From: Escherichia coli
GTDB lineage: Bacteria; Pseudomonadota; Gammaproteobacteria; Enterobacterales; Enterobacteriaceae
Length of the DNA stretch: 4,709 nt
Direction: 5' to 3' (one strand)
Assembly: GCF_003334785.1 (NCBI RefSeq)
Contig: NZ_QOWV01000045.1
Part shown: positions 1 through 4,709 of the stretch, in pieces
How positions within the stretch are numbered: position 1 is the first letter of the stretch
How the letters are laid out: the number at the start of each line of letters is the position of its first letter
Program-made: the position numbers and the translations under genes
Notes under the pieces: generated by a model
The model's database searches: none
Told to the model about the DNA's origin: nothing
The model's input: only the letters and a program-made list of their open reading frames with translations

Positions 1-71
1 GTGTATTTCTGGTCAACAACCAGTTGAGCGGATTCGCGTTTAAACTCTGCGCTAAAATTTCTTTTTTTCAT
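1..71 (-). CDS. IS3-family transposase OrfA (HTH subunit), first 23 codons only; the rest lies beyond the window start
   Basis: Minus-strand translation from ATG 71..69 gives [24 protein letters not shown]. This matches from memory the N-terminus of IS911 OrfA / InsN-type proteins (the SAEFK...AQLVV HTH lead-in). Too short to appear in the ORF track. Confidence 0.6.
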
Positions 72-143
72 TGGAGCACCTGTGTTGTTCTGAGGTGAGC
101 ATATCACCTCTGTTCAGGTGGCCAAATTCAGTGTGCCACTTCA
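1..143 (-). mobile_element. Left end of an IS3-family insertion sequence (IS911-like), cut by the window edge
   Basis: Read on the minus strand from position 143 the sequence begins TGAAGTGGCACACTGAATTTGGCC, a TG-initiated terminus typical of IS3-family inverted repeats. About 70 nt further in, an ATG (71..69) opens an ORF that runs off the window. The IS911 assignment is from memory. Confidence 0.6.
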
Positions 144-526
144 GTTTTTCACTGATATTCAGGGAACGGTTATGTGAGCTGAATATTCACAGAGGAAATA
201 CAGTGGTGCAGGTAACTCTGGCCTACGAAGCTCGGAAGTAAGCTGCCGGGCGGGGACGGAAGTCCCCGCTTTCCGGAAGTGTGAGGTATTTCAGGGGCAG
301 ACACCCTATATACCAGAAACAGCCGGTCCCGCCCGGGGCCGGCCCCCTGGGGCTAAGGCATTTCCAGCTTTTCAGTCATTTCATTATCAAAATCACATTA
401 AACGGCCGTAATCAGACATGATTTGTGCGCCAACACAGATCATCGTCACAACTTTCAAGTCGCTGATTTCAAAAAACTGTAGTATTCTCTGCGAAACGAT
501 CCCTGTTTGAGAATTGAGGAGGCGAG

Positions 527-787
527 ATGTCGCAGACAGAAAGTGCAGTGACTTCCTCATTGAGTCAAAAGCGGTTTGTGCGCAGAGGTAAGCCTATGTC
601 TGACTCTGAGAAACAGATGGCCGCTGTTGCAAGAAAACGTCTTACACACAAAGAGATAAAAGTTTTTGTCAAAAACCCTCTGAAAGATCTCATGGTTGAG
701 TACTGCGAGCAAAAAGGGATAACACAGGCTCAGTTCATTGAGAAAATTATCAAAGATGAACTGCAGAGGCTGGATATACTAAAGTAA
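527..787 (+). CDS. copB: CopB (RepA2), transcriptional repressor of the repA promoter in IncFII-type replicons
   Basis: 86-aa [42 protein letters not shown]..., recognised from memory as CopB/RepA2 of R1/R100-type plasmids. Shine-Dalgarno GAGGAGG at 516..522 sits 4 nt before the ATG. Position immediately upstream of copA/tap/repA1 is as expected. Confidence 0.9.
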
Positions 788-820
788 AGACTTTACTTTG
801 TGTCGTAGCATGCTAGATTA
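781..820 (+). promoter_or_regulatory. CopB operator dyad overlapping the repA promoter (P2) region
   Basis: Perfect dyad AAAGTAAAG-A-CTTTACTTT at 781..799 spans the copB stop codon (785..787). Candidate -35 (CTTTAC/TTTACT, 791..798) and -10 (TAGATT, 814..819) lie within and just after it. The role is assigned from the known R1/R100 circuit; the exact hexamers are uncertain. Confidence 0.5.
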
Positions 821-904
821 CTGATCGTTTAAGGAATTTTGTGGCTGGCCACGCCATAAGGTGGCAGGGAACTGGTTCTGATGTGGATTTACAGGAGCCA
901 GAAA

Positions 905-996
905 AGTGAAAACCCCGATAATCTTCTTCAACTTTGGCGAGTGCGAAAAGATTACCGGGGCTAACAAGAAACCGTATAGCCAACAATTCAGCTATG
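905..996 (-). ncRNA. copA: CopA antisense RNA (about 90 nt), complementary to the repA mRNA leader (CopT)
   Basis: On the minus strand there is a small 5' hairpin (972..979 pairing with 991..998). It is followed by a long imperfect stem-loop (913..925 pairing with 948..960, 12 bp with one mismatch, 22-nt loop). A U-rich tail then follows (plus-strand 901..912 GAAAAGTGAAAA reads UUUUCACUUUUC on the minus strand), making an intrinsic terminator. A sigma70-like promoter sits just upstream on the minus strand. The ends are approximate. Confidence 0.6.
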
Positions 997-1001
997 CGGG
1001 G

Positions 1002-1030
1002 AGTATAGTCATATGCCCGGAAAAGTTCAA
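1002..1030 (-). promoter_or_regulatory. Candidate copA promoter on the minus strand, lying inside the tap coding region
   Basis: Minus-strand -35 TTGAAC (plus 1025..1030) and -10 TATACT (plus 1002..1007) are separated by exactly 17 bp. This places the transcription start near 995..997, consistent with the CopA structure. Confidence 0.45.
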
Positions 1031-1087
1031 GACTTCTTTCTGTGCTCACTCCTTCTGCGCATTGTAAGTGCAGGATGGTGTGACTGA
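1013..1087 (+). CDS. tap: Tap leader peptide (24 aa), translationally coupled to repA1
   Basis: ATG at 1013 preceded by GGGGAG (998..1003). It translates to [24 protein letters not shown] and ends at TGA 1085..1087, overlapping the repA1 GTG start at 1080. This matches the known tap/repA coupling arrangement. Too short for the ORF track. Confidence 0.75.
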
Positions 1088-1937
1088 TCTTCAACAAACG
1101 TATTACCGCCAGGTAAAGAACCCGAATCCGGTGTTTACACCCCGTGAAGGTGCCGGAACGCTGAAGTTCTGCGAAAAACTGATGGAAAAGGCGGTGGGCT
1201 TCACTTCCCGTTTTGATTTCGCCATTCATGTGGCGCATGCCCGTTCGCGTGGTCTGCGTCGACGCATGCCACCGGTACTGCGTCGCCGGGCCATTGATGC
1301 GCTGCTGCAGGGGCTGTGTTTTCACTATGACCCGCTGGCCAACCGTGTCCAGTGCTCCATCACCACGCTGGCCATTGAGTGCGGGCTGGCGACAGAGTCC
1401 GGTGCCGGAAAACTCTCCATCACCCGGGCCACCCGGGCCCTGACGTTCCTGTCAGAGCTGGGACTGATTACCTACCAGACGGAATATGACCCGCTTATCG
1501 GGTGCTACATTCCGACCGATATCACGTTCACATCTGCACTGTTTGCTGCCCTCGATGTATCAGAGGAGGCAGTGGCCGCCGCGCGCCGCAGCCGTGTGGA
1601 ATGGGAAAACAGACAGCGCAAAAAGCAGGGGCTGGATACCCTGGGTATGGATGAACTGATATCGAAAGCCTGGCGTTTTGTGCGTGAGCGTTTCCGCAGT
1701 TACCAGACAGAGCTTAAGTCCCGGGGAATAAAGCGTGCCCGTGCGCGTCGTGATGCGGGCAGGGAACGTCAGGATATCGTCACCCTGGTGAAACGACAGC
1801 TGACGCGTGAAATCTCGGAAGGGCGCTTCACTGCTAATGGTGAGGCGGTAAAACGCGAAGTGGAGCGTCGTGTGAAGGAGCGCATGATTCTGTCACGTAA
1901 CCGTAATTACAGCCGGCTGGCCACAGCTTCCCCCTGA
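1080..1937 (+). CDS. repA1: RepA1 replication initiator protein of the IncFII/RepFIC family
   Basis: ORF-track protein ...[41 protein letters not shown]... is recognised as RepA1. Starting at GTG 1080 gives 285 aa, the length I recall for R100 RepA1, with AGGA at 1072..1075 upstream and overlap with the tap stop. The track start at GTG 1068 has no ribosome-binding site and adds 4 unsupported residues. Confidence 0.9.
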
Positions 1938-2110
1938 AAGTGACCTCCTCAGAATAATCCGGCACGCGCCGGAGGCATTCGCACACCTGAAGCCCGTCAG
2001 TGCACAAAAAAACAGCGCCACATACAAAAAACAACCTCACCATCCACCTTCTGGTACATCCGGTTCCCCCTGTTTTTAATACAAAATACGCCTCAGCGAC
2101 GGGGAATTTT
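1938..2110 (+). terminator. CIS spacer between repA1 and oriR (C-rich, A/C-biased; Rho-dependent terminator region in R1-type replicons)
   Basis: The sequence between the repA1 stop and the DnaA box is C-rich and G-poor with runs of CACA/CAAAAA, has no ORF, and is about 170 bp long. This matches the described CIS element needed for cis-action of RepA. Function is inferred from position and composition only. Confidence 0.45.
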
Positions 2111-2300
2111 GCTTATCCACATTTAACTGCAAGGGACTTCCCCATAAGGTTACAACCGTTCATGTCATAAAGCGCCAGCCGCCAGTCTTACAGGGTGCAA
2201 TGTATCTTTTAAACACCTGTTTATATCTCTTTTAAACTACTTAATTACATTCATTTAAAAAGAAGACTTATTCACTGCCTGTCCTTTGGACAGACAAATA
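2111..2300 (+). other. oriR, origin of vegetative replication (DnaA box plus AT-rich unwinding region)
   Basis: DnaA box at 2113..2121 followed by an AT-rich block around 2205..2275 (TGTATCTTTTAAACACCTGTTTATATCTCTTTTAAACTACTTAATTACATTCATTTAAAAAG). Layout and distance from repA1 fit the roughly 190-bp R1-type origin. Boundaries are approximate. Confidence 0.55.
2113..2121 (+). promoter_or_regulatory. DnaA box (perfect consensus TTATCCACA) at the repA-proximal edge of oriR
   Basis: Exact 9-mer TTATCCACA at 2113..2121, about 175 bp downstream of the repA1 stop, where the oriR DnaA box lies in R1/R100. Confidence 0.65.
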
Positions 2301-2819
2301 TGCACCTCCCACCGCAAGCGGCGGGCCCCAACCGGAGCCACTTTAGTTACAACACACAAAGACAACCTCCAGAAAAACCCCGGTCCCGCGCAGAACTGAA
2401 ACCACAAAGCCCCTCCTCATAACTGAAAAGCGAGGCCGCCCCCGCCCGAAGGGCGGGAACAACATCGCTTTTAATTATGAATGTTGTAACTACATTGTCA
2501 TCGCTGCCAGTCTTCTAGCTGGAAGTCCTCAGTACACGCTCGTAAGCGGCCCTGACGGCCCGCTAACGCGGAGATACGCCCCGACTGCGGGTAAACCCTT
2601 GTCGGGACCACTCCGACCGCGCACAGAAGCTTTCTCATGACTGAAAGCGGGTATAGTCTGGCAGGGCTGGGGATGGGTAAGGTGAAATCTATCAGTCAGT
2701 ACCGGCTTACGCCGGGCTTCGGCGGTTTTACTCCGGTATCATATGAAACAACGGAGTGCCGCCTTCCATGCCGCTGGCGCGGCATCAGGATAACTGAAGA
2801 GTGACAGTACACATCAACA

Positions 2820-2890
2820 TCAAACAGACTTGTTAAGCAGTCTTTCAGGGTGTAAGGTGAAGACCTGTTAAACAGTCTCAGAGGTGTGTT
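2820..2890 (+). promoter_or_regulatory. Candidate promoter/operator of the toxin-antitoxin operon with three iterated 9-mers
   Basis: Three copies of AA(A/G)CAG(A/T)CT at 2822..2830, 2835..2843 and 2870..2878, in the 70 bp upstream of the antitoxin ATG, with GAGG (2881..2884) as ribosome-binding site. Iterated sites overlapping the promoter are typical of autoregulated toxin-antitoxin operons. The promoter hexamers were not confidently placed. Confidence 0.35.
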
Positions 2891-3142
2891 ATGCCCAGTA
2901 TCATTTTGTCTGACACCAGTGCAAGCGTCAGTGAACTGAAAAAAAATCCAATGGCGACAGTCAGTGCCGGAGAGGGTTATCCTGTTGCCATTCTTAACCG
3001 GAATCAGCCTGCATTCTACTGTGTTCCTGCTGAATTGTATGAAAGGATGCTTGATGCTATGGATGACCAGGAGCTGGTGAAACTGGTTACTGAACGCAGC
3101 AATCAGCCACTACATGATGTGGACCTGGACAGTTATTTATGA
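2891..3142 (+). CDS. Type II antitoxin, Phd/YefM/StbD-like (83 aa)
   Basis: ORF MPSIILSDTSASVSELKKNPMATVSAGEGYPVAILNRNQPAFYCVPAELYERM... has the N-terminal pattern of Phd/YefM-fold antitoxins and an acidic C-terminal tail. Its stop overlaps the toxin start in ATGA (3139..3142), the classic toxin-antitoxin coupling. Confidence 0.8.
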   Translation: MPSIILSDTSASVSELKKNPMATVSAGEGYPVAILNRNQPAFYCVPAELYERMLDAMDDQELVKLVTERSNQPLHDVDLDSYL

Positions 3143-3426
3143 CTTATACGGTTAAATTCAGGGATGATGCCCTCAGGGAATGGCTGAAACTGGATAAATC
3201 CGTTCAACAACAGTTCGCAAAAAAACTAAAAAAATGCAGCGAAAATCCTCATATACCTTCAGCAAAACTACGTGGATTAAAAGATTGCTACAAAATAAAA
3301 CTTCGTGCATCAGGTTTTCGTCTGGTCTATCAGGTGATTGATGACATGTTAATTATTGCGGTTGTCGCAGTAGGTAAACGTGAACGTAGTCATGTTTACA
3401 ATCTCGCCAGCGAGAGAATGAGATAG
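3139..3426 (+). CDS. relE: RelE/ParE-superfamily toxin (RelE/StbE-like mRNA interferase, 95 aa)
   Basis: ORF MTYTVKFRDDALREWLKLDKSVQQQFAKKL...KLRGLKDCYKIKLRASGFRLVYQVID...VGKRERSHVY is closely similar, from memory, to E. coli RelE (KLRGMPDCYKIKLRSSGYRLVYQVID...VGKRERSEVY). Same length as RelE and 4-bp overlap with the antitoxin gene. Confidence 0.85.
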   Translation: MTYTVKFRDDALREWLKLDKSVQQQFAKKLKKCSENPHIPSAKLRGLKDCYKIKLRASGFRLVYQVIDDMLIIAVVAVGKRERSHVYNLASERMR

Positions 3427-3435
3427 GGGGTGTTA

Positions 3436-3981
3436 ATGCTTTTAAGTTTTAGTGAGTTAGATGTTCTTATTTATCAGGGGAAGGTTGGGGGTTTATTTCG
3501 TGAAAGAAAAAACGAAAGGATTGCTACAGACATTGATTCCAGAAACAAGTCATCATCAAGCAGTCATGAATATGATTCAGTTTTATCATTTCTATTTATT
3601 TGTGATAATGGAAAAGAAATAAATGTGAATTTAACAAATTGGAATATTAACATATTTCCAGGTCAAGAGATTGTCATTTATTTTGTGGAAAACTCAAAGA
3701 AAAACAAAAAAATACCATACATGATAAAAAACAAAAGCACATCGGAAGTGACTAATAATGTTCAAGAAATGTATAAAGAGTTTTTTTATACATCATACTT
3801 CAAACTGATAATACCTTTCCTTTTAATCATTTCTTACTTTATGTCATCCATATCTGTGGCTATCATGTCATTCGTTTTATATGTCATAATCAGAAGAAGA
3901 ATAGGAAAAGATTTCTTTTCAGAAATAAAAAGGAAAAGGTTAAAAAAAGAAGATATCATGGGGTTAGAGCACGTAATATAG
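3436..3981 (+). CDS. Hypothetical small membrane-anchored protein (181 aa from ATG 3436), AT-rich orphan gene of unknown function
   Basis: Uninterrupted 181-183 codon frame in DNA of roughly 25-30% G+C (by eye), where stop codons should be frequent. GGGGG (3425..3429) lies 6 nt before ATG 3436; GTG 3430 is an alternative start. The product has a polar N-terminal region with a Ser run, one long hydrophobic segment FKLIIPFLLIISYFMSSISVAIMSFVLYVII, then a basic tail RRRIGK...KRKRLKK. I recognise no family. Confidence 0.7.
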   Translation: MLLSFSELDVLIYQGKVGGLFRERKNERIATDIDSRNKSSSSSHEYDSVLSFLFICDNGKEINVNLTNWNINIFPGQEIVIYFVENSKKNKKIPYMIKNKSTSEVTNNVQEMYKEFFYTSYFKLIIPFLLIISYFMSSISVAIMSFVLYVIIRRRIGKDFFSEIKRKRLKKEDIMGLEHVI

Positions 3982-4028
3982 GGGCGACAGGTCCTTATAA
4001 GGGACCGTCCAGGGACCGGAGTTCCATT

Positions 4029-4070
4029 GCTACGCCGGAACCGCCGAAATTTCCGGCGTAGCTCTCTCTT
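4029..4070 (+). terminator. Candidate intrinsic terminator after the AT-rich gene
   Basis: Perfect 12-bp inverted repeat GCTACGCCGGAA (4029..4040) / TTCCGGCGTAGC (4051..4062) with a 10-nt loop, followed by the pyrimidine/T-rich tract TCTCTCTT. A second hairpin, GGTCC-TTATAAG-GGACC, lies at 3990..4006. The U-tract is weak, so the terminator function is tentative. Confidence 0.35.
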
Positions 4071-4088
4071 GCCTGGACGTTCTGTTGT

Positions 4089-4126
4089 GGGGGGTGAGGG
4101 CCAATGGAACGAAAGCGTACGGTAAG
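4089..4126 (+). mobile_element. Terminal inverted repeat (38 bp) of a Tn3-family transposon, Tn1000 (gamma-delta)-like; transposon interior lies to the right
   Basis: GGGGGGTGAGGGCCAATGGAACGAAAGCGTACGGTAAG matches from memory the Tn1000 repeat GGGGTTTGAGGGCCAATGGAACGAAAACGTACGTTAAG at about 34 of 38 positions. It also carries the Tn3-family hallmarks: GGGG terminus, TGGAACGAAA core, ACG..TAAG inner end. Orientation puts the element outer end at 4089. Confidence 0.65.
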
Positions 4127-4507
4127 GGCTCCGTTTGGGAAACGGACAATATTGTACGGTTGCGTTATCGCGGTAGGGTGTACTCCCGCGCTATACGGTG
4201 TTTTCAGGATAATTGGTCTTAATCGGATAACCTAAATGCGATACAGCAAGAGCGACAACTTAAAAGCGATTAAACCTGCCGCCGCCAGAACGGTACAGTC
4301 CCTGACACAGGCACCACTGGTATAATCCAGTAAAGAGCATATGGAGAACTTATCATGTCGTCACGCAACTCTATACATGATTTTATAATGCTGCTCCCGG
4401 CGCTGCTGTTTGTTGGTAAGCGTACAGCCTGAACCGTCTGGTCAGAATCTGACGAATTAGACAAAGTGGTGTCCACCAAATAAGTAGTGGGAACCAAAGT
4501 GTCAGAT

Positions 4508-4636
4508 ATGCAGAAAAATGTGACTCCCGGCAGGCGAAAAGGCTGCCCTAATTATCCTCCCGAATTTAAACAGCAGCTCGTTGCTGCCTCCTGTGAACCC
4601 GGGATATCCATCTCAAAACTTGCTCTTGAAAAGTAA
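4508..4636 (+). pseudogene. Short OrfA-like fragment of an IS3-family transposase (42 codons then stop)
   Basis: ATG 4508 translates to MQKNVTPGRRKGCPNYPPEFKQQLVAASCEPGISISKLALEK and stops. The (Y/F)xxEFK...V...SIS..A pattern is the N-terminal HTH lead-in of IS3-family OrfA proteins, which are normally about 100 aa. A TGAACCG motif 78 bp upstream (4430) resembles an IS3-type end. Weak evidence. Confidence 0.3.
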
Positions 4637-4709
4637 CCGGCTCATTTAAACCGTCTGGTCTGTTTCCTCCGGCTCTACAAAAATAATGTCCATCATTTTT
4701 AATGGACAC

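What the first reader, a model, noticed from the sequence alone, without database searches (positions are those of the whole stretch)
1..526. IS911-like element ends 383 bp upstream of copB, with GC-rich palindromes in the intervening DNA
The IS terminus at 143 abuts the replicon upstream region, so the native sequence upstream of the copB promoter has been replaced or interrupted by the IS. An outward-facing IS end this close could influence copB transcription. The remaining 380 bp contain a perfect hairpin CGGGGAC-GGAA-GTCCCCG (251..268) followed by CTTTCC, the palindrome TTCCGGAA (271..278), and a perfect 12-bp palindrome GGGGCCGGCCCC (335..346). These are possible terminator or protein-binding features of unknown role.
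Basis: partly seen in the sequence, partly recalled or inferred. Interest (0 to 1): 0.3.

Follow-up and report, generated by a model that had tools for sequence, protein, structure and literature searches.

The report
IS911-truncated srnB toxin remnant beside copB
The DNA between the insertion sequence and copB is the leftover 3' part of a well-known plasmid "addiction" toxin gene (srnB, hok family) cut by IS911, and its GC-rich palindromes are that gene's known mRNA hairpins, so the finding is ordinary.

Summary
An IS911-family end stops at base 143, the hairpin is at 251-268 (it extends to 250-269), TTCCGGAA is at 271-278, GGGGCCGGCCCC is at 335-346, and the copB ATG is at 527.

The interpretation needs replacing. 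Bases 144-389 are not anonymous replicon upstream DNA. [quoted passage not shown] IS911 cut the toxin gene inside codon 18. The promoter, the 5' leader carrying tac, mok and Sok, and the toxin's N-terminus are gone.

The palindromes belong to the srnB mRNA 3' UTR:
- 250-269 is the protective stem-loop that follows the stop codon.
- 298-306 is the fbi element.
- 322-343 is a terminal GC hairpin.

These features are relics. The IS end facing copB is IRL, which carries no outward -35 in IS911, so an effect on copB transcription is unlikely. Both elements and this kind of junction are already known. Interest is low.

The parts
1..143 (-). Left end (IRL side) of an IS911-family IS3 element: the terminal repeat tip at 143 and the first 23 codons of orfA (ATG at 71-69). 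It is cut by the window start.
   Evidence: It is about 99% identical to RefSeq 'IS3-like element IS911 family transposase'. In NZ_AP022179.1 only 360 bp of the element remain and it is annotated as a pseudogene.
144..241 (+). 3' 98 nt of an srnB-type Hok/Gef toxin gene: from the second base of codon 18 to the TAA at 239-241, encoding ...FSLIFRERLCELNIHRGNTVVQVTLAYEARK*.
   Evidence: one record names the identical protein srnB. Pfam HOK_GEF positions 16-42 of 42, E = 1.2e-4; NCBIfam Hok family.
131..241 (+). 36-codon fusion ORF that starts at a GTG inside the IS911 tip. One copy of the plasmid record annotates it as 'Hok/Gef family protein'. It is an annotation artefact of the truncation.
   Evidence: One search lists it. 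The current RefSeq annotation of the same plasmid has dropped it. It lacks the N-terminal 15 positions of the Pfam model.
250..269 (+). H1: 8-bp GC-rich stem with a GGAA loop, 8 nt after the toxin stop codon. It is the counterpart of the terminal stem-loop of processed (truncated) hok mRNA. An optional outer helix pairs CCGG 246-249 with CCGG 273-276, which accounts for the TTCCGGAA palindrome.
   Evidence: -24.1 kcal/mol, z = -4.0. 95% of cells paired in relatives. An analogous hairpin follows the stop in all seven other hok-type loci examined. PMC9841398 gives the role in R1.
298..306 (+). fbi (fold-back inhibitory) element CAGACACCC, complementary to the 5' end (tac) of the intact srnB mRNA. 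Its partner is absent from this window.
   Evidence: There is 9-10 bp of complementarity to the 5' end of the Rfam RF01794 match in intact relatives. L011 has linked changes on both sides (G to A at the 5' end, C to T at the 3' end).
285..314 (+). Local hairpin that contains the fbi element (GGUAU/AUACC plus AGGG/CCCU in this window).
   Evidence: -10.9 kcal/mol, z = -3.3. It becomes a perfect 11-bp helix in L011.
322..343 (+). H3: 9-bp stem (GCCGGUCCC / GGGGCCGGC, including one U-G pair) with a GCCC loop. It is the terminal GC hairpin of the srnB cassette.
   Evidence: -19.9 kcal/mol. 100% of cells paired in 11 relatives, with four one-sided wobble-keeping changes. The palindrome is imperfect in all relatives. 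A GC hairpin occupies the same position after fbi in R1-type hok.
144..389 (+). Whole surviving part of the ~505-bp srnB cassette.
   Evidence: L003 2240-2744 is replaced by 32 unrelated bp in R100. R100-type plasmids match only from window 390.
390..526 (+). Replicon-proper DNA upstream of copB, shared with R100. It presumably holds the constitutive copB promoter, which was not located.
   Evidence: No consensus promoter was found. [quoted passage not shown]
527..787 (+). copB (annotated 'replication regulatory protein RepA'), the first gene of the IncFII copB-repA unit.
   Evidence: CopA RNA at 904-995 on the minus strand scores 101.7 bits against Rfam RF00042.

Best explanation
[quoted passage not shown] This is a ~505-bp module that lies just upstream of copB in many F-like plasmids. 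An IS911-family element, now itself a fragment, is joined to it inside toxin codon 18. Everything upstream has been lost: the promoter, the 5' leader with the tac, mok and Sok region, and the toxin's transmembrane N-terminus.

The GC-rich palindromes are RNA elements of the srnB mRNA 3' UTR:
- H1 (250-269) corresponds to the stem-loop that forms the 3' end of the processed, translatable mRNA and shields it from 3' exonucleases.
- CAGACACCC (298-306) is the fbi element. In the full-length mRNA it pairs with the 5' end and keeps the message closed.
- H3 (322-343) is the terminal GC hairpin of the cassette, probably its transcription stop.

In this window the elements have no partner and no promoter, so they are relics. 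They survive because they are physically linked to the essential replicon. At most they passively block stray transcription from the IS side. copB is expressed from its own promoter within 390-526.

Shown here: the homology, the boundaries, the absence of the 5' half, the hairpins and their conservation, and tac-fbi complementarity in relatives.

Inferred: the roles of H1, fbi and H3, by analogy with R1 hok; and the lack of any effect on copB.
For: 1; more than 2700 PLSDB records cover at least 80% of 144-526, with 'Hok/Gef family protein' annotated under the match.
2; intact relatives (L003, L004) continue upstream of window 144 into a 49-codon Hok-family gene.
3; the Rfam sok/hok-leader model RF01794 scores 90 bits in the relative L003; it has no match in the window.
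4; the remnant matches only the C-terminal part of the Hok models.
5; one record with an identical protein names the gene srnB.
6. R100 lacks exactly the 505-bp cassette and shares only 390-526.
7; the near-identical plasmid NZ_AP022179.1 has no copy of the 5' half.
8. H1 and H3 are stable and stay paired in relatives.
9. Proteus- and pndA-type loci, with unrelated sequences, show both a GC hairpin 7-13 nt after the stop and a 5'-end-complementary segment about 60 nt after it. Other types show only the hairpin clearly.
10; the R1 hok locus has the same order (stop, hairpin, fbi, AU-rich spacer, GC hairpin). Its numbering agrees with PMC9841398, where 19 of 22 loss-of-function 3'-UTR substitutions break C-G pairs of that first hairpin.
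11. L011 has linked tac and fbi changes.
12. with PMC9330008: the IS end is the IRL of IS911.
Against: - No double-sided covariation was found for H1 or H3 within the srnB subtype. The sequences are too similar, so structural support rests on thermodynamics and on cross-subfamily analogy.
- Neither H1 nor H3 is followed by a U-tract, and the terminator scan found none. The 3' end of srnB mRNA, and any terminator role for H3, are therefore not established here.
- The primary papers that mapped the srnB mRNA ends were not available.
- The copB promoter was not located, so 'no effect on copB' is argued from R100 rather than measured.
Confidence: 0.9

Rival explanations
1. The retained hairpins H1 and H3 act as a transcriptional insulator. 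They stop read-through from upstream DNA (srnB itself in intact plasmids, the IS here) before it reaches copB-repA, and they are kept for that reason.
For: srnB and copB point the same way and are only 285 nt apart. The hairpins are very stable. The 3' half of the cassette occurs in more PLSDB records than the 5' half: 2986 against 2798, or 2774 against 2321 at 80% coverage or more.
Against: There is no U-tract after either stem. Relatives carry deletions of H1 (L012, L014), of H3 (L008) or of both (L013). R100 has neither hairpin. The 3'-over-5' retention bias is explained more simply by linkage to the essential replicon.
Confidence: 0.15
2. One reading: the IS end supplies or creates an outward promoter, or removes native control DNA, and so alters copB transcription.
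For: IS3-family ends can form hybrid promoters (PMC9330008). A weak candidate pairs GTGCCA in the IS tip with GATATT at a 15-nt spacing (window 133-159).
Against: In IS911 the outward -35 is in IRR, whereas IRL faces copB here (PMC9330008). The weak candidate has poor spacing and would have to read through H1 and H3 over 370 bp. R100 expresses copB with only the 390-526 block in common. No consensus promoter was found on the plus strand in 1-526.
Confidence: 0.05
3. The palindromes are DNA-level protein-binding sites, or chance features, unrelated to any RNA.
For: The 12-bp and 8-bp palindromes are not individually significant. The 12-bp palindrome is perfect only in this lineage.
Against: H1 and H3 are conserved as hairpins on the toxin's sense strand in thousands of plasmids, and at the same positions in other hok subfamilies with different sequences. 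They occur or are absent together with the srnB cassette.
Confidence: 0.03

Closest known systems
srnB/srnC of plasmid F (hok/sok family type I toxin-antitoxin)
   Same: The surviving protein sequence is identical to that of intact relatives, one of which is annotated srnB. The position immediately upstream of an IncFII-type copB/repA replicon is the same. The 3'-UTR layout is the same: stop, hairpin, fbi, GC hairpin.
   Different: Only the last 98 nt of the gene and the 3' UTR remain. There is no promoter, no tac, mok or Sok region, and no N-terminal transmembrane part. The locus cannot work as a toxin-antitoxin system. This lineage also carries an A-to-C change and a GG insertion next to H3 that create the perfect 12-bp palindrome.
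hok/sok of plasmid R1 (parB)
   Same: The order of 3' elements is the same in both. The function of the first hairpin is documented for R1: loss-of-function mutations break its C-G pairs (PMC9841398). The tac/fbi end-pairing logic is shared.
   Different: It is a different subfamily, and the other hok-type toxins recovered were only 40-50% identical to SrnB. The R1 distal hairpin is followed by a U-rich tail, whereas the one here is not.
IS911 (IS3 family) insertions
   Same: The terminal sequence and the orfA N-terminus match. A complete IS911 with a 3-bp target duplication (GGT) sits 30 bp further upstream in the same gene, in the same orientation, in 11 other plasmids.
   Different: Here the element is a fragment and the DNA on its far side is not the other half of srnB, so no target duplication can be read.
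IncFII basic replicon (R100/NR1, R1): copB-copA-tap-repA
   Same: copB, CopA RNA (101.7 bits), repA and the 137 bp upstream of copB are shared.
   Different: R100 has 32 unrelated bp where this plasmid type has the srnB cassette.

Membership tests
Hok/Gef - Sok type I toxin-antitoxin locus | ORF homologous to Hok/Gef toxins (Pfam PF01848) | tested here: met
   The remnant matches model positions 16-42 of 42, E = 1.2e-4. It also matches the NCBIfam Hok family.
Hok/Gef - Sok type I toxin-antitoxin locus | Complete toxin ORF including the N-terminal transmembrane segment | tested here: not met
   The gene is cut inside codon 18 of 49. The first 15 Pfam positions are absent.
Hok/Gef - Sok type I toxin-antitoxin locus | 5' leader with the tac, ucb, mok and Sok-target region (Rfam RF01794) and the antisense Sok gene | tested here: not met
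   The window has no RF01794 match at E up to 1. Intact loci score 52-133 bits, eight of nine above the 59-bit gathering threshold. The 5' half is also absent from the whole near-identical plasmid.
Hok/Gef - Sok type I toxin-antitoxin locus | Stable stem-loop just 3' of the toxin stop codon (the 3' end of the processed mRNA) | tested here: met
   H1 at 250-269, -24.1 kcal/mol. It is conserved and has a counterpart in every other hok-type locus examined.
Hok/Gef - Sok type I toxin-antitoxin locus | 3' fbi element complementary to the mRNA 5' end | tested here: inconclusive
   The fbi sequence is present at 298-306 and pairs with the 5' end of intact relatives. The window itself has no 5' partner.
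Hok/Gef - Sok type I toxin-antitoxin locus | Post-segregational killing or toxicity | not testable with these tools
   This needs an experiment. It is predicted to be lost.
IS911 (IS3 family) | Terminal inverted repeat starting TGAAGTGG and an adjacent orfA | tested here: met
   Both ends of the complete copy in L031 share TGAAGTGG...TGGCCACC.
IS911 (IS3 family) | Complete element (orfA and orfB with frameshift, second inverted repeat) flanked by a 3-bp target duplication | tested here: not met
   The window holds 143 bp. In NZ_AP022179.1 only 360 bp remain, annotated as a pseudogene. The far-side flank is unrelated.
Intrinsic (rho-independent) terminator | GC-rich stem-loop directly followed by a U-tract | tested here: not met
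   The scan found none in 1-1100. The tails are CUUUCCGG after H1 and CCCCUGGGG after H3.
IncFII copB-repA replicon | copB ORF, CopA antisense RNA and repA in the canonical order | tested here: met

The most novel reading that the evidence does not exclude
The first 18 codons of srnB may be a recurrent target for IS3-family elements. Three distinct junctions lie within about 50 bp: IS911 twice and IS629/IS1203 once. This could reflect a target hot spot or selection to disarm the toxin in IS-rich virulence plasmids. On the same reading, the 3' UTR hairpins would be kept as an insulator for copB-repA.
Probability: 0.12. Interest if true: 0.3.

Novelty: already known. Interest (0 to 1): 0.1.

Why it matters
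The finding matters little beyond annotation.

- The 383 bp upstream of copB in this plasmid type should be annotated as an srnB pseudogene remnant plus its 3' UTR. It should not be read as replicon control DNA.
- The short 'Hok/Gef family protein' CDS that some copies of the record carry is an artefact. It starts inside the IS.
- This replicon-adjacent addiction module is inactive here, so plasmid stability must depend on other systems. Candidates are the Phd/RelE pair in the window and an intact pndA-type locus elsewhere on the near-identical plasmid.

Tried and rejected
- Covariation test of H1, the local fbi hairpin and H3 on 11 srnB-type sequences. No pair changed on both sides and the shuffle control was uninformative, because the sequences are too similar. 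An earlier impression of a G-C to C-G swap in L015 turned out to be a register shift in a decayed copy, and I withdrew it.
- Scan of one genome per species for more diverse srnB loci. It returned only 5 loci. Three carry srnB-type plasmid sequence 96-100% identical to the query but are assigned to unrelated taxa (Lachnospiraceae, Streptomyces, Collinsella), so they look like contaminant contigs.
- Consensus promoter and terminator scans. They found the copA promoter but no copB promoter and no canonical terminator, so the copB start site stays unmapped.
- Search for the missing 5' half of srnB and for a target duplication in NZ_AP022179.1. The 5' half is absent, so the insertion cannot be told apart from an insertion followed by deletion.
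- The primary papers on srnB mRNA ends (PMC395037, PMC1369862) are not held. The exact 3' end of srnB mRNA could not be taken from the literature.
- Reading the 12-bp palindrome as a binding site. I rejected this because it is imperfect in every relative and not significant by shuffling.

Full report
**Observation**

- The reverse complement of 1-143 begins TGAAGTGGCACACTGAATTTGGCCACC. It runs into an ORF that starts at 71-69 on the minus strand and encodes [23 protein letters not shown].
- In the near-identical plasmid NZ_AP022179.1 the same DNA extends further. That stretch is about 99% identical to elements RefSeq calls 'IS3-like element IS911 family transposase'.
- IS-side matches end exactly at base 143, and plasmid-side matches begin exactly at 144.
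- The hairpin at 251-268 has one extra G-C pair (250-269). TTCCGGAA is at 271-278, GGGGCCGGCCCC at 335-346 and the copB ATG at 527.
- In 5000 dinucleotide shuffles of 144-526, a perfect hairpin of 8 bp or more occurred in 2.9%. A 12-bp palindrome occurred in 7.7%. Four 8-bp palindromes were seen against 1.3 expected. Composition statistics are therefore only mildly supportive. Conservation is what matters.

**What the intervening DNA is**

More than 2700 records covered at least 80% of the query, and 'Hok/Gef family protein' was annotated under the match.

In intact relatives (L003 = NZ_CP101258.1, and L004) the sequence continues upstream of window 144 into a 49-codon Hok-family gene. Window 144 corresponds to the second base of codon 18. 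One record with an identical protein names the gene srnB.

The frame that ends at TAA 239-241 reads ...FSLIFRERLCELNIHRGNTVVQVTLAYEARK. It matches Pfam HOK_GEF positions 16-42 of 42 (E = 1.2e-4) and the NCBIfam Hok family model.

The Rfam model RF01794 describes the hok-mRNA leader and Sok region. It scores 52-133 bits just upstream of the toxin gene in the ten intact loci tested, nine of them above its 59-bit gathering threshold. It has no match in the window.

**Cassette boundaries**

R100, the IncFII reference, aligns with L003 on both sides of a 505-bp stretch (L003 2240-2744), which R100 replaces with 32 unrelated bp. The right boundary falls at window 389/390. This agrees with R100-type plasmids matching only window 390-526.

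The region therefore divides into three parts:
- 1-143: the IS911 end.
- 144-389: the 3' remnant of the srnB cassette.
- 390-526: the replicon-proper DNA upstream of copB.

**The palindromes as RNA elements**

On the toxin's sense strand the remnant folds into three hairpins.
- H1 pairs 250-257 with 262-269 and has a GGAA loop. With an outer CCGG/CCGG helix (246-249 with 273-276) it reaches -24.1 kcal/mol and z = -4.0. The outer helix explains why TTCCGGAA looks palindromic.
- A local hairpin spans 285-314 (-10.9 kcal/mol).
- H3 pairs 322-330 with 335-343, has a GCCC loop and folds at -19.9 kcal/mol.

In all relatives it is imperfect (for example GGGGCCGGCACC). It is perfect here only because of an A-to-C change in this lineage, which also carries a GG insertion just 3' of it.

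Between H1 and H3 lies CAGACACCC (298-306). In intact relatives this is complementary over 9-10 bp to the first bases of the leader (GGGUGUYUG). In L011, a G-to-A change at the 5' end is matched by a C-to-T change at the 3' end. This is the tac/fbi end-pairing described for hok mRNA (PMC9841398).

**Comparison with other hok subfamilies**

All seven other hok-type loci examined have a GC-rich hairpin 7-13 nt after the stop codon. These are two Proteus loci, a Vibrio locus, two IncI pndA loci and two further types. The Proteus and pndA types also show a segment complementary to the mRNA 5' end about 60 nt after the stop. The Proteus match is clear (9-10 bp) and the pndA match is interrupted. 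The Vibrio, L023 and L024 loci showed no clear match.

Its numbering agrees with the positions quoted in PMC9841398 (G4, C5 and T6; G105 and A106; G345 and C358). It shows the same order: stop, hairpin at 342-359, fbi around 389-396, an AU-rich spacer, then a GC hairpin. In R1, 19 of 22 loss-of-function substitutions in the 3' UTR break C-G pairs of that first hairpin, and the processed mRNA disappears (PMC9841398).

By position, H1 is therefore the protective 3' stem-loop of the processed srnB mRNA, and H3 is the distal hairpin of the cassette.

**Limits of this evidence**
- Within the srnB subtype no base pair shows changes on both sides. H3 is 100% paired with four wobble-preserving single changes, and H1 is 95% paired.
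- Neither stem is followed by a U-tract, and the terminator scan found nothing.
- The papers that mapped the srnB mRNA ends were not available. A terminator role for H3 is therefore inference.

**State of the locus**

The near-identical plasmid NZ_AP022179.1 (94 kb) carries eatA, astA, fimbrial and type VI secretion genes and many insertion sequences. It is 100% identical to window 1-1000 and to 2000-4709. It contains no copy of the 5' half of the cassette. There the IS911 piece is only 360 bp, annotated as a pseudogene, and abuts IS1203. The truncation is thus an insertion followed by loss of the far side, and no target duplication can be read.

A 36-codon ORF starts at a GTG inside the IS tip (131-241). 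One copy of the record calls it 'Hok/Gef family protein', and the current RefSeq annotation omits it. With no promoter, no leader and no transmembrane N-terminus, the remnant should be inert.

**Effect on copB**
- IS911 has its outward -35 in IRR and a -10 in IRL (PMC9330008). The end facing copB here is IRL.
- R100 shares only 390-526 with this window, so the promoter is most simply placed there. Consensus scans did not find it.
- Relatives carry deletions of H1 (L012, L014), of H3 (L008) or of both (L013). The hairpins are therefore dispensable for these plasmids.
- I conclude that an IS effect on copB is unlikely (about 5%) and that an insulator role for the hairpins is possible but unsupported (about 15%).

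**Wider context**

The 3' half of the cassette is found in 2986 PLSDB records and the 5' half in 2798. At 80% coverage or more the counts are 2774 and 2321. 5'-truncated remnants next to copB are therefore common, as expected when only the replicon side is protected by selection.

Three different IS junctions lie within about 50 bp of the srnB coding sequence:
- This one: 2 records.
- A complete IS911 with a 3-bp GGT duplication, 30 bp further upstream and in the same orientation: 11 records, mostly from pigs.
- An IS629/IS1203 end 17 bp upstream: 19 records, those listed mostly from human stool.

This recurrence is the only mildly unusual point, and I did not analyse it further.

**Verdict**

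The features are the known 3' elements of a known toxin-antitoxin cassette, truncated by a known insertion sequence beside a known replicon. The finding is already known and of low interest.

Noticed in passing
window 418-443: An inverted repeat, ATGATTTGTG (418-427) and CACAGATCAT (434-443), is 9 of 10 complementary with a 6-nt spacer. It lies in the replicon-shared block upstream of copB and is invariant in the window, R100, L003 and L007. It could be an operator or a promoter-region element.
   Followed up: no
window 390-526: No sigma-70 consensus promoter for copB could be found on the plus strand. Comparison with R100 nevertheless implies that the promoter lies in this block.
   Followed up: partly
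L031 (NZ_MG904993.1) 831-2080; L002 (NZ_CP025904.1) about 2984; window 143/144: Three distinct IS3-family junctions lie within about 50 bp of the srnB coding sequence in PLSDB. A complete IS911 with a GGT duplication occurs in 11 records, an IS629/IS1203 end in 19 records, and this window's IS911 junction in 2 records. This could be a hot spot or recurrent disarming of the toxin.
   Followed up: partly
L001/L032 (NZ_AP022179.1) 1-1716: The IS911 copy is a 360-bp fragment. It abuts a sequence that resembles an IS30 terminal repeat (from memory only), then a complete IS1203, with a group II intron reverse-transcriptase fragment beyond.
   Followed up: partly
L016 (NZ_AP022179.1) 41177-41329: The same plasmid carries an apparently intact pndA-type hok locus, with leader, toxin, post-stop hairpin and fbi-like GCGCCC, next to another IS1203. 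It may supply post-segregational killing in place of srnB.
   Followed up: partly
L011 (NZ_CP132978.1) about 540-575: Three linked substitutions turn the local fbi-containing hairpin into a perfect 11-bp helix while keeping tac-fbi complementarity.
   Followed up: partly
window 2891-3426 and 3430-3981: A Phd/YefM-RelE type II toxin-antitoxin pair lies downstream of the origin region. It is followed by a low-GC 183-codon ORF with a hydrophobic C-terminal stretch, annotated 'hypothetical'.
   Followed up: no
NZ_AP022179.1 85411-85432: An isolated 22-nt copy of the IS911 IRL tip lies just downstream of eatA.
   Followed up: no
L025, L026, L027: srnB-type plasmid sequence 96-100% identical to the query turned up in assemblies labelled Lachnospiraceae MAG, Streptomyces morookaense and Collinsella MAG. 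These are probably contaminant contigs.
   Followed up: no

Follow-up and report, generated by a model that had tools for sequence, protein, structure and literature searches.

The locus studied here resembles several described replicons, of which those of plasmids R1, R100, and F are relevant throughout. R1 (NZ_KY749247) is arranged as copB-copA-tap-repA-CIS-oriR and R100 (NR1; NC_002134) as repA2-inc-repA6(tap)-repA1. CIS functions in the cis-action of RepA in R1. The RepFIC replicon of F (NC_002483) has the same architecture but is a relic, cut by a Tn3-family transposon that is annotated as ISEc63 and that we take to be Tn1000. The Inc RNA systems of IncI, IncB, and IncK plasmids share the logic of an antisense RNA, a leader peptide, and coupling, and their loop motif UUGGCG is shared with CopT, the target of the antisense RNA CopA. 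In R1, transcription is constitutive from upstream of copB, CopB represses a stronger repA promoter, and CopA inhibits RepA synthesis indirectly by blocking translation of tap, to which translation of repA is coupled (PMC5717011). A 1985 paper by Nordstrom and Nordstrom, cited in PMC5717011, indicates by its title that R1 and R100 have distinct copB systems.

We analyzed a window of 4,709 nt, meaning the whole stretch of DNA taken from an Escherichia coli contig (NZ_QOWV01000045.1). The region at 390-2785 is, with little doubt on the strength of its sequence, an intact R1-type basic replicon (IncFII, RepFIIA), and 781-1087 is its copy-number control region. Its alignment with R1 is continuous, at 94.7% identity and with only two small gaps, and the order, sizes, and overlaps of genes are the same. 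The dyad at the end of copB, the hexamers of the repA and copA promoters, the Tap peptide, the CopA loop, and the DnaA box are identical to those of R1. Differences include eight CopA positions outside of the loop, a run of four rather than five U residues, a T>C substitution at 1010, and, in the AT-rich part of oriR, four substitutions; others, in coding sequences and spacer, are described below. R100 is likewise 94.7% identical to the window but only over 811-2785, from the -10 of the repA promoter onward; from copB (repA2) to the -10, R100 has a different module, without the AAAGTAAAG dyad. F has a hok-family gene upstream of RepFIC and is 92% identical over 811-1089, but it has another type of copB and an interruption shortly past the start of repA, a gene that is complete in the window. 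The earlier note had claimed that all parts of an R1/R100-type circuit can be placed on the sequence, and each was located at the positions given below. In the alignment to R1, copB, dyad, copA, copA promoter, tap, repA, spacer, and DnaA box are intact, and CopB, Tap, and RepA each score above the curated cut-off of NCBIfam. The presence, integrity, and positions of every part, along with predicted RNA folds and close homology, are established here.

The IncFII replication-control module is an already known system, and the window adds one more allele and nothing new. A megablast search with 400-2350 as query against 72,556 plasmid records matched at least 5000 of them, with at least 3414 covering at least 80% of the query. 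The best matches are two E. coli plasmids, one 100% identical (NZ_CP069544.1) and the other 99.9% (NZ_AP022179.1). The allele at 527-1090 is uncommon, as 12 of the 5000 best-scoring plasmid records have at least 99% identity. IncFII replicons routinely show such sequence variation. The value of the finding is in annotation, in that the contig belongs to an IncFII (R1-type copB) plasmid of E. coli. The region is usable for replicon typing and as a mini-replicon; it touches no open question in replication control.

The copB (repA2) gene (527..787, + strand) lies upstream of repA and in the same orientation. It encodes an 86-aa protein recognized as the transcriptional repressor of the repA promoter from its ORF and from NCBIfam (NF010256, 134.8 bits, cut-off 87) and Pfam (PF10723, E = 4.7e-43) matches. 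CopB is identical at 81 of 86 residues to that of R1 but at only 39 of 86 to the versions of R100 and F. Spanning the end of the gene is a perfect 9+1+9 dyad, AAAGTAAAG-A-CTTTACTTT (781..799), with 9-nt arms of 100% complementarity around a 1-nt spacer. The left arm includes the copB stop codon (TAA, 785-787), an overlap that had been pointed out earlier, and the right arm includes TTTACT (792-797), the candidate -35 of the repA promoter. No other perfect inverted repeat in the window has arms of 9 nt or more separated by 0-3 nt. Nevertheless, 6% of mononucleotide shuffles contain such a repeat, and on its own the dyad is only mildly unusual. A chance origin was considered and rejected on conservation. 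The significance of the dyad comes from its position and its homology rather than its rarity, as it is identical in R1 and recurs in an 8+1+8 form in a replicon with 76% nucleotide identity.

Comparisons across seven replicons reveal that the dyad covaries with the type of CopB. It is identical in R1 and in H3, a close relative. The 76%-identical replicon (L008) has an R1-like CopB, a different tap, and diverged flanks, and its version of the dyad, AAGTAAAG-G-CTTTACTT, lies across the copB stop. R100, F, and a Klebsiella replicon (L009) have the other type of CopB (∼39/86 identical) and lack the AAAGTAAAG dyad; the three have the motif ACATTCTTG between the copB stop and the shared -10. This shared distribution of CopB type and dyad is what an operator would be expected to show. 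The dyad is therefore presumed to be the CopB operator, given its position and covariation. A CopB footprint that would support this assignment was reportedly obtained by Riise and Molin in 1986. Two descriptions of the circuit (PMC5717011 and PMC4344636) do not describe the CopB site, and a further literature search likewise yielded no source for the footprint. The split in CopB type and dyad agrees with the separate copB systems of R1 and R100 to which the title of Nordstrom & Nordstrom 1985 (cited in PMC5717011) points.

The putative repA promoter (792..819, + strand) consists of the -35 TTTACT (792-797), a 16-nt spacer, and the -10 TAGATT (814-819). These hexamers match at 8 of 12 positions, under the threshold of the promoter scan, and were read by eye; they are identical to those of R1. 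Overall, the scan was not significant (2 matches vs. 1.5 expected). Because the generic scan missed this promoter and was not significant, promoters were assigned by position and identity to R1. R100 and F become homologous to the window again at 811, immediately upstream of the shared -10, and the breakpoint at 810-811 (284-285 of the query) is recurrent, with approximately half of 40 spread-sampled match rows beginning there. Farther upstream, no constitutive promoter could be placed convincingly ahead of copB (about 440-526) by eye, scan, or consensus, and the best candidate is a -10 (TAGTAT, 480-485) that lacks a good -35. Inside copB, TCTTACACA at 640-648 is the DnaA-box8 of MiniR1-1, mutation of which is reported to raise plasmid copy number (PMC5883639).

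The antisense RNA gene copA (904..995, - strand) has its 5' end at 995 and a U-rich tail that extends to about 896; the + strand of the same interval is CopT, the target of CopA in the tap-repA leader. The Rfam model for CopA (RF00042) matches 995..904 over its full length (1-92 of 92; 101.7 bits, gathering threshold 60; E = 2e-19). CopA is predicted to fold into a short 5' stem-loop I and a long, bulged stem-loop II with a 6-nt loop, CGCCAA. The fold has an energy of -35.7 kcal/mol (z = -4.96), and none of 200 shuffles was equally stable. Stem-loop II and its tail UUUUCACUUUUCU (896..964, - strand; arms at 913-925 and 948-960) form the predicted recognition hairpin and intrinsic terminator, in agreement with the terminator hairpin and U-tail recognized previously. 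Being long and bulged, the hairpin escaped a generic terminator scan, and Rfam and folding were relied on instead. The U run directly after the terminator stem has four residues, as in H3, compared with five in R1.

Relative to the CopA of R1 and R100, that of the window has eight differences that leave the CGCCAA loop unchanged and the helices kept. They are located at 907 and 908 in the 3' tail, at 943 (nt 53) in the upper stem, and in a block at 962-968 at the base of the long hairpin (spacer/lower stem). Nucleotide 53 is C in the window, U in R1, and G in H3, and is unpaired in the folds of both R1 and the window. The CopA of F differs at several positions of the upper stem, with compensating changes, and has the same fold and loop. 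On the + strand, the CopT hairpin has weak Rfam matches at 905-1033 and 913-960 to the IncI repZ and IncB repBA pseudoknots (RF01087 and RF01089). Membership in these families was rejected, as scores of 26.3 and 20.1 bits are far under the gathering thresholds of 44 and 45, and the matches reflect distant kinship of antisense-controlled replicons.

The copA promoter (1002..1030, - strand) is assigned to a -35 TTGAAC (1030..1025) and a -10 TATACT (1007..1002), because the -10 ends 6 nt before the 5' end of CopA and the hexamers, which match at 9 of 12 positions, are identical in R1, R100, and F. They are also identical in H3. The earlier note had put this promoter inside tap with an exact 17-bp spacing. 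The 17-nt spacing is correct, but tap contains no more of the promoter than the -35 and 12 nt of the spacer. Since tap starts at 1013, the promoter straddles its start, and the -10 is upstream of the tap ATG and adjoins the tap Shine-Dalgarno sequence. The spacer has one lineage-specific change, T>C at 1010, 3 nt before the ATG.

The tap gene (1013..1087, + strand) encodes a 24-aa leader peptide (TIGR03475, 60.6 bits, cut-off 35.05) that is identical at all 24 residues in the window, R1, and R100, and also in H3. Its Shine-Dalgarno sequence (GGAG, 999-1002) is 3 nt downstream of the end of the CopA/CopT duplex. An mRNA hairpin is predicted wholly inside tap (1046..1084, + strand), with the repA Shine-Dalgarno sequence (AGGA, 1072-1075) and GTG in its 3' arm. 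The hairpin is present in ViennaRNA folds of three different stretches and the energy is -18.4 kcal/mol for 1040-1110; by analogy to the R1 model, it would sequester the repA start region. The repA (repA1) gene (1080..1937, + strand) encodes a 285-aa IncFII replication initiator that matches TIGR03474 (580.8 bits, cut-off 446.9), NF010313 (617.2 bits, cut-off 478), and Pfam PF02387. RepA is identical at 279 and 277 of 285 residues to those of R1 and R100, respectively. Compared with R1, repA has 32 synonymous and 6 nonsynonymous codon differences, and such a mostly synonymous pattern is expected for a gene under selection. The GTG at 1080-1082 is the start annotated on the identical plasmid NZ_CP069544.1 and gives a protein of 285 aa, as in R1; the start of the longest ORF, a GTG at 1068, is not the annotated one and was rejected. 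Contrary to what had been claimed, the tap stop does not overlap this GTG. The TGA (1085-1087) begins 2 nt after the GTG ends and only the ORFs overlap, by 8 nt. In the PGAP annotations of NZ_CP069544.1 and NZ_AP022179.1, tap is not named. Instead, a 15-aa "hypothetical protein" (1040-1087, + strand) takes in no more than the end of tap, and copA is spanned by a CDS on the minus strand (813-1049) with the name "replication protein RepA." Both CDSs look like annotation artefacts.

Downstream of repA, a CIS spacer (1938..2112, + strand) of 175 nt has 15 substitutions and no indel relative to R1. It is followed by an exact DnaA box, TTATCCACA (2113..2121, + strand), which is the only one in the window and equals DnaA-box1 of R1. 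Spacer and perfect box had both been reported in the earlier note and were recovered as described. We place the box at the left end of oriR, whose boundaries (2106..2293, + strand) are approximate. The box is followed by a RepA-binding stretch and then an AT-rich segment (71% A+T at 2190-2280), in which all four oriR substitutions relative to R1 occur (2230, 2265, 2268, and 2286). The extent of 188 bp corresponds to the reported size of oriR (PMC5883639). Flanks of the box match the DnaA-box1 primers for MiniR1-1, and more generally, MiniR1-1 primers for DnaA-box1, DnaA-box8, and the repA start match the window except for the deliberately mutated bases and the restriction-site tail at the 5' end of the repA primer (PMC5883639).

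The window is homologous to both R1 and R100 up to 2785. Downstream of the replicon, those two plasmids have pemI/pemK (kis/kid), whereas the window has genes for a Phd/YefM-type antitoxin (2891-3142) and a RelE/StbE-type toxin (3139-3426) that overlap each other. The window has no kid gene but retains, at 793 and 818, two UUACU motifs, which we take to be the sites at which Kid cleaves the copB-repA transcript. The Kid/CopB rescue loop of R1 may be lost here, with its UUACU sites kept and pemIK replaced by the RelE/StbE-type pair.

The mechanism we propose for this replicon is the established one of R1, transferred by homology; binding, repression, translational coupling, and replication are expected to follow the same course. 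By analogy, copB, tap, and repA would be cotranscribed from a constitutive promoter upstream of copB. CopB bound to the dyad at 781-799 would switch off the stronger repA promoter (792-819), which has its -35 inside the dyad. CopA, expressed constitutively from the opposite strand (995..904), would pair with its perfect complement CopT, with CGCCAA making the first loop-loop contact. The resulting duplex, ending 3 nt upstream of the tap Shine-Dalgarno sequence, would block translation of tap, to which translation of repA is probably coupled. In the predicted fold, the Shine-Dalgarno sequence and GTG of repA are locked in the hairpin inside tap, and tap ends 5 nt past the GTG, so that RepA would be made only when ribosomes translate tap. 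The end of the duplex just before the tap Shine-Dalgarno sequence and the hairpin over the repA start fit the R1 model. The target of RepA, acting in cis over the 175-nt spacer, would be oriR, with the DnaA box at its start.

Differences from R1 and R100 could nonetheless mean that the replicon is a functional but distinct allele, with changes in CopA/CopT and the origin that alter incompatibility with R1/R100 or the set copy number. R1 and R100 are mutually incompatible and have CopAs identical to each other, and the window departs from them at the eight CopA positions (962-968, unpaired 943, and tail 907-908), at 1010 (T>C), and in its shorter U run; its exact allele is also rare among the best-scoring records. 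However, the CGCCAA loop and upper stem, where recognition starts, are unchanged, and nothing suggests a changed mechanism. Allelic variation of this sort is the basis of FII replicon typing. We regard an altered incompatibility or copy number as unlikely. It is rather improbable that the lineage-specific changes (CopA nt 53, 962-968, the short U run, T>C at 1010, and the four oriR substitutions) together define an altered-incompatibility or shifted-copy-number variant that has also lost the R1 Kid/CopB rescue loop.

Assignment to the RepFIC type of F and P307, rather than the RepFIIA type of R1 and R100, is very unlikely. CopB argues against it, as it is identical at 81 of 86 residues to that of R1 compared with 39 of 86 to that of F, which also lacks the AAAGTAAAG dyad, has a CopA that differs in the upper stem, and has a tap that differs at 2 of 24 residues. 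What suggests RepFIC, which the earlier note had mentioned, is a truncated hok-family toxin gene upstream that is arranged as in F, and the IncFIC label that is among the four of H3. The PLSDB/MOB-suite labels give no help in distinguishing FII from FIC, as even R1 and R100 carry the label IncFIA.

The R1-type replicon is probably functional rather than a relic, and may be the working origin of its plasmid, as the earlier note had proposed. Alignment to R1, R100, and RepFIC uncovered no disabling change, including in copA, tap, and repA1; all parts are intact, profile cut-offs are exceeded, and synonymous differences in repA outnumber nonsynonymous differences 32 to 6. In addition, the 100%-identical replicon of NZ_CP069544.1 (E. 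coli, 80,965 bp, circular) and the 99.9%-identical replicon of NZ_AP022179.1 (E. coli, 94,173 bp, circular) are the sole typed replicons of their plasmids, each of which has a single MOB-suite label, the same as PLSDB gives R1 and R100. In NZ_CP069544.1, tblastn identified one RepA and one CopB, Rfam identified one CopA and no other replication-control RNA, and the gene table, of a kind that is incomplete in PLSDB, has no other initiator. Many IncF plasmids are multireplicon (H3 has four replicon labels), the region is bounded by IS911 and IS66-family elements, and the transposon-cut RepFIC of F demonstrates that relics exist, but an intact yet silent second replicon on a plasmid really maintained by RepFIA or RepFIB is extremely unlikely. 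The ORFs, promoter hexamers, RNA helices, and origin box are undamaged, and most codon differences in repA are synonymous. No other type of replicon is present on the two nearest complete plasmids, with one RepA and one CopA. The end of IS911 at 143 is 384 nt short of the copB start codon.

The left end of IS911 occupies 1-143 (- strand), with terminal TGAAGTGG at 143..136 and the start of OrfA at 71, and is 100% identical to IS911 annotated on Shigella plasmids. Homology with the hok-family gene of F, in the window as in F presumably srnB, begins only at 144 (144-241 stretch). The gene upstream of the replicon is dead because IS911 cuts off its 5' part. On the other side, an AT-rich orphan ORF (3430-3981; 183 aa, 28.6% G+C) starts 4 nt after the toxin gene and encodes a protein with a hydrophobic C-terminal stretch. 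It has no match to an NCBIfam or PADLOC family. The ORF is in 90 plasmid records, mostly of Escherichia, all with at least 90% identity and all annotated as "hypothetical protein"; in NZ_CP069544.1, it is split in two pieces and apparently frameshifted. In the unannotated interval between the orphan ORF and an IS66-family end is a perfect 12-bp hairpin (4029-4062; GCTACGCCGGAA / TTCCGGCGTAGC) with a 10-nt loop and no match in Rfam. The IS66-family element (ISEc22-like) has a terminal repeat, GTAAGCG, starting at 4417 and a tnpA gene starting around 4487-4508. The window and NZ_CP069544.1 part at 4632/4633, after which the window follows NZ_AP022179.1 and has an apparent second IS66-type end (GTAACCGG...AAACCGTCTGGTC). 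Both ends of the window are thus in insertion sequences, as expected of a short-read contig broken at repeats.

The closest complete relative, NZ_CP069544.1, resembles a virulence plasmid of the enteroaggregative type, with a chaperone-usher fimbrial cluster, two AraC-family regulators, astA (EAST1), and a complete type VI secretion cluster. Also present are nikA/nikB of the IncI1 type and, about 3 kb upstream of the replicon, a group II intron.

Follow-up and report, generated by a model that had tools for sequence, protein, structure and literature searches.

Genetic setting of the toxin-antitoxin cassette

The window, by which we mean the whole stretch of 4,709 nucleotides of Escherichia coli DNA analysed here (contig NZ_QOWV01000045.1), comprises an IncF-type replication region and, after it, a toxin-antitoxin (TA) cassette. 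An identical stretch is present on the E. coli plasmid pWP7-S17-ESBL-04_2. The following genes and RNA define its layout.

527-787: copB-like gene
904-995, minus strand: CopA antisense RNA of an IncFII-type replicon (Rfam RF00042, 101.7 bits; the sole Rfam match)
1068-1937: IncFII-family repA
2891-3142, plus strand: antitoxin gene of the RelB-P307/StbD type, 83 aa, its N-terminal domain Phd/YefM-like and its C-terminal tail RelB-like
3139-3426, plus strand: toxin gene RelE, 95 aa, sharing 4 nt (ATGA) with the end of the antitoxin gene
3436-3981, plus strand: ORF of 181 aa, starting 9 nt after the relE stop

The toxin belongs to the RelE/StbE family. It scores 34.6 bits against TIGR02385 (RelE_StbE), above the cut-off of 27.9, aligns over residues 1-93 with the solved E. 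coli RelE in the PDB (E = 1.7e-29), and matches Pfam ParE_toxin at 1.5e-14. The antitoxin falls within the Phd/YefM family through a weak match to Pfam PF02604 (PhdYeFM_antitox; E = 3.7e-5, residues 10-65), and its match to the NCBIfam YafN-like model (E = 4e-10) lies below the cut-off of that model. Database entries name the antitoxin "antitoxin StbD" or Phd/YefM family and the toxin "RelE/StbE replicon stabilization toxin". Each exact protein occurs on at least 1000 public contigs, and identity to the Shigella sonnei pINV type amounts to 79/83 residues for the antitoxin and 90/95 for the toxin.

Sequence and profile searches of the PDB with the antitoxin returned weak matches to DnaT and to the RelB tail only, and no close solved relative. 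Residues 54-81 show weak similarity to the tail by which K-12 RelB binds RelE (profile E = 0.29-0.83; BLASTP E = 0.047). An AlphaFold2 model built on a 15-sequence alignment reached a mean pLDDT of 53.7, with residues 1-29 below 50, which does not allow a meaningful fold search; in this low-confidence model, the secondary-structure elements follow an order compatible with the Phd/YefM beta-alpha-alpha-beta-beta-alpha fold. By its profile matches, the antitoxin looks chimeric, combining an N-terminus of Phd/YefM, YafN and DnaT-profile character with a RelB-like tail. Such a tail fits a partner that is a close RelE homologue.

Downstream of the toxin gene, the 181-aa ORF is very AT-rich (GC content 0.29; window 0.47), and its C-terminal part includes a hydrophobic stretch. 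Pfam, NCBIfam and PADLOC return no match for it, and PADLOC likewise assigns neither TA protein to a defence system. The ORF is found in 90 plasmid records only, all at least 90% identical. In both records whose coordinates were checked, it directly follows this TA variant, and it may therefore belong to the operon as a third gene. Beyond it, at 3985-4065, lie two strong hairpins, for which Rfam returned no match: GGTCCttataaGGGACC, and a second with a perfect 12-bp stem, GCTACGCCGGAA...TTCCGGCGTAGC.

Similar IS66-type terminal-repeat-like sequences stand in direct orientation at 4418-4445 and 4634-4661 (GTAAGCGTACAGCCTGAACCGTCTGGTC and GTAACCGGCTCATTTAAACCGTCTGGTC), with a truncated IS3-family orfA fragment (4487-4636) between them. 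In the identical plasmid, IS66 tnpA starts at about 4686 in window numbering, and a Hok/Gef-family gene is annotated upstream of the replicon, at about 131-241 on the plus strand.

Repeat structure and predicted promoter

Directly upstream of the antitoxin gene, a sequence-only reading of this DNA had described three iterated 9-mers forming part of a duplicated 15-mer, and had taken them for sites of autoregulation by antitoxin or TA complex. All of the quoted strings are present: the 9-mers are AAACAGACT at 2822-2830, AAGCAGTCT at 2835-2843 and AAACAGTCT at 2870-2878, and the 15-mers lie at 2829-2843 and 2864-2878. Three matches to AARCAGWCT lie in the window, where 0.24 are expected; 1 of 200 shuffles reached that count. 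The duplication itself stands, but a repeat finder gives its length as 18 nt, not 15. The unit spans 2826-2843 and 2861-2878, with starts 35 bp apart and 16 of 18 positions identical (89%). Both 18-mers are imperfect palindromes of the form AGACnnnTTAAnnnGTCT, and the symmetric, self-complementary pattern AGACNNNTTAANNNGTCT matches the window at these two places only (0.00 expected from shuffles). The features of this region are as follows.

2822-2830, plus strand: first 9-mer of the earlier reading, made up of 4 nt of A-rich flank and the left arm (AGACT) of site 1
2826-2843, strandless: putative operator site 1, 18-bp imperfect palindrome AGACTTGTTAAGCAGTCT, overlapping the -35; equivalent to the putative relO2 of P307
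2830-2835, plus strand: predicted -35, TTGTTA, inside site 1 and 17 bp from the -10; assigned by positional homology to P307
2853-2858, plus strand: predicted -10, TAAGGT, between the sites; weak (3/6 to consensus), at the same position as the P307 -10
2861-2878, strandless: putative operator site 2, 18-bp imperfect palindrome AGACCTGTTAAACAGTCT, 2 nt past the -10
2881-2884, plus strand: Shine-Dalgarno sequence GAGG, 6 nt before the antitoxin ATG

The A/T wobble of the 9-mer arises because AGACT (2826-2830) and AGTCT (2839-2843) are the reverse-complement arms of one palindrome. What had been taken for three iterated direct sites is a pair of inverted-repeat units, the first 9-mer being an arm of site 1. 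The argument for cooperative binding from spacings of 13 and 35 bp falls with it, since the 13 bp are an arm-to-arm distance inside site 1 and do not separate two sites. Two sites would imply at least two antitoxin dimers. An iteron-like array of three or more direct copies was also considered; the region holds two conserved units, each an inverted repeat.

Within the window, the dyad symmetry of the sites is modest, at 7/9 symmetric pairs in site 1 and 6/9 in site 2. This level is unexceptional by itself: the window holds fifteen 18-mers with 7/9, where shuffles predict 6.5. As symmetry within the window alone is not compelling, the palindromic nature of the sites rests on their conservation in the family.

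The repeats occupy the promoter of a StbDE/RelBE-type antitoxin-toxin operon, a point on which the sequence-only reading is borne out by the profile, PDB and database-name matches of the two proteins. The dyad-symmetric sites overlap the predicted core promoter elements, as in operators of type II TA systems, and site 2, the equivalent of the putative relO1 of P307, covers the expected transcription start. A consensus promoter scan of positions 2400-3600 found no plus-strand promoter, and we ascribe this to the weakness of the -10 in the window. The -35/-10 assignment therefore rests on homologues and on the annotation printed in a preprint (bioRxiv 10.1101/2020.08.10.243006). Most homologues carry (T/C)TGTTA 16-17 bp upstream of the -10. 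TAnnnT is conserved at the -10 position, ending 1-2 nt before site 2, and reads TATAAT in four loci (L013-L016). The Shine-Dalgarno sequence is conserved in homologues as AGG or GAGG.

Conservation and distribution of the palindrome pair

A BLAST search with the cassette against 72,556 plasmids returned 1719 records covering a wide range of identity. For comparison of the upstream region, 14 further plasmid loci were picked by coding-region homology alone. These represent eight genera (Escherichia, Shigella, Enterobacter, Klebsiella, Pantoea, Serratia, Edwardsiella and Erwinia), have antitoxin identities of 73-97%, and make up a set of 15 loci together with the window. Both palindromes are present upstream of the antitoxin in 15 of 15. 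Their start-to-start spacing is 35 bp in 11 loci, the window included, 34 bp in two and 33 bp in two. No third site occurs in the set, in which the third-best match to the site consensus carries at least 7/18 mismatches. When the 12 distinct sequences of the set are aligned on the sites, site 1 averages 1.55 bits of information and site 2 1.47 bits; the left flank, spacer and right flank average 0.49, 0.68 and 0.71 bits. Conservation of the sites goes beyond neutral drift, and they are inherited together with the antitoxin.

The family consensus of the operator palindrome is AGACYTGTTAACAGGTCT. All four half-sites share the consensus AGACYTGTT, so that the family consensus is a perfect palindrome, AGACCTGTTAACAGGTCT, which Serratia plasmids carry exactly. 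Perfect 9/9 palindromes are found in L013, L015 and L027, and in L013 the symmetry extends over 30 bp. In L014 and L016, of the Edwardsiella/Erwinia lineage, the inner GTTAA core is altered in both sites together, which fits one protein reading both. Substitutions in the antitoxin N-terminus (e.g., N3S), set against the variant half-sites of the window, gave no clear pattern.

The homologous loci sit in unrelated contexts, following genes for a Y-family polymerase, DotA/TraY, pqiB or a dehydrogenase. Similarity to the cassette often begins at window positions 2822-2826, that is, at the left edge of site 1. In StbD clades with 50-54% antitoxin identity, a different palindrome, AGCACYTTTAA...TTAARGTGCT, is found at the same place, from which it follows that the operator changes with the antitoxin. 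The StbDE loci of IncI2, IncX1 and IncHI1B plasmids (L021-L023) show a single long palindrome about 60-25 nt upstream of the antitoxin, lying over the -35 and -10, and this difference speaks for operator turnover within the family.

A separate group of Klebsiella and E. coli plasmids (L017-L019) carries, at 401-652 of these loci, antitoxin homologues 62-67% identical to that of the window, after a Y-family DNA polymerase gene. These three loci have no RelE gene downstream and no palindrome pair, and two GACTTG motifs remain upstream; the antitoxin may there be orphan or repurposed.

The specificity of the site pair was addressed by a scan of one genome per species, across 100,044 species, with the pattern AGACNNGTTANNNNGTC, 18-20 nt, then ACNNNTTAANNNGTC. 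It matched at 39 places, 37 of them in Enterobacterales. At 36 of the 39, the pair adjoins a homologue of this antitoxin, which starts a few to about 20 nt away and is usually followed by a RelE homologue; one further locus ends before the antitoxin-gene position. The remaining two, on contigs of Prevotella metagenome-assembled genomes, have no antitoxin homologue beside the site pair and are probably chance matches, about 1.6 of which are estimated for 20 specified bases. Since these loci were chosen by the pattern, the scan is evidence of its specificity for the gene pair and not of its conservation.

Several other accounts of the conserved blocks have to be weighed against these data. Cooperative binding to three direct-repeat sites at 2822, 2835 and 2870, spaced by 13 and 35 bp, would draw on the threefold occurrence of the degenerate 9-mer where 0.24 are expected. 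Its A/T wobble, however, is the signature of an inverted repeat (AGACT/AGTCT), and the 5' part of the first copy is not conserved. The AAAC of 2822-2830 corresponds to flanks of AATAA, AAAAA or AAAGC in the homologues, and the AGAC is invariant or nearly so. With a third site missing from all 15 loci, this account appears very improbable. We give equally little credence to the proposal that the blocks serve purely as parts of the promoter, as -35, discriminator and initial transcribed region, and are kept for RNA polymerase. The -35 lies inside site 1 and could itself account for part of the conservation there, and site 2 sits at the expected +1. Yet the most conserved bases are the symmetric outer GAC/GTC triplets, outside the -35 hexamer, and the 18-bp consensus recurs downstream of the -10, where RNA polymerase needs no such sequence. 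The actual -10, moreover, is far less conserved than the sites.

Recognition by another factor, either a host nucleoid protein or an IncF replication or partition protein, is suggested by the adjoining IncF replication region. Against it, the similarity shared with thousands of IncF backbones does not extend past about 2786, the sites go with the TA genes onto IncI1-type, Pantoea and chromosomal contigs without an IncF replicon, and the operator sequence follows the antitoxin clade; we hold such a factor to be highly unlikely. A role of site 2 as a 5'-UTR hairpin controlling translation or stability of the antitoxin mRNA is more remote still. Site 2, probably part of the transcript, can pair into a hairpin of 4 bp, but this fold is weak (-3.5 kcal/mol; z = +0.64), and an equal or better fold is seen in 154 of 200 shuffles. 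Site 1, which has the same sequence, lies upstream of the expected transcription start, and Rfam has no match at site 2.

Putative autoregulation and relation to known systems

Taken on sequence comparison, it is very likely that the repeats are two autoregulatory operators of a plasmid type II TA operon of the relBE-P307/StbDE kind. The autoregulatory site proposed by the sequence-only reading thus keeps its place as the best candidate operator by position, symmetry, footprinting across the loci, association with the antitoxin and the P307 annotation, but not its three-site layout. One antitoxin dimer would bind each palindrome through the Phd/YefM-like N-terminal domain and, once bound, would keep RNA polymerase off the promoter. 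RelE would be held by the RelB-like tail of the antitoxin and act as a co-repressor that strengthens repression. Degradation of the labile antitoxin would open the promoter, and the antitoxin would be replenished. Binding, repression and the role of the toxin are inferred here from knowledge of the family; a review describes type II TA operons, relBE included, as autoregulated by the antitoxin at the operator-promoter.

The spacing of 33-35 bp is strictly kept and corresponds to about 3.3 helical turns, which puts the two palindromes on different faces of the helix. With this off-phase spacing and a chimeric-looking antitoxin, repression might need a higher-order complex, in which antitoxin dimers seated on both operators and bridged by toxin would wrap or loop the DNA at the -10. 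We regard this as unlikely. Promoter geometry alone, with the -35 in site 1 and site 2 past the -10, explains the spacing equally well. A wrapped or looped geometry, if true, would be unlike the adjacent-site cooperativity of YefM-YoeB and K-12 RelBE.

The present comparison gives the precise boundaries and the consensus of the putative operators, two 18-bp palindromes 33-35 bp apart, for a TA module present on over a thousand plasmids of enterobacteria, and it corrects the reading as three direct repeats. Its importance beyond annotation is small. The consensus could aid the design of reporter or plasmid-curing constructs and the automatic annotation of such loci.

The closest known system is relBE of the E. 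coli plasmid P307 (Gronlund and Gerdes 1999, J Mol Biol 285:1401; accession M26308). Identity to the P307-type locus L008 is 76/83 (92%) for the antitoxin and 81/95 (85%) for the toxin, which places the window in the same clade. Both loci have genes of 83 and 95 aa, the stop of the first overlapping the start of the second, beside an IncF replicon of RepFIC/FII type, and both show the order of a -35 TTGTTA within the upstream palindrome, a -10 and a second palindrome. They differ in the right half-sites (AAGCAGTCT and AAACAGTCT in the window, AACAGGTCA and AAACAGTCT in P307), in the -10 (TAAGGT against TATCTT) and in the extra AT-rich 181-aa ORF after the toxin, which the window variant has, unlike P307. 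Gronlund and Gerdes are said to have reported autoregulation of P307 relBE in 1999.

The region analysed here is the putative operator-promoter of a well-known plasmid addiction module, already annotated as such in P307. In the supplement of bioRxiv 10.1101/2020.08.10.243006, a 2020 preprint, the relBE promoter of P307 (M26308) is shown with -35 TTGTTA and -10 TATCTT, the -35 being covered by a "putative relO2" and the -10 followed by a "putative relO1". Allowing for machine reading, the printed promoter equals the region upstream of L008, and the positions of relO2 and relO1 are those of sites 1 and 2. The two sites were thus on record as putative operators before the present analysis. That preprint assumed K-12-style conditional cooperativity for relBE. 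Among the papers searched, none defines this operator experimentally, and a StbDE paper in NAR (2025) deals with the distant IncI2 clade.

Comparison with operator layouts of other StbDE/RelBE loci, which the sequence-only reading had put forward as a check, gave the same two-palindrome layout for relBE of P307, whereas StbDE of IncI2, IncX1 and IncHI1B plasmids differs. The StbDE systems (Morganella plasmid R485; IncI2/IncX1/IncHI1B) share the pairing of a Phd/YefM-like antitoxin with a RelE/StbE toxin. The IncI2/IncX1/IncHI1B members also share a palindromic element over the promoter; in them, antitoxin identity is 50-54%, and one long palindrome spans the -35 to the -10 in place of the AGAC...GTCT pair.

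The yefM-yoeB and axe-txe systems likewise combine an antitoxin of the Phd/YefM-type family with two palindromes overlapping the promoter. In these systems, the antitoxin is the main repressor on paired palindromes and the toxin enhances repression (PMC3920265). Their palindromes are built on a TGTACA core, with 12 bp between centres, whereas those of the window type are 18 bp long, have a GTTAAC-like core with outer GAC/GTC, and lie 35 bp apart, flanking the -10.

With relBE of K-12, the window shares a close RelE homologue and an antitoxin C-terminus weakly like the K-12 RelB tail, and RelE of K-12 acts as a co-repressor (PMC2812701). K-12 RelB, however, binds DNA via a ribbon-helix-helix domain, on a relO operator of adjacent hexad repeats with conditional cooperativity, whereas the antitoxin of the window has a Phd/YefM/YafN-like N-terminus; profile searches found no ribbon-helix-helix domain in it, matching Phd/YefM, YafN and DnaT, and RelB weakly at residues 54-81. 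Because the DNA-binding domain is not ribbon-helix-helix, the geometry of K-12 relO is not transferable, and the regulation of this "RelBE" should not be modelled on K-12 relO, as the DNA-binding domain of its antitoxin is of a different family.

What the first reader, a model, noticed from the sequence alone, without database searches (positions are those of the whole stretch)
2891..4126. Stepwise compositional mosaic between the replicon and the transposon end
Base composition steps down from the antitoxin (about 45% G+C) through the toxin (about 40%) to the orphan gene (25-30%), then jumps to about 55-60% in the spacer and Tn3-type repeat. These values are by-eye estimates. The sharp steps at 3427 and 3982 suggest at least two independent acquisition events, so the orphan gene is likely a recent passenger rather than plasmid backbone.
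Basis: seen in the sequence. Interest (0 to 1): 0.3.

Follow-up and report, generated by a model that had tools for sequence, protein, structure and literature searches.

The report
AT-rich passenger gene beside plasmid toxin-antitoxin
A very AT-rich gene of unknown function sits between a plasmid's toxin-antitoxin pair and a stretch of mobile-element debris; the patchwork is real, but it is ordinary plasmid mosaicism that has already been noted in related plasmids.

Summary
Only one step is sharp. The jump at 3981/3982 beats all 2000 shuffles. The antitoxin-to-toxin step is not significant and occurs in every allele. The fall into the orphan cannot be placed by composition; the best split is about 3566.

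Related plasmids do put a breakpoint at 3427. Six sampled plasmids without the orphan lose homology at the toxin stop codon and carry five different neighbours there. The orphan is in 91 of 636 plasmid records that hold this toxin-antitoxin pair, and in 93 of 5426 complete E. coli genomes, always on plasmids.

It is a real gene: pN/pS is 0.13, and homologues of 37-44% identity are equally AT-rich. Five of ten sampled relatives carry frameshifts in it. In the relatives sampled it travels with the last ~130 bp of the toxin gene and with the G+C-rich DNA up to at least 4012, so 3982 is not a junction in any of them. It occurs on several replicon types in four genera, so it is a passenger but not a recent one.

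The repeat at 4088-4126 is a solitary Tn3-family end, and the orphan lies outside it. Interest is low.

The parts
2826..2878 (+). Two 18-nt direct repeats (AGACyTGTTAArCAGTCT) just upstream of the antitoxin. They are the likely operator and promoter region of the toxin-antitoxin operon.
   Evidence: Repeat search. The operator role is inferred from position only.
2891..3142 (+). Phd/YefM-type antitoxin, 83 aa, G+C 0.460.
   Evidence: Pfam PF02604, E = 3.7e-5. RefSeq names it 'plasmid stabilization protein / Phd-YefM antitoxin'. Composition.
3139..3426 (+). RelE/StbE (ParE-superfamily) toxin, 95 aa, G+C 0.392. Its start overlaps the antitoxin stop by 4 bp (ATGA).
   Evidence: Pfam PF05016, E = 1.5e-14. 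TIGR02385 scores 34.6 bits against a cut-off of 27.9. Composition.
3427..3435 (+). Junction and leader. It holds the orphan's own Shine-Dalgarno-like sequence; relatives read GGGGTGTAAATG, and the Salmonella homologue reads GGAGTGTAAATG. Homology with orphan-free plasmids ends here.
   Evidence: Junction alignment of 19 loci. Homology ends at 3425-3430. L009 leader sequence.
3436..3981 (+). AT-rich orphan gene, 181 aa from the ATG at 3436 (183 aa from the GTG at 3430), G+C 0.286. The model shows an N-terminal OB-like beta domain followed by two C-terminal membrane helices and a basic tail.
   Evidence: ORF list. pN/pS 0.13, with 17 of 25 variable sites at third codon positions. Homologues of 37-44% identity. 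AlphaFold2 model, pLDDT 71.8. No hit in Pfam, PADLOC, NCBIfam or PHROGs.
3982..4087 (.). G+C-rich (0.594) non-coding spacer with nested inverted repeats (4003-4013/4072-4082 and 4029-4040/4051-4062). It contains a 28-33-nt motif that recurs on plasmids of many genera.
   Evidence: Repeats. RNA fold -55.3 kcal/mol, z = -3.2. In the rows listed, the full spacer lies only directly after the orphan, while the short motif is widespread.
4088..4126 (+). Solitary Tn3-family terminal inverted repeat (GGGGGG...TAAGGG). Its outer end faces the orphan and its inner end faces right. No partner repeat is present.
   Evidence: 87-92% identity to termini overlapped by genes annotated 'Tn3 family / ISEc63 transposase'. 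28 of 38 matches to the Tn3 repeat recalled from memory. No second copy in the window or in the relatives.
4124..4270 (.). Non-coding segment found in more than 4000 plasmid records, including small ColE1-type Klebsiella plasmids. Its identity is not established.
4265..4315 (+). 51-bp remnant of a different RelE/ParE toxin gene, the one that follows the IncFII repA gene in pO157.
   Evidence: 94% identity to L025 2001-2051, which lies inside that annotated gene.
4315..4416 (.). Backbone-like segment shared with IncI/K-type plasmids (the 'yaeA' region). It is the last stretch collinear with the uninterrupted relatives.
   Evidence: L005, L013, L014 and L015 are collinear to 4416.
4417..4709 (+). 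Left end of an IS66-family element (ISCro1) that interrupts the region. The exact start is uncertain by about 3 nt; a GTAAGCG sequence begins at 4414.
   Evidence: RefSeq annotation of the source plasmid. Loss of collinearity at 4416.

Best explanation
The interval joins a conserved 'replicon plus toxin-antitoxin (TA)' block to a variable accessory region.

The StbD/StbE-type pair (Phd/YefM antitoxin, RelE/ParE toxin) is itself a moderately low-G+C module of about 41-43%. Its antitoxin is intrinsically richer in G+C than its toxin.

A single very AT-rich gene was captured once, right at the toxin stop codon. Its family is 26-29% G+C wherever it is found, so its composition is foreign to its hosts, and the donor is unknown. 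It kept only about 12 nt of its own leader, so it is probably read as the third gene of the TA operon (inferred). That one capture produces both the fall and the rise in G+C.

The gene then spread together with the toxin's 3' end and the G+C-rich spacer across several plasmid types. It stayed under purifying selection but is repeatedly inactivated by frameshifts. This is the behaviour of a dispensable passenger.

The G+C-rich DNA to its right is scar tissue from other events: a solitary Tn3-family end, a fragment of another toxin gene, and an IS66-family insertion.

The break falls exactly at the toxin stop because the DNA just beyond the TA pair is a hot spot for insertion and recombination, while the replicon-TA block itself is retained.
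For: Composition.

Junction at the stop codon: six orphan-free relatives have five different right-hand neighbours there (acetyltransferase, fimbrial genes, a hypothetical gene, an autotransporter, and a roughly 198-bp Tn3-derived miniature element followed by an ATPase gene).

Single capture: the junction is identical in all 11 intact carrier loci, and the IS91-truncated L007 has the same left junction.

Linkage: the last ~130 bp of the toxin gene are essentially invariant among carriers and differ in non-carriers. The two TA sub-alleles among carriers differ only in a central patch, which they share with the orphan-free plasmid L020. This patch comes from recombination inside the TA pair.

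Real gene: pN/pS is 0.13. Full-length homologues of 37-44% identity have G+C of 0.26-0.29 and third-position G+C of 0.25-0.29, set in flanks of 45-51%.

Dispensable: there are three independent frameshifts (at 3699, 3706 and 3781) in 5 of 10 relatives. The protein collection holds truncated clusters of 115, 86 and 29 members against 268 full-length members.

Patchy distribution.

No promoter-like site lies between the toxin and the orphan. The orphan's ATG is 9 nt after the toxin stop.

Debris to the right.

Published precedent: a 3-kb, 41% G+C, five-ORF fragment with a 'novel StbD/E' pair next to the IncZ origin was described in pO26-CRL125 and pO111-CRL115 (PMC3817090).
Against: - No donor or transfer vehicle was found.
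- The right-hand junction at 3982 rests on composition and on the lack of homology downstream of the Salmonella homologue. No relative has the spacer without the orphan, so the orphan and spacer may have arrived together.
- Co-transcription with the TA pair is inferred, not shown.
- Only 17 related loci were aligned in detail, out of 636 records.
- The 'hot spot' reading is drawn from six orphan-free loci.
Confidence: 0.7

Rival explanations
1. The orphan is a working third component of the toxin-antitoxin (TA) module. For example, it could be a membrane effector or regulator expressed from the TA promoter, rather than a passenger.
For: - Its ATG lies 9 nt after the toxin stop, with a Shine-Dalgarno-like GGGGG sequence and no intervening promoter-like site.
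- It is tightly linked to the toxin's 3' end.
- It is under purifying selection.
- The Salmonella homologue also lies next to RelE-superfamily (Gp49/HigB) and HTH antitoxin pairs. The third homologue is fused to 40 bp of that higB/higA junction and abuts a VapB-like antitoxin.
Against: - It is absent from about 86% of plasmids with this TA pair.
- It is frameshifted in 5 of 10 relatives by three independent mutations.
- In Salmonella it sits about 250 bp from the upstream gene, behind its own AT-rich leader.
- The two distant contexts are related to each other, so they are not independent.
- PADLOC gives no hit.
Confidence: 0.1
2. The low G+C is not a sign of foreign origin. It follows from the protein's composition (a membrane protein rich in Ile, Lys, Asn and Phe) or from selection for AT-richness in a long-resident plasmid gene.
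For: - Phe, Tyr, Met, Ile, Asn and Lys make up 45% of residues, and Gly, Ala, Arg and Pro make up 12%.
- All three diverged family members keep 26-29% G+C even though they live in hosts of about 50% G+C. This could mean the AT-richness is maintained rather than recently imported.
Against: - Third-position G+C is also only 0.25-0.29, so synonymous sites share the bias.
- The family is tiny and patchy. A search of 1.84 billion representative proteins found only enterobacterial relatives, plus one protein from a sequencing run of unidentified source.
- Homology breaks exactly at the gene's edge.
Confidence: 0.12
3. The orphan was brought in as cargo of the Tn3-type transposon whose end lies at 4088-4126.
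For: The orphan lies close to a true Tn3-family repeat. Another relative, L019, has a Tn3-derived miniature element inserted exactly at the toxin stop.
Against: - The repeat's outer GGGG end faces the orphan, so the orphan is outside the element (orientation rule from Tn3 biology).
- There is no partner repeat.
- Carriers that have lost the repeat (L002, L006, L010, L011, L023) keep the orphan.
- The orphan's left edge carries its own leader, not a repeat.
Confidence: 0.03
4. The orphan ORF is not a gene, only an AT-rich spacer with a chance open frame.
For: It has no family assignment, and frameshifts are frequent in relatives.
Against: - pN/pS is 0.13, and 17 of 25 variable sites are at third codon positions.
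- Full-length homologues of 37-44% identity keep the same length and the same membrane segment.
- The AlphaFold2 model folds with moderate confidence (pLDDT 71.8), and 115 AlphaFold-database proteins have a similar model (E <= 0.001).
Confidence: 0.02

Closest known systems
Low-G+C StbD/StbE fragment next to the IncZ origin in pO26-CRL125 and pO111-CRL115 (Venturini et al. 2013, PMC3817090)
   Same: The plasmid neighbourhood is the same: a replicon, then a Phd-type antitoxin with a RelE-type toxin, then further ORFs without known relatives. It was described as a 3-kb, 41% G+C block bounded by recombination signatures.
   Different: I did not align those two plasmids, so I did not confirm that they carry this orphan. 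The paper treats the whole block as one unit and does not single out the 28.6% G+C gene.
Horizontally acquired AT-rich ('xenogeneic') accessory genes of Enterobacteriaceae
   Same: G+C is far below the host's, at all codon positions. The distribution is patchy, the homology break is sharp, the gene is found on mobile DNA only, and it is often inactivated.
   Different: No donor, integrase or vehicle was identified. It is a single gene rather than an island. Silencing by H-NS was not tested.
StbD/StbE and RelBE-type type II toxin-antitoxin plasmid stability modules
   Same: The antitoxin comes first and overlaps the toxin by 4 bp. Pfam PF02604 and PF05016 both hit. TIGR02385 scores above its cut-off. 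The pair sits next to the replicon.
   Different: In about 14% of plasmids the operon carries an extra downstream membrane-protein gene. No activity was tested.
Solitary Tn3-family terminal repeats and Tn3-derived miniature elements (IS101-like, TIMEs)
   Same: A 38-39-nt repeat starts with GGGG and ends with TAAG. It matches the ends of annotated Tn3-family elements. A complete miniature element of about 198 bp occupies the equivalent position in L019.
   Different: In the window only one repeat survives, with no transposase, no resolution site that I could recognise, and no partner.

Membership tests
Type II toxin-antitoxin, Phd/YefM antitoxin with RelE/StbE (ParE-superfamily) toxin | The toxin matches the family profile above the curated threshold | tested here: met
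   TIGR02385 scores 34.6 bits against a cut-off of 27.9. PF05016 hits at E = 1.5e-14.
Type II toxin-antitoxin, Phd/YefM antitoxin with RelE/StbE (ParE-superfamily) toxin | The antitoxin matches the Phd/YefM profile | tested here: met
   PF02604 hits at E = 3.7e-5. The NCBIfam model TIGR01552 scores only 13 bits, below its 20.8 cut-off, so the match is weak.
Type II toxin-antitoxin, Phd/YefM antitoxin with RelE/StbE (ParE-superfamily) toxin | Two small genes in one operon, antitoxin first, with overlapping stop and start | tested here: met
   Genes at 2891-3142 and 3139-3426, with an ATGA overlap.
Type II toxin-antitoxin, Phd/YefM antitoxin with RelE/StbE (ParE-superfamily) toxin | The toxin inhibits growth and the antitoxin neutralises it | not testable with these tools
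   This needs an expression experiment.
Horizontally acquired accessory gene | Composition deviates from the neighbours at all codon positions | tested here: met
   G+C 0.286, third-position G+C 0.29. Only 1.9% of comparable windows are this low. The jump at 3981 beats all 2000 shuffles.
Horizontally acquired accessory gene | Patchy presence among close relatives, with a defined junction | tested here: met
   Present in 91 of 636 plasmid records and 93 of 5426 genomes. Homology ends at the toxin stop codon.
Horizontally acquired accessory gene | An identifiable donor lineage or transfer vehicle | tested here: not met
   Only three sequence types were found among 1.84 billion and 5.8 billion proteins: E. 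coli-type plasmids, Salmonella, and one sequencing run of unidentified source. None was found in phages. No integrase or flanking repeats were seen.
Recent (strain- or plasmid-specific) insertion | Little allelic diversity, and restriction to one plasmid lineage | tested here: not met
   Up to 2.4% nucleotide divergence, pS 0.05. Present on at least four replicon groups and in four genera.
Tn3-family terminal inverted repeat | A repeat of about 38 bp, GGGG at the outer end and TAAG at the inner end, similar to known Tn3-family termini | tested here: met
   4088-4126 shows 87-92% identity to termini overlapped by genes annotated as Tn3-family or ISEc63 transposase. It matches the Tn3 repeat (recalled from memory) at 28 of 38 positions.
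Tn3-family transposon (complete element) | A second inverted repeat, a transposase and a resolution system | tested here: not met
   No second copy was found in the window or in collinear relatives. There is no transposase ORF to the right.
Integron gene cassette (promoterless ORF followed by an attC site) | Core sites GTTRRRY and RYYYAAC at the cassette boundaries | tested here: not met
   The boundaries, read directly, are GTTAATG (GTAAATG in all relatives) on the left and GTTCTGT / GTTGTGG on the right. There is no RYYYAAC at the 5' side of the hairpin.
Three-component toxin-antitoxin system | The third gene consistently occurs with the pair and stays intact | tested here: not met
   It is present in about 14% of plasmids that carry the pair. 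It is frameshifted in 5 of 10 relatives.
Known anti-phage defence proteins (PADLOC) | A profile match | tested here: not met
   No family matched the orphan, the toxin or the antitoxin at E <= 1.

The most novel reading that the evidence does not exclude
The orphan family may be a previously unrecognised membrane protein functionally tied to RelE-superfamily toxin-antitoxin (TA) modules on enterobacterial plasmids. Its features are a cytoplasmic OB-like beta domain, a two-helix membrane hairpin and a basic tail, with 26-29% G+C in every known copy. One possible role is a membrane-acting abortive-infection or exclusion effector whose expression is gated by the TA promoter. Points in favour are its placement 9 nt after the toxin stop, its linkage to the toxin's 3' end, purifying selection, and the fact that its only distant relatives also sit beside HigB/HigA-like and VapB-like genes. 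The evidence does not exclude this reading. The gene's absence from most plasmids with this TA pair and its frequent frameshifts argue against it.
Probability: 0.1. Interest if true: 0.5.

Novelty: already known. Interest (0 to 1): 0.15.

Why it matters
It matters little beyond annotation. The analysis shows how a plasmid's replicon-plus-toxin-antitoxin (TA) block acts as a fixed left edge against which accessory DNA is swapped. It also shows that G+C steps alone misplace one junction (3427) and over-read another (3139). The one loose end of wider interest is the orphan family itself: a tiny, always AT-rich, plasmid-only family of membrane proteins with no assigned function, found next to TA genes.

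Tried and rejected
- Integron cassette (ORF plus attC-like hairpin). Rejected because the core sites do not fit.
- A 6-bp target duplication, GGGGTG, at 3427-3432 and 4090-4095, which would imply insertion into a Tn3 repeat. Rejected because GG(G/A)GTGTAAATG is the orphan's own leader, conserved in the Salmonella homologue.
- The idea that the orphan is younger than the toxin-antitoxin (TA) pair because its pS is 0.05 against 0.10. Rejected as confounded: the extra TA divergence is a central recombinant patch, and the toxin's 3' end is invariant among carriers.
- An internal junction at about 3569 inside the orphan. Not significant on its own (407 of 2000 shuffles reach it). The mild 5' G+C excess is shared by all three homologues.
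- A search for a function. Pfam, NCBIfam, PADLOC and PHROGs gave nothing. Phage genomes gave no match. PDB fold matches were only generic OB-like barrels at E >= 0.01. AlphaFold-database matches were uncharacterised membrane proteins of similar size, one of them labelled DUF4178.
- Rfam found only CopA and a weak repZ pseudoknot, both in the replicon. It found nothing in 2891-4709.
- An intrinsic terminator after the orphan. The scanner flagged none. The 12-bp hairpin at 4029-4062 has a 10-nt loop and only a weak T tract.
- CAI codon-usage scoring. It could not be run because the index module was missing. I used G+C by codon position instead.
- I could not identify the widespread segment at 4124-4270. 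The cer-like idea came from reading the sequence only and was not tested.
Full report
**Source and layout.** The window matches E. coli plasmid pWP7-S17-ESBL-04_2 (NZ_AP022179.1) at 99.98% identity. From left to right it holds:
- an IS3 remnant and a hok remnant;
- an IncFII-type replicon: copB, the CopA RNA at 904-995, repA1 at 1068-1937, and the origin;
- a toxin-antitoxin (TA) pair: a Phd/YefM antitoxin at 2891-3142 (PF02604) and a RelE/StbE toxin at 3139-3426 (PF05016; TIGR02385 above its cut-off);
- an unannotated-function ORF at 3436-3981, here called the orphan;
- a G+C-rich non-coding stretch containing a Tn3-type repeat at 4088-4126;
- an IS66-family element from about 4417.

**Check of the observation.** Exact G+C is 0.460 for the antitoxin, 0.392 for the toxin, 0.286 for the orphan and 0.593 for 3982-4126. 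Every by-eye value was correct.

The orphan is low at all three codon positions (0.30/0.26/0.29). A 552-nt window at or below 30% G+C accounts for only 1.9% of such windows in 87 kb of related plasmid DNA.

The upward jump is exact. The best split of 3427-4126 falls at 3981, the last base of the stop codon, with G = 45.9, and no shuffle out of 2000 reaches that value.

The other two steps are weaker than claimed.
- The antitoxin-to-toxin difference is not significant (p = 0.096; 479 of 2000 shuffles reach it). It recurs in all 19 related loci measured (0.46-0.49 against 0.38-0.43). It is therefore a property of the gene pair.
- Composition does not place a step at 3427. The orphan's first 142 nt (37%) match the toxin (p = 0.7). 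The best split of 2891-3981 is at 3566.

**What relatives show on the left side.** The TA pair occurs in 636 PLSDB records. The orphan occurs in 91 of them at 95-100% identity. It is also in 93 of 5426 complete E. coli genomes, never on a chromosome.

Six orphan-free loci (L003, L016-L020) lose homology to the window at 3425-3430, which is the toxin stop codon. What follows differs among them: an acetyltransferase gene (in two of them), fimbrial genes, a hypothetical gene, an autotransporter gene, and in L019 a roughly 198-bp Tn3-derived miniature element inserted directly after the stop.

So 3427 is a real junction, but it is a junction of homology rather than a visible compositional edge. 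The DNA just beyond the TA pair is a general swap point.

**What relatives show on the right side.** No relative breaks at 3982. All carriers keep homology to at least 4012. L005, L013, L014 and L015 are collinear with the window to 4416, where the window's IS66-family element is inserted. Other carriers show different deletions further right:
- 4013-4163 and 4208-4314 are missing in L002, L006, L010 and L011;
- L004 ends at 4149;
- L012 ends at 4105.

The full spacer 3982-4090 is found in 38 records, and in the rows listed it lies directly after the orphan. Only a 28-33-nt motif (4030-4062) occurs elsewhere, on plasmids of many genera, and as an inverted pair in L019. This motif is probably the end of an insertion sequence or of a miniature mobile element.

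**The orphan is a real but dispensable gene.** Among nine alleles, 17 of 25 variable sites are at third codon positions and pN/pS is 0.13. This is similar to the toxin (0.12) and the antitoxin (0.09).

An exhaustive search of 1.84 billion representative proteins found only two distant relatives:
- P0018, 37% identity;
- a Salmonella protein whose full ORF is L009 5806-6342, 178 aa and 44% identity.

Both are 26-29% G+C, with third-position G+C of 0.25-0.28, set in flanks of 45-51%. The family is therefore AT-rich wherever it is found.

Five of ten sampled relatives carry one of three independent frameshifts, at 3699, 3706 and 3781. The protein collection holds large clusters of truncated products: 115, 86 and 29 members, against 268 full-length.

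The AlphaFold2 model (pLDDT 71.8) shows an OB-like beta domain at residues 8-107, then two membrane helices and a basic tail. It resembles many uncharacterised bacterial membrane proteins of similar size. PDB matches are only generic OB folds. Pfam, NCBIfam, PADLOC, PHROGs and the phage collection gave nothing.

**One capture, not a recent one.** All carriers share the same junction, TAG followed by GGGGTGTAAATG. The window alone reads GTTAATG there. The Salmonella homologue has GGAGTGTAAATG in front of its start codon. So the orphan kept only about 12 nt of its own leader. Its ATG lies 9 nt after the toxin stop, and no promoter-like site lies between them. Co-transcription with the TA pair is the likely consequence, but this is inferred.

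The orphan's synonymous divergence (0.05) is half that of the TA pair (0.10). At first this suggested a later arrival. The site-by-site table shows otherwise. Carriers fall into two TA sub-alleles that differ only in a central patch (about 3030-3290), which they share with the orphan-free plasmid L020. The last ~130 bp of the toxin gene are invariant in carriers and different in non-carriers. The TA pair is itself a recombinant mosaic, and the orphan is linked to the toxin's 3' end.

Carriers include IncFII/FIA/FIC, IncI-gamma/K1, IncB/O and IncK2/Z plasmids. They come from E. coli, E. fergusonii, E. albertii, Salmonella and Citrobacter. 'Passenger' is therefore supported, and 'recent' is not.

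**The G+C-rich side.** The repeat at 4088-4126 is a true Tn3-family end. It is 87-92% identical to termini overlapped by genes annotated as Tn3-family or ISEc63 transposase. It is solitary. Its outer GGGG end faces the orphan, so the orphan lies outside whatever element it once bounded. Carriers that have lost the repeat still keep the orphan.

To the right lie three more pieces:
- a non-coding segment (4124-4270) present in more than 4000 plasmid records;
- a 51-bp fragment of the different RelE/ParE toxin gene that follows repA in pO157 (4265-4315);
- a segment shared with IncI/K backbones (4315-4416).

This stretch is accumulated debris from several events. The whole neighbourhood is only moderately low in G+C (TA pair 0.41-0.48, acetyltransferase gene 0.40), with the orphan as a deep dip.

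**Comparison with what is known.** A 3-kb, 41% G+C, five-ORF fragment containing a 'novel StbD/E' pair next to the IncZ origin, bounded by recombination signatures, was described in 2013 for pO26-CRL125 and pO111-CRL115 (PMC3817090). The phenomenon is ordinary plasmid mosaicism plus an AT-rich acquired gene.

**Verdict.** The finding is real, its numbers are right, and its interpretation is half right. Interest is low. The only open thread is the function of the orphan family. Its position beside TA genes in both of its known settings allows a functional link, but its absence from most carriers of this TA pair and its frequent inactivation make a link unlikely.

Noticed in passing
L019 3062-3259 (NZ_CP024238.1): A roughly 198-bp miniature element bounded by inverted gamma-delta-like Tn3-family repeats sits immediately after the toxin stop codon in an orphan-free relative. 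This is the same site where the orphan is joined in the window.
   Followed up: partly
window 4265-4315: A 51-bp remnant, 94% identical, of a different RelE/ParE toxin gene. That gene follows the IncFII repA gene in pO157-type plasmids.
   Followed up: partly
window 4124-4270: A non-coding segment found in more than 4000 PLSDB plasmids, including 5.9-kb ColE1-type Klebsiella plasmids. It is not annotated in the records looked at. It may be a multimer-resolution-type site, but this was not tested.
   Followed up: partly
window 4030-4062; L019 5083-5105 and 5292-5313: A 28-33-nt motif (CTACGCCGGAACCGCCGAAATTTCCGGCG) forms the core of the spacer hairpin. It recurs on plasmids of Vibrio, Serratia, Pectobacterium, Robbsia and others, and as an inverted pair about 210 bp apart in L019. 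It looks like the end of an insertion sequence or miniature element.
   Followed up: partly
window 2826-2843 and 2861-2878: Two 18-nt direct repeats, each internally palindromic (AGACT...AGTCT), lie just upstream of the antitoxin start. They are the likely antitoxin operator.
   Followed up: partly
window 3030-3290 (toxin-antitoxin (TA) pair), compared across L004, L005, L012 and L020: The TA alleles are themselves recombinant mosaics. One carrier sub-allele differs from the other only in a central patch, which it shares with an orphan-free plasmid.
   Followed up: yes
L009 4355-6686 (Salmonella enterica, GCA_020954575.1): The orphan homologue lies inside a VirB-type type IV secretion gene cluster, between virB4 and virB5/virB6. 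It comes after two toxin-antitoxin-like pairs and before a small AT-rich lipoprotein gene (6345-6686). Together they form a roughly 1.2-kb island of 25-33% G+C.
   Followed up: partly
L008 (Logan run ERR4338330, 1207 bp): The contig's two ends overlap by about 30 nt, so it is a circular unitig. Its orphan homologue is fused at the 3' end to 40 bp of the higB/higA junction seen in L009, and it overlaps a VapB-like antitoxin gene.
   Followed up: partly
window 3432-3438: The window reads GTTAATG where all other sampled carriers read GTAAATG. The window's orphan allele is also the outlier of the set, 1.6-2.0% from all others.
   Followed up: no
window 1-241: The start of an IS3-family orfA lies on the minus strand (1-71). 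A truncated Hok/Gef-family ORF lies at 131-241, to the left of the replicon.
   Followed up: no
window 4487-4636: A 49-aa ORF lies inside the left end of the IS66-family element. By eye it resembles the start of an IS3-type transposase orfA. This was not checked.
   Followed up: no

Follow-up and report, generated by a model that had tools for sequence, protein, structure and literature searches.

Several type II toxin-antitoxin (TA) operons with a third cistron have been described, such as PaaR-PaaA-ParE, TAC (toxin-antitoxin-chaperone), PasABC and HipBST. The third protein of such systems is a soluble regulator, a chaperone or a split antitoxin, and it is conserved together with the pair. 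Single-gene abortive-infection and exclusion proteins form another group of small proteins that are membrane-anchored, AT-rich and carried by mobile elements. On the ColV plasmid pS88, the slot after the yacA/yacB pair holds yacC, which has been annotated as a 'putative exoribonuclease' (PMC3438092).

Here, we describe a 181-codon open reading frame (hereafter the target ORF) that lies 9 nt past the toxin stop codon of a TA pair on an Escherichia coli plasmid. It is probably a functional accessory gene of enterobacterial plasmids from a very small, undescribed protein family, joined to the TA operon by recombination and carried by it as a passenger. How was the gene brought to the TA pair? Is it maintained by selection? 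What might a membrane-anchored protein do there? These questions are considered below, together with the alternatives.

The locus and its plasmid setting

The window, that is, the whole stretch of 4,709 nt that was analysed, represents the basic replicon of a plasmid of IncFII type, with copB/repA2 (527-787), the CopA antisense RNA on the minus strand (904-995; Rfam, 101.7 bits), repA1 (1068-1937; TIGR03474, 581 bits), the origin region and a repA4-like ORF. A search of the whole window with Rfam returned solely the signals of CopA and the rep leader pseudoknot, far upstream of the target ORF, which is followed on its 3′ side by G+C-rich non-coding DNA and IS-type sequence. E. coli plasmid pWP7-S17-ESBL-04_2 matches both 3427-3981 and the larger segment 2850-4300 at 100% identity, and the target ORF is labelled 'hypothetical protein' in all public records including that of this plasmid.

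The first cistron of the TA pair (2891-3142, plus strand) encodes an 83-aa antitoxin of Phd/YefM type, which has a weak NCBIfam match to YafN and has been named 'Phd/YefM family antitoxin' or 'plasmid stabilization protein' by PGAP in the identical and related plasmids. The second (3139-3426, plus strand), which overlaps the antitoxin stop by 4 nt, encodes a 95-aa toxin of the RelE/ParE superfamily, the score of which against TIGR02385 RelE_StbE (34.6 bits) exceeds the curated cut-off (27.9). An identification of the pair with ParDE-I of IncI1 plasmids was considered and dropped: the ParDE-I antitoxin has been described as RHH/COG3905, and the antitoxin here is Phd/YefM-like.

The target ORF, recognised from the ORF list, selection and homologues, extends on the plus strand from the ATG at 3436 to the TAG at 3979-3981 and encodes 181 aa. 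The toxin stop codon (TAG, 3424-3426) is separated from this ATG by a 9-nt spacer, and a GGGGG run resembling a Shine-Dalgarno sequence (3426-3430, plus strand), 5 nt 5′ of the ATG, is kept in the 11 copies compared. This arrangement, a 181-codon ORF with its own GGGGG site 9 nt past a relE-like stop, had been pointed out in the preliminary description and can be read directly from the sequence. The GTG at 3430 was rejected as an alternative start. In 9 of the 11 copies its frame is shut by a TAA arising from T3434A, and the ATG at 3436 is therefore taken as the start codon.

A consensus scan of the plus strand from the TA promoter region to the ORF start found no sigma-70-like site, in agreement with the earlier statement that the ORF has no obvious promoter of its own, and the 9-nt gap after the toxin gene is too short to hold a terminator. 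Because of this short spacer and the lack of a detectable promoter, read-through is the simplest model for expression: transcription would most probably come from the autoregulated TA promoter, with translation starting from the GGGGG site of the ORF itself. Co-transcription with the pair is plausible, and in that case expression of the ORF would follow TA autoregulation. In the ETEC plasmid E2265p1, which carries the target ORF, the yacA/yacB transcripts are reported to be 2.6-2.7-fold up in freshwater (PMC11957205); the main text of that paper does not name the ORF.

Five nucleotides past the ORF stop lies a palindrome, GACAGGTCCTTATAAGGGACCGTC (3986-4009, plus strand), recognised by homology comparison. 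It is the part of the downstream DNA present in every compared copy, the homology of three of them (L005, L008 and L017) extending to 4012, and it may end or stabilise the transcript. The palindrome is part of a long, imperfect, G+C-rich hairpin (3992-4093, plus strand), which includes a perfect 12-bp stem (4029-4040 / 4051-4062) and has a predicted RNA folding energy of -55.8 kcal/mol (z -2.8). This hairpin is not a canonical intrinsic terminator because it lacks a U-tract, and the terminator scan lists none there.

Distribution and distant homologues

The target ORF is present in 91 of 72,556 PLSDB plasmids, from Escherichia, Salmonella and Citrobacter. Among 5,426 complete E. coli genomes, 89-93 (1.6%) have it, always on a plasmid and never on a chromosome, and its matches are always of at least 95% nucleotide identity. 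By mobility, 64 of the 91 PLSDB carriers are conjugative and 18 mobilizable. They include ETEC CS6 plasmids (e.g., pCss165Kan), O111 plasmids and IncK/Z ESBL plasmids.

An exhaustive HMMER search of 1.84 billion representative proteins gave 14 matches, which fall into three lineages, and a profile search of 5.8 billion proteins revealed no lineage beyond these. One of the two distant homologues (P0046, 194 aa) is encoded by a 1.2-kb Logan contig (L003). The other (P0050) is from a Salmonella enterica plasmid contig (L004), where the true ORF of 178 aa occupies L004:7806-8342. Both can be aligned with the window protein over almost the full length, with 36-44% identity and 58 invariant residues. 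The gene had been called an orphan, a term that does not apply strictly in view of these two full-length relatives on other plasmids. All three lineages are on enterobacterial plasmids, and no phage relatives were found by tblastn against 50,697 phage records or by a pattern scan of IMG/VR.

The earlier remark that the protein cannot be assigned to any family has stood up to these searches. Pfam gave nothing significant for the ORF, the aligned homologues or a lipoprotein encoded beside the Salmonella homologue; NCBIfam and PHROGs gave no match for the ORF or its homologues; and none of the 5,027 models of PADLOC-DB 2.0 reached E<=1 with the ORF or either distant homologue. A sequence search of the PDB with the family profile returned only noise, no functional homologue was found in the sequence and profile searches, and a literature search by protein accession found no report on the target ORF.

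The base composition of the ORF (28.6% G+C) had been described as sharply lower than that of its neighbours, which is borne out by the values for relE (39.2%), phd (46%), repA1 (57.7%) and the downstream segment 3982-4420 (51%, with a maximum of 58.5% over 4001-4200). The use of this contrast as a sign of separate acquisition is less secure. All three lineages have 26-29% G+C in plasmids of 46-52%, so that low G+C is a stable trait of the family and no proof of recent arrival. In Enterobacteria, DNA of such AT-richness is typically targeted by H-NS, from which a low basal expression of the target ORF would be expected.

The Salmonella homologue lies between the virB4 and virB5 genes of an IncX-like virB/pilX operon. 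HigBA-type genes precede it at a distance of 250 nt, and it has an AT-rich upstream region and an AAGGAG site of its own. On its 3′ side there is an AT-rich lipoprotein gene followed by a hairpin. This homologue thus looks like a unit of its own, to judge from its signals. The lipoprotein gene was considered as a conserved partner and rejected, being absent from both the window and L003. On L003, the homologue runs at its 3′ side into the final part of a higB-like gene, which takes the place of the end of the tail.

TA genes are close to the gene in all three lineages, the homologues being near different TA families (HigBA and a VapB-like gene). This would most simply reflect the density of TA genes in plasmid cargo regions, and some functional link between the ORF family and TA modules is possible. 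The neighbourhoods examined contain replicon genes, TA pairs, IS elements, an acetyltransferase gene, a ProQ/FinO gene and type IV secretion genes, and no recognised defence system was seen among them. TA pairs can themselves act in defence.

A gene under purifying selection

Is an open frame in such AT-rich DNA a gene? At the base composition of the ORF, 9.2% of random codons are stops, and the probability that 181 codons contain none is 2.7e-8. In 20,000 shuffles, no open run exceeded 129 codons, and each of the other five frames has 8-20 stops. Selection within the clade was estimated from the 11 copies, which are the window and ten others from F-type, IncK/Z and I-gamma plasmids. Third codon positions account for 16 of the 27 variable sites within the ORF. 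Synonymous changes make up 14 of 29 single changes, although only about 19% of sites are synonymous (binomial p=4e-4; pN/pS ~0.25). Pairwise dN/dS with the two distant homologues is 0.17-0.39, at saturated synonymous sites. A chance ORF is ruled out by the 2.7e-8 probability, the synonymous excess and the full-length homologues together. Since relatives at this level of divergence are full-length and dN/dS between them is low, the target ORF is a real gene that has been under purifying selection and long kept in this frame.

The joint with the toxin-antitoxin pair

A search with 2850-4300 matched 1,131 plasmids, mostly via the TA pair. About 90 of them carry the target ORF and about 1,000 have the pair without it; thus the ORF is absent from about 90% of the carriers of the pair, and a third gene is not conserved together with the pair across homologous loci. 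In the plasmids lacking the ORF, the match ends at query position 576-577, that is, at the toxin stop codon (window 3426). After an identical TAG, three different sequences have been found: GGGGTGTTAATG in the window, TTATCTTT in L015 and TAACCGGG in L016. The TA pair is directly upstream of the ORF in at least 87 of the 91 plasmids that carry it.

The slot beyond the toxin gene can be compared in two related plasmids. In an IncK2/Z plasmid without the ORF, the toxin gene is separated by 104 nt from an acetyltransferase gene; in an ORF-bearing IncK/Z relative, the same slot holds a block of 1,323 nt, which contains the ORF, a further small gene and non-coding DNA that is structured and rich in G+C. 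The ORF and the TA pair have discordant histories: ORF identity is about 98% whichever copy is compared, and that of the TA pair is 99.6-100% in F-type carriers and 94-95% in IncK/Z carriers. In plasmid pE2855-1 the toxin gene has been destroyed by IS91 and the target ORF is intact.

The junction, the discordant divergence, the IS91-interrupted copy and the contexts of the homologues together argue for a mobile cargo gene, and against a tripartite TA system. From these comparisons, the ORF appears to have been recombined onto the edge of a modular TA cassette. Recombination at the right-hand edge of the Phd/YefM-RelE/ParE cassette would have placed the gene 9 nt past the toxin stop, and at this junction the gene would have lost its former upstream region. 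The ORF would then be a passenger of the TA operon and no part of the TA mechanism. The preliminary description had regarded the ORF as a separately acquired single-gene island. The end of homology at the toxin stop and the discordant divergence support a separate joining to the TA pair, but 'single-gene' does not describe the 1.3-kb block of the IncK/Z plasmids, with its non-coding DNA and second small gene. The presence of a third gene in the TA operon, which had been regarded as unusual, is best accounted for by this recombination joint.

The predicted protein

Residues 1-120 (3436-3795, plus strand) are polar and are predicted to form a small OB-like beta-barrel, with a disordered Ser/Lys/Asn-rich loop at aa 27-46 and a short helix at aa 109-116. 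Residues 121-152 (3796-3891, plus strand) are hydrophobic, with a Kyte-Doolittle 19-residue mean of up to 2.2, and are predicted to form a single long hydrophobic helix of 32 residues. The remaining residues, 153-181 (3892-3978, plus strand), constitute a basic tail (RRRIGKDFFSEIKRKRLKK...), with a net charge of +5 counted from residue 152; in the alignment, conservation reaches about aa 172, after which the sequence varies. Hydropathy and charge thus reproduce the architecture outlined earlier, a polar N-terminal region, one long hydrophobic segment and a basic tail, and the claim of a genuine gene for a membrane-anchored protein accords with the signs of selection and the predicted 32-residue helix.

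AlphaFold2 modelling with a four-sequence alignment gave a moderate pLDDT of 68.5 for the whole chain, with a continuous helix over residues 120-178. When the N-terminal 120 residues were modelled alone, pLDDT rose to 77.6, with 88-94 in the core and disorder in the loop at 27-46. The predicted model has a five-stranded closed barrel that can be superposed on solved OB domains. The helix is as conserved as the barrel core, with 34% of residues invariant in each, and its invariant residues, S120, P127, L130, Y134, S137, S138, S145 and Y149, are all within one 120-degree arc of a helical wheel. This suggests that the helix packs on itself or on a partner, being more than an anchor.

In the presumed arrangement, the OB-like barrel would be tethered to the inner membrane by the helix with its conserved polar stripe. 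The basic amphipathic tail should lie on the cytoplasmic side, in view of the positive-inside rule. A simple single span would then need an unusual export of the N-terminal portion, because the 120-aa N-terminal domain has no signal peptide.

What the protein may do

A tentative reading, which we regard as possible though not probable, is that the protein is a membrane-level factor in plasmid conflict, of the defence, exclusion or fertility-inhibition type. What suggests it is the plasmid location, the AT-richness, the membrane anchoring and the neighbourhood. In such a role, the barrel would bind a protein or nucleic-acid ligand at the membrane, and the conserved polar face of the helix would drive self-association or docking onto a membrane partner. 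A cost, or a benefit only under some conditions, would explain the recurrent knock-out of the gene by frameshifts in homopolymers described below. Nothing found here speaks directly for the particular version raised earlier, an abortive-infection or other defence effector: the PADLOC models gave no match, the phage searches no relative and the neighbourhoods no defence genes.

Alternatively, the protein may act specifically on conjugation, as an entry exclusion or fertility inhibition factor that is directed from the inner membrane at an incoming or rival type IV secretion system. Carriage of the family is restricted to plasmids able to conjugate or to be mobilised (64 and 18 of the 91, respectively), its product is a predicted membrane-anchored protein with a conserved helix face, and one homologue is inside a virB/pilX operon, beside a lipoprotein gene. 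The exclusion genes of IncN and IncP plasmids are in roughly the same place as this virB4-virB5 site, which is a further point in favour. We nevertheless consider this role unlikely. In F-type and I-complex plasmids the target ORF is beside the replicon, outside the transfer region, and the Salmonella site, which also holds two TA pairs, looks like a general insertion point for cargo. No similarity to any named exclusion protein was detected; the Pfam and NCBIfam scans gave no family of the TraS, Eex, TrbK or ExcA type, a weak test given how diverse these families are.

Two further proposals appear somewhat less likely still, to about the same degree. According to the first, the protein would serve in envelope stress or membrane homeostasis and would be related at the level of fold to proteins of the DUF4178 type, which are reported as beta-rich proteins of PspA-associated operons (PMC11237479). 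This idea comes from a Foldseek search of AFDB50, which returned about 40 uncharacterised proteins of 180-230 aa from many Proteobacteria and Bacteroidota, with E of 1e-5 to 1e-3 and TM-scores to the query of 0.5-0.64. Two of these carry the label 'Transmembrane protein' and a third that of 'DUF4178 domain-containing protein' (E 1.1e-4, TM-score to the query 0.56). The rmsd to the latter is as large as 11 A, however, and small beta-barrels match promiscuously in structure searches. In addition, the four aligned sequences gave no Pfam signal for DUF4178 (PF13785) at E<=10, and none of the three lineage contexts has Psp-type neighbours.

According to the second, the ORF would be a decaying passenger without current function, kept by its linkage to the replicon and the TA pair. 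One-base indels have been found at four homopolymer sites among the 11 compared copies. A hot spot in the alignment is the G-A5-C-A7 tract (3699-3712, plus strand). Deletion of G3699, which precedes A5-C-A7, is common to the whole IncK/Z and I-gamma clade and is therefore considered to be inherited, and one extra A is present near 3705 in another copy (L011). A T7 tract (3781-3787, plus strand) has lost one T in three otherwise different copies (L013, L007 and L012), and an A7 tract (3942-3948, plus strand) one A in L009. The length differs from 555 nt in about 8 of 29 evenly sampled PLSDB copies, clusters of truncated products of 95-106 aa have been recorded with 115 and 29 member sequences, and the gene is rare among complete E. 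coli genomes. Against these signs of decay, intact 181-aa forms are found on more than 1,600 contigs in a large protein collection, as opposed to tens for each truncated form, and part of the indels in long-read assemblies could be sequencing errors in homopolymers. The synonymous excess within the clade, and the whole-length frame kept at a dN/dS of 0.17-0.39 between lineages with saturated synonymous sites, also speak against a gene without function. The inactivated fraction is probably between about 5% and 25%, and the pattern fits a dispensable or conditionally useful gene. Frameshifts in related loci had been named beforehand as something that would refute the gene; they do occur, but in a minority of copies.

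Might the position behind the TA genes be functional after all? In that case, repression of the TA promoter would be lifted whenever phage attack, stress or loss of the plasmid removed the antitoxin, and a membrane-active OB-barrel protein would be turned on. The locus would then be a two-tier killing or abortive-infection module with a membrane effector wired to a TA sensor, and the nearness of TA genes in the three lineages would represent a recurring partnership. This is very unlikely in our estimation. Marginally weaker still is the proposal of a tripartite TA system, in which the membrane protein would be an integral, co-regulated third part that modulates, localises or executes the RelE/ParE toxin response: it could draw on the 9-nt gap, the ribosome-binding site of the ORF and its lack of a visible promoter, the pair upstream in nearly all carriers and the TA genes near both distant homologues, but is contradicted by the many plasmids that have the pair alone with homology ending at the toxin stop, the filling of the slot by other genes (yacC or the acetyltransferase gene), the discordant histories, the survival of the ORF beside a destroyed toxin gene, and homologues that are near other TA families, the Salmonella one at a distance of 250 nt and with its own signals.

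Comparison with known systems

The reading we prefer, a functional gene of a small family joined by recombination to a TA operon, gives an ordinary explanation to a position that looks unusual. Plasmid variable regions have many a 'hypothetical protein', and the target ORF encodes a well-supported one. It illustrates soundly a small family not yet described, and is not out of the ordinary for such a region. If the protein is active at the membrane, this family would be added to the accessory genes found beside plasmid maintenance genes. The plasmids concerned are of F-type, I-complex and X-type in E. coli and Salmonella, including ETEC/EHEC virulence plasmids and ESBL plasmids. The position of the ORF also makes it easy to test whether a cargo gene located behind an autoregulated TA promoter acquires stress-inducible expression from it.

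At the level of structure, the closest known systems include membrane-anchored or small stand-alone OB-like barrels of Enterobacteria, such as YhhM/DUF2500 (PDB 3q6c), PmrD (4hn7) and IraM (8twd). The AFDB proteins of 180-230 aa resemble the target protein in overall size, and their models match its predicted N-terminal barrel. The comparison is one of barrel models: they have no detectable sequence relationship to the ORF and come from diverse phyla, whereas the ORF belongs to a plasmid-only, extremely AT-rich family.

The single-gene abortive-infection and exclusion proteins share with the ORF product small size, AT-richness, mobile location and membrane anchoring. The ORF is set apart from those described by the lack of a match in PADLOC or PHROGs and of a phage or defence-island context.

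At the level of gene position, yacC of pS88 occupies an identical slot, right after the replicon-adjacent yacA/yacB pair (PMC3438092). The two are distinguished by annotation, yacC being a putative exoribonuclease, and by distribution; since the ORF is confined to about 90 PLSDB plasmids, they are argued to be different genes. The slot after yacA/yacB is thus a variable cargo position. What the ORF shares with PaaR-PaaA-ParE, TAC, PasABC and HipBST is the place of its gene as third cistron behind a type II pair. In contrast to the soluble third proteins of those systems, which are conserved with their pairs, the target ORF encodes a predicted membrane protein, is absent from most carriers of its pair and has a separate evolutionary history.

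Repeats next to the antitoxin gene and insertions at the ORF locus

Just 5′ of the antitoxin gene start, two similar direct repeats, TTGTTAAGCAGTCTTTCAGGGTGT and CTGTTAAACAGTCTCAGAGGTGTG, lie at window 2826-2885 and, as read by eye, they are probably the operator sites of the autoregulated toxin-antitoxin promoter. Two IS91-family insertions occur at the ORF locus in other plasmids. One of them (L008:1139-2691, in pE2855-1) destroyed the toxin gene and left the ORF intact; the other (L002:2842-4041, in pHB42-5) removed the ORF apart from its first 31 nt.

Elements downstream of the ORF

The ORF is followed by a long, imperfect, G+C-rich hairpin (window 3992-4093), which has a perfect 12-bp stem and a folding energy of -55.8 kcal/mol (z -2.8). 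The F-type and ETEC copies (L005, L008 and L017) lack the stretch at window 4013-4163, which is therefore an indel-prone module. Next comes a non-coding element of ~100 nt (window about 4166-4270), which hundreds of plasmids that are otherwise unrelated share at 84-97% identity, among them IncN plasmid pNDM-ECS01 and small plasmids of Klebsiella, Hafnia, Serratia and Enterobacter. It carries no annotation in these other plasmids, and a search of Rfam gave no match for it.

A second small gene is located 3′ of the structured region on the plus strand (window 4316-4417). An extended -10 element (TGgTATAAT) spans 4316-4324, and the gene also has a GGAGAA site and its ATG at 4355. Its intact copy on the IncK/Z plasmid L014 (L014:3281-3517) encodes a predicted 78-aa single-helix membrane protein. 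The window copy is broken off after ~21 codons: homology to L014 stops at window 4416, where IS-type sequence begins.

Settings of the distant homologues

The C-terminus of P0046 (QERKNENADIR...), the ORF homologue on the Logan contig L003, corresponds to the 3′ end of a higB-like toxin gene (L003:988-1027 versus L004:6669-6708; 92.5% nucleotide identity), and P0046 is thus a chimera with the recombination joint within its tail. The contig is self-closing, with an identical 26 nt at its start and end.

On the Salmonella plasmid L004, which is IncX-like, the second homologue lies in a cargo insert (L004:6300-8750) within the virB/pilX transfer operon, flanked by virB4 and virB5. The insert contains a HigB/HigA pair, a 57-aa ORF with a second HigA gene, the ORF homologue and an AT-rich (31.5% G+C) gene for a 110-aa lipoprotein, for which a family match was sought and none was found.

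Replicon RNA elements

The region of window 904-1033 contains the CopA antisense RNA (Rfam RF00042, 101.7 bits). A repZ-type leader pseudoknot gives a weak signal there as well. Both fit, as expected, an IncFII replicon.

Follow-up and report, generated by a model that had tools for sequence, protein, structure and literature searches.

A hairpin-rich spacer beside a plasmid orphan gene is probably a composite scar of Tn3-family transposon ends

Introduction

Solo sequences resembling the terminal repeats of Tn3-family transposons have been reported to be common (PMC4133298), and they belong with a described set of relics and miniature elements that includes IS101 and MITESen1 (PMC4133298, PMC13367494). 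The miniature elements, called TIMEs or MITEs, are short and are bounded by two terminal inverted repeats. One of them, MITEPsy2, has a published terminal repeat, described as closely resembling those of ISPsy30, which is a member of the Tn3 family (PMC3189936, Table 3). In Tn4430, the transposase of a Tn3-family element has been found to protect an internal region of about 30 bp within the repeat (PMC10250215). A different kind of sequence, the Rho-independent terminator, has a GC-rich stem, a loop of 3-8 nt and then a U-rich tract.

The spacer that we describe here, positions 3982-4088 of a 4,709-nucleotide stretch of Escherichia coli plasmid DNA (called the window throughout), resembles both. 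Like a terminator, it has a GC-rich perfect stem downstream of a stop codon and pyrimidines after it; unlike one, it has a 10-nt loop and a tail in which U and C alternate (UCUCUCUU) rather than an unbroken series of U, and many loci that carry the gene lack the hairpin. The likeness to the solo relics extends to its two neighbours, a solo Tn3-family repeat and a truncated TIME. The spacer itself contains one truncated repeat, not two, and so is not a TIME. We conclude that it is in all probability a composite scar, in which transposon debris is fused to the 3' flank of an orphan gene, rather than a designed element.

Results

The window is identical to E. coli plasmid pWP7-S17-ESBL-04_2 (NZ_AP022179.1; window coordinate equals record coordinate minus 1573). 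It contains, in order, an IncFII-type replicon (copB, 527-787; the CopA RNA, 904-995, minus strand, 101.7 bits in Rfam; and repA, 1068-1937), a Phd/RelE pair (2891-3426), an AT-rich orphan gene (3430-3981), the spacer, a Tn3-family repeat and, from about 4414 on, nested IS66-family elements. GC content is 0.23-0.33 in the orphan gene and 0.54-0.62 in the spacer. The orphan protein matched no Pfam or PADLOC family, and its only homologues, near-identical proteins from E. coli, share the ending ...MGLEHVI. This shared C terminus leaves unsupported the idea that the gene is truncated at the GGGG at 3981.

Every repeat that an earlier note on this DNA had reported in the spacer was found where it had been placed. 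In the small hairpin, a 5-bp stem pairs GGTCC (3990-3994) with GGACC (4002-4006); as RNA, the stem grows to 7 bp, including one G.U pair (-12.4 kcal/mol, z -3.7). The large hairpin is a perfect 12-bp inverted repeat, GCTACGCCGGAA (4029-4040) and TTCCGGCGTAGC (4051-4062), with a 10-nt loop, and on its own it folds at -22 kcal/mol (z -4.6). A 9-bp inverted repeat pairs GTTCCATTG (4021-4029) with CAATGGAAC (4102-4110), the second arm lying in the Tn3-type terminal repeat at 4089-4126. The direct repeat that had been given as GGGACC is actually 8 nt long (AGGGACCG, 4000-4007 and 4011-4018, + strand), and its second copy is absent from plasmids of the L018 type. To these we add an inverted repeat that had gone unreported, matching at 10 of 11 positions (GACCGTCCAGG, 4003-4013, and CCTGGACGTTC, 4072-4082), which surrounds the large hairpin.

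Folding the spacer as RNA, a check that the note had proposed, bore out its strong self-complementarity. The + strand of 3982-4088 reached -52.2 kcal/mol, compared with -35.3 +/- 3.4 for shuffled sequences (z -4.97), and none of 200 shuffles folded as well; the minus strand was weaker, at -42.7 kcal/mol. When the 12-bp core was held fixed and the flanks were shuffled, 14 of 1000 sequences folded as well as the spacer (p about 0.014), and a reverse-complement match of at least 9 nt to the 38-bp repeat arose in 70 of 5000 shuffled spacers (p about 0.014). Chance clearly does not account for the large hairpin; for the outer pairings and the 9-mer, significance is only nominal.

We next describe how the parts of the spacer are distributed among plasmids, using BLAST against PLSDB with the repeat core masked, which matched 88 plasmids. 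The segment 3982-4012 (+ strand) directly follows the orphan-gene stop codon in all of these approximately 88 plasmids. The whole spacer, by contrast, occurs in 38 of the 88, and 4013-4088 is confined to those 38. The other plasmids, about 50 in number (L018, L019 and L020 among them), carry the orphan gene and 3981-4012 and then resume at window position 4164. Because they skip 4013-4163, we assign 3982-4012, a GC-rich 3' tail that holds the small hairpin, to the orphan gene, and regard 4013-4088 as a separate piece. The stretch 3981-4018 was considered as a fourth Tn3-type repeat since it starts with GGGG, but the idea was rejected: by eye the stretch is unlike Tn3-family repeats, and it travels with the orphan gene.

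A search for an empty site found none. The short plasmids that lack 4013-4163 were examined in that role and rejected: they retain only an internal 46-bp piece of a MITESen1-like element that lies further to the right, and are therefore deletion derivatives. Their 152-bp deletion (from 4012/4013 to 4163/4164 in L018-L020) has its right edge exactly at position 38/39 of the MITESen1-like left repeat, which could be a coincidence or a repeat-associated event. The 38 longer plasmids share the same spacer and the same following repeat, and differ rightward by deletions. They are also the only plasmids with the junction segment 4013-4029 (+ strand), which contains GGAGTTC (4018-4024) and the 9-mer. 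All copies are 100% conserved over 4021-4070, but the plasmids are about 98-100% identical throughout, so this conservation is uninformative about function.

The large hairpin is formed by IR-A (4030-4061, + strand) together with G4029 and C4062, giving arms at 4029-4040 and 4051-4062. IR-A corresponds to positions 7-38 of a terminal inverted repeat of the Tn3 family, of the ISPsy30/MITEPsy2 type, whose tip points leftward. IR-A is identical at 32 of 32 positions to a GGGG-tipped repeat in an Enterobacter kobei plasmid (L006, NZ_AP022500.1), and enterobacterial copies of this repeat type agree with it equally, 32 of 32, over positions 7 to 38; over the full 38 nt the identity is 33/38. The core GCCGGAACCGCCGAAATTTCCG of the published MITEPsy2 and ISPsy30 repeats, which is printed for the MITEPsy2 terminal repeat, is identical in IR-A, and IR-A matches 26 of 34 positions of the published MITEPsy2 repeat (PMC3189936). 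BLAST of 4025-4066 against 72,556 plasmids returned 2,381 records from Klebsiella, Escherichia, Xanthomonas, Pseudomonas, Aeromonas and others. Most of these span CTACGCCGGAACCGCCGAAATTTCCG, with a 26-nt core that is identical or nearly so, and in every outside context that we read the core is preceded by GGGGTT or GGGGGT, apart from a degenerate GGGA tip in L017. The orientation of IR-A, tip to the left and interior to the right, follows from the asymmetry of its centre, CCGCCGAAAT.

Repeats of this type also bound a complete element. In the E. coli plasmid CP091389.1, two inverted ISPsy30-type repeats enclose a Tn3-family transposase gene (tnpA), a resolvase gene and one small gene in a 4.1-kb transposon flanked by a perfect 5-bp target duplication, TGATC/TGATC. 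This intact element implies that, within this host range, the ISPsy30-type repeat is part of a functioning transposon. A shorter arrangement occurs in the Salmonella plasmid CP074277.1 (L015, 3495-4437), where inverted ISPsy30-type repeats delimit an element of about 940 bp with only a small ORF and a gene for a RelE/ParE toxin. Its appearance is that of a Tn3-derived cassette that has no transposase and carries a toxin-antitoxin pair.

Compared with such elements, IR-A is incomplete. ISPsy30 and MITEPsy2 repeats have a GGGG(T)T tip, whereas in the window the GGGG is absent from its expected place: 4024-4027 reads CCAT and 4024-4029 reads CCATTG. The heptamer GGAGTTC (4018-4024) equals the tip of a palindromic copy in Tatumella (L022, GGAGTTCTACGCC...); in the window it is not contiguous with the body of IR-A but lies 6 nt from it, and it could be the IR-A tip split from its body by six inserted bases, or a coincidence. 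There is no inverted partner in the window or in the 13 kb of L002, and hence, unlike in the intact element of CP091389.1, no second flank to compare for a target duplication; the sole minus-strand match of this type in the window is the palindrome itself read backwards (4067-4030), and in the source plasmid the repeat occurs in one place only. Because it has neither a cleavage tip nor a partner, IR-A cannot transpose and is a dead relic.

The 27 nt that follow IR-A (4062-4088, + strand), which include the right arm CCTGGACGTTC of the 10/11 repeat, are presumably the interior of the IR-A element. They are always contiguous with IR-A and with the next repeat, in the 38 plasmids as well as in 8 metagenome contigs. 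With the 27-nt interior as probe for the parent transposon, masked BLAST against PLSDB matched only the module plasmids, and a pattern scan of 100,044 species-representative genomes found nothing. The only full-tip copy of IR-A beside this interior is in a 1.5-kb metagenome contig (L029), in which the repeat adjoins an interrupted IS66-family transposase gene and is joined to the 27 nt and the following repeat. We do not rely on this contig, which may represent either a genuine recombinant or a chimera assembled at the 32-bp repeat.

A functional alternative is that the hairpins, whatever their origin, act as a terminator or 3'-end stabiliser for the operon of the orphan gene and the toxin-antitoxin pair. 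The structures do begin right after the stop codon and, as described above, fold better on the + strand than on the minus strand; the 12-bp GC-rich stem is followed by TCTCTCTT, with 5 T in 8, and two one-sided changes in the middle helix preserve RNA pairing (C-G to U.G, and G.U to A-U). Against this, a terminator and promoter scan found no site in the spacer, and the 10-nt loop of the large hairpin, despite its stem of -22 kcal/mol, lies outside the limits of 3-8 nt. The small hairpin has no U-tract. An Rfam 15 scan of the window at E <= 1 returned nothing in 3982-4088, its only hits being CopA and rep pseudoknots at 904-1033.

The earlier note had suggested comparison between plasmids as a test of the hairpins. 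The segment with the small hairpin is kept in the approximately 88 plasmids, and its stem is altered in relatives (G3991C in L024 and C3993T in L019). The large hairpin is missing from about 50 plasmids that retain the orphan gene. Among five haplotypes from plasmids and metagenomes, we saw no compensatory change, in a set whose diversity is too low to give covariation any power; the outermost helix is broken in four of the five, and several changes break stems. Finally, descent from a transposon repeat fully explains the sequence of the hairpin. We therefore consider a functional terminator or stabiliser unlikely. An incidental role in termination is possible but weakly supported.

Another early suggestion, that the spacer is a protein-binding site, would hold only by descent: the retained part of IR-A corresponds to the inner region that Tn3-family transposases bind, and to the internal region of about 30 bp that is protected in Tn4430 (PMC10250215). 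Any present-day effect of the spacer would be a by-product; it might slow or stop transcription that runs on from the orphan gene, or might bind a cognate transposase.

The earlier note had also proposed a relic of an opposing Tn3-family repeat. A Tn3-family relic is indeed present, but it is the hairpin at 4030-4061 and not the 9-mer; it is of the ISPsy30/MITEPsy2 type and it points in the same direction as the repeat at 4089. The more specific form of the idea, that an earlier insertion left GTTCCATTG (4021-4029) behind as the remains of a Tn1000-type repeat facing the other way, draws on the exact 9-nt reverse-complement match between this sequence and the core of the repeat at 4089-4126, a match found in 1.4% of shuffled spacers. 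When the comparison was extended beyond the 9-mer into its flanks, however, similarity to the reverse-complemented Tn1000-type repeat fell to a random level (by hand count, 4 of 16 positions upstream and 4 of 13 downstream). Moreover, no minus-strand match of at least 21/38 to a Tn1000-type repeat was found anywhere in the window, and four of the nine bases, GTTC, may belong to the displaced IR-A tip GGAGTTC. An opposing repeat is thus extremely improbable, and we regard the idea as effectively refuted.

Two further Tn3-family ends follow the spacer. IR-B (4089-4126, + strand) is a complete 38-bp terminal inverted repeat of the Tn1000/IS101 type, with 30-31/38 identity to the two IS101 repeats (sequence from PMC13367494, Table S2); variants in L024 and L025 have the tip GGGGTTTGAGGG. 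It is solo: neither the window nor 13 kb of the uninterrupted relative L002 contains a partner for it. The plasmid pEC14_114 (L007) was considered as an intact Tn1000-like end and rejected, as the repeat there is likewise solo and the ORF that adjoins it, of 188 aa, is not recognisable as a transposase gene. A truncated MITESen1-like TIME (4126-4270, + strand) begins on the last base of IR-B, and its left repeat, IR-C (4126-4163), has the tip GGGC. It aligns to positions 1-165 of the 256 of MITESen1. A complete 236-bp copy with the same type of left repeat is present in L004 (3003-3238) and a MITESen1 copy in L005 (2940-3196), and 4124-4270 is matched by thousands of plasmids (IncF).

The window thus holds three Tn3-family ends of three types, IR-A, IR-B and IR-C, all on the + strand and within 135 bp, and no partner for any of them was found in the window or in the 13 kb of L002. 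Debris of this kind is well known, but this locus and its three-end stack are unannotated: none of the three ends is annotated in public records, and we found no description of such an arrangement, in which ends of three repeat types share one orientation over 135 bp.

To the right of the TIME, the segment 4271-4315 (+ strand) is left over from the 3' part of another RelE/ParE toxin gene, different from the first, with 95% identity to the interior of a RelE/ParE coding sequence in L005 and in pO157-like plasmids. Relatives free of the insertion sequences run past 4416 into a 77-aa ORF and then an acetyltransferase gene. This ORF (4356-4416, continued in L002 6956-7189) encodes one hydrophobic helix and is preceded by a sequence with a TATAAT motif; the window has only about its first 20 codons, since the IS66-family insertion interrupts it at about 4414. 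The inserted DNA consists of nested IS66-family elements (window 4414-4709, + strand, and L001 5987-11100): an ISEc22-like left end, starting GTAAGCG..., has its tnpA broken near 4635 by ISCro1, and the annotation of L001 lists ISCro1 and then ISEc22 genes.

Why is the inverted repeat in IR-A perfect? Positions 7-17 and 28-38 of the ISPsy30-type repeat are partly complementary by nature, so the 12-bp inverted repeat is best seen as an inherited property of the repeat and not as a separate invention. Ten natural ends that we examined have 4-9 complementary positions out of 11, the highest value, 9/11, being reached in L011, L015 and L016 (in two of the three on the resolvase side of an annotated transposon). 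The window copy reaches 11/11 through its inner 7 nt, GGCGTAG, which perfect the dyad, unlike the repeats of the intact elements examined, and G4029 with C4062 adds a twelfth pair.

Perfect dyads occur at two other loci. Palindromes of 44 bp are present in the E. kobei plasmid (L006, 2995-3038) and in Tatumella sp. JGM91 (L022, 6190-6233). In each, both arms consist of the 17 outermost nt of the ISPsy30-type repeat, and the 10-nt centre of that repeat separates them. Their tips change symmetrically, GGGG/CCCC in the former and GGAG/CTCC in the latter.

These palindromes bear on a further possibility, that a whole element bounded by repeats has collapsed and left the 12-bp palindrome of the window as its footprint. 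Recombination between the copy of TTCCGG(CGTAG) that lies inwards in the left repeat and the one that lies outwards in the right repeat would leave a hairpin whose right arm is the outer part of the other repeat and not interior. The two independent 44-bp palindromes (GGGGTTCTACGCCGGAA-CCGCCGAAAT-TTCCGGCGTAGAACCCC in L006; GGAGTT...AACTCC in L022) fit that prediction, and dyads of 11/11 are found only in these two, in the window module and in L029, compared with 4-9/11 in the repeats of intact elements. In the window, however, tip sequence follows neither arm, and the right side reads CTCTCT instead of AACCCC or AACTCC. By inspection, no 5-bp duplication flanks either 44-bp palindrome. The metagenome contig L029, if real, has the right side acting as interior joined to a full-tip repeat. 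Collapse is an improbable origin for the window hairpin, and we prefer its descent from the left end of an element, of which the adjoining 27 nt would be the interior.

Discussion

We propose that the spacer arose from transposon debris that became fused to a gene flank. Its left third (3982-4012), with the small hairpin, would be the orphan gene's own 3' flank, and the rest what survives of a Tn3-family transposon of the ISPsy30/MITEPsy2 type, or of a miniature derivative, at its left end, with 4030-4061 representing positions 7-38 of the 38-bp repeat and the next 27 bases probably the interior. In the sequence of events that we envisage, an element of the Tn1000/IS101 type landed within the first one, 27 bp in; a MITESen1-like miniature element then came to abut the inner edge of the second repeat; and deletions took away the remainder, with every partner repeat and the GGGG tip of the first repeat. 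The identities, orientations and distribution of the sequences and the lack of partners are observations; the order of events and the absence of a selected function are what we infer.

Several observations fit this scheme poorly. The GGGG tip of IR-A is absent, neither PLSDB nor the representative genomes yielded a parent with the 27-nt interior, and the one contig with a full-tip copy is possibly chimeric. In addition, the extra pairing of the flanks and the 9-mer (p about 0.014 for each) go unexplained by simple decay.

A more speculative reading would group the perfect-dyad copies in the window, E. kobei and Tatumella as a class of hairpin scars, made when ISPsy30-type elements erase themselves across their built-in dyad, with a possible action in cis as target-immunity beacons or decoys. 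We think this unlikely. If it were true, such scars, like the solo ends of the Tn1000 and MITESen1 types, would retain the part of the repeat to which transposase binds and could shield the replication and maintenance region of the plasmid from Tn3-family insertions. More generally, relics that still bind transposase could affect where Tn3-family resistance transposons land.

For annotation, the consequence is that an apparent regulatory hairpin is a truncated transposon end, and that a spacer followed by a transposon end is a stack of three Tn3-family ends. Recognising such relics prevents false calls of terminators or operators, and flags 32-38-bp repeats that are able to seed recombination or assembly chimeras. 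It also helps in reconstructing how the toxin-antitoxin and orphan-gene module has moved among IncF, IncI, IncK and IncB/O plasmids. The module of Phd/RelE pair, orphan gene and spacer (window 2637-4126) lies just 3' of unrelated replicons, as seen in comparison with L012, L013, L014, L018 and L019: IncFII in the window, and IncI-gamma/K1, IncB/O and IncK2/Z elsewhere. This implies that it moves between plasmid backbones. The orphan protein itself has a metagenome variant (P0004, 198 aa) in which a lipoprotein-like signal sequence (MKNILLISLLSILILSCS...) takes the place of its N-terminal part.

Follow-up and report, generated by a model that had tools for sequence, protein, structure and literature searches.

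The 38-base terminal inverted repeat at positions 4089-4126 of the 4,709-nucleotide stretch of DNA analysed here (the window) is a solo relic rather than one terminus of a transposon that is still intact or simply interrupted, since neither a partner repeat nor a tnpA remnant is present in the source plasmid, pWP7-S17-ESBL-04_2. It is very probably the sole surviving piece of a Tn3-family transposon of the Tn1000/ISEc63 type, namely its transposase-proximal end, the rest of the element having been lost. The DNA from the repeat to the end of the window (4089-4709) can now be assigned to pieces, save for a few bases between them: the repeat itself, part of a Tn3-derived miniature element, a scrap of a toxin gene, the start of a small membrane-protein gene and two nested IS66-family elements, represented by their left ends. 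This segment encodes nothing and is inert, and at most it offers a putative passive binding site for a transposase acting in trans.

The repeat and its setting in the plasmid

The window is 100% identical to the Escherichia coli plasmid pWP7-S17-ESBL-04_2 (NZ_AP022179.1, 94,173 bp), with window position n corresponding to record position n+1573. The genes of this plasmid include eatA, astA, fimbrial genes and a type VI secretion cluster, and it is an E. coli virulence plasmid. An IncFII replicon (copB, the CopA RNA and repA1) lies in the window and is followed, in this order, by a Phd/RelE-type toxin-antitoxin pair, a 183-aa orphan gene and the 38-base repeat; the replication region upstream of the repeat is common to the IncFII, IncI-gamma and IncK plasmid lineage. 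The CopA RNA was matched by Rfam at 904-995, and a structured RNA in 4000-4709 was considered and rejected, as Rfam returned solely CopA and related replication-control matches (904-1033) and nothing in that interval. The orphan ORF (3430-3981) is AT-rich and encodes a C-terminal hydrophobic segment; it is shorter in E. albertii (L002) and in pS1400_89 (L019), and its product had no match among the NCBIfam families. Within the 76 bases to the left of the repeat, and outside the transposon relic, there is a perfect 12-bp hairpin at 4029..4062 (GCTACGCCGGAA, 10 nt, TTCCGGCGTAGC). The segment 4013-4163, which includes both this hairpin and the repeat, is absent from the IncK2/Z relative L018.

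The repeat (GGGGGGTGAGGGCCAATGGAACGAAAGCGTACGGTAAG, 4089..4126, plus strand, outer end at 4089) had been recognized in the initial annotation as Tn3-family and Tn1000-like, and this identification is borne out by 34 of 38 identical bases to Tn1000 and 36 of 38 to the tnpA-end repeat of an ISEc63-family element. The Tn1000 reference was taken from plasmid F, whose sequence the Tn1000 repeat matched exactly; 34/38 is the score against its gamma end (36 of 40 aligned bases by blastn), the delta end scores 32/38, and the blastn similarity to Tn1000 ends at about 4127. The closest autonomous relative found was in plasmid CP141738 (L020, 9001-15220): an intact ISEc63-family element of 6.2 kb, complete with transposase, resolvase and two repeats. 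Its tnpA-proximal repeat accounts for the 36/38 match and shares the same GGGGGGTGAGGG start, and its other repeat agrees at 30 of 38 positions (counted by hand). The proposal that the window holds the passenger or resolvase-distal end is therefore not upheld, the repeat being nearer to the tnpA-proximal end; and because it resembles the tnpA-end repeat of the nearest relative, the transposase gene is the part that was removed. The orientation given earlier, with the transposon interior to the right, is likewise correct, with GGGG at the left end of the repeat and TAAG at the right. The five bases outside it (GTTGT, 4084..4088), as read from the sequence, are a candidate target duplication. 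In CP141738 a MITESen1-family fragment (L020, 7691-7787) is found 1.2 kb beyond the intact ISEc63-family element, so that TIME debris and Tn1000-type elements are found together in another IncF plasmid too.

A transposase had been reported missing behind the repeat, and this was confirmed: no ORF in 4127-4709 exceeds 75 aa, and tblastn with Tn1000 TnpA and TnpR was empty in the window. The tblastn queries comprised Tn1000 TnpA, TnpR and the third ORF, together with a second Tn3-family TnpA, and were run against the window, the whole plasmid and the relatives. Neither TnpA gave a significant match anywhere in the plasmid, no Tn1000 protein remnants were found near the repeat in the window or its relatives, and the sole TnpR-like fragment in the plasmid lies beside eatA, about 79 kb off by coordinates. 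At the DNA level no similarity to Tn1000 was found past the repeat, res region included, whether in the window or across 8 kb of downstream sequence in L003. When the sequence was extended to the right, as had been advised, the whole plasmid yielded no partner inverted repeat and no tnpA, and neither tnpR nor res was seen near the repeat. No second copy of the repeat was found on either strand of the 94-kb plasmid with up to 12 mismatches in 38, and in particular no inverted partner within 50-500 bp of 4089-4126 in either window or plasmid. Among the interpretations first offered, a decayed or truncated element is thus the right one, since both partner repeat and tnpA remnant are absent from the plasmid. 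Solo Tn3-family repeats of this kind have already been documented (PMC4133298).

The E. albertii plasmid CP099889 was considered as a possible source of a partner repeat. The second site there turned out to hold an IS101-like copy that is truncated and points the same way (L017, 2582-2711, positions 1-141 at 84%), and the candidate was rejected. The same plasmid carries a separate intact Tn3-family transposon (L016, 27266-31121), the repeats of which differ from the one in the window at 10 of 38 positions.

Three relatives without the IS insertions, L003 (OW967796), L002 (E. albertii) and L019 (pS1400_89), show what follows the repeat where these are absent. In L003 and L002 a serine acetyltransferase gene is reached within about 660 bases after the repeat and is followed by a ProQ/FinO-like gene; in L019, which carries a deletion, the acetyltransferase gene is within about 380 bases of the repeat. 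This deletion of about 281 bp by our own arithmetic (L019, about 3633-3650) starts at base 17 of the repeat, ends inside the small ORF and removes the TIME fragment and the toxin scrap. The repeat had also been taken to mark the boundary at which the toxin-antitoxin and orphan-gene region was captured next to a transposon. This does not hold, because the gene order continues across it: toxin-antitoxin pair, orphan gene, repeat, truncated TIME, small ORF, acetyltransferase and ProQ-like gene form one colinear block, found in both IncFII (L003) and IncI-gamma/K1 (L019) plasmids. The breakpoints of L018 also do not fall at the repeat, as this IncK2/Z variant lacks the repeat between breaks at 4012 and 4164 and keeps 42 bases of the TIME body. 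All 28-36 plasmid records with the junction of repeat and TIME have it at this one locus and with the same downstream sequence.

The DNA behind the repeat

Directly inside the repeat lie the left 145 bases of a 236-base MITESen1-related TIME, a Tn3-derived miniature element (4126..4270, plus strand). By blastn, 4126-4270 aligns to positions 1-145 of the 236-base variant in L004 with 86.9% identity (E 7e-46), and 4166-4270 aligns to positions 62-165 of MITESen1 at 88.6%. The left repeat of the TIME (GGGCTCCGTTTGGGAAACGGACAATATTGTACGGTTGC) spans 4126-4163, and its first base is the last base of the 38-base repeat, a one-base overlap. The right 91 bases of the 236-base element, with the right repeat, are missing from the window, and no match to the right end of MITESen1 was found anywhere in the plasmid. 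The miniature element that the initial annotation had listed among its possibilities is thus present in part: the repeat at 4089 has no partner in 94 kb and does not itself bound such an element, but a truncated MITESen1-like element abuts it at 4126.

MITESen1 is a 256-bp TIME known from ISfinder, the sequence of which is given in Table S2 of Gomi and Yano 2026 (PMC13367494), and it matched the copies in L005 and L014 at 99.6-100%. The left boundary of the TIME is constant across independent contexts, where some copies read GGGGTCAGTTTGGATATAGAGAATTATTGTACGG.AAG, a Tn3-type repeat, and the right repeat of the MITESen1 variant ends in ...CGATCTCCAGACTGCCCC. A 2,420-bp segment of CP082832 (L004, 4003-6422) has a TIME copy at either end, the two in inverted orientation, and is flanked by the 5-bp duplication TTAAA; the empty site of this unit is preserved in the window at 398-402 (TTAAA), upstream of copB. 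The TIME end is defined independently by this duplication together with the empty site, and the 2420-bp insertion in L004 versus the empty site in the window attests to the mobility of the TIME-bounded unit. Its cargo is an IS110-family transposase gene and a hypothetical gene. Target duplications were seen at none of the four full MITESen1 copies examined.

Sequences of this family are widespread. More than 4,000 plasmid records share the bases that lie immediately inside the repeat, with none annotated among the matches listed (query 4084-4416), and these bases are also present in about half of the complete E. coli genomes; MITESen1-family pieces occur in about 2,400 of the 72,556 PLSDB records. 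The 236-bp relative (L004, 4003-4238) is without the 21-bp hairpin and has a left repeat starting with GGGC; full copies were found in 533 plasmid records, reaching 99% or higher in 245. In the 2026 TIME survey solely the 256-bp MITESen1 appears, in 264 genomes by our own sum (PMC13367494). On an E. coli Nissle-type chromosome a 53-base fragment of the left repeat of the TIME variant (L011, 4002-4054) lies among IS remnants beside fecIR, at the fec locus; it is one of roughly 2,265 chromosomal matching places, with a single copy in most of the records sampled.

Two other identities for this DNA were considered. The CUP (conserved upstream) repeats of IncN leading regions, as in pKM101, were rejected when 4127-4420 proved unmatched in R46, where only the 38-base repeat itself matches, at one site. 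A Xer, cer or res site in 4127-4205 was sought by eye against consensus sequences with no convincing match, and this segment belongs to the TIME instead.

The TIME gives way to a relic of an internal ParE/RelE-family toxin gene fragment (4264..4315, plus strand), which reads KPAAARTVQSLTQAP, equivalent to roughly codons 25-39 in the pO157 toxin. The 51-base local alignment to pO157 (L021) has four mismatches, counted by hand, and the translation agrees. The matched pO157 toxin gene lies downstream of an IncFII replicon, and in many plasmids RelE/ParE toxin genes cover the same 45-51 bases. The fragment suggests an exchange of one toxin-antitoxin module for another at this site.

Next to the scrap begins a 77-codon small membrane-protein gene, of which the first 20 intact codons remain in the window (4355..4415, plus strand, ATG at 4355). 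It is preceded by a Shine-Dalgarno motif (GGAG, 4343-4346, plus strand) and by a putative extended -10 promoter (TGgTATAAT, 4318..4326, plus strand), read by eye from the sequence and conserved in L003, L002 and L018; a two-hexamer scan found no canonical promoter for this ORF. The gene is cut by an IS at 4416, and the fused frame stops at a TGA at 4430-4432. It is uninterrupted in L003 (about 8396-8629), L002 and L018 and 5′-truncated in L019 (IncI-gamma/K1). Its product has one hydrophobic segment, which is N-terminal (MSSRNSIHDFIMLLPALLLVGWLVLVIILMF...), is unannotated and had no family match in NCBIfam.

From 4416 onwards, the lack of ORFs behind the repeat is due to two IS66-family elements, one nested in the other, of which the window shows the left ends. 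The outer one is ISEc22-like (4416..4632, plus strand); its left repeat GTAAGCGTACAGCC... begins with GTAAGCG. The left copy of its 8-bp target duplication, GTTTGTTG, is at 4408..4415, and the right copy follows ...ACGCTTAC in L001 (11138-11145), with the uninterrupted site preserved in L003. Its accessory tnpA can be read for 48 codons from its start (4487-4630, plus strand), and this stretch matches IS66 TnpA models; the downstream annotation of L001 gives tnpB and an ISEc22-family transposase. Nested in this tnpA is the left end of ISCro1, also of the IS66 family (4633..4709, plus strand), with the repeat GTAACCGGCTC... and its own tnpA starting at 4686. The left copy of its 8-bp target duplication, CTTGAAAA, is found at 4625..4632, and the right copy directly after ...GAGTCGCTTAC in L001 (8905-8912). 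The annotation of L001 agrees, with tnpA, tnpB and an ISCro1-family transposase at 6259-8874 and the remaining ISEc22-family genes thereafter.

Proposed history and alternative readings

In the order of events that we infer, a Tn1000/ISEc63-type transposon would have inserted downstream of the orphan gene, and the loss of its interior (transposase, resolvase, res and the other repeat) would then have extended to the inner edge of the tnpA-end repeat. The most plausible ways in which this could have happened are two, both of which we infer. By the first, a TIME would have landed on the inner edge of the repeat, and recombination with a further TIME copy would have followed; plasmids contain such elements at as many as five or six sites. 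By the second, the TIME would have undergone intramolecular replicative transposition, with deletion of the DNA separating it from its target. Both routes are compatible with the precise joining of the repeat to a TIME terminus. The TIME would later have been truncated against the toxin-gene scrap, and the two IS66-family elements would have arrived last. A counterpoint to this scheme is that the break between repeat and TIME coincides exactly with the inner edge of the repeat, as does the break in an independent solo copy of the pRS218 type. A random deletion would rarely break exactly at a repeat edge, and some directed process may have been involved.

Several other readings were weighed against this history. 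That the likeness to a Tn3-family repeat arose by chance has a practically negligible probability, given 34-36 identities in 38 to authentic repeats, with zero matches expected in shuffled sequence (0.00 for the 23-base core with up to three mismatches, in 200 shuffles of the 18-kb locus). The orientation of the repeat, and a window that stops 580 bases past it, would fit an end whose transposon is intact, or no more than interrupted, with its genes and partner repeat beyond the window or beyond the IS insertions. This is extremely improbable, as the whole plasmid holds no partner repeat, no MITESen1-type end and no TnpA similarity, and the IS-free relatives have the small ORF, the serine acetyltransferase gene and the ProQ/FinO-like gene directly after the repeat. 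A functional miniature or mosaic non-autonomous element, movable in trans and with the repeat at 4089 as its left end, would be in keeping with the TIME body lying directly after that repeat and with the mobilization of IS101-like TIMEs with Tn1000-like repeats by the Tn1000 transposase (PMC4133298, PMC13367494). It is nevertheless very unlikely, because an inverted second repeat of either type is lacking, the TIME body ends at position 145 of 236, and the IR1-TIME junction is confined to its one locus with the same flanks in all 28-36 records, with no sign of transposition.

A different question is whether the repeat, once stranded, was kept because it is useful. A single Tn3-family repeat can bind its transposase, and in the case of Tn3 and gamma-delta this can make the replicon immune as a target. 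Such a repeat can also support one-ended transposition (cited in PMC4133298). Retention for either or both of these functions would agree with the persistence of the locus in IncFII and IncI-gamma/K1 backbones and with the identity of the inner 31 bases (GAGGGCC...GGTAAG) in three locus variants, in which the outer G-run varies. The plasmids differ by 1-2% overall, however, so that conservation over 31 bases carries no weight; L019 is deleted past base 17 of the repeat and another relative is without it, with no apparent consequence, and the inner domain has two substitutions relative to ISEc63 and Tn1000. Retention for a useful function is thus regarded as quite improbable, and the repeat is best read as a relic of the Tn1000/ISEc63-type transposon.

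Comparison with known systems

The clarification has some value for annotation, as what appeared to be unexplained non-coding DNA beside a transposon end is now labelled piece by piece. MITESen1-type elements and their fragments are far commoner in enterobacterial plasmids than gene tables suggest, where they stay hidden because none of the copies examined was annotated, and TIME fragments can mislead the reading of adjoining transposon ends. Solo Tn3-family repeats, TIMEs (IS101, MITESen1, TIME244, IMU) and nested IS66-family elements have all been described already (PMC4133298, PMC13367494). The region adds one more example to kinds of debris already known; it is an ordinary decayed mosaic and implies no new biology.

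With the Tn1000 (gamma-delta)/ISEc63 family the window shares a 38-base repeat with a GGGG outer and a TAAG inner end, but it has one repeat only and is without tnpA, tnpR, res and any similarity past base 38. IS101, a 209-bp TIME of pSC101, likewise has Tn1000-like repeats without a transposase between them, and these agree with the window repeat at 30-31 of 38 positions; its body, however, is unrelated to 4127-4297, and the window has no second repeat about 209 bases away. The TIME copy in the window differs from MITESen1 in being the variant that is without the 21-base internal hairpin and has a left repeat starting GGGC rather than GGGG, and also in being truncated, devoid of its right repeat and fused to the repeat of another transposon in place of a flanking duplication. 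ISEc22 and ISCro1 are matched in their GTAA-initiated repeats, 8-bp target duplications and tnpA-tnpB-tnpC organization, and nothing about the two elements is unusual, one being nested in the other.

The nearest parallel to the relic itself is the solo repeat of IncF plasmids of the pRS218 type (L006, 5001-5038), which is of the ISEc63 type, matches at 35 of 38 positions and is also broken at its inner edge. It differs in lying at another locus, where it abuts a truncated replication-protein-like gene instead of a TIME; the reading frame of this rep-like gene runs into the repeat, and the fragment had no NCBIfam match. Roughly 500 plasmid records contain a 90-95% match to the window repeat, and those sampled were of the 37-base pRS218 type. 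Because two independent solo repeats break at the same inner edge, the transposase-bound inner boundary of a Tn3-family repeat might be a preferred point of insertion or recombination. The arrival there of TIMEs or other elements would then be a regular route by which transposase genes are stripped from such transposons, leaving solo repeats that could still give the plasmid target immunity; this reading is rather unlikely.

Follow-up and report, generated by a model that had tools for sequence, protein, structure and literature searches.

The flagged 25-codon micro-ORF of an Escherichia coli plasmid segment: very probably the 5' remnant of a yaeA gene disrupted by an insertion sequence

The described systems closest to the locus analysed here are two insertion sequences of the IS66 family, ISEc22 and ISCro1, the yaeA gene of IncI-complex and IncF-type plasmids and, among small membrane proteins, the Hok/Gef family (PF01848) and the MgrB-type regulators. 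ISEc22 and ISCro1 share with this locus the GTAAGCG/GTAACCG ends, the 8-bp duplications, the gene order and the nested insertion. Measured against the norm of the IS66 family, nothing is unusual here, and the insertion sequence simply supplies the last four codons and the stop of a short reading frame. In the IncI-complex and IncF-type plasmids, the first 20-21 codons of yaeA, its 5' UTR, its Shine-Dalgarno sequence and its -10 element display 90-100% nucleotide identity to the DNA studied here. The gene occupies the same position on these other plasmids, after a replicon and a toxin-antitoxin pair, and converges on yafA and yafB/fopA. The product of yafB is FopA, a FinO-domain RNA-binding protein (PMC7491321). 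Intact yaeA encodes a protein of 77-81 aa, whereas the present copy breaks off at codon 21 and continues directly into insertion sequence DNA. The Hok/Gef proteins resemble YaeA by their small size, their N-terminal transmembrane helix, their cysteine-containing tail and their plasmid location. MgrB-type small membrane regulators combine a single transmembrane segment with a periplasmic cysteine pair.

The window, that is the whole stretch of 4,709 nucleotides that was analysed, is identical to plasmid NZ_AP022179.1 (L001) at 4708 of 4709 positions. The initial annotation of this window had proposed a possible micro-ORF at 4355-4432 (+), encoding a hydrophobic peptide of 25 aa with its own expression signals and reminiscent of type I toxins or leader peptides. 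The program-made ORF list confirms both the frame and its translation, MSSRNSIHDFIMLLPALLFVGKRTA. An ORF of this length is not unusual: positions 3900-4709 are overlapped by thirteen ORFs measuring 20 aa or more. The comparisons presented below indicate, with very little room for doubt, that the micro-ORF is the 5' remnant of a yaeA gene disrupted by an insertion sequence, and thus an ordinary remnant rather than an independent peptide gene. The creation of a junction ORF by an insertion sequence is a routine case. The flagged ORF matters little in itself; short ORFs that end in the termini of insertion sequences need to be checked against relatives carrying the empty site.

The IS66-family insertion and its empty site

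Comparison with plasmids by megablast resolves positions 4230-4709 as a mosaic. The segment 3982-4314 is a patchwork of pieces common to different plasmids, among which a fragment of 42 bp at 4271-4312 (+) derives from a RelE/ParE-type toxin gene: it shows 95% identity to positions 2336-2377 of plasmid L009, within a CDS annotated as 'plasmid stabilization protein' (2265-2540). The homology to plasmids L002-L007 then begins at 4315 and stops at 4415/4416. This block (4315-4415, +) corresponds to the yaeA cassette, with its -10 element, its 5' UTR and codons 1-20/21. The 25-codon ORF is chimeric. Its native part comprises codons 1-20 and the G of codon 21, and an inserted IS66-family element contributes codons 22-25 (K-R-T-A) and the TGA stop through its terminal inverted repeat, so that the basic end KRTA and the stop, previously regarded as the peptide's own, come from the insertion sequence. 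The stop does overlap a TGAACCG motif beginning at 4430, as had been observed. This motif belongs to the inverted repeat of the insertion sequence rather than to the ORF, and a similar sequence, TAAACCGTCTGGTC, recurs in the ISCro1 end.

The boundaries of the insertion are visible on plasmid L001. Position 4415 of the window is followed there by GTAAGCGTACAGCC..., the left inverted repeat. The right end of the element, ...GCACGCTTAC, is reached 5.1 kb further downstream, at L001 10334, and is followed by GTTTGTTG and then by GGTGGTTAGTTTTGGTGATAATTCTCATGTTTAGGGATGATAAATGTGAC.... The insertion sequence block occupies L001 5187-10334 and the 8-bp sequence GTTTGTTG is found on either side of it, the left copy of this target-site duplication being located at 4408-4415 of the window and the right copy at L001 10335-10342. 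The rest of yaeA is present in L001 beyond the insertion sequence, 5.1 kb from the stump. Deletion of the insertion sequence together with one copy of GTTTGTTG restores MSSRNSIHDFIMLLPALLFVGWLVLVIILMFRDDKCDKTYREGSFPEFICLHSERSSLRETDSERLNVKYTEIQSQK and an uninterrupted yaeA frame. The empty site is provided by NZ_OY754359.1 (L007), which carries an intact ORF of 78 aa, MSLRNSIHDFIMLLPALLLVGWLVLVIILMFRDDKCDKTYREGSFPEFICLHSERSSLRETDSERLNVKYTENNHKNR, and whose positions 590-1602 are colinear with window 3401-4416 at 97.7% identity.

The same insertion is found in NZ_CP069544.1 (L010) as a simple element of 2441 bp, without the nested ISCro1. PGAP annotates in it tnpA, tnpB and an 'ISEc22 family transposase'. 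The element terminates in GTAAGCG...CGCTTAC, and its inverted repeats are imperfect: 20 of the first 27 bases agree between the left repeat (window 4416) and the right one (ending at L001 10334). Inverted repeats, an 8-bp duplication with its empty site and a tnpA-tnpB-transposase gene set, the latter taken from the PGAP annotation of L001 and L010, assign it to the IS66 family. The left end of this ISEc22-like element covers 4416-4632 (+) in the window, with a left inverted repeat starting GTAAGCG, and contains a tnpA gene that starts at ATG 4508 (+) and is truncated. Indeed, ISCro1, another IS66-family element of 2699 bp (L001 5404-8102), is nested at 4633 in this tnpA and has duplicated CTTGAAAA, the left copy of which lies at 4625-4632. 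This second duplication appears as an 8-bp overlap of the L010-to-L001 alignment at L001 5396-5403 and 8103-8110. The remaining positions 4633-4709 (+) are the left end of ISCro1, with the inverted repeat GTAACCGGCTCATTTAAACCGTCTGGTC.

Among 5426 complete E. coli genomes, two contain the junction between yaeA and ISEc22. The matches of pO157-like plasmids, which start from window 4403, were considered as further instances of the same junction and rejected: they are independent insertions with chance-similar flanks (CTGCAGTTTATAT versus CTGCTGTTTGTTG). In the pO157-type plasmids the ISEc22-like insertion is flanked by L014 2488-2500, which matches window 4403-4415 at 9 of 13 positions. A preference for certain targets may be behind this likeness of CTGCAGTTTATAT and CTGCTGTTTGTTG.

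The target-site duplication and the empty-site comparison largely refute the proposal of a stand-alone gene for a small hydrophobic peptide, whether type I toxin-like or leader, which is now hardly credible. An intact extended -10 element, a Shine-Dalgarno sequence and an ATG would favor such a gene, as would the hydrophobic composition of its product. Its last four codons and its stop are nevertheless supplied by the repeat of an insertion sequence, the remaining half of the gene is located past that element, and the exact ORF is confined to the two genomes mentioned above.

The arrangement can be explained as follows. The yaeA gene is a free-standing cassette carried by IncI1, IncK, IncB/O, IncZ and some IncF plasmids downstream of a replicon and a toxin-antitoxin pair, and made up of a predicted extended -10 promoter, a 5' UTR (about 22 nt), a Shine-Dalgarno sequence and an ORF of 77-81 codons. 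An ISEc22-like element of the IS66 family transposed into codon 21, duplicating GTTTGTTG, and ISCro1 later landed in the tnpA gene of this element. Translation from the native ATG would now run four codons into the inverted repeat and stop at the TGA, and the product, if made, would retain just 12 hydrophobic residues of a helix that normally has 22.

A different fate can be imagined for the stump: its promoter might drive transcription into the ISEc22-like element, in the direction of tnpA and the nested ISCro1, and affect transposase expression, or the truncated peptide might interfere with a YaeA protein encoded elsewhere. Promoter, ribosome-binding site and start codon are intact and co-directional with the genes of the insertion sequence, the distance between the stop at 4432 and the start of tnpA at 4508 is just 75 nt, and no convincing terminator lies between them, the sole candidate being a 5-bp stem inside the ORF. 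This argument is purely positional, however, and the tnpA gene concerned is itself destroyed by ISCro1 at 4633. Given also the rarity of the junction, activity of the remnant is improbable. The stump of the disrupted yaeA gene, if translated, most likely yields a non-functional pseudogene product, which is probably inert.

Expression signals and selection on the yaeA frame

The expression signals attributed to the micro-ORF were correctly located in the window: TATAAT at 4321-4326, GGAG at 4343-4346 (+), 8 nt ahead of the ATG at 4355, and CTGACA at 4302-4307, 13 bp upstream of the -10 element. The promoter call had been described as weak on account of a poor -35 element. A standard -35/-10 consensus scan reports no promoter at the flagged ORF; at a spacing of 16-18 bp, the best -35 hexamer agrees with the consensus at 2 of 6 positions and none exceeds this value. 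The fragment of toxin gene at 4271-4312 lies directly upstream of the yaeA -10 element, where a -35 element would be, and the '-35 region' is therefore debris of a toxin-antitoxin gene. A feature overlooked earlier is the TG ahead of the TATAAT hexamer, which makes it an extended -10 element, TGGTATAAT, at 4318-4326 (+). Since the -35 element is dispensable in promoters of this TGnTATAAT type, a promoter is predicted at this position from the sequence.

Counts of these motifs are of limited help. TATAAT occurs twice in the window for 1.64 occurrences expected, and the extended -10 element once for 0.10 expected, with at least one occurrence in 18 of 200 shuffles. The support for the -10 and Shine-Dalgarno signals comes from homology and not from occurrence statistics. 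TATAAT, its 28-nt distance to the ATG and a GAGG/GGAG sequence persist in homologues with 52 differences over 177 aligned coding positions. TATAAT is common to all alleles, including the diverged homologues on L015 and L018, and the TGn extension is confined to the IncI/IncF alleles of yaeA. At the position equivalent to GGAG, L015 and L018 have GAGG, and other IncI1/IncF alleles have TGAG. Around these conserved signals the flanking DNA is unrelated, the -35 region included. The promoter-like and ribosome-binding signals can thus be retained as conserved signals of a real small membrane-protein gene, to which the -10 element would lend promoter activity; the part of the proposal that gave them to a peptide gene of 25 aa is abandoned, the native gene having 77-81 codons.

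A lack of conservation of the reading frame among homologues had been named as the observation that would speak against the micro-ORF. The frame is in fact conserved, as part of the intact gene, and it is under purifying selection. An exhaustive HMMER scan of 1.84 billion protein representatives returned eight representatives of the yaeA family. Two of these are diverged, P0073 with 60 aa and 68% identity and P0075 with 53 aa and 58% identity, and their contigs belong to other plasmid backbones. Between L007 and L015, 52 differences over 59 codons are distributed 15/6/31 by codon position (binomial P = 8.6e-7), with a dN/dS of 0.11 in frame and of 1.48 and 2.32 off frame. Between L007 and L018, 44 differences over 52 codons are distributed 15/10/19 (binomial P = 0.018), with a dN/dS of 0.37 in frame and of 0.79 and 1.86 off frame. 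Over the range of comparisons made with diverged homologues, dN/dS amounts to 0.11-0.48 in frame and 0.74-2.3 off frame. The 31 N-terminal codons of an IncI2 homologue give a pN/pS of 0.26 in frame versus 1.4 and 8.3 off frame. The close IncI/IncF alleles are uninformative in this respect, with 22 variable sites distributed 6/7/9 by codon position and a pN/pS of about 1.2 in all three frames. Because of this ratio, and of frameshifted yaeA variants present in the databases, constraint on the IncI1/IncF alleles may be relaxed.

These last observations could also suggest that yaeA is not a gene at all, and that the window simply contains a junction between an insertion sequence and non-coding DNA, the frame being a chance one in a plasmid segment that spread recently. 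The lack of any RefSeq/PGAP annotation at the site, the tiny size of the family and the absence of a Pfam match would agree with this view. It is nonetheless very unlikely, as the frame persists in homologues of 58-68% protein identity, in which third-position and synonymous changes are strongly in excess, start codon, Shine-Dalgarno sequence and -10 element are conserved, and the transmembrane segment, the R32-D33 pair and both C36 and C50 are invariant. The full set of invariant residues comprises M1, S2, R4, F10, several transmembrane residues, R32, D33, C36, T39, Y40, P46, I49 and C50. On these sequence comparisons, intact yaeA appears to be a real, selection-constrained gene for a small membrane protein.

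Architecture of YaeA and comparison with toxins and regulators

In the relatives where the segment 4315-4416 is uninterrupted, the same ATG opens an ORF of 77-81 codons with a conserved core of about 60 codons. The window peptide matches the 20-21 N-terminal residues of the family (MSSRNS[IV]HDFIMLLPALL...), and the 40 nt upstream are also homologous. The diverged homologues end in ...SLR*, which makes the 18-residue tail of the IncI1 protein a lineage-specific extension. AlphaFold2, applied to the family alignment, predicts a helix over residues 11-30 (pLDDT 85-89) and a tail of low confidence, with a mean pLDDT of 63.6. YaeA is modelled as one N-terminal transmembrane helix followed by a short tail with two invariant cysteines. 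The window copy, which ends at native codon 21, lacks the full helix and the C36...C50 tail. The hydrophobic stretch reported for the micro-ORF does exist, and represents just the first 12 of the 22 residues of the yaeA transmembrane helix: the uncharged run measures 22 residues in the restored protein versus 12 in the stump. A run of 12 residues is too short to span a membrane, which is a further argument against a stand-alone hydrophobic peptide.

The resemblance to type I toxins that had been suggested did not withstand profile searches, as no significant match to any toxin family was obtained with Pfam, NCBIfam, PADLOC, PHROG or an HMM of 54 real Hok sequences. Sequence searches with YaeA in NCBIfam, PADLOC and the PDB produced nothing significant, and no significant Pfam family was found either, the best one being DWORF at 0.064. 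A local resemblance to the Hok/Gef proteins exists, between FRDDKCDKTYREGS and TRKSLCEIRYRDGH. The full-length protein approaches the Hok profiles below threshold (PHROG 251, E = 0.23; hhalign 26% over 18 columns), a weak likeness that speaks for the toxin proposal. It is countered by a score of 1-4 bits with the Hok HMM and by the absence of the Hok-like YR[DE]G motif from the diverged P0073 and P0075. Kinship with Hok/Gef was therefore rejected as homology. Unlike hok, yaeA has no mok-like upstream frame, and its 5' UTR would be only about 22 nt long as judged from the position of the -10 element. Folding of the yaeA mRNA reveals no unusual structure with respect to expectation (z = 0.43). 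Kinship with MgrB was considered as well and rejected (hhalign 1.9% over 3 columns, no Pfam or NCBIfam match), the likeness being limited to the general architecture.

Distribution and genetic context of yaeA

The segment 4315-4416 is unannotated and present on several hundred plasmids of the IncI/IncF type. A search of 5426 complete E. coli genomes detected yaeA sequence in 352 (about 6%), in 344 of them over at least 80% of the query, and almost always on plasmids. None of 40 sampled records carries a RefSeq annotation at yaeA. In protein databases the family is designated 'hypothetical protein', with YaeA as its UniRef name; the name yaeA presumably follows the gene-naming scheme of R64/ColIb-P9. 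One IncI record labels a neighboring gene yafA. A literature search found no paper naming yaeA together with 'plasmid', and the peptide does not appear in the portions of the Salmonella small-protein census supplements that were available as text. Being constrained yet devoid of RefSeq annotation and of an assigned function, yaeA merits consideration in small-protein studies of IncI/IncF plasmids. A modest by-product of this analysis would thus be a selection-constrained small membrane-protein gene missed by RefSeq and repeatedly hit by insertion sequences.

A role as leader peptide had also been envisaged for the micro-ORF. No conserved co-directional gene is found downstream. In IncI1 plasmids, yaeA is followed by convergent ORFs and then by yafA and yafB; in L005 and L007 by an acetyltransferase gene; in L015 and L018 by unrelated small ORFs, and in the window by the insertion sequence. 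A leader-peptide role is unsupported because the downstream neighbors differ in every context, and this also weighs against a peptide gene standing on its own.

A search for an overlapping antisense RNA had been suggested as a check. A search of the window with Rfam detects no RNA at the flagged ORF, the only hit being CopA, elsewhere. A weak promoter-like motif, TTCACA-18-GAGAAT (9/12), is located on the minus strand inside the intact yaeA-like ORF, at the homologous position in L015 (4082-4111) and L018 (4061-4090); its equivalent in yaeA is GTCACA...GAGAAT (8/12) at L007 1622-1651 (-). About one to two such sites per region are expected by chance, and both hexamers overlap conserved codons. 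Folding did not reveal a conserved terminator for the putative antisense transcript. In the lineage of the window the motif lies beyond the insertion sequence; the antisense question is irrelevant to the stump. Across all lineages, the synonymous sites of codons 26-33 (GTG AT. ATT CTC AT. TTT.GG GAT) are unusually conserved. The motif and this conservation could reflect an antisense promoter or simply codon conservation.

The intact cassette could conceivably represent an unrecognised plasmid function, in which a self-contained promoter expresses a single-pass membrane protein of 53-81 aa, acting either as a small membrane modulator or as a new module resembling type I toxins, whose antisense promoter would lie within the gene. 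The protein would carry the two invariant cysteines. This prospect is a doubtful one. If it were true, the insertion in the window would be an inactivation event and not a neutral accident.

Two database proteins show other interruptions of yaeA. P0016 reads from an ISCro1-like end into yaeA codon 6-7, and its N-terminus matches a minus-strand ORF at window 4566-4709. In P0074, yaeA is cut at codon 27 and continued by the tail ALLQIVGGDKLIIPFC, which we take to be the translation of an IS26 end. With at least these two other independent insertions, the gene is recurrently disrupted.

Rearrangements were also noticed around the intact gene. IncI1 plasmids contain a direct repeat of about 95 bp with about 90% identity (L004 4107-4201 and 4864-4958), one copy spanning the 3' end of yaeA and the other being internal to yafA, which is encoded on the opposite strand. 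The 3' end of the yaeA mRNA would be partly complementary to the yafA mRNA. IncF plasmids of the L003 type (L003 2717-2811) resemble the outcome of a deletion between the repeat copies, with a YaeA protein of 81 aa bearing another tail and a truncated yafA. In IncI2 plasmids, a diverged, TTG-initiated homologue of the YaeA transmembrane segment is found behind GGAGG. It exists as an ORF of 44 aa followed by a second transmembrane-containing ORF in L008 (1491-1625), as an internally deleted form of 24 aa in L012 and L013 (around 1490-1570), and as one fused protein of 81 aa with a different cysteine-rich C-terminus, P0076 (L021 3001-3246). A comparison of these forms suggests recombination within a repeated GTGATAAT(T/C)CT(C/G)ATG segment.

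Several further features were observed in the remainder of the window. Directly 3' of the Phd/YefM-RelE/ParE pair, an AT-rich ORF of 183 aa with a C-terminal hydrophobic segment (3430-3981, +) is annotated only as a hypothetical protein and is shorter or called differently in related plasmids. According to the annotation of L001, the end of an IS1203 transposase gene precedes the first position of the window by about 260 bp. A truncated CDS of the Hok/Gef family, SrnB-like, is found at 131-241 (+), annotated at L001 902-1012 with a translation ...SLIFRERLCELNIHRGNTVVQVTLAYEARK; a genuine type I toxin remnant therefore exists in the window, at its opposite end. The CopA antisense RNA of an IncFII-type replicon is located at 904-995 (-) (Rfam, 101.7 bits). 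Just downstream of CopA, a short ORF (1013-1087, +) ends at the repA start, and part of it is annotated by PGAP as a hypothetical protein of 15 aa (L001 1811-1858). By its position we take this ORF to be presumably the Tap leader peptide of R1-type replicons, in which case it would be a genuine leader micro-ORF within the window.

Follow-up and report, generated by a model that had tools for sequence, protein, structure and literature searches.

At the right edge of a 4,709-bp stretch of Escherichia coli DNA (the window, meaning the whole stretch that was analysed), a 42-codon open reading frame resembling part of a transposase gene lies between two copies of a 12-bp direct repeat. The question raised by this locus is what the frame and the repeat represent and how they came to lie together. 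The original prediction saw a fragment of an IS3-type OrfA inside a transposon, that is IS debris or a rearrangement scar, or possibly a small helix-turn-helix (HTH) regulator derived from a transposase, and this interpretation was partly supported overall. Its description of the sequence was accurate: both copies of the repeat (4432..4443 and 4649..4660) are exact, a TGAACCG motif is present at 4430-4436, and the frame at 4508..4636 is a truncated transposase-associated HTH gene, as seen from its translation and from the 126-aa TnpA that can be restored from it. The locus almost certainly results from two successive transpositions of IS66-family elements on an IncF plasmid, ISCro1 being nested in ISEc22 (both names are taken from the NCBI annotation).

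The window corresponds to positions 1574-6282 of the E. coli plasmid pWP7-S17-ESBL-04_2 (NZ_AP022179.1, locus L001), with 1 mismatch in the 4,709 bases compared; this sole difference lies at window position 1099, inside repA. The setting had been taken for the interior of a transposon, and what surrounds the nested IS is an IncFII replicon region. Replication genes and a toxin-antitoxin system occupy window 1-4400: an ORF for a copB-type replication regulator (527-787), the CopA antisense RNA on the minus strand (904-995; Rfam RF00042, 101.7 bits), repA (1068-1937), an antitoxin and RelE/ParE toxin pair (2891-3426) and an AT-rich ORF for a 183-aa hypothetical protein with a hydrophobic C-terminal part (3430-3981). 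CopA was the only RNA found in the Rfam search, and it is distant from the segment carrying the repeat and the 42-codon frame.

A BLAST search with positions 4400-4709 gave matches that split at ~4632: the left part occurs very widely and is labelled 'transposase' in annotations, and the right part begins an 'IS66-like element accessory protein TnpA'. The left part, 4416..4632 on the + strand, is the left 217 bp of ISEc22 and comprises the left terminal inverted repeat, the leader and the first 41 codons of tnpA with 2 further bases. Three other loci (L002, L003 and L007) have an ISEc22 left end 100% identical to it, and a fourth (L004) has one that is 99.5% identical. The flanks of these four copies are unrelated to the window, and homology begins at the GTAAGCG at 4416; the TGAACCG that had been proposed as the element end is internal to the terminal repeat, the element starting 14 bp upstream. 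The left end (GTAAGCGTACAG...) and the right end, read as its reverse complement (GTAAGCGTGCAG...), have terminal repeats identical at 22/28 positions. The left 8-bp target-site duplication, GTTTGTTG, lies at 4408..4415 on the + strand, and its second copy directly adjoins the right end of the element in the plasmid record (L001 11137-11144). A plasmid with the same backbone and no IS, CP099137.1 (L006), has a single copy of the duplicated sequence at the ISEc22 site (single GTTGGTTG).

The same comparison revealed that a small unannotated putative ORF is split by ISEc22. Its remnant in the window (4355-4432) would encode 25 aa (MSSRNSIHDFIMLLPALLFVGKRTA, then a stop codon), and in the IS-free backbone of CP099137.1 the putative ORF is uninterrupted (L006 7219-7452), with 77 aa, a hydrophobic N-terminal stretch and a serine acetyltransferase gene downstream.

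The remainder of the window, 4633..4709 on the + strand, consists of the first 77 bp of ISCro1: the left terminal repeat GTAACCGG..., the leader and the first 8 codons of tnpA (ATG at 4686). The element is complete and extends past the window edge to a length of 2,699 bp, its ends and length being computed on NZ_AP022179.1, where positions 6259-8874 are annotated as tnpA, tnpB and an ISCro1-family transposase. Its left end (GTAACCGGCTCA...) begins with GTAACCG, 1 mismatch from the canonical GTAAGCG, and its right end (reverse complement GTAAGCGACTCG...) is canonical. The left 8-bp target-site duplication of ISCro1, CTTGAAAA, occupies 4625..4632 on the + strand, corresponding to ISEc22 positions 210-217, and a second CTTGAAAA stands directly after the right end (L001 8905-8912); at two loci, L005 and L002, the sequence is present as a single copy (CTTGAAAATGGC). 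After ISCro1, the tnpB and transposase genes of ISEc22 resume in NZ_AP022179.1. The statement that no OrfB follows the frame was correct within the window, which ends 77 bp into ISCro1 and so gives this appearance, but it does not reflect a real absence of the downstream genes tnpB and tnpC of ISEc22.

ISCro1 received its name in Citrobacter rodentium and is the most expanded IS of that species (PMC3072379). Copies are also present in the chromosome of the host strain (H281), and the identity of the plasmid copy to complete copies in other genomes is 99.85-99.96%. With intact genes and an identity of at least 99.85% to complete copies elsewhere, this copy of ISCro1 is probably still active.

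The junction of the two elements accounts for the 42-aa frame (4508..4636, + strand; MQKNVTPGRRKGCPNYPPEFKQQLVAASCEPGISISKLALEK, then a stop codon). Its first 41 residues are those of ISEc22 TnpA, and the ISCro1 terminus (GTAA...) completes the last codon, AAG, by its third base and adds the TAA stop codon. The segment was rightly seen as IS debris, and the debris is a remnant of ISEc22 tnpA. Excision in silico of ISCro1 together with one CTTGAAAA yields a 2,441-bp ISEc22 with a 126-aa tnpA ORF, the product of which scores 97.5 bits on the IS66 TnpA model NF047595 (cut-off 74, NCBIfam). The best NCBIfam matches of the 42-aa fragment are also IS66 TnpA models; taken alone it lies below the family cut-offs (28.7 bits vs 74 on NF047595 and 22.4 vs 150 on NF038385), so that it is the restored ORF, with its context, that places the outer element in IS66. 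ISEc22 TnpC scores 468.1 bits on the IS66 transposase model NF033517 (cut-off 180). For ISCro1, TnpC reaches 477.9 bits on the same model and TnpA 295.8 bits on NF038385 (cut-off 150).

The IS66 family has as its hallmarks terminal repeats that begin with GTAAGCG and measure 20-30 bp, direct repeats of 8 bp (PMC11946415) and genes for TnpA, TnpB and a DDE transposase (PMC12888890). ISEc22 has GTAAGCG-type terminal repeats, GTTTGTTG on both sides and the three genes, namely the restored tnpA followed by an annotated IS66 tnpB and a gene for an IS66-type DDE transposase. Terminal repeats, an 8-bp duplication and three genes are likewise found in ISCro1.

In the restored TnpA, the Pfam domain HTH_Tnp_1 covers residues 16-86, and the cut at residue 41 falls inside it. 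The 42-aa product is presumably a non-functional remnant. The copy of ISEc22 in the window can presumably no longer move on its own, since in the related IS679 the three genes tnpA, tnpB and tnpC are reportedly all required for transposition.

The order of events can be read from related plasmids. A sister plasmid, NZ_CP069544.1 (L005), is 100% identical to window 1-4632 and carries at the same site an uninterrupted ISEc22, annotated as ISEc22 family, with the same GTTTGTTG flanks and with CTTGAAAATGGC across the ISCro1 target; this element differs from the in silico reconstruction by 3 mismatches. Among complete E. coli genomes, 3,125 of 5,426 contain an uninterrupted tnpA site. Both pairs of ends, both 8-bp duplications, the restored ORF and each of the three intermediate states were observed directly, and the order is backbone, then ISEc22, then ISCro1, the last step being recent. 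ISEc22 (2,441 bp) entered the plasmid at a site downstream of the replicon and the toxin-antitoxin genes, duplicating GTTTGTTG. Later, ISCro1 (2,699 bp, with tnpA-tnpB-tnpC intact) inserted in the same orientation into ISEc22 tnpA, duplicating CTTGAAAA; this insertion cut TnpA after residue 41, inside the helix-turn-helix, and the GTAA terminus of ISCro1 made the stop codon.

Could the 42-aa frame instead have been retained as a small, domesticated HTH regulator descended from an accessory protein of a transposase? It does keep its native upstream region and its start codon, and truncated products of 60 and 68 aa in other genomes are annotated 'transposase' by NCBI. However, residues 16-41 are all that is left of a domain extending over residues 16-86, and the stop codon arises incidentally from the ISCro1 terminus. 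The retained lengths of ISEc22 TnpA differ between genomes (41, 59 and 67 residues), and such varying truncation points indicate no selection for one particular truncated product. The sister plasmid, identical over 4.6 kb, keeps the full gene, which makes the truncation a recent event and not a conserved condition. We regard a regulatory role as very improbable.

The IS3 reading, in which an OrfA remnant ends at TGAACCG and the 12-bp repeats mark either a scar left by deletion or rearrangement or else a target duplication, is hardly credible. IS3-family elements have ends of the type TG...CA, so that an end starting with TG would fit, and their target duplications are 3-5 bp. A resemblance to an IS3 OrfA is real and distant: the restored protein has an HTH_Tnp_1 domain and matches weakly the IS2 TnpA model NF006928 (29.3 bits) and the IS3 transposase model NF033516 (20.9 bits), and it is through such weak matches that the 42-aa fragment looked like an IS3 OrfA. 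These scores are nevertheless far below the cut-offs of 229 and 160, respectively, whereas the IS66 TnpA model passes its own. Furthermore, the genes downstream are an IS66 tnpB and an IS66 DDE transposase gene (tnpC) and not an IS3 OrfB, homology in unrelated loci starts at the GTAAGCG at 4416 and not at TGAACCG, and each duplication has a length of 8 bp. The element belongs to IS66 and not to IS3. Target duplication by the 12-mers was rejected, as the duplications are of 8 bp and are located elsewhere.

With regard to a scar, a rearrangement did take place at this locus, in the form of an insertion, but the 12-mers are not a deletion scar. In the 5,426 E. coli genomes, every match with full coverage consisted of two pieces over 129-330 bp, no genome had the segment between the 12-mers deleted, and the hybrid left end predicted from a fusion of the 12-mers was absent. 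The repeat does not bracket an indel; the indel that distinguishes relatives is the 2,699-bp ISCro1 to the right of 4632, and absence of the bracketed segment from related sequences, which had been suggested as a check, was not found.

The repeat itself has another origin. In the whole window, AACCGTCTGGTC is present exactly twice on the + strand, with no further match at 1 mismatch, for an expectation of 0.03 and with two matches in 0/200 shuffles; it is the sole exact 12-mer repeated in the window. Some repeated 12-mer appeared in 196/500 shuffles (39%), and a pair at most 250 bp apart in 23/500 (4.6%), so that, as an unplanned observation, a repeated 12-mer is only marginally unusual. What raises it above chance is the common register of the two copies. 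On the + strand, copy 1 (4432..4443) is positions 17-28 of the ISEc22 left terminal repeat and copy 2 (4649..4660) is positions 17-28 of the ISCro1 left terminal repeat, counted from termini beginning GTAA(G/C)CG at 4416 and 4633. The two left ends are identical at 19 of their first 28 bases, with GTAA-CG common at positions 1-7; AACCGT is found at positions 17-22 in all four ends of ISEc22 and ISCro1, and at L010 the left end of a third IS66-family element has ACCGTCTGG in matching register. A coincidence of no biological meaning, for all the frequency of repeated 12-mers in shuffled windows, is scarcely believable for two copies that share their position in related termini with a third left end.

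The two elements are otherwise distinct, with 59% nucleotide identity overall and protein identities of 43% for TnpA, 77% for TnpB and 59% for TnpC, and the 12/12 block is for this reason a conserved motif and not a duplicated segment. The pair of 12-mers is a conserved sub-terminal motif of two related left ends, seen as a direct repeat because both left ends have the same orientation and are 217 bp apart. The right ends of ISEc22 and ISCro1 carry GAACCGTATTGA instead, at positions 16-27 (L001 8877-8904 and 11109-11136). This difference between left and right motifs is conserved across both elements, which suggests that left and right ends may be functionally distinct in this IS66 subgroup.

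The survey of genomes also gave an observation on the distribution of ISCro1. Two-piece and three-piece queries were run against the 5,426 E. coli genomes, the counts including many clonal genomes. An ISCro1 end was found within ~540 bp inside an ISEc22-type left end in 68 records in the same orientation (~17 spacings) and in 57 records in the opposite orientation (~16 spacings). In the last 540 bp of ISEc22, at the right end, the numbers were 0 and 1 record, respectively, and the internal block 580-1140 of ISEc22 gave 1 record (H426). Within ~560 bp outside the left end, ~15 spacings were found among the matches listed, and ~11 records had ISCro1 inside the left part of another ISCro1. ISCro1 ends thus cluster around ISEc22/ISEc8-type left ends, with 125 records vs 1-2 in each of the two controls; right-end queries matched fewer places (~8,750 vs ~14,170), denominators that differ by less than two-fold. 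Two-piece spans do not always represent insertion positions (L010 and L009, the far side not being ISEc22 at L009), and the lists of offsets are approximate. An orientation bias was considered as the first three examples had the same orientation, but the 68 same and 57 opposite records of the survey indicate none.

Several cases illustrate this distribution. In pO103-type plasmids (e.g. NZ_CP027220.1; L007 3501-3757 and L011 ~4100-4200), ISCro1 likewise sits at the CTTGAAAA site of ISEc22 but in reverse, with the duplication on both sides, and this reversed copy is an independent hit on the same 8-mer. Checks at the sequence level placed ISCro1 at ISEc22 position 70 with duplication AAATAAGT (L008, NZ_CP024257.1) and at position 271 (L003). 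In a pO157-like plasmid (L002, NZ_CP027556.1; 5284 onward), another IS66-family element, with the left end GTAAGCGCCCCATCTGCGACG... and in the same orientation, breaks ISEc22 tnpA after position 270; the ISCro1 point of L003 is one base away. A triple nest is present in NZ_CP027331.1 (L010 3501-3640), where 47 bp of an ISEc22 left end are followed by the third IS66-family left end, GTAAGCGTCGTCTCAGCACCGTCTGGCAG..., then, 92 bp on, by a reversed ISCro1 with the duplication AAATCATT, and then by another GTAAGCG-type end. Three ISCro1 cases outside the left end have spacings of 83, 144 and 291 bp (L012-L014). Insertions lie either 47-557 bp inside the left end or 83-558 bp outside it, and they occur in both orientations and with normal 8-bp duplications.

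A chromosomal island beside zinc-ribbon, inovirus Gp2 and Hha genes was found in two strains (L004 6003-10998, NZ_CP173493.1, and L008, NZ_CP024257.1), with ISCro1 at position 217 in the former and at position 70 in the latter. The left 217 bp of its ISEc22-like element are 99.5-100% identical to ISEc22 and the remainder 87.5-92.5%, so that the element is a mosaic or a variant. Movement of ISEc22::ISCro1 as a unit was considered and rejected: L004 has the same junction, but no flanking duplication is present and the outer right part is 87.5% identical.

It is possible, if rather doubtful, that IS66 elements (ISCro1 and at least two others) favour sites near resident IS66 left ends, with CTTGAAAA as a reusable 8-bp hot spot and recognition of the left-end motif AACCGTCTGGTC as one possible cause. 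An incoming TnpA or transposase would recognise AACCGTCTGGTC, which is present at the left ends of ISEc22 and ISCro1 and absent from their right ends. If true, such left-end targeting would act within a few hundred bp, on either side and in either orientation, and would explain the proximity of the 12-mers. The left 300 bp of ISEc22 are somewhat less GC-rich (0.45-0.52) than most of the element, and a sequence preference may contribute to the clustering, since the verified duplications are A/T-rich. In the literature searched, no description was found of IS66-family target specificity or nesting, or of left-end clustering, which is weak evidence of newness.

The nested IS66 insertion is ordinary and already present in public annotated records. 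Its analysis tidies the annotation by marking ISEc22 tnpA as a pseudogene, by giving two IS66-family elements their correct boundaries and by dating the order of events, and indicates that the ends of two IS of the same family can pass for a scar-type direct repeat. The left-end clustering is the sole lead that is potentially non-trivial. If it holds after dereplication, it would provide a testable target-selection rule for IS66, a poorly understood family, as well as a left-end motif that is a candidate for protein binding, and it would help explain IS66-family nests on virulence and resistance plasmids.

Compared with known systems, ISEc22 and ISCro1 are of the classic three-gene IS66 type and are relatives of IS679 and ISEc8. 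They share with the family the GTAAGCG repeats, the 8-bp duplications, the tnpA-tnpB-tnpC arrangement, an HTH_Tnp_1 domain in TnpA and a DDE TnpC. They depart from typical IS66 copies in that the ISEc22 of the window is interrupted and the left end of ISCro1 is GTAACCG, without any difference in kind. As in the IS-in-IS insertions that are common in plasmids and genomic islands, the older element encloses a younger, intact one that has its own duplication, and in silico removal of the insert and one copy of the duplication restores the host gene. Unlike the usual nests, both elements belong to the same family and have the same orientation, with the result that their homologous ends mimic a short direct repeat. 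Likeness to the IS3-family OrfA of the IS911 and IS2 type is limited to the N-terminal DNA-binding domain HTH_Tnp_1 of the restored TnpA; the family, the ends (TG...CA), the duplication length, the frameshifted OrfAB arrangement and the transposase differ. Finally, in the 'IR-targeting' insertion of IS30 and the 'targeted' insertion of IS911, elements insert beside their own inverted repeats; IS30 inserts abutting the repeat and forms IRL-IRR junctions in a strict orientation (PMC9333248). The ISCro1 insertions resemble IS30/IS911 targeting in clustering only, the end of a resident IS appearing to attract related elements. In contrast to IS30, they are found on either side of the left end, at distances of tens to hundreds of bp, in both orientations and with normal 8-bp duplications, and abutting insertion, IRL-IRR junctions and strict orientation are not their mode.
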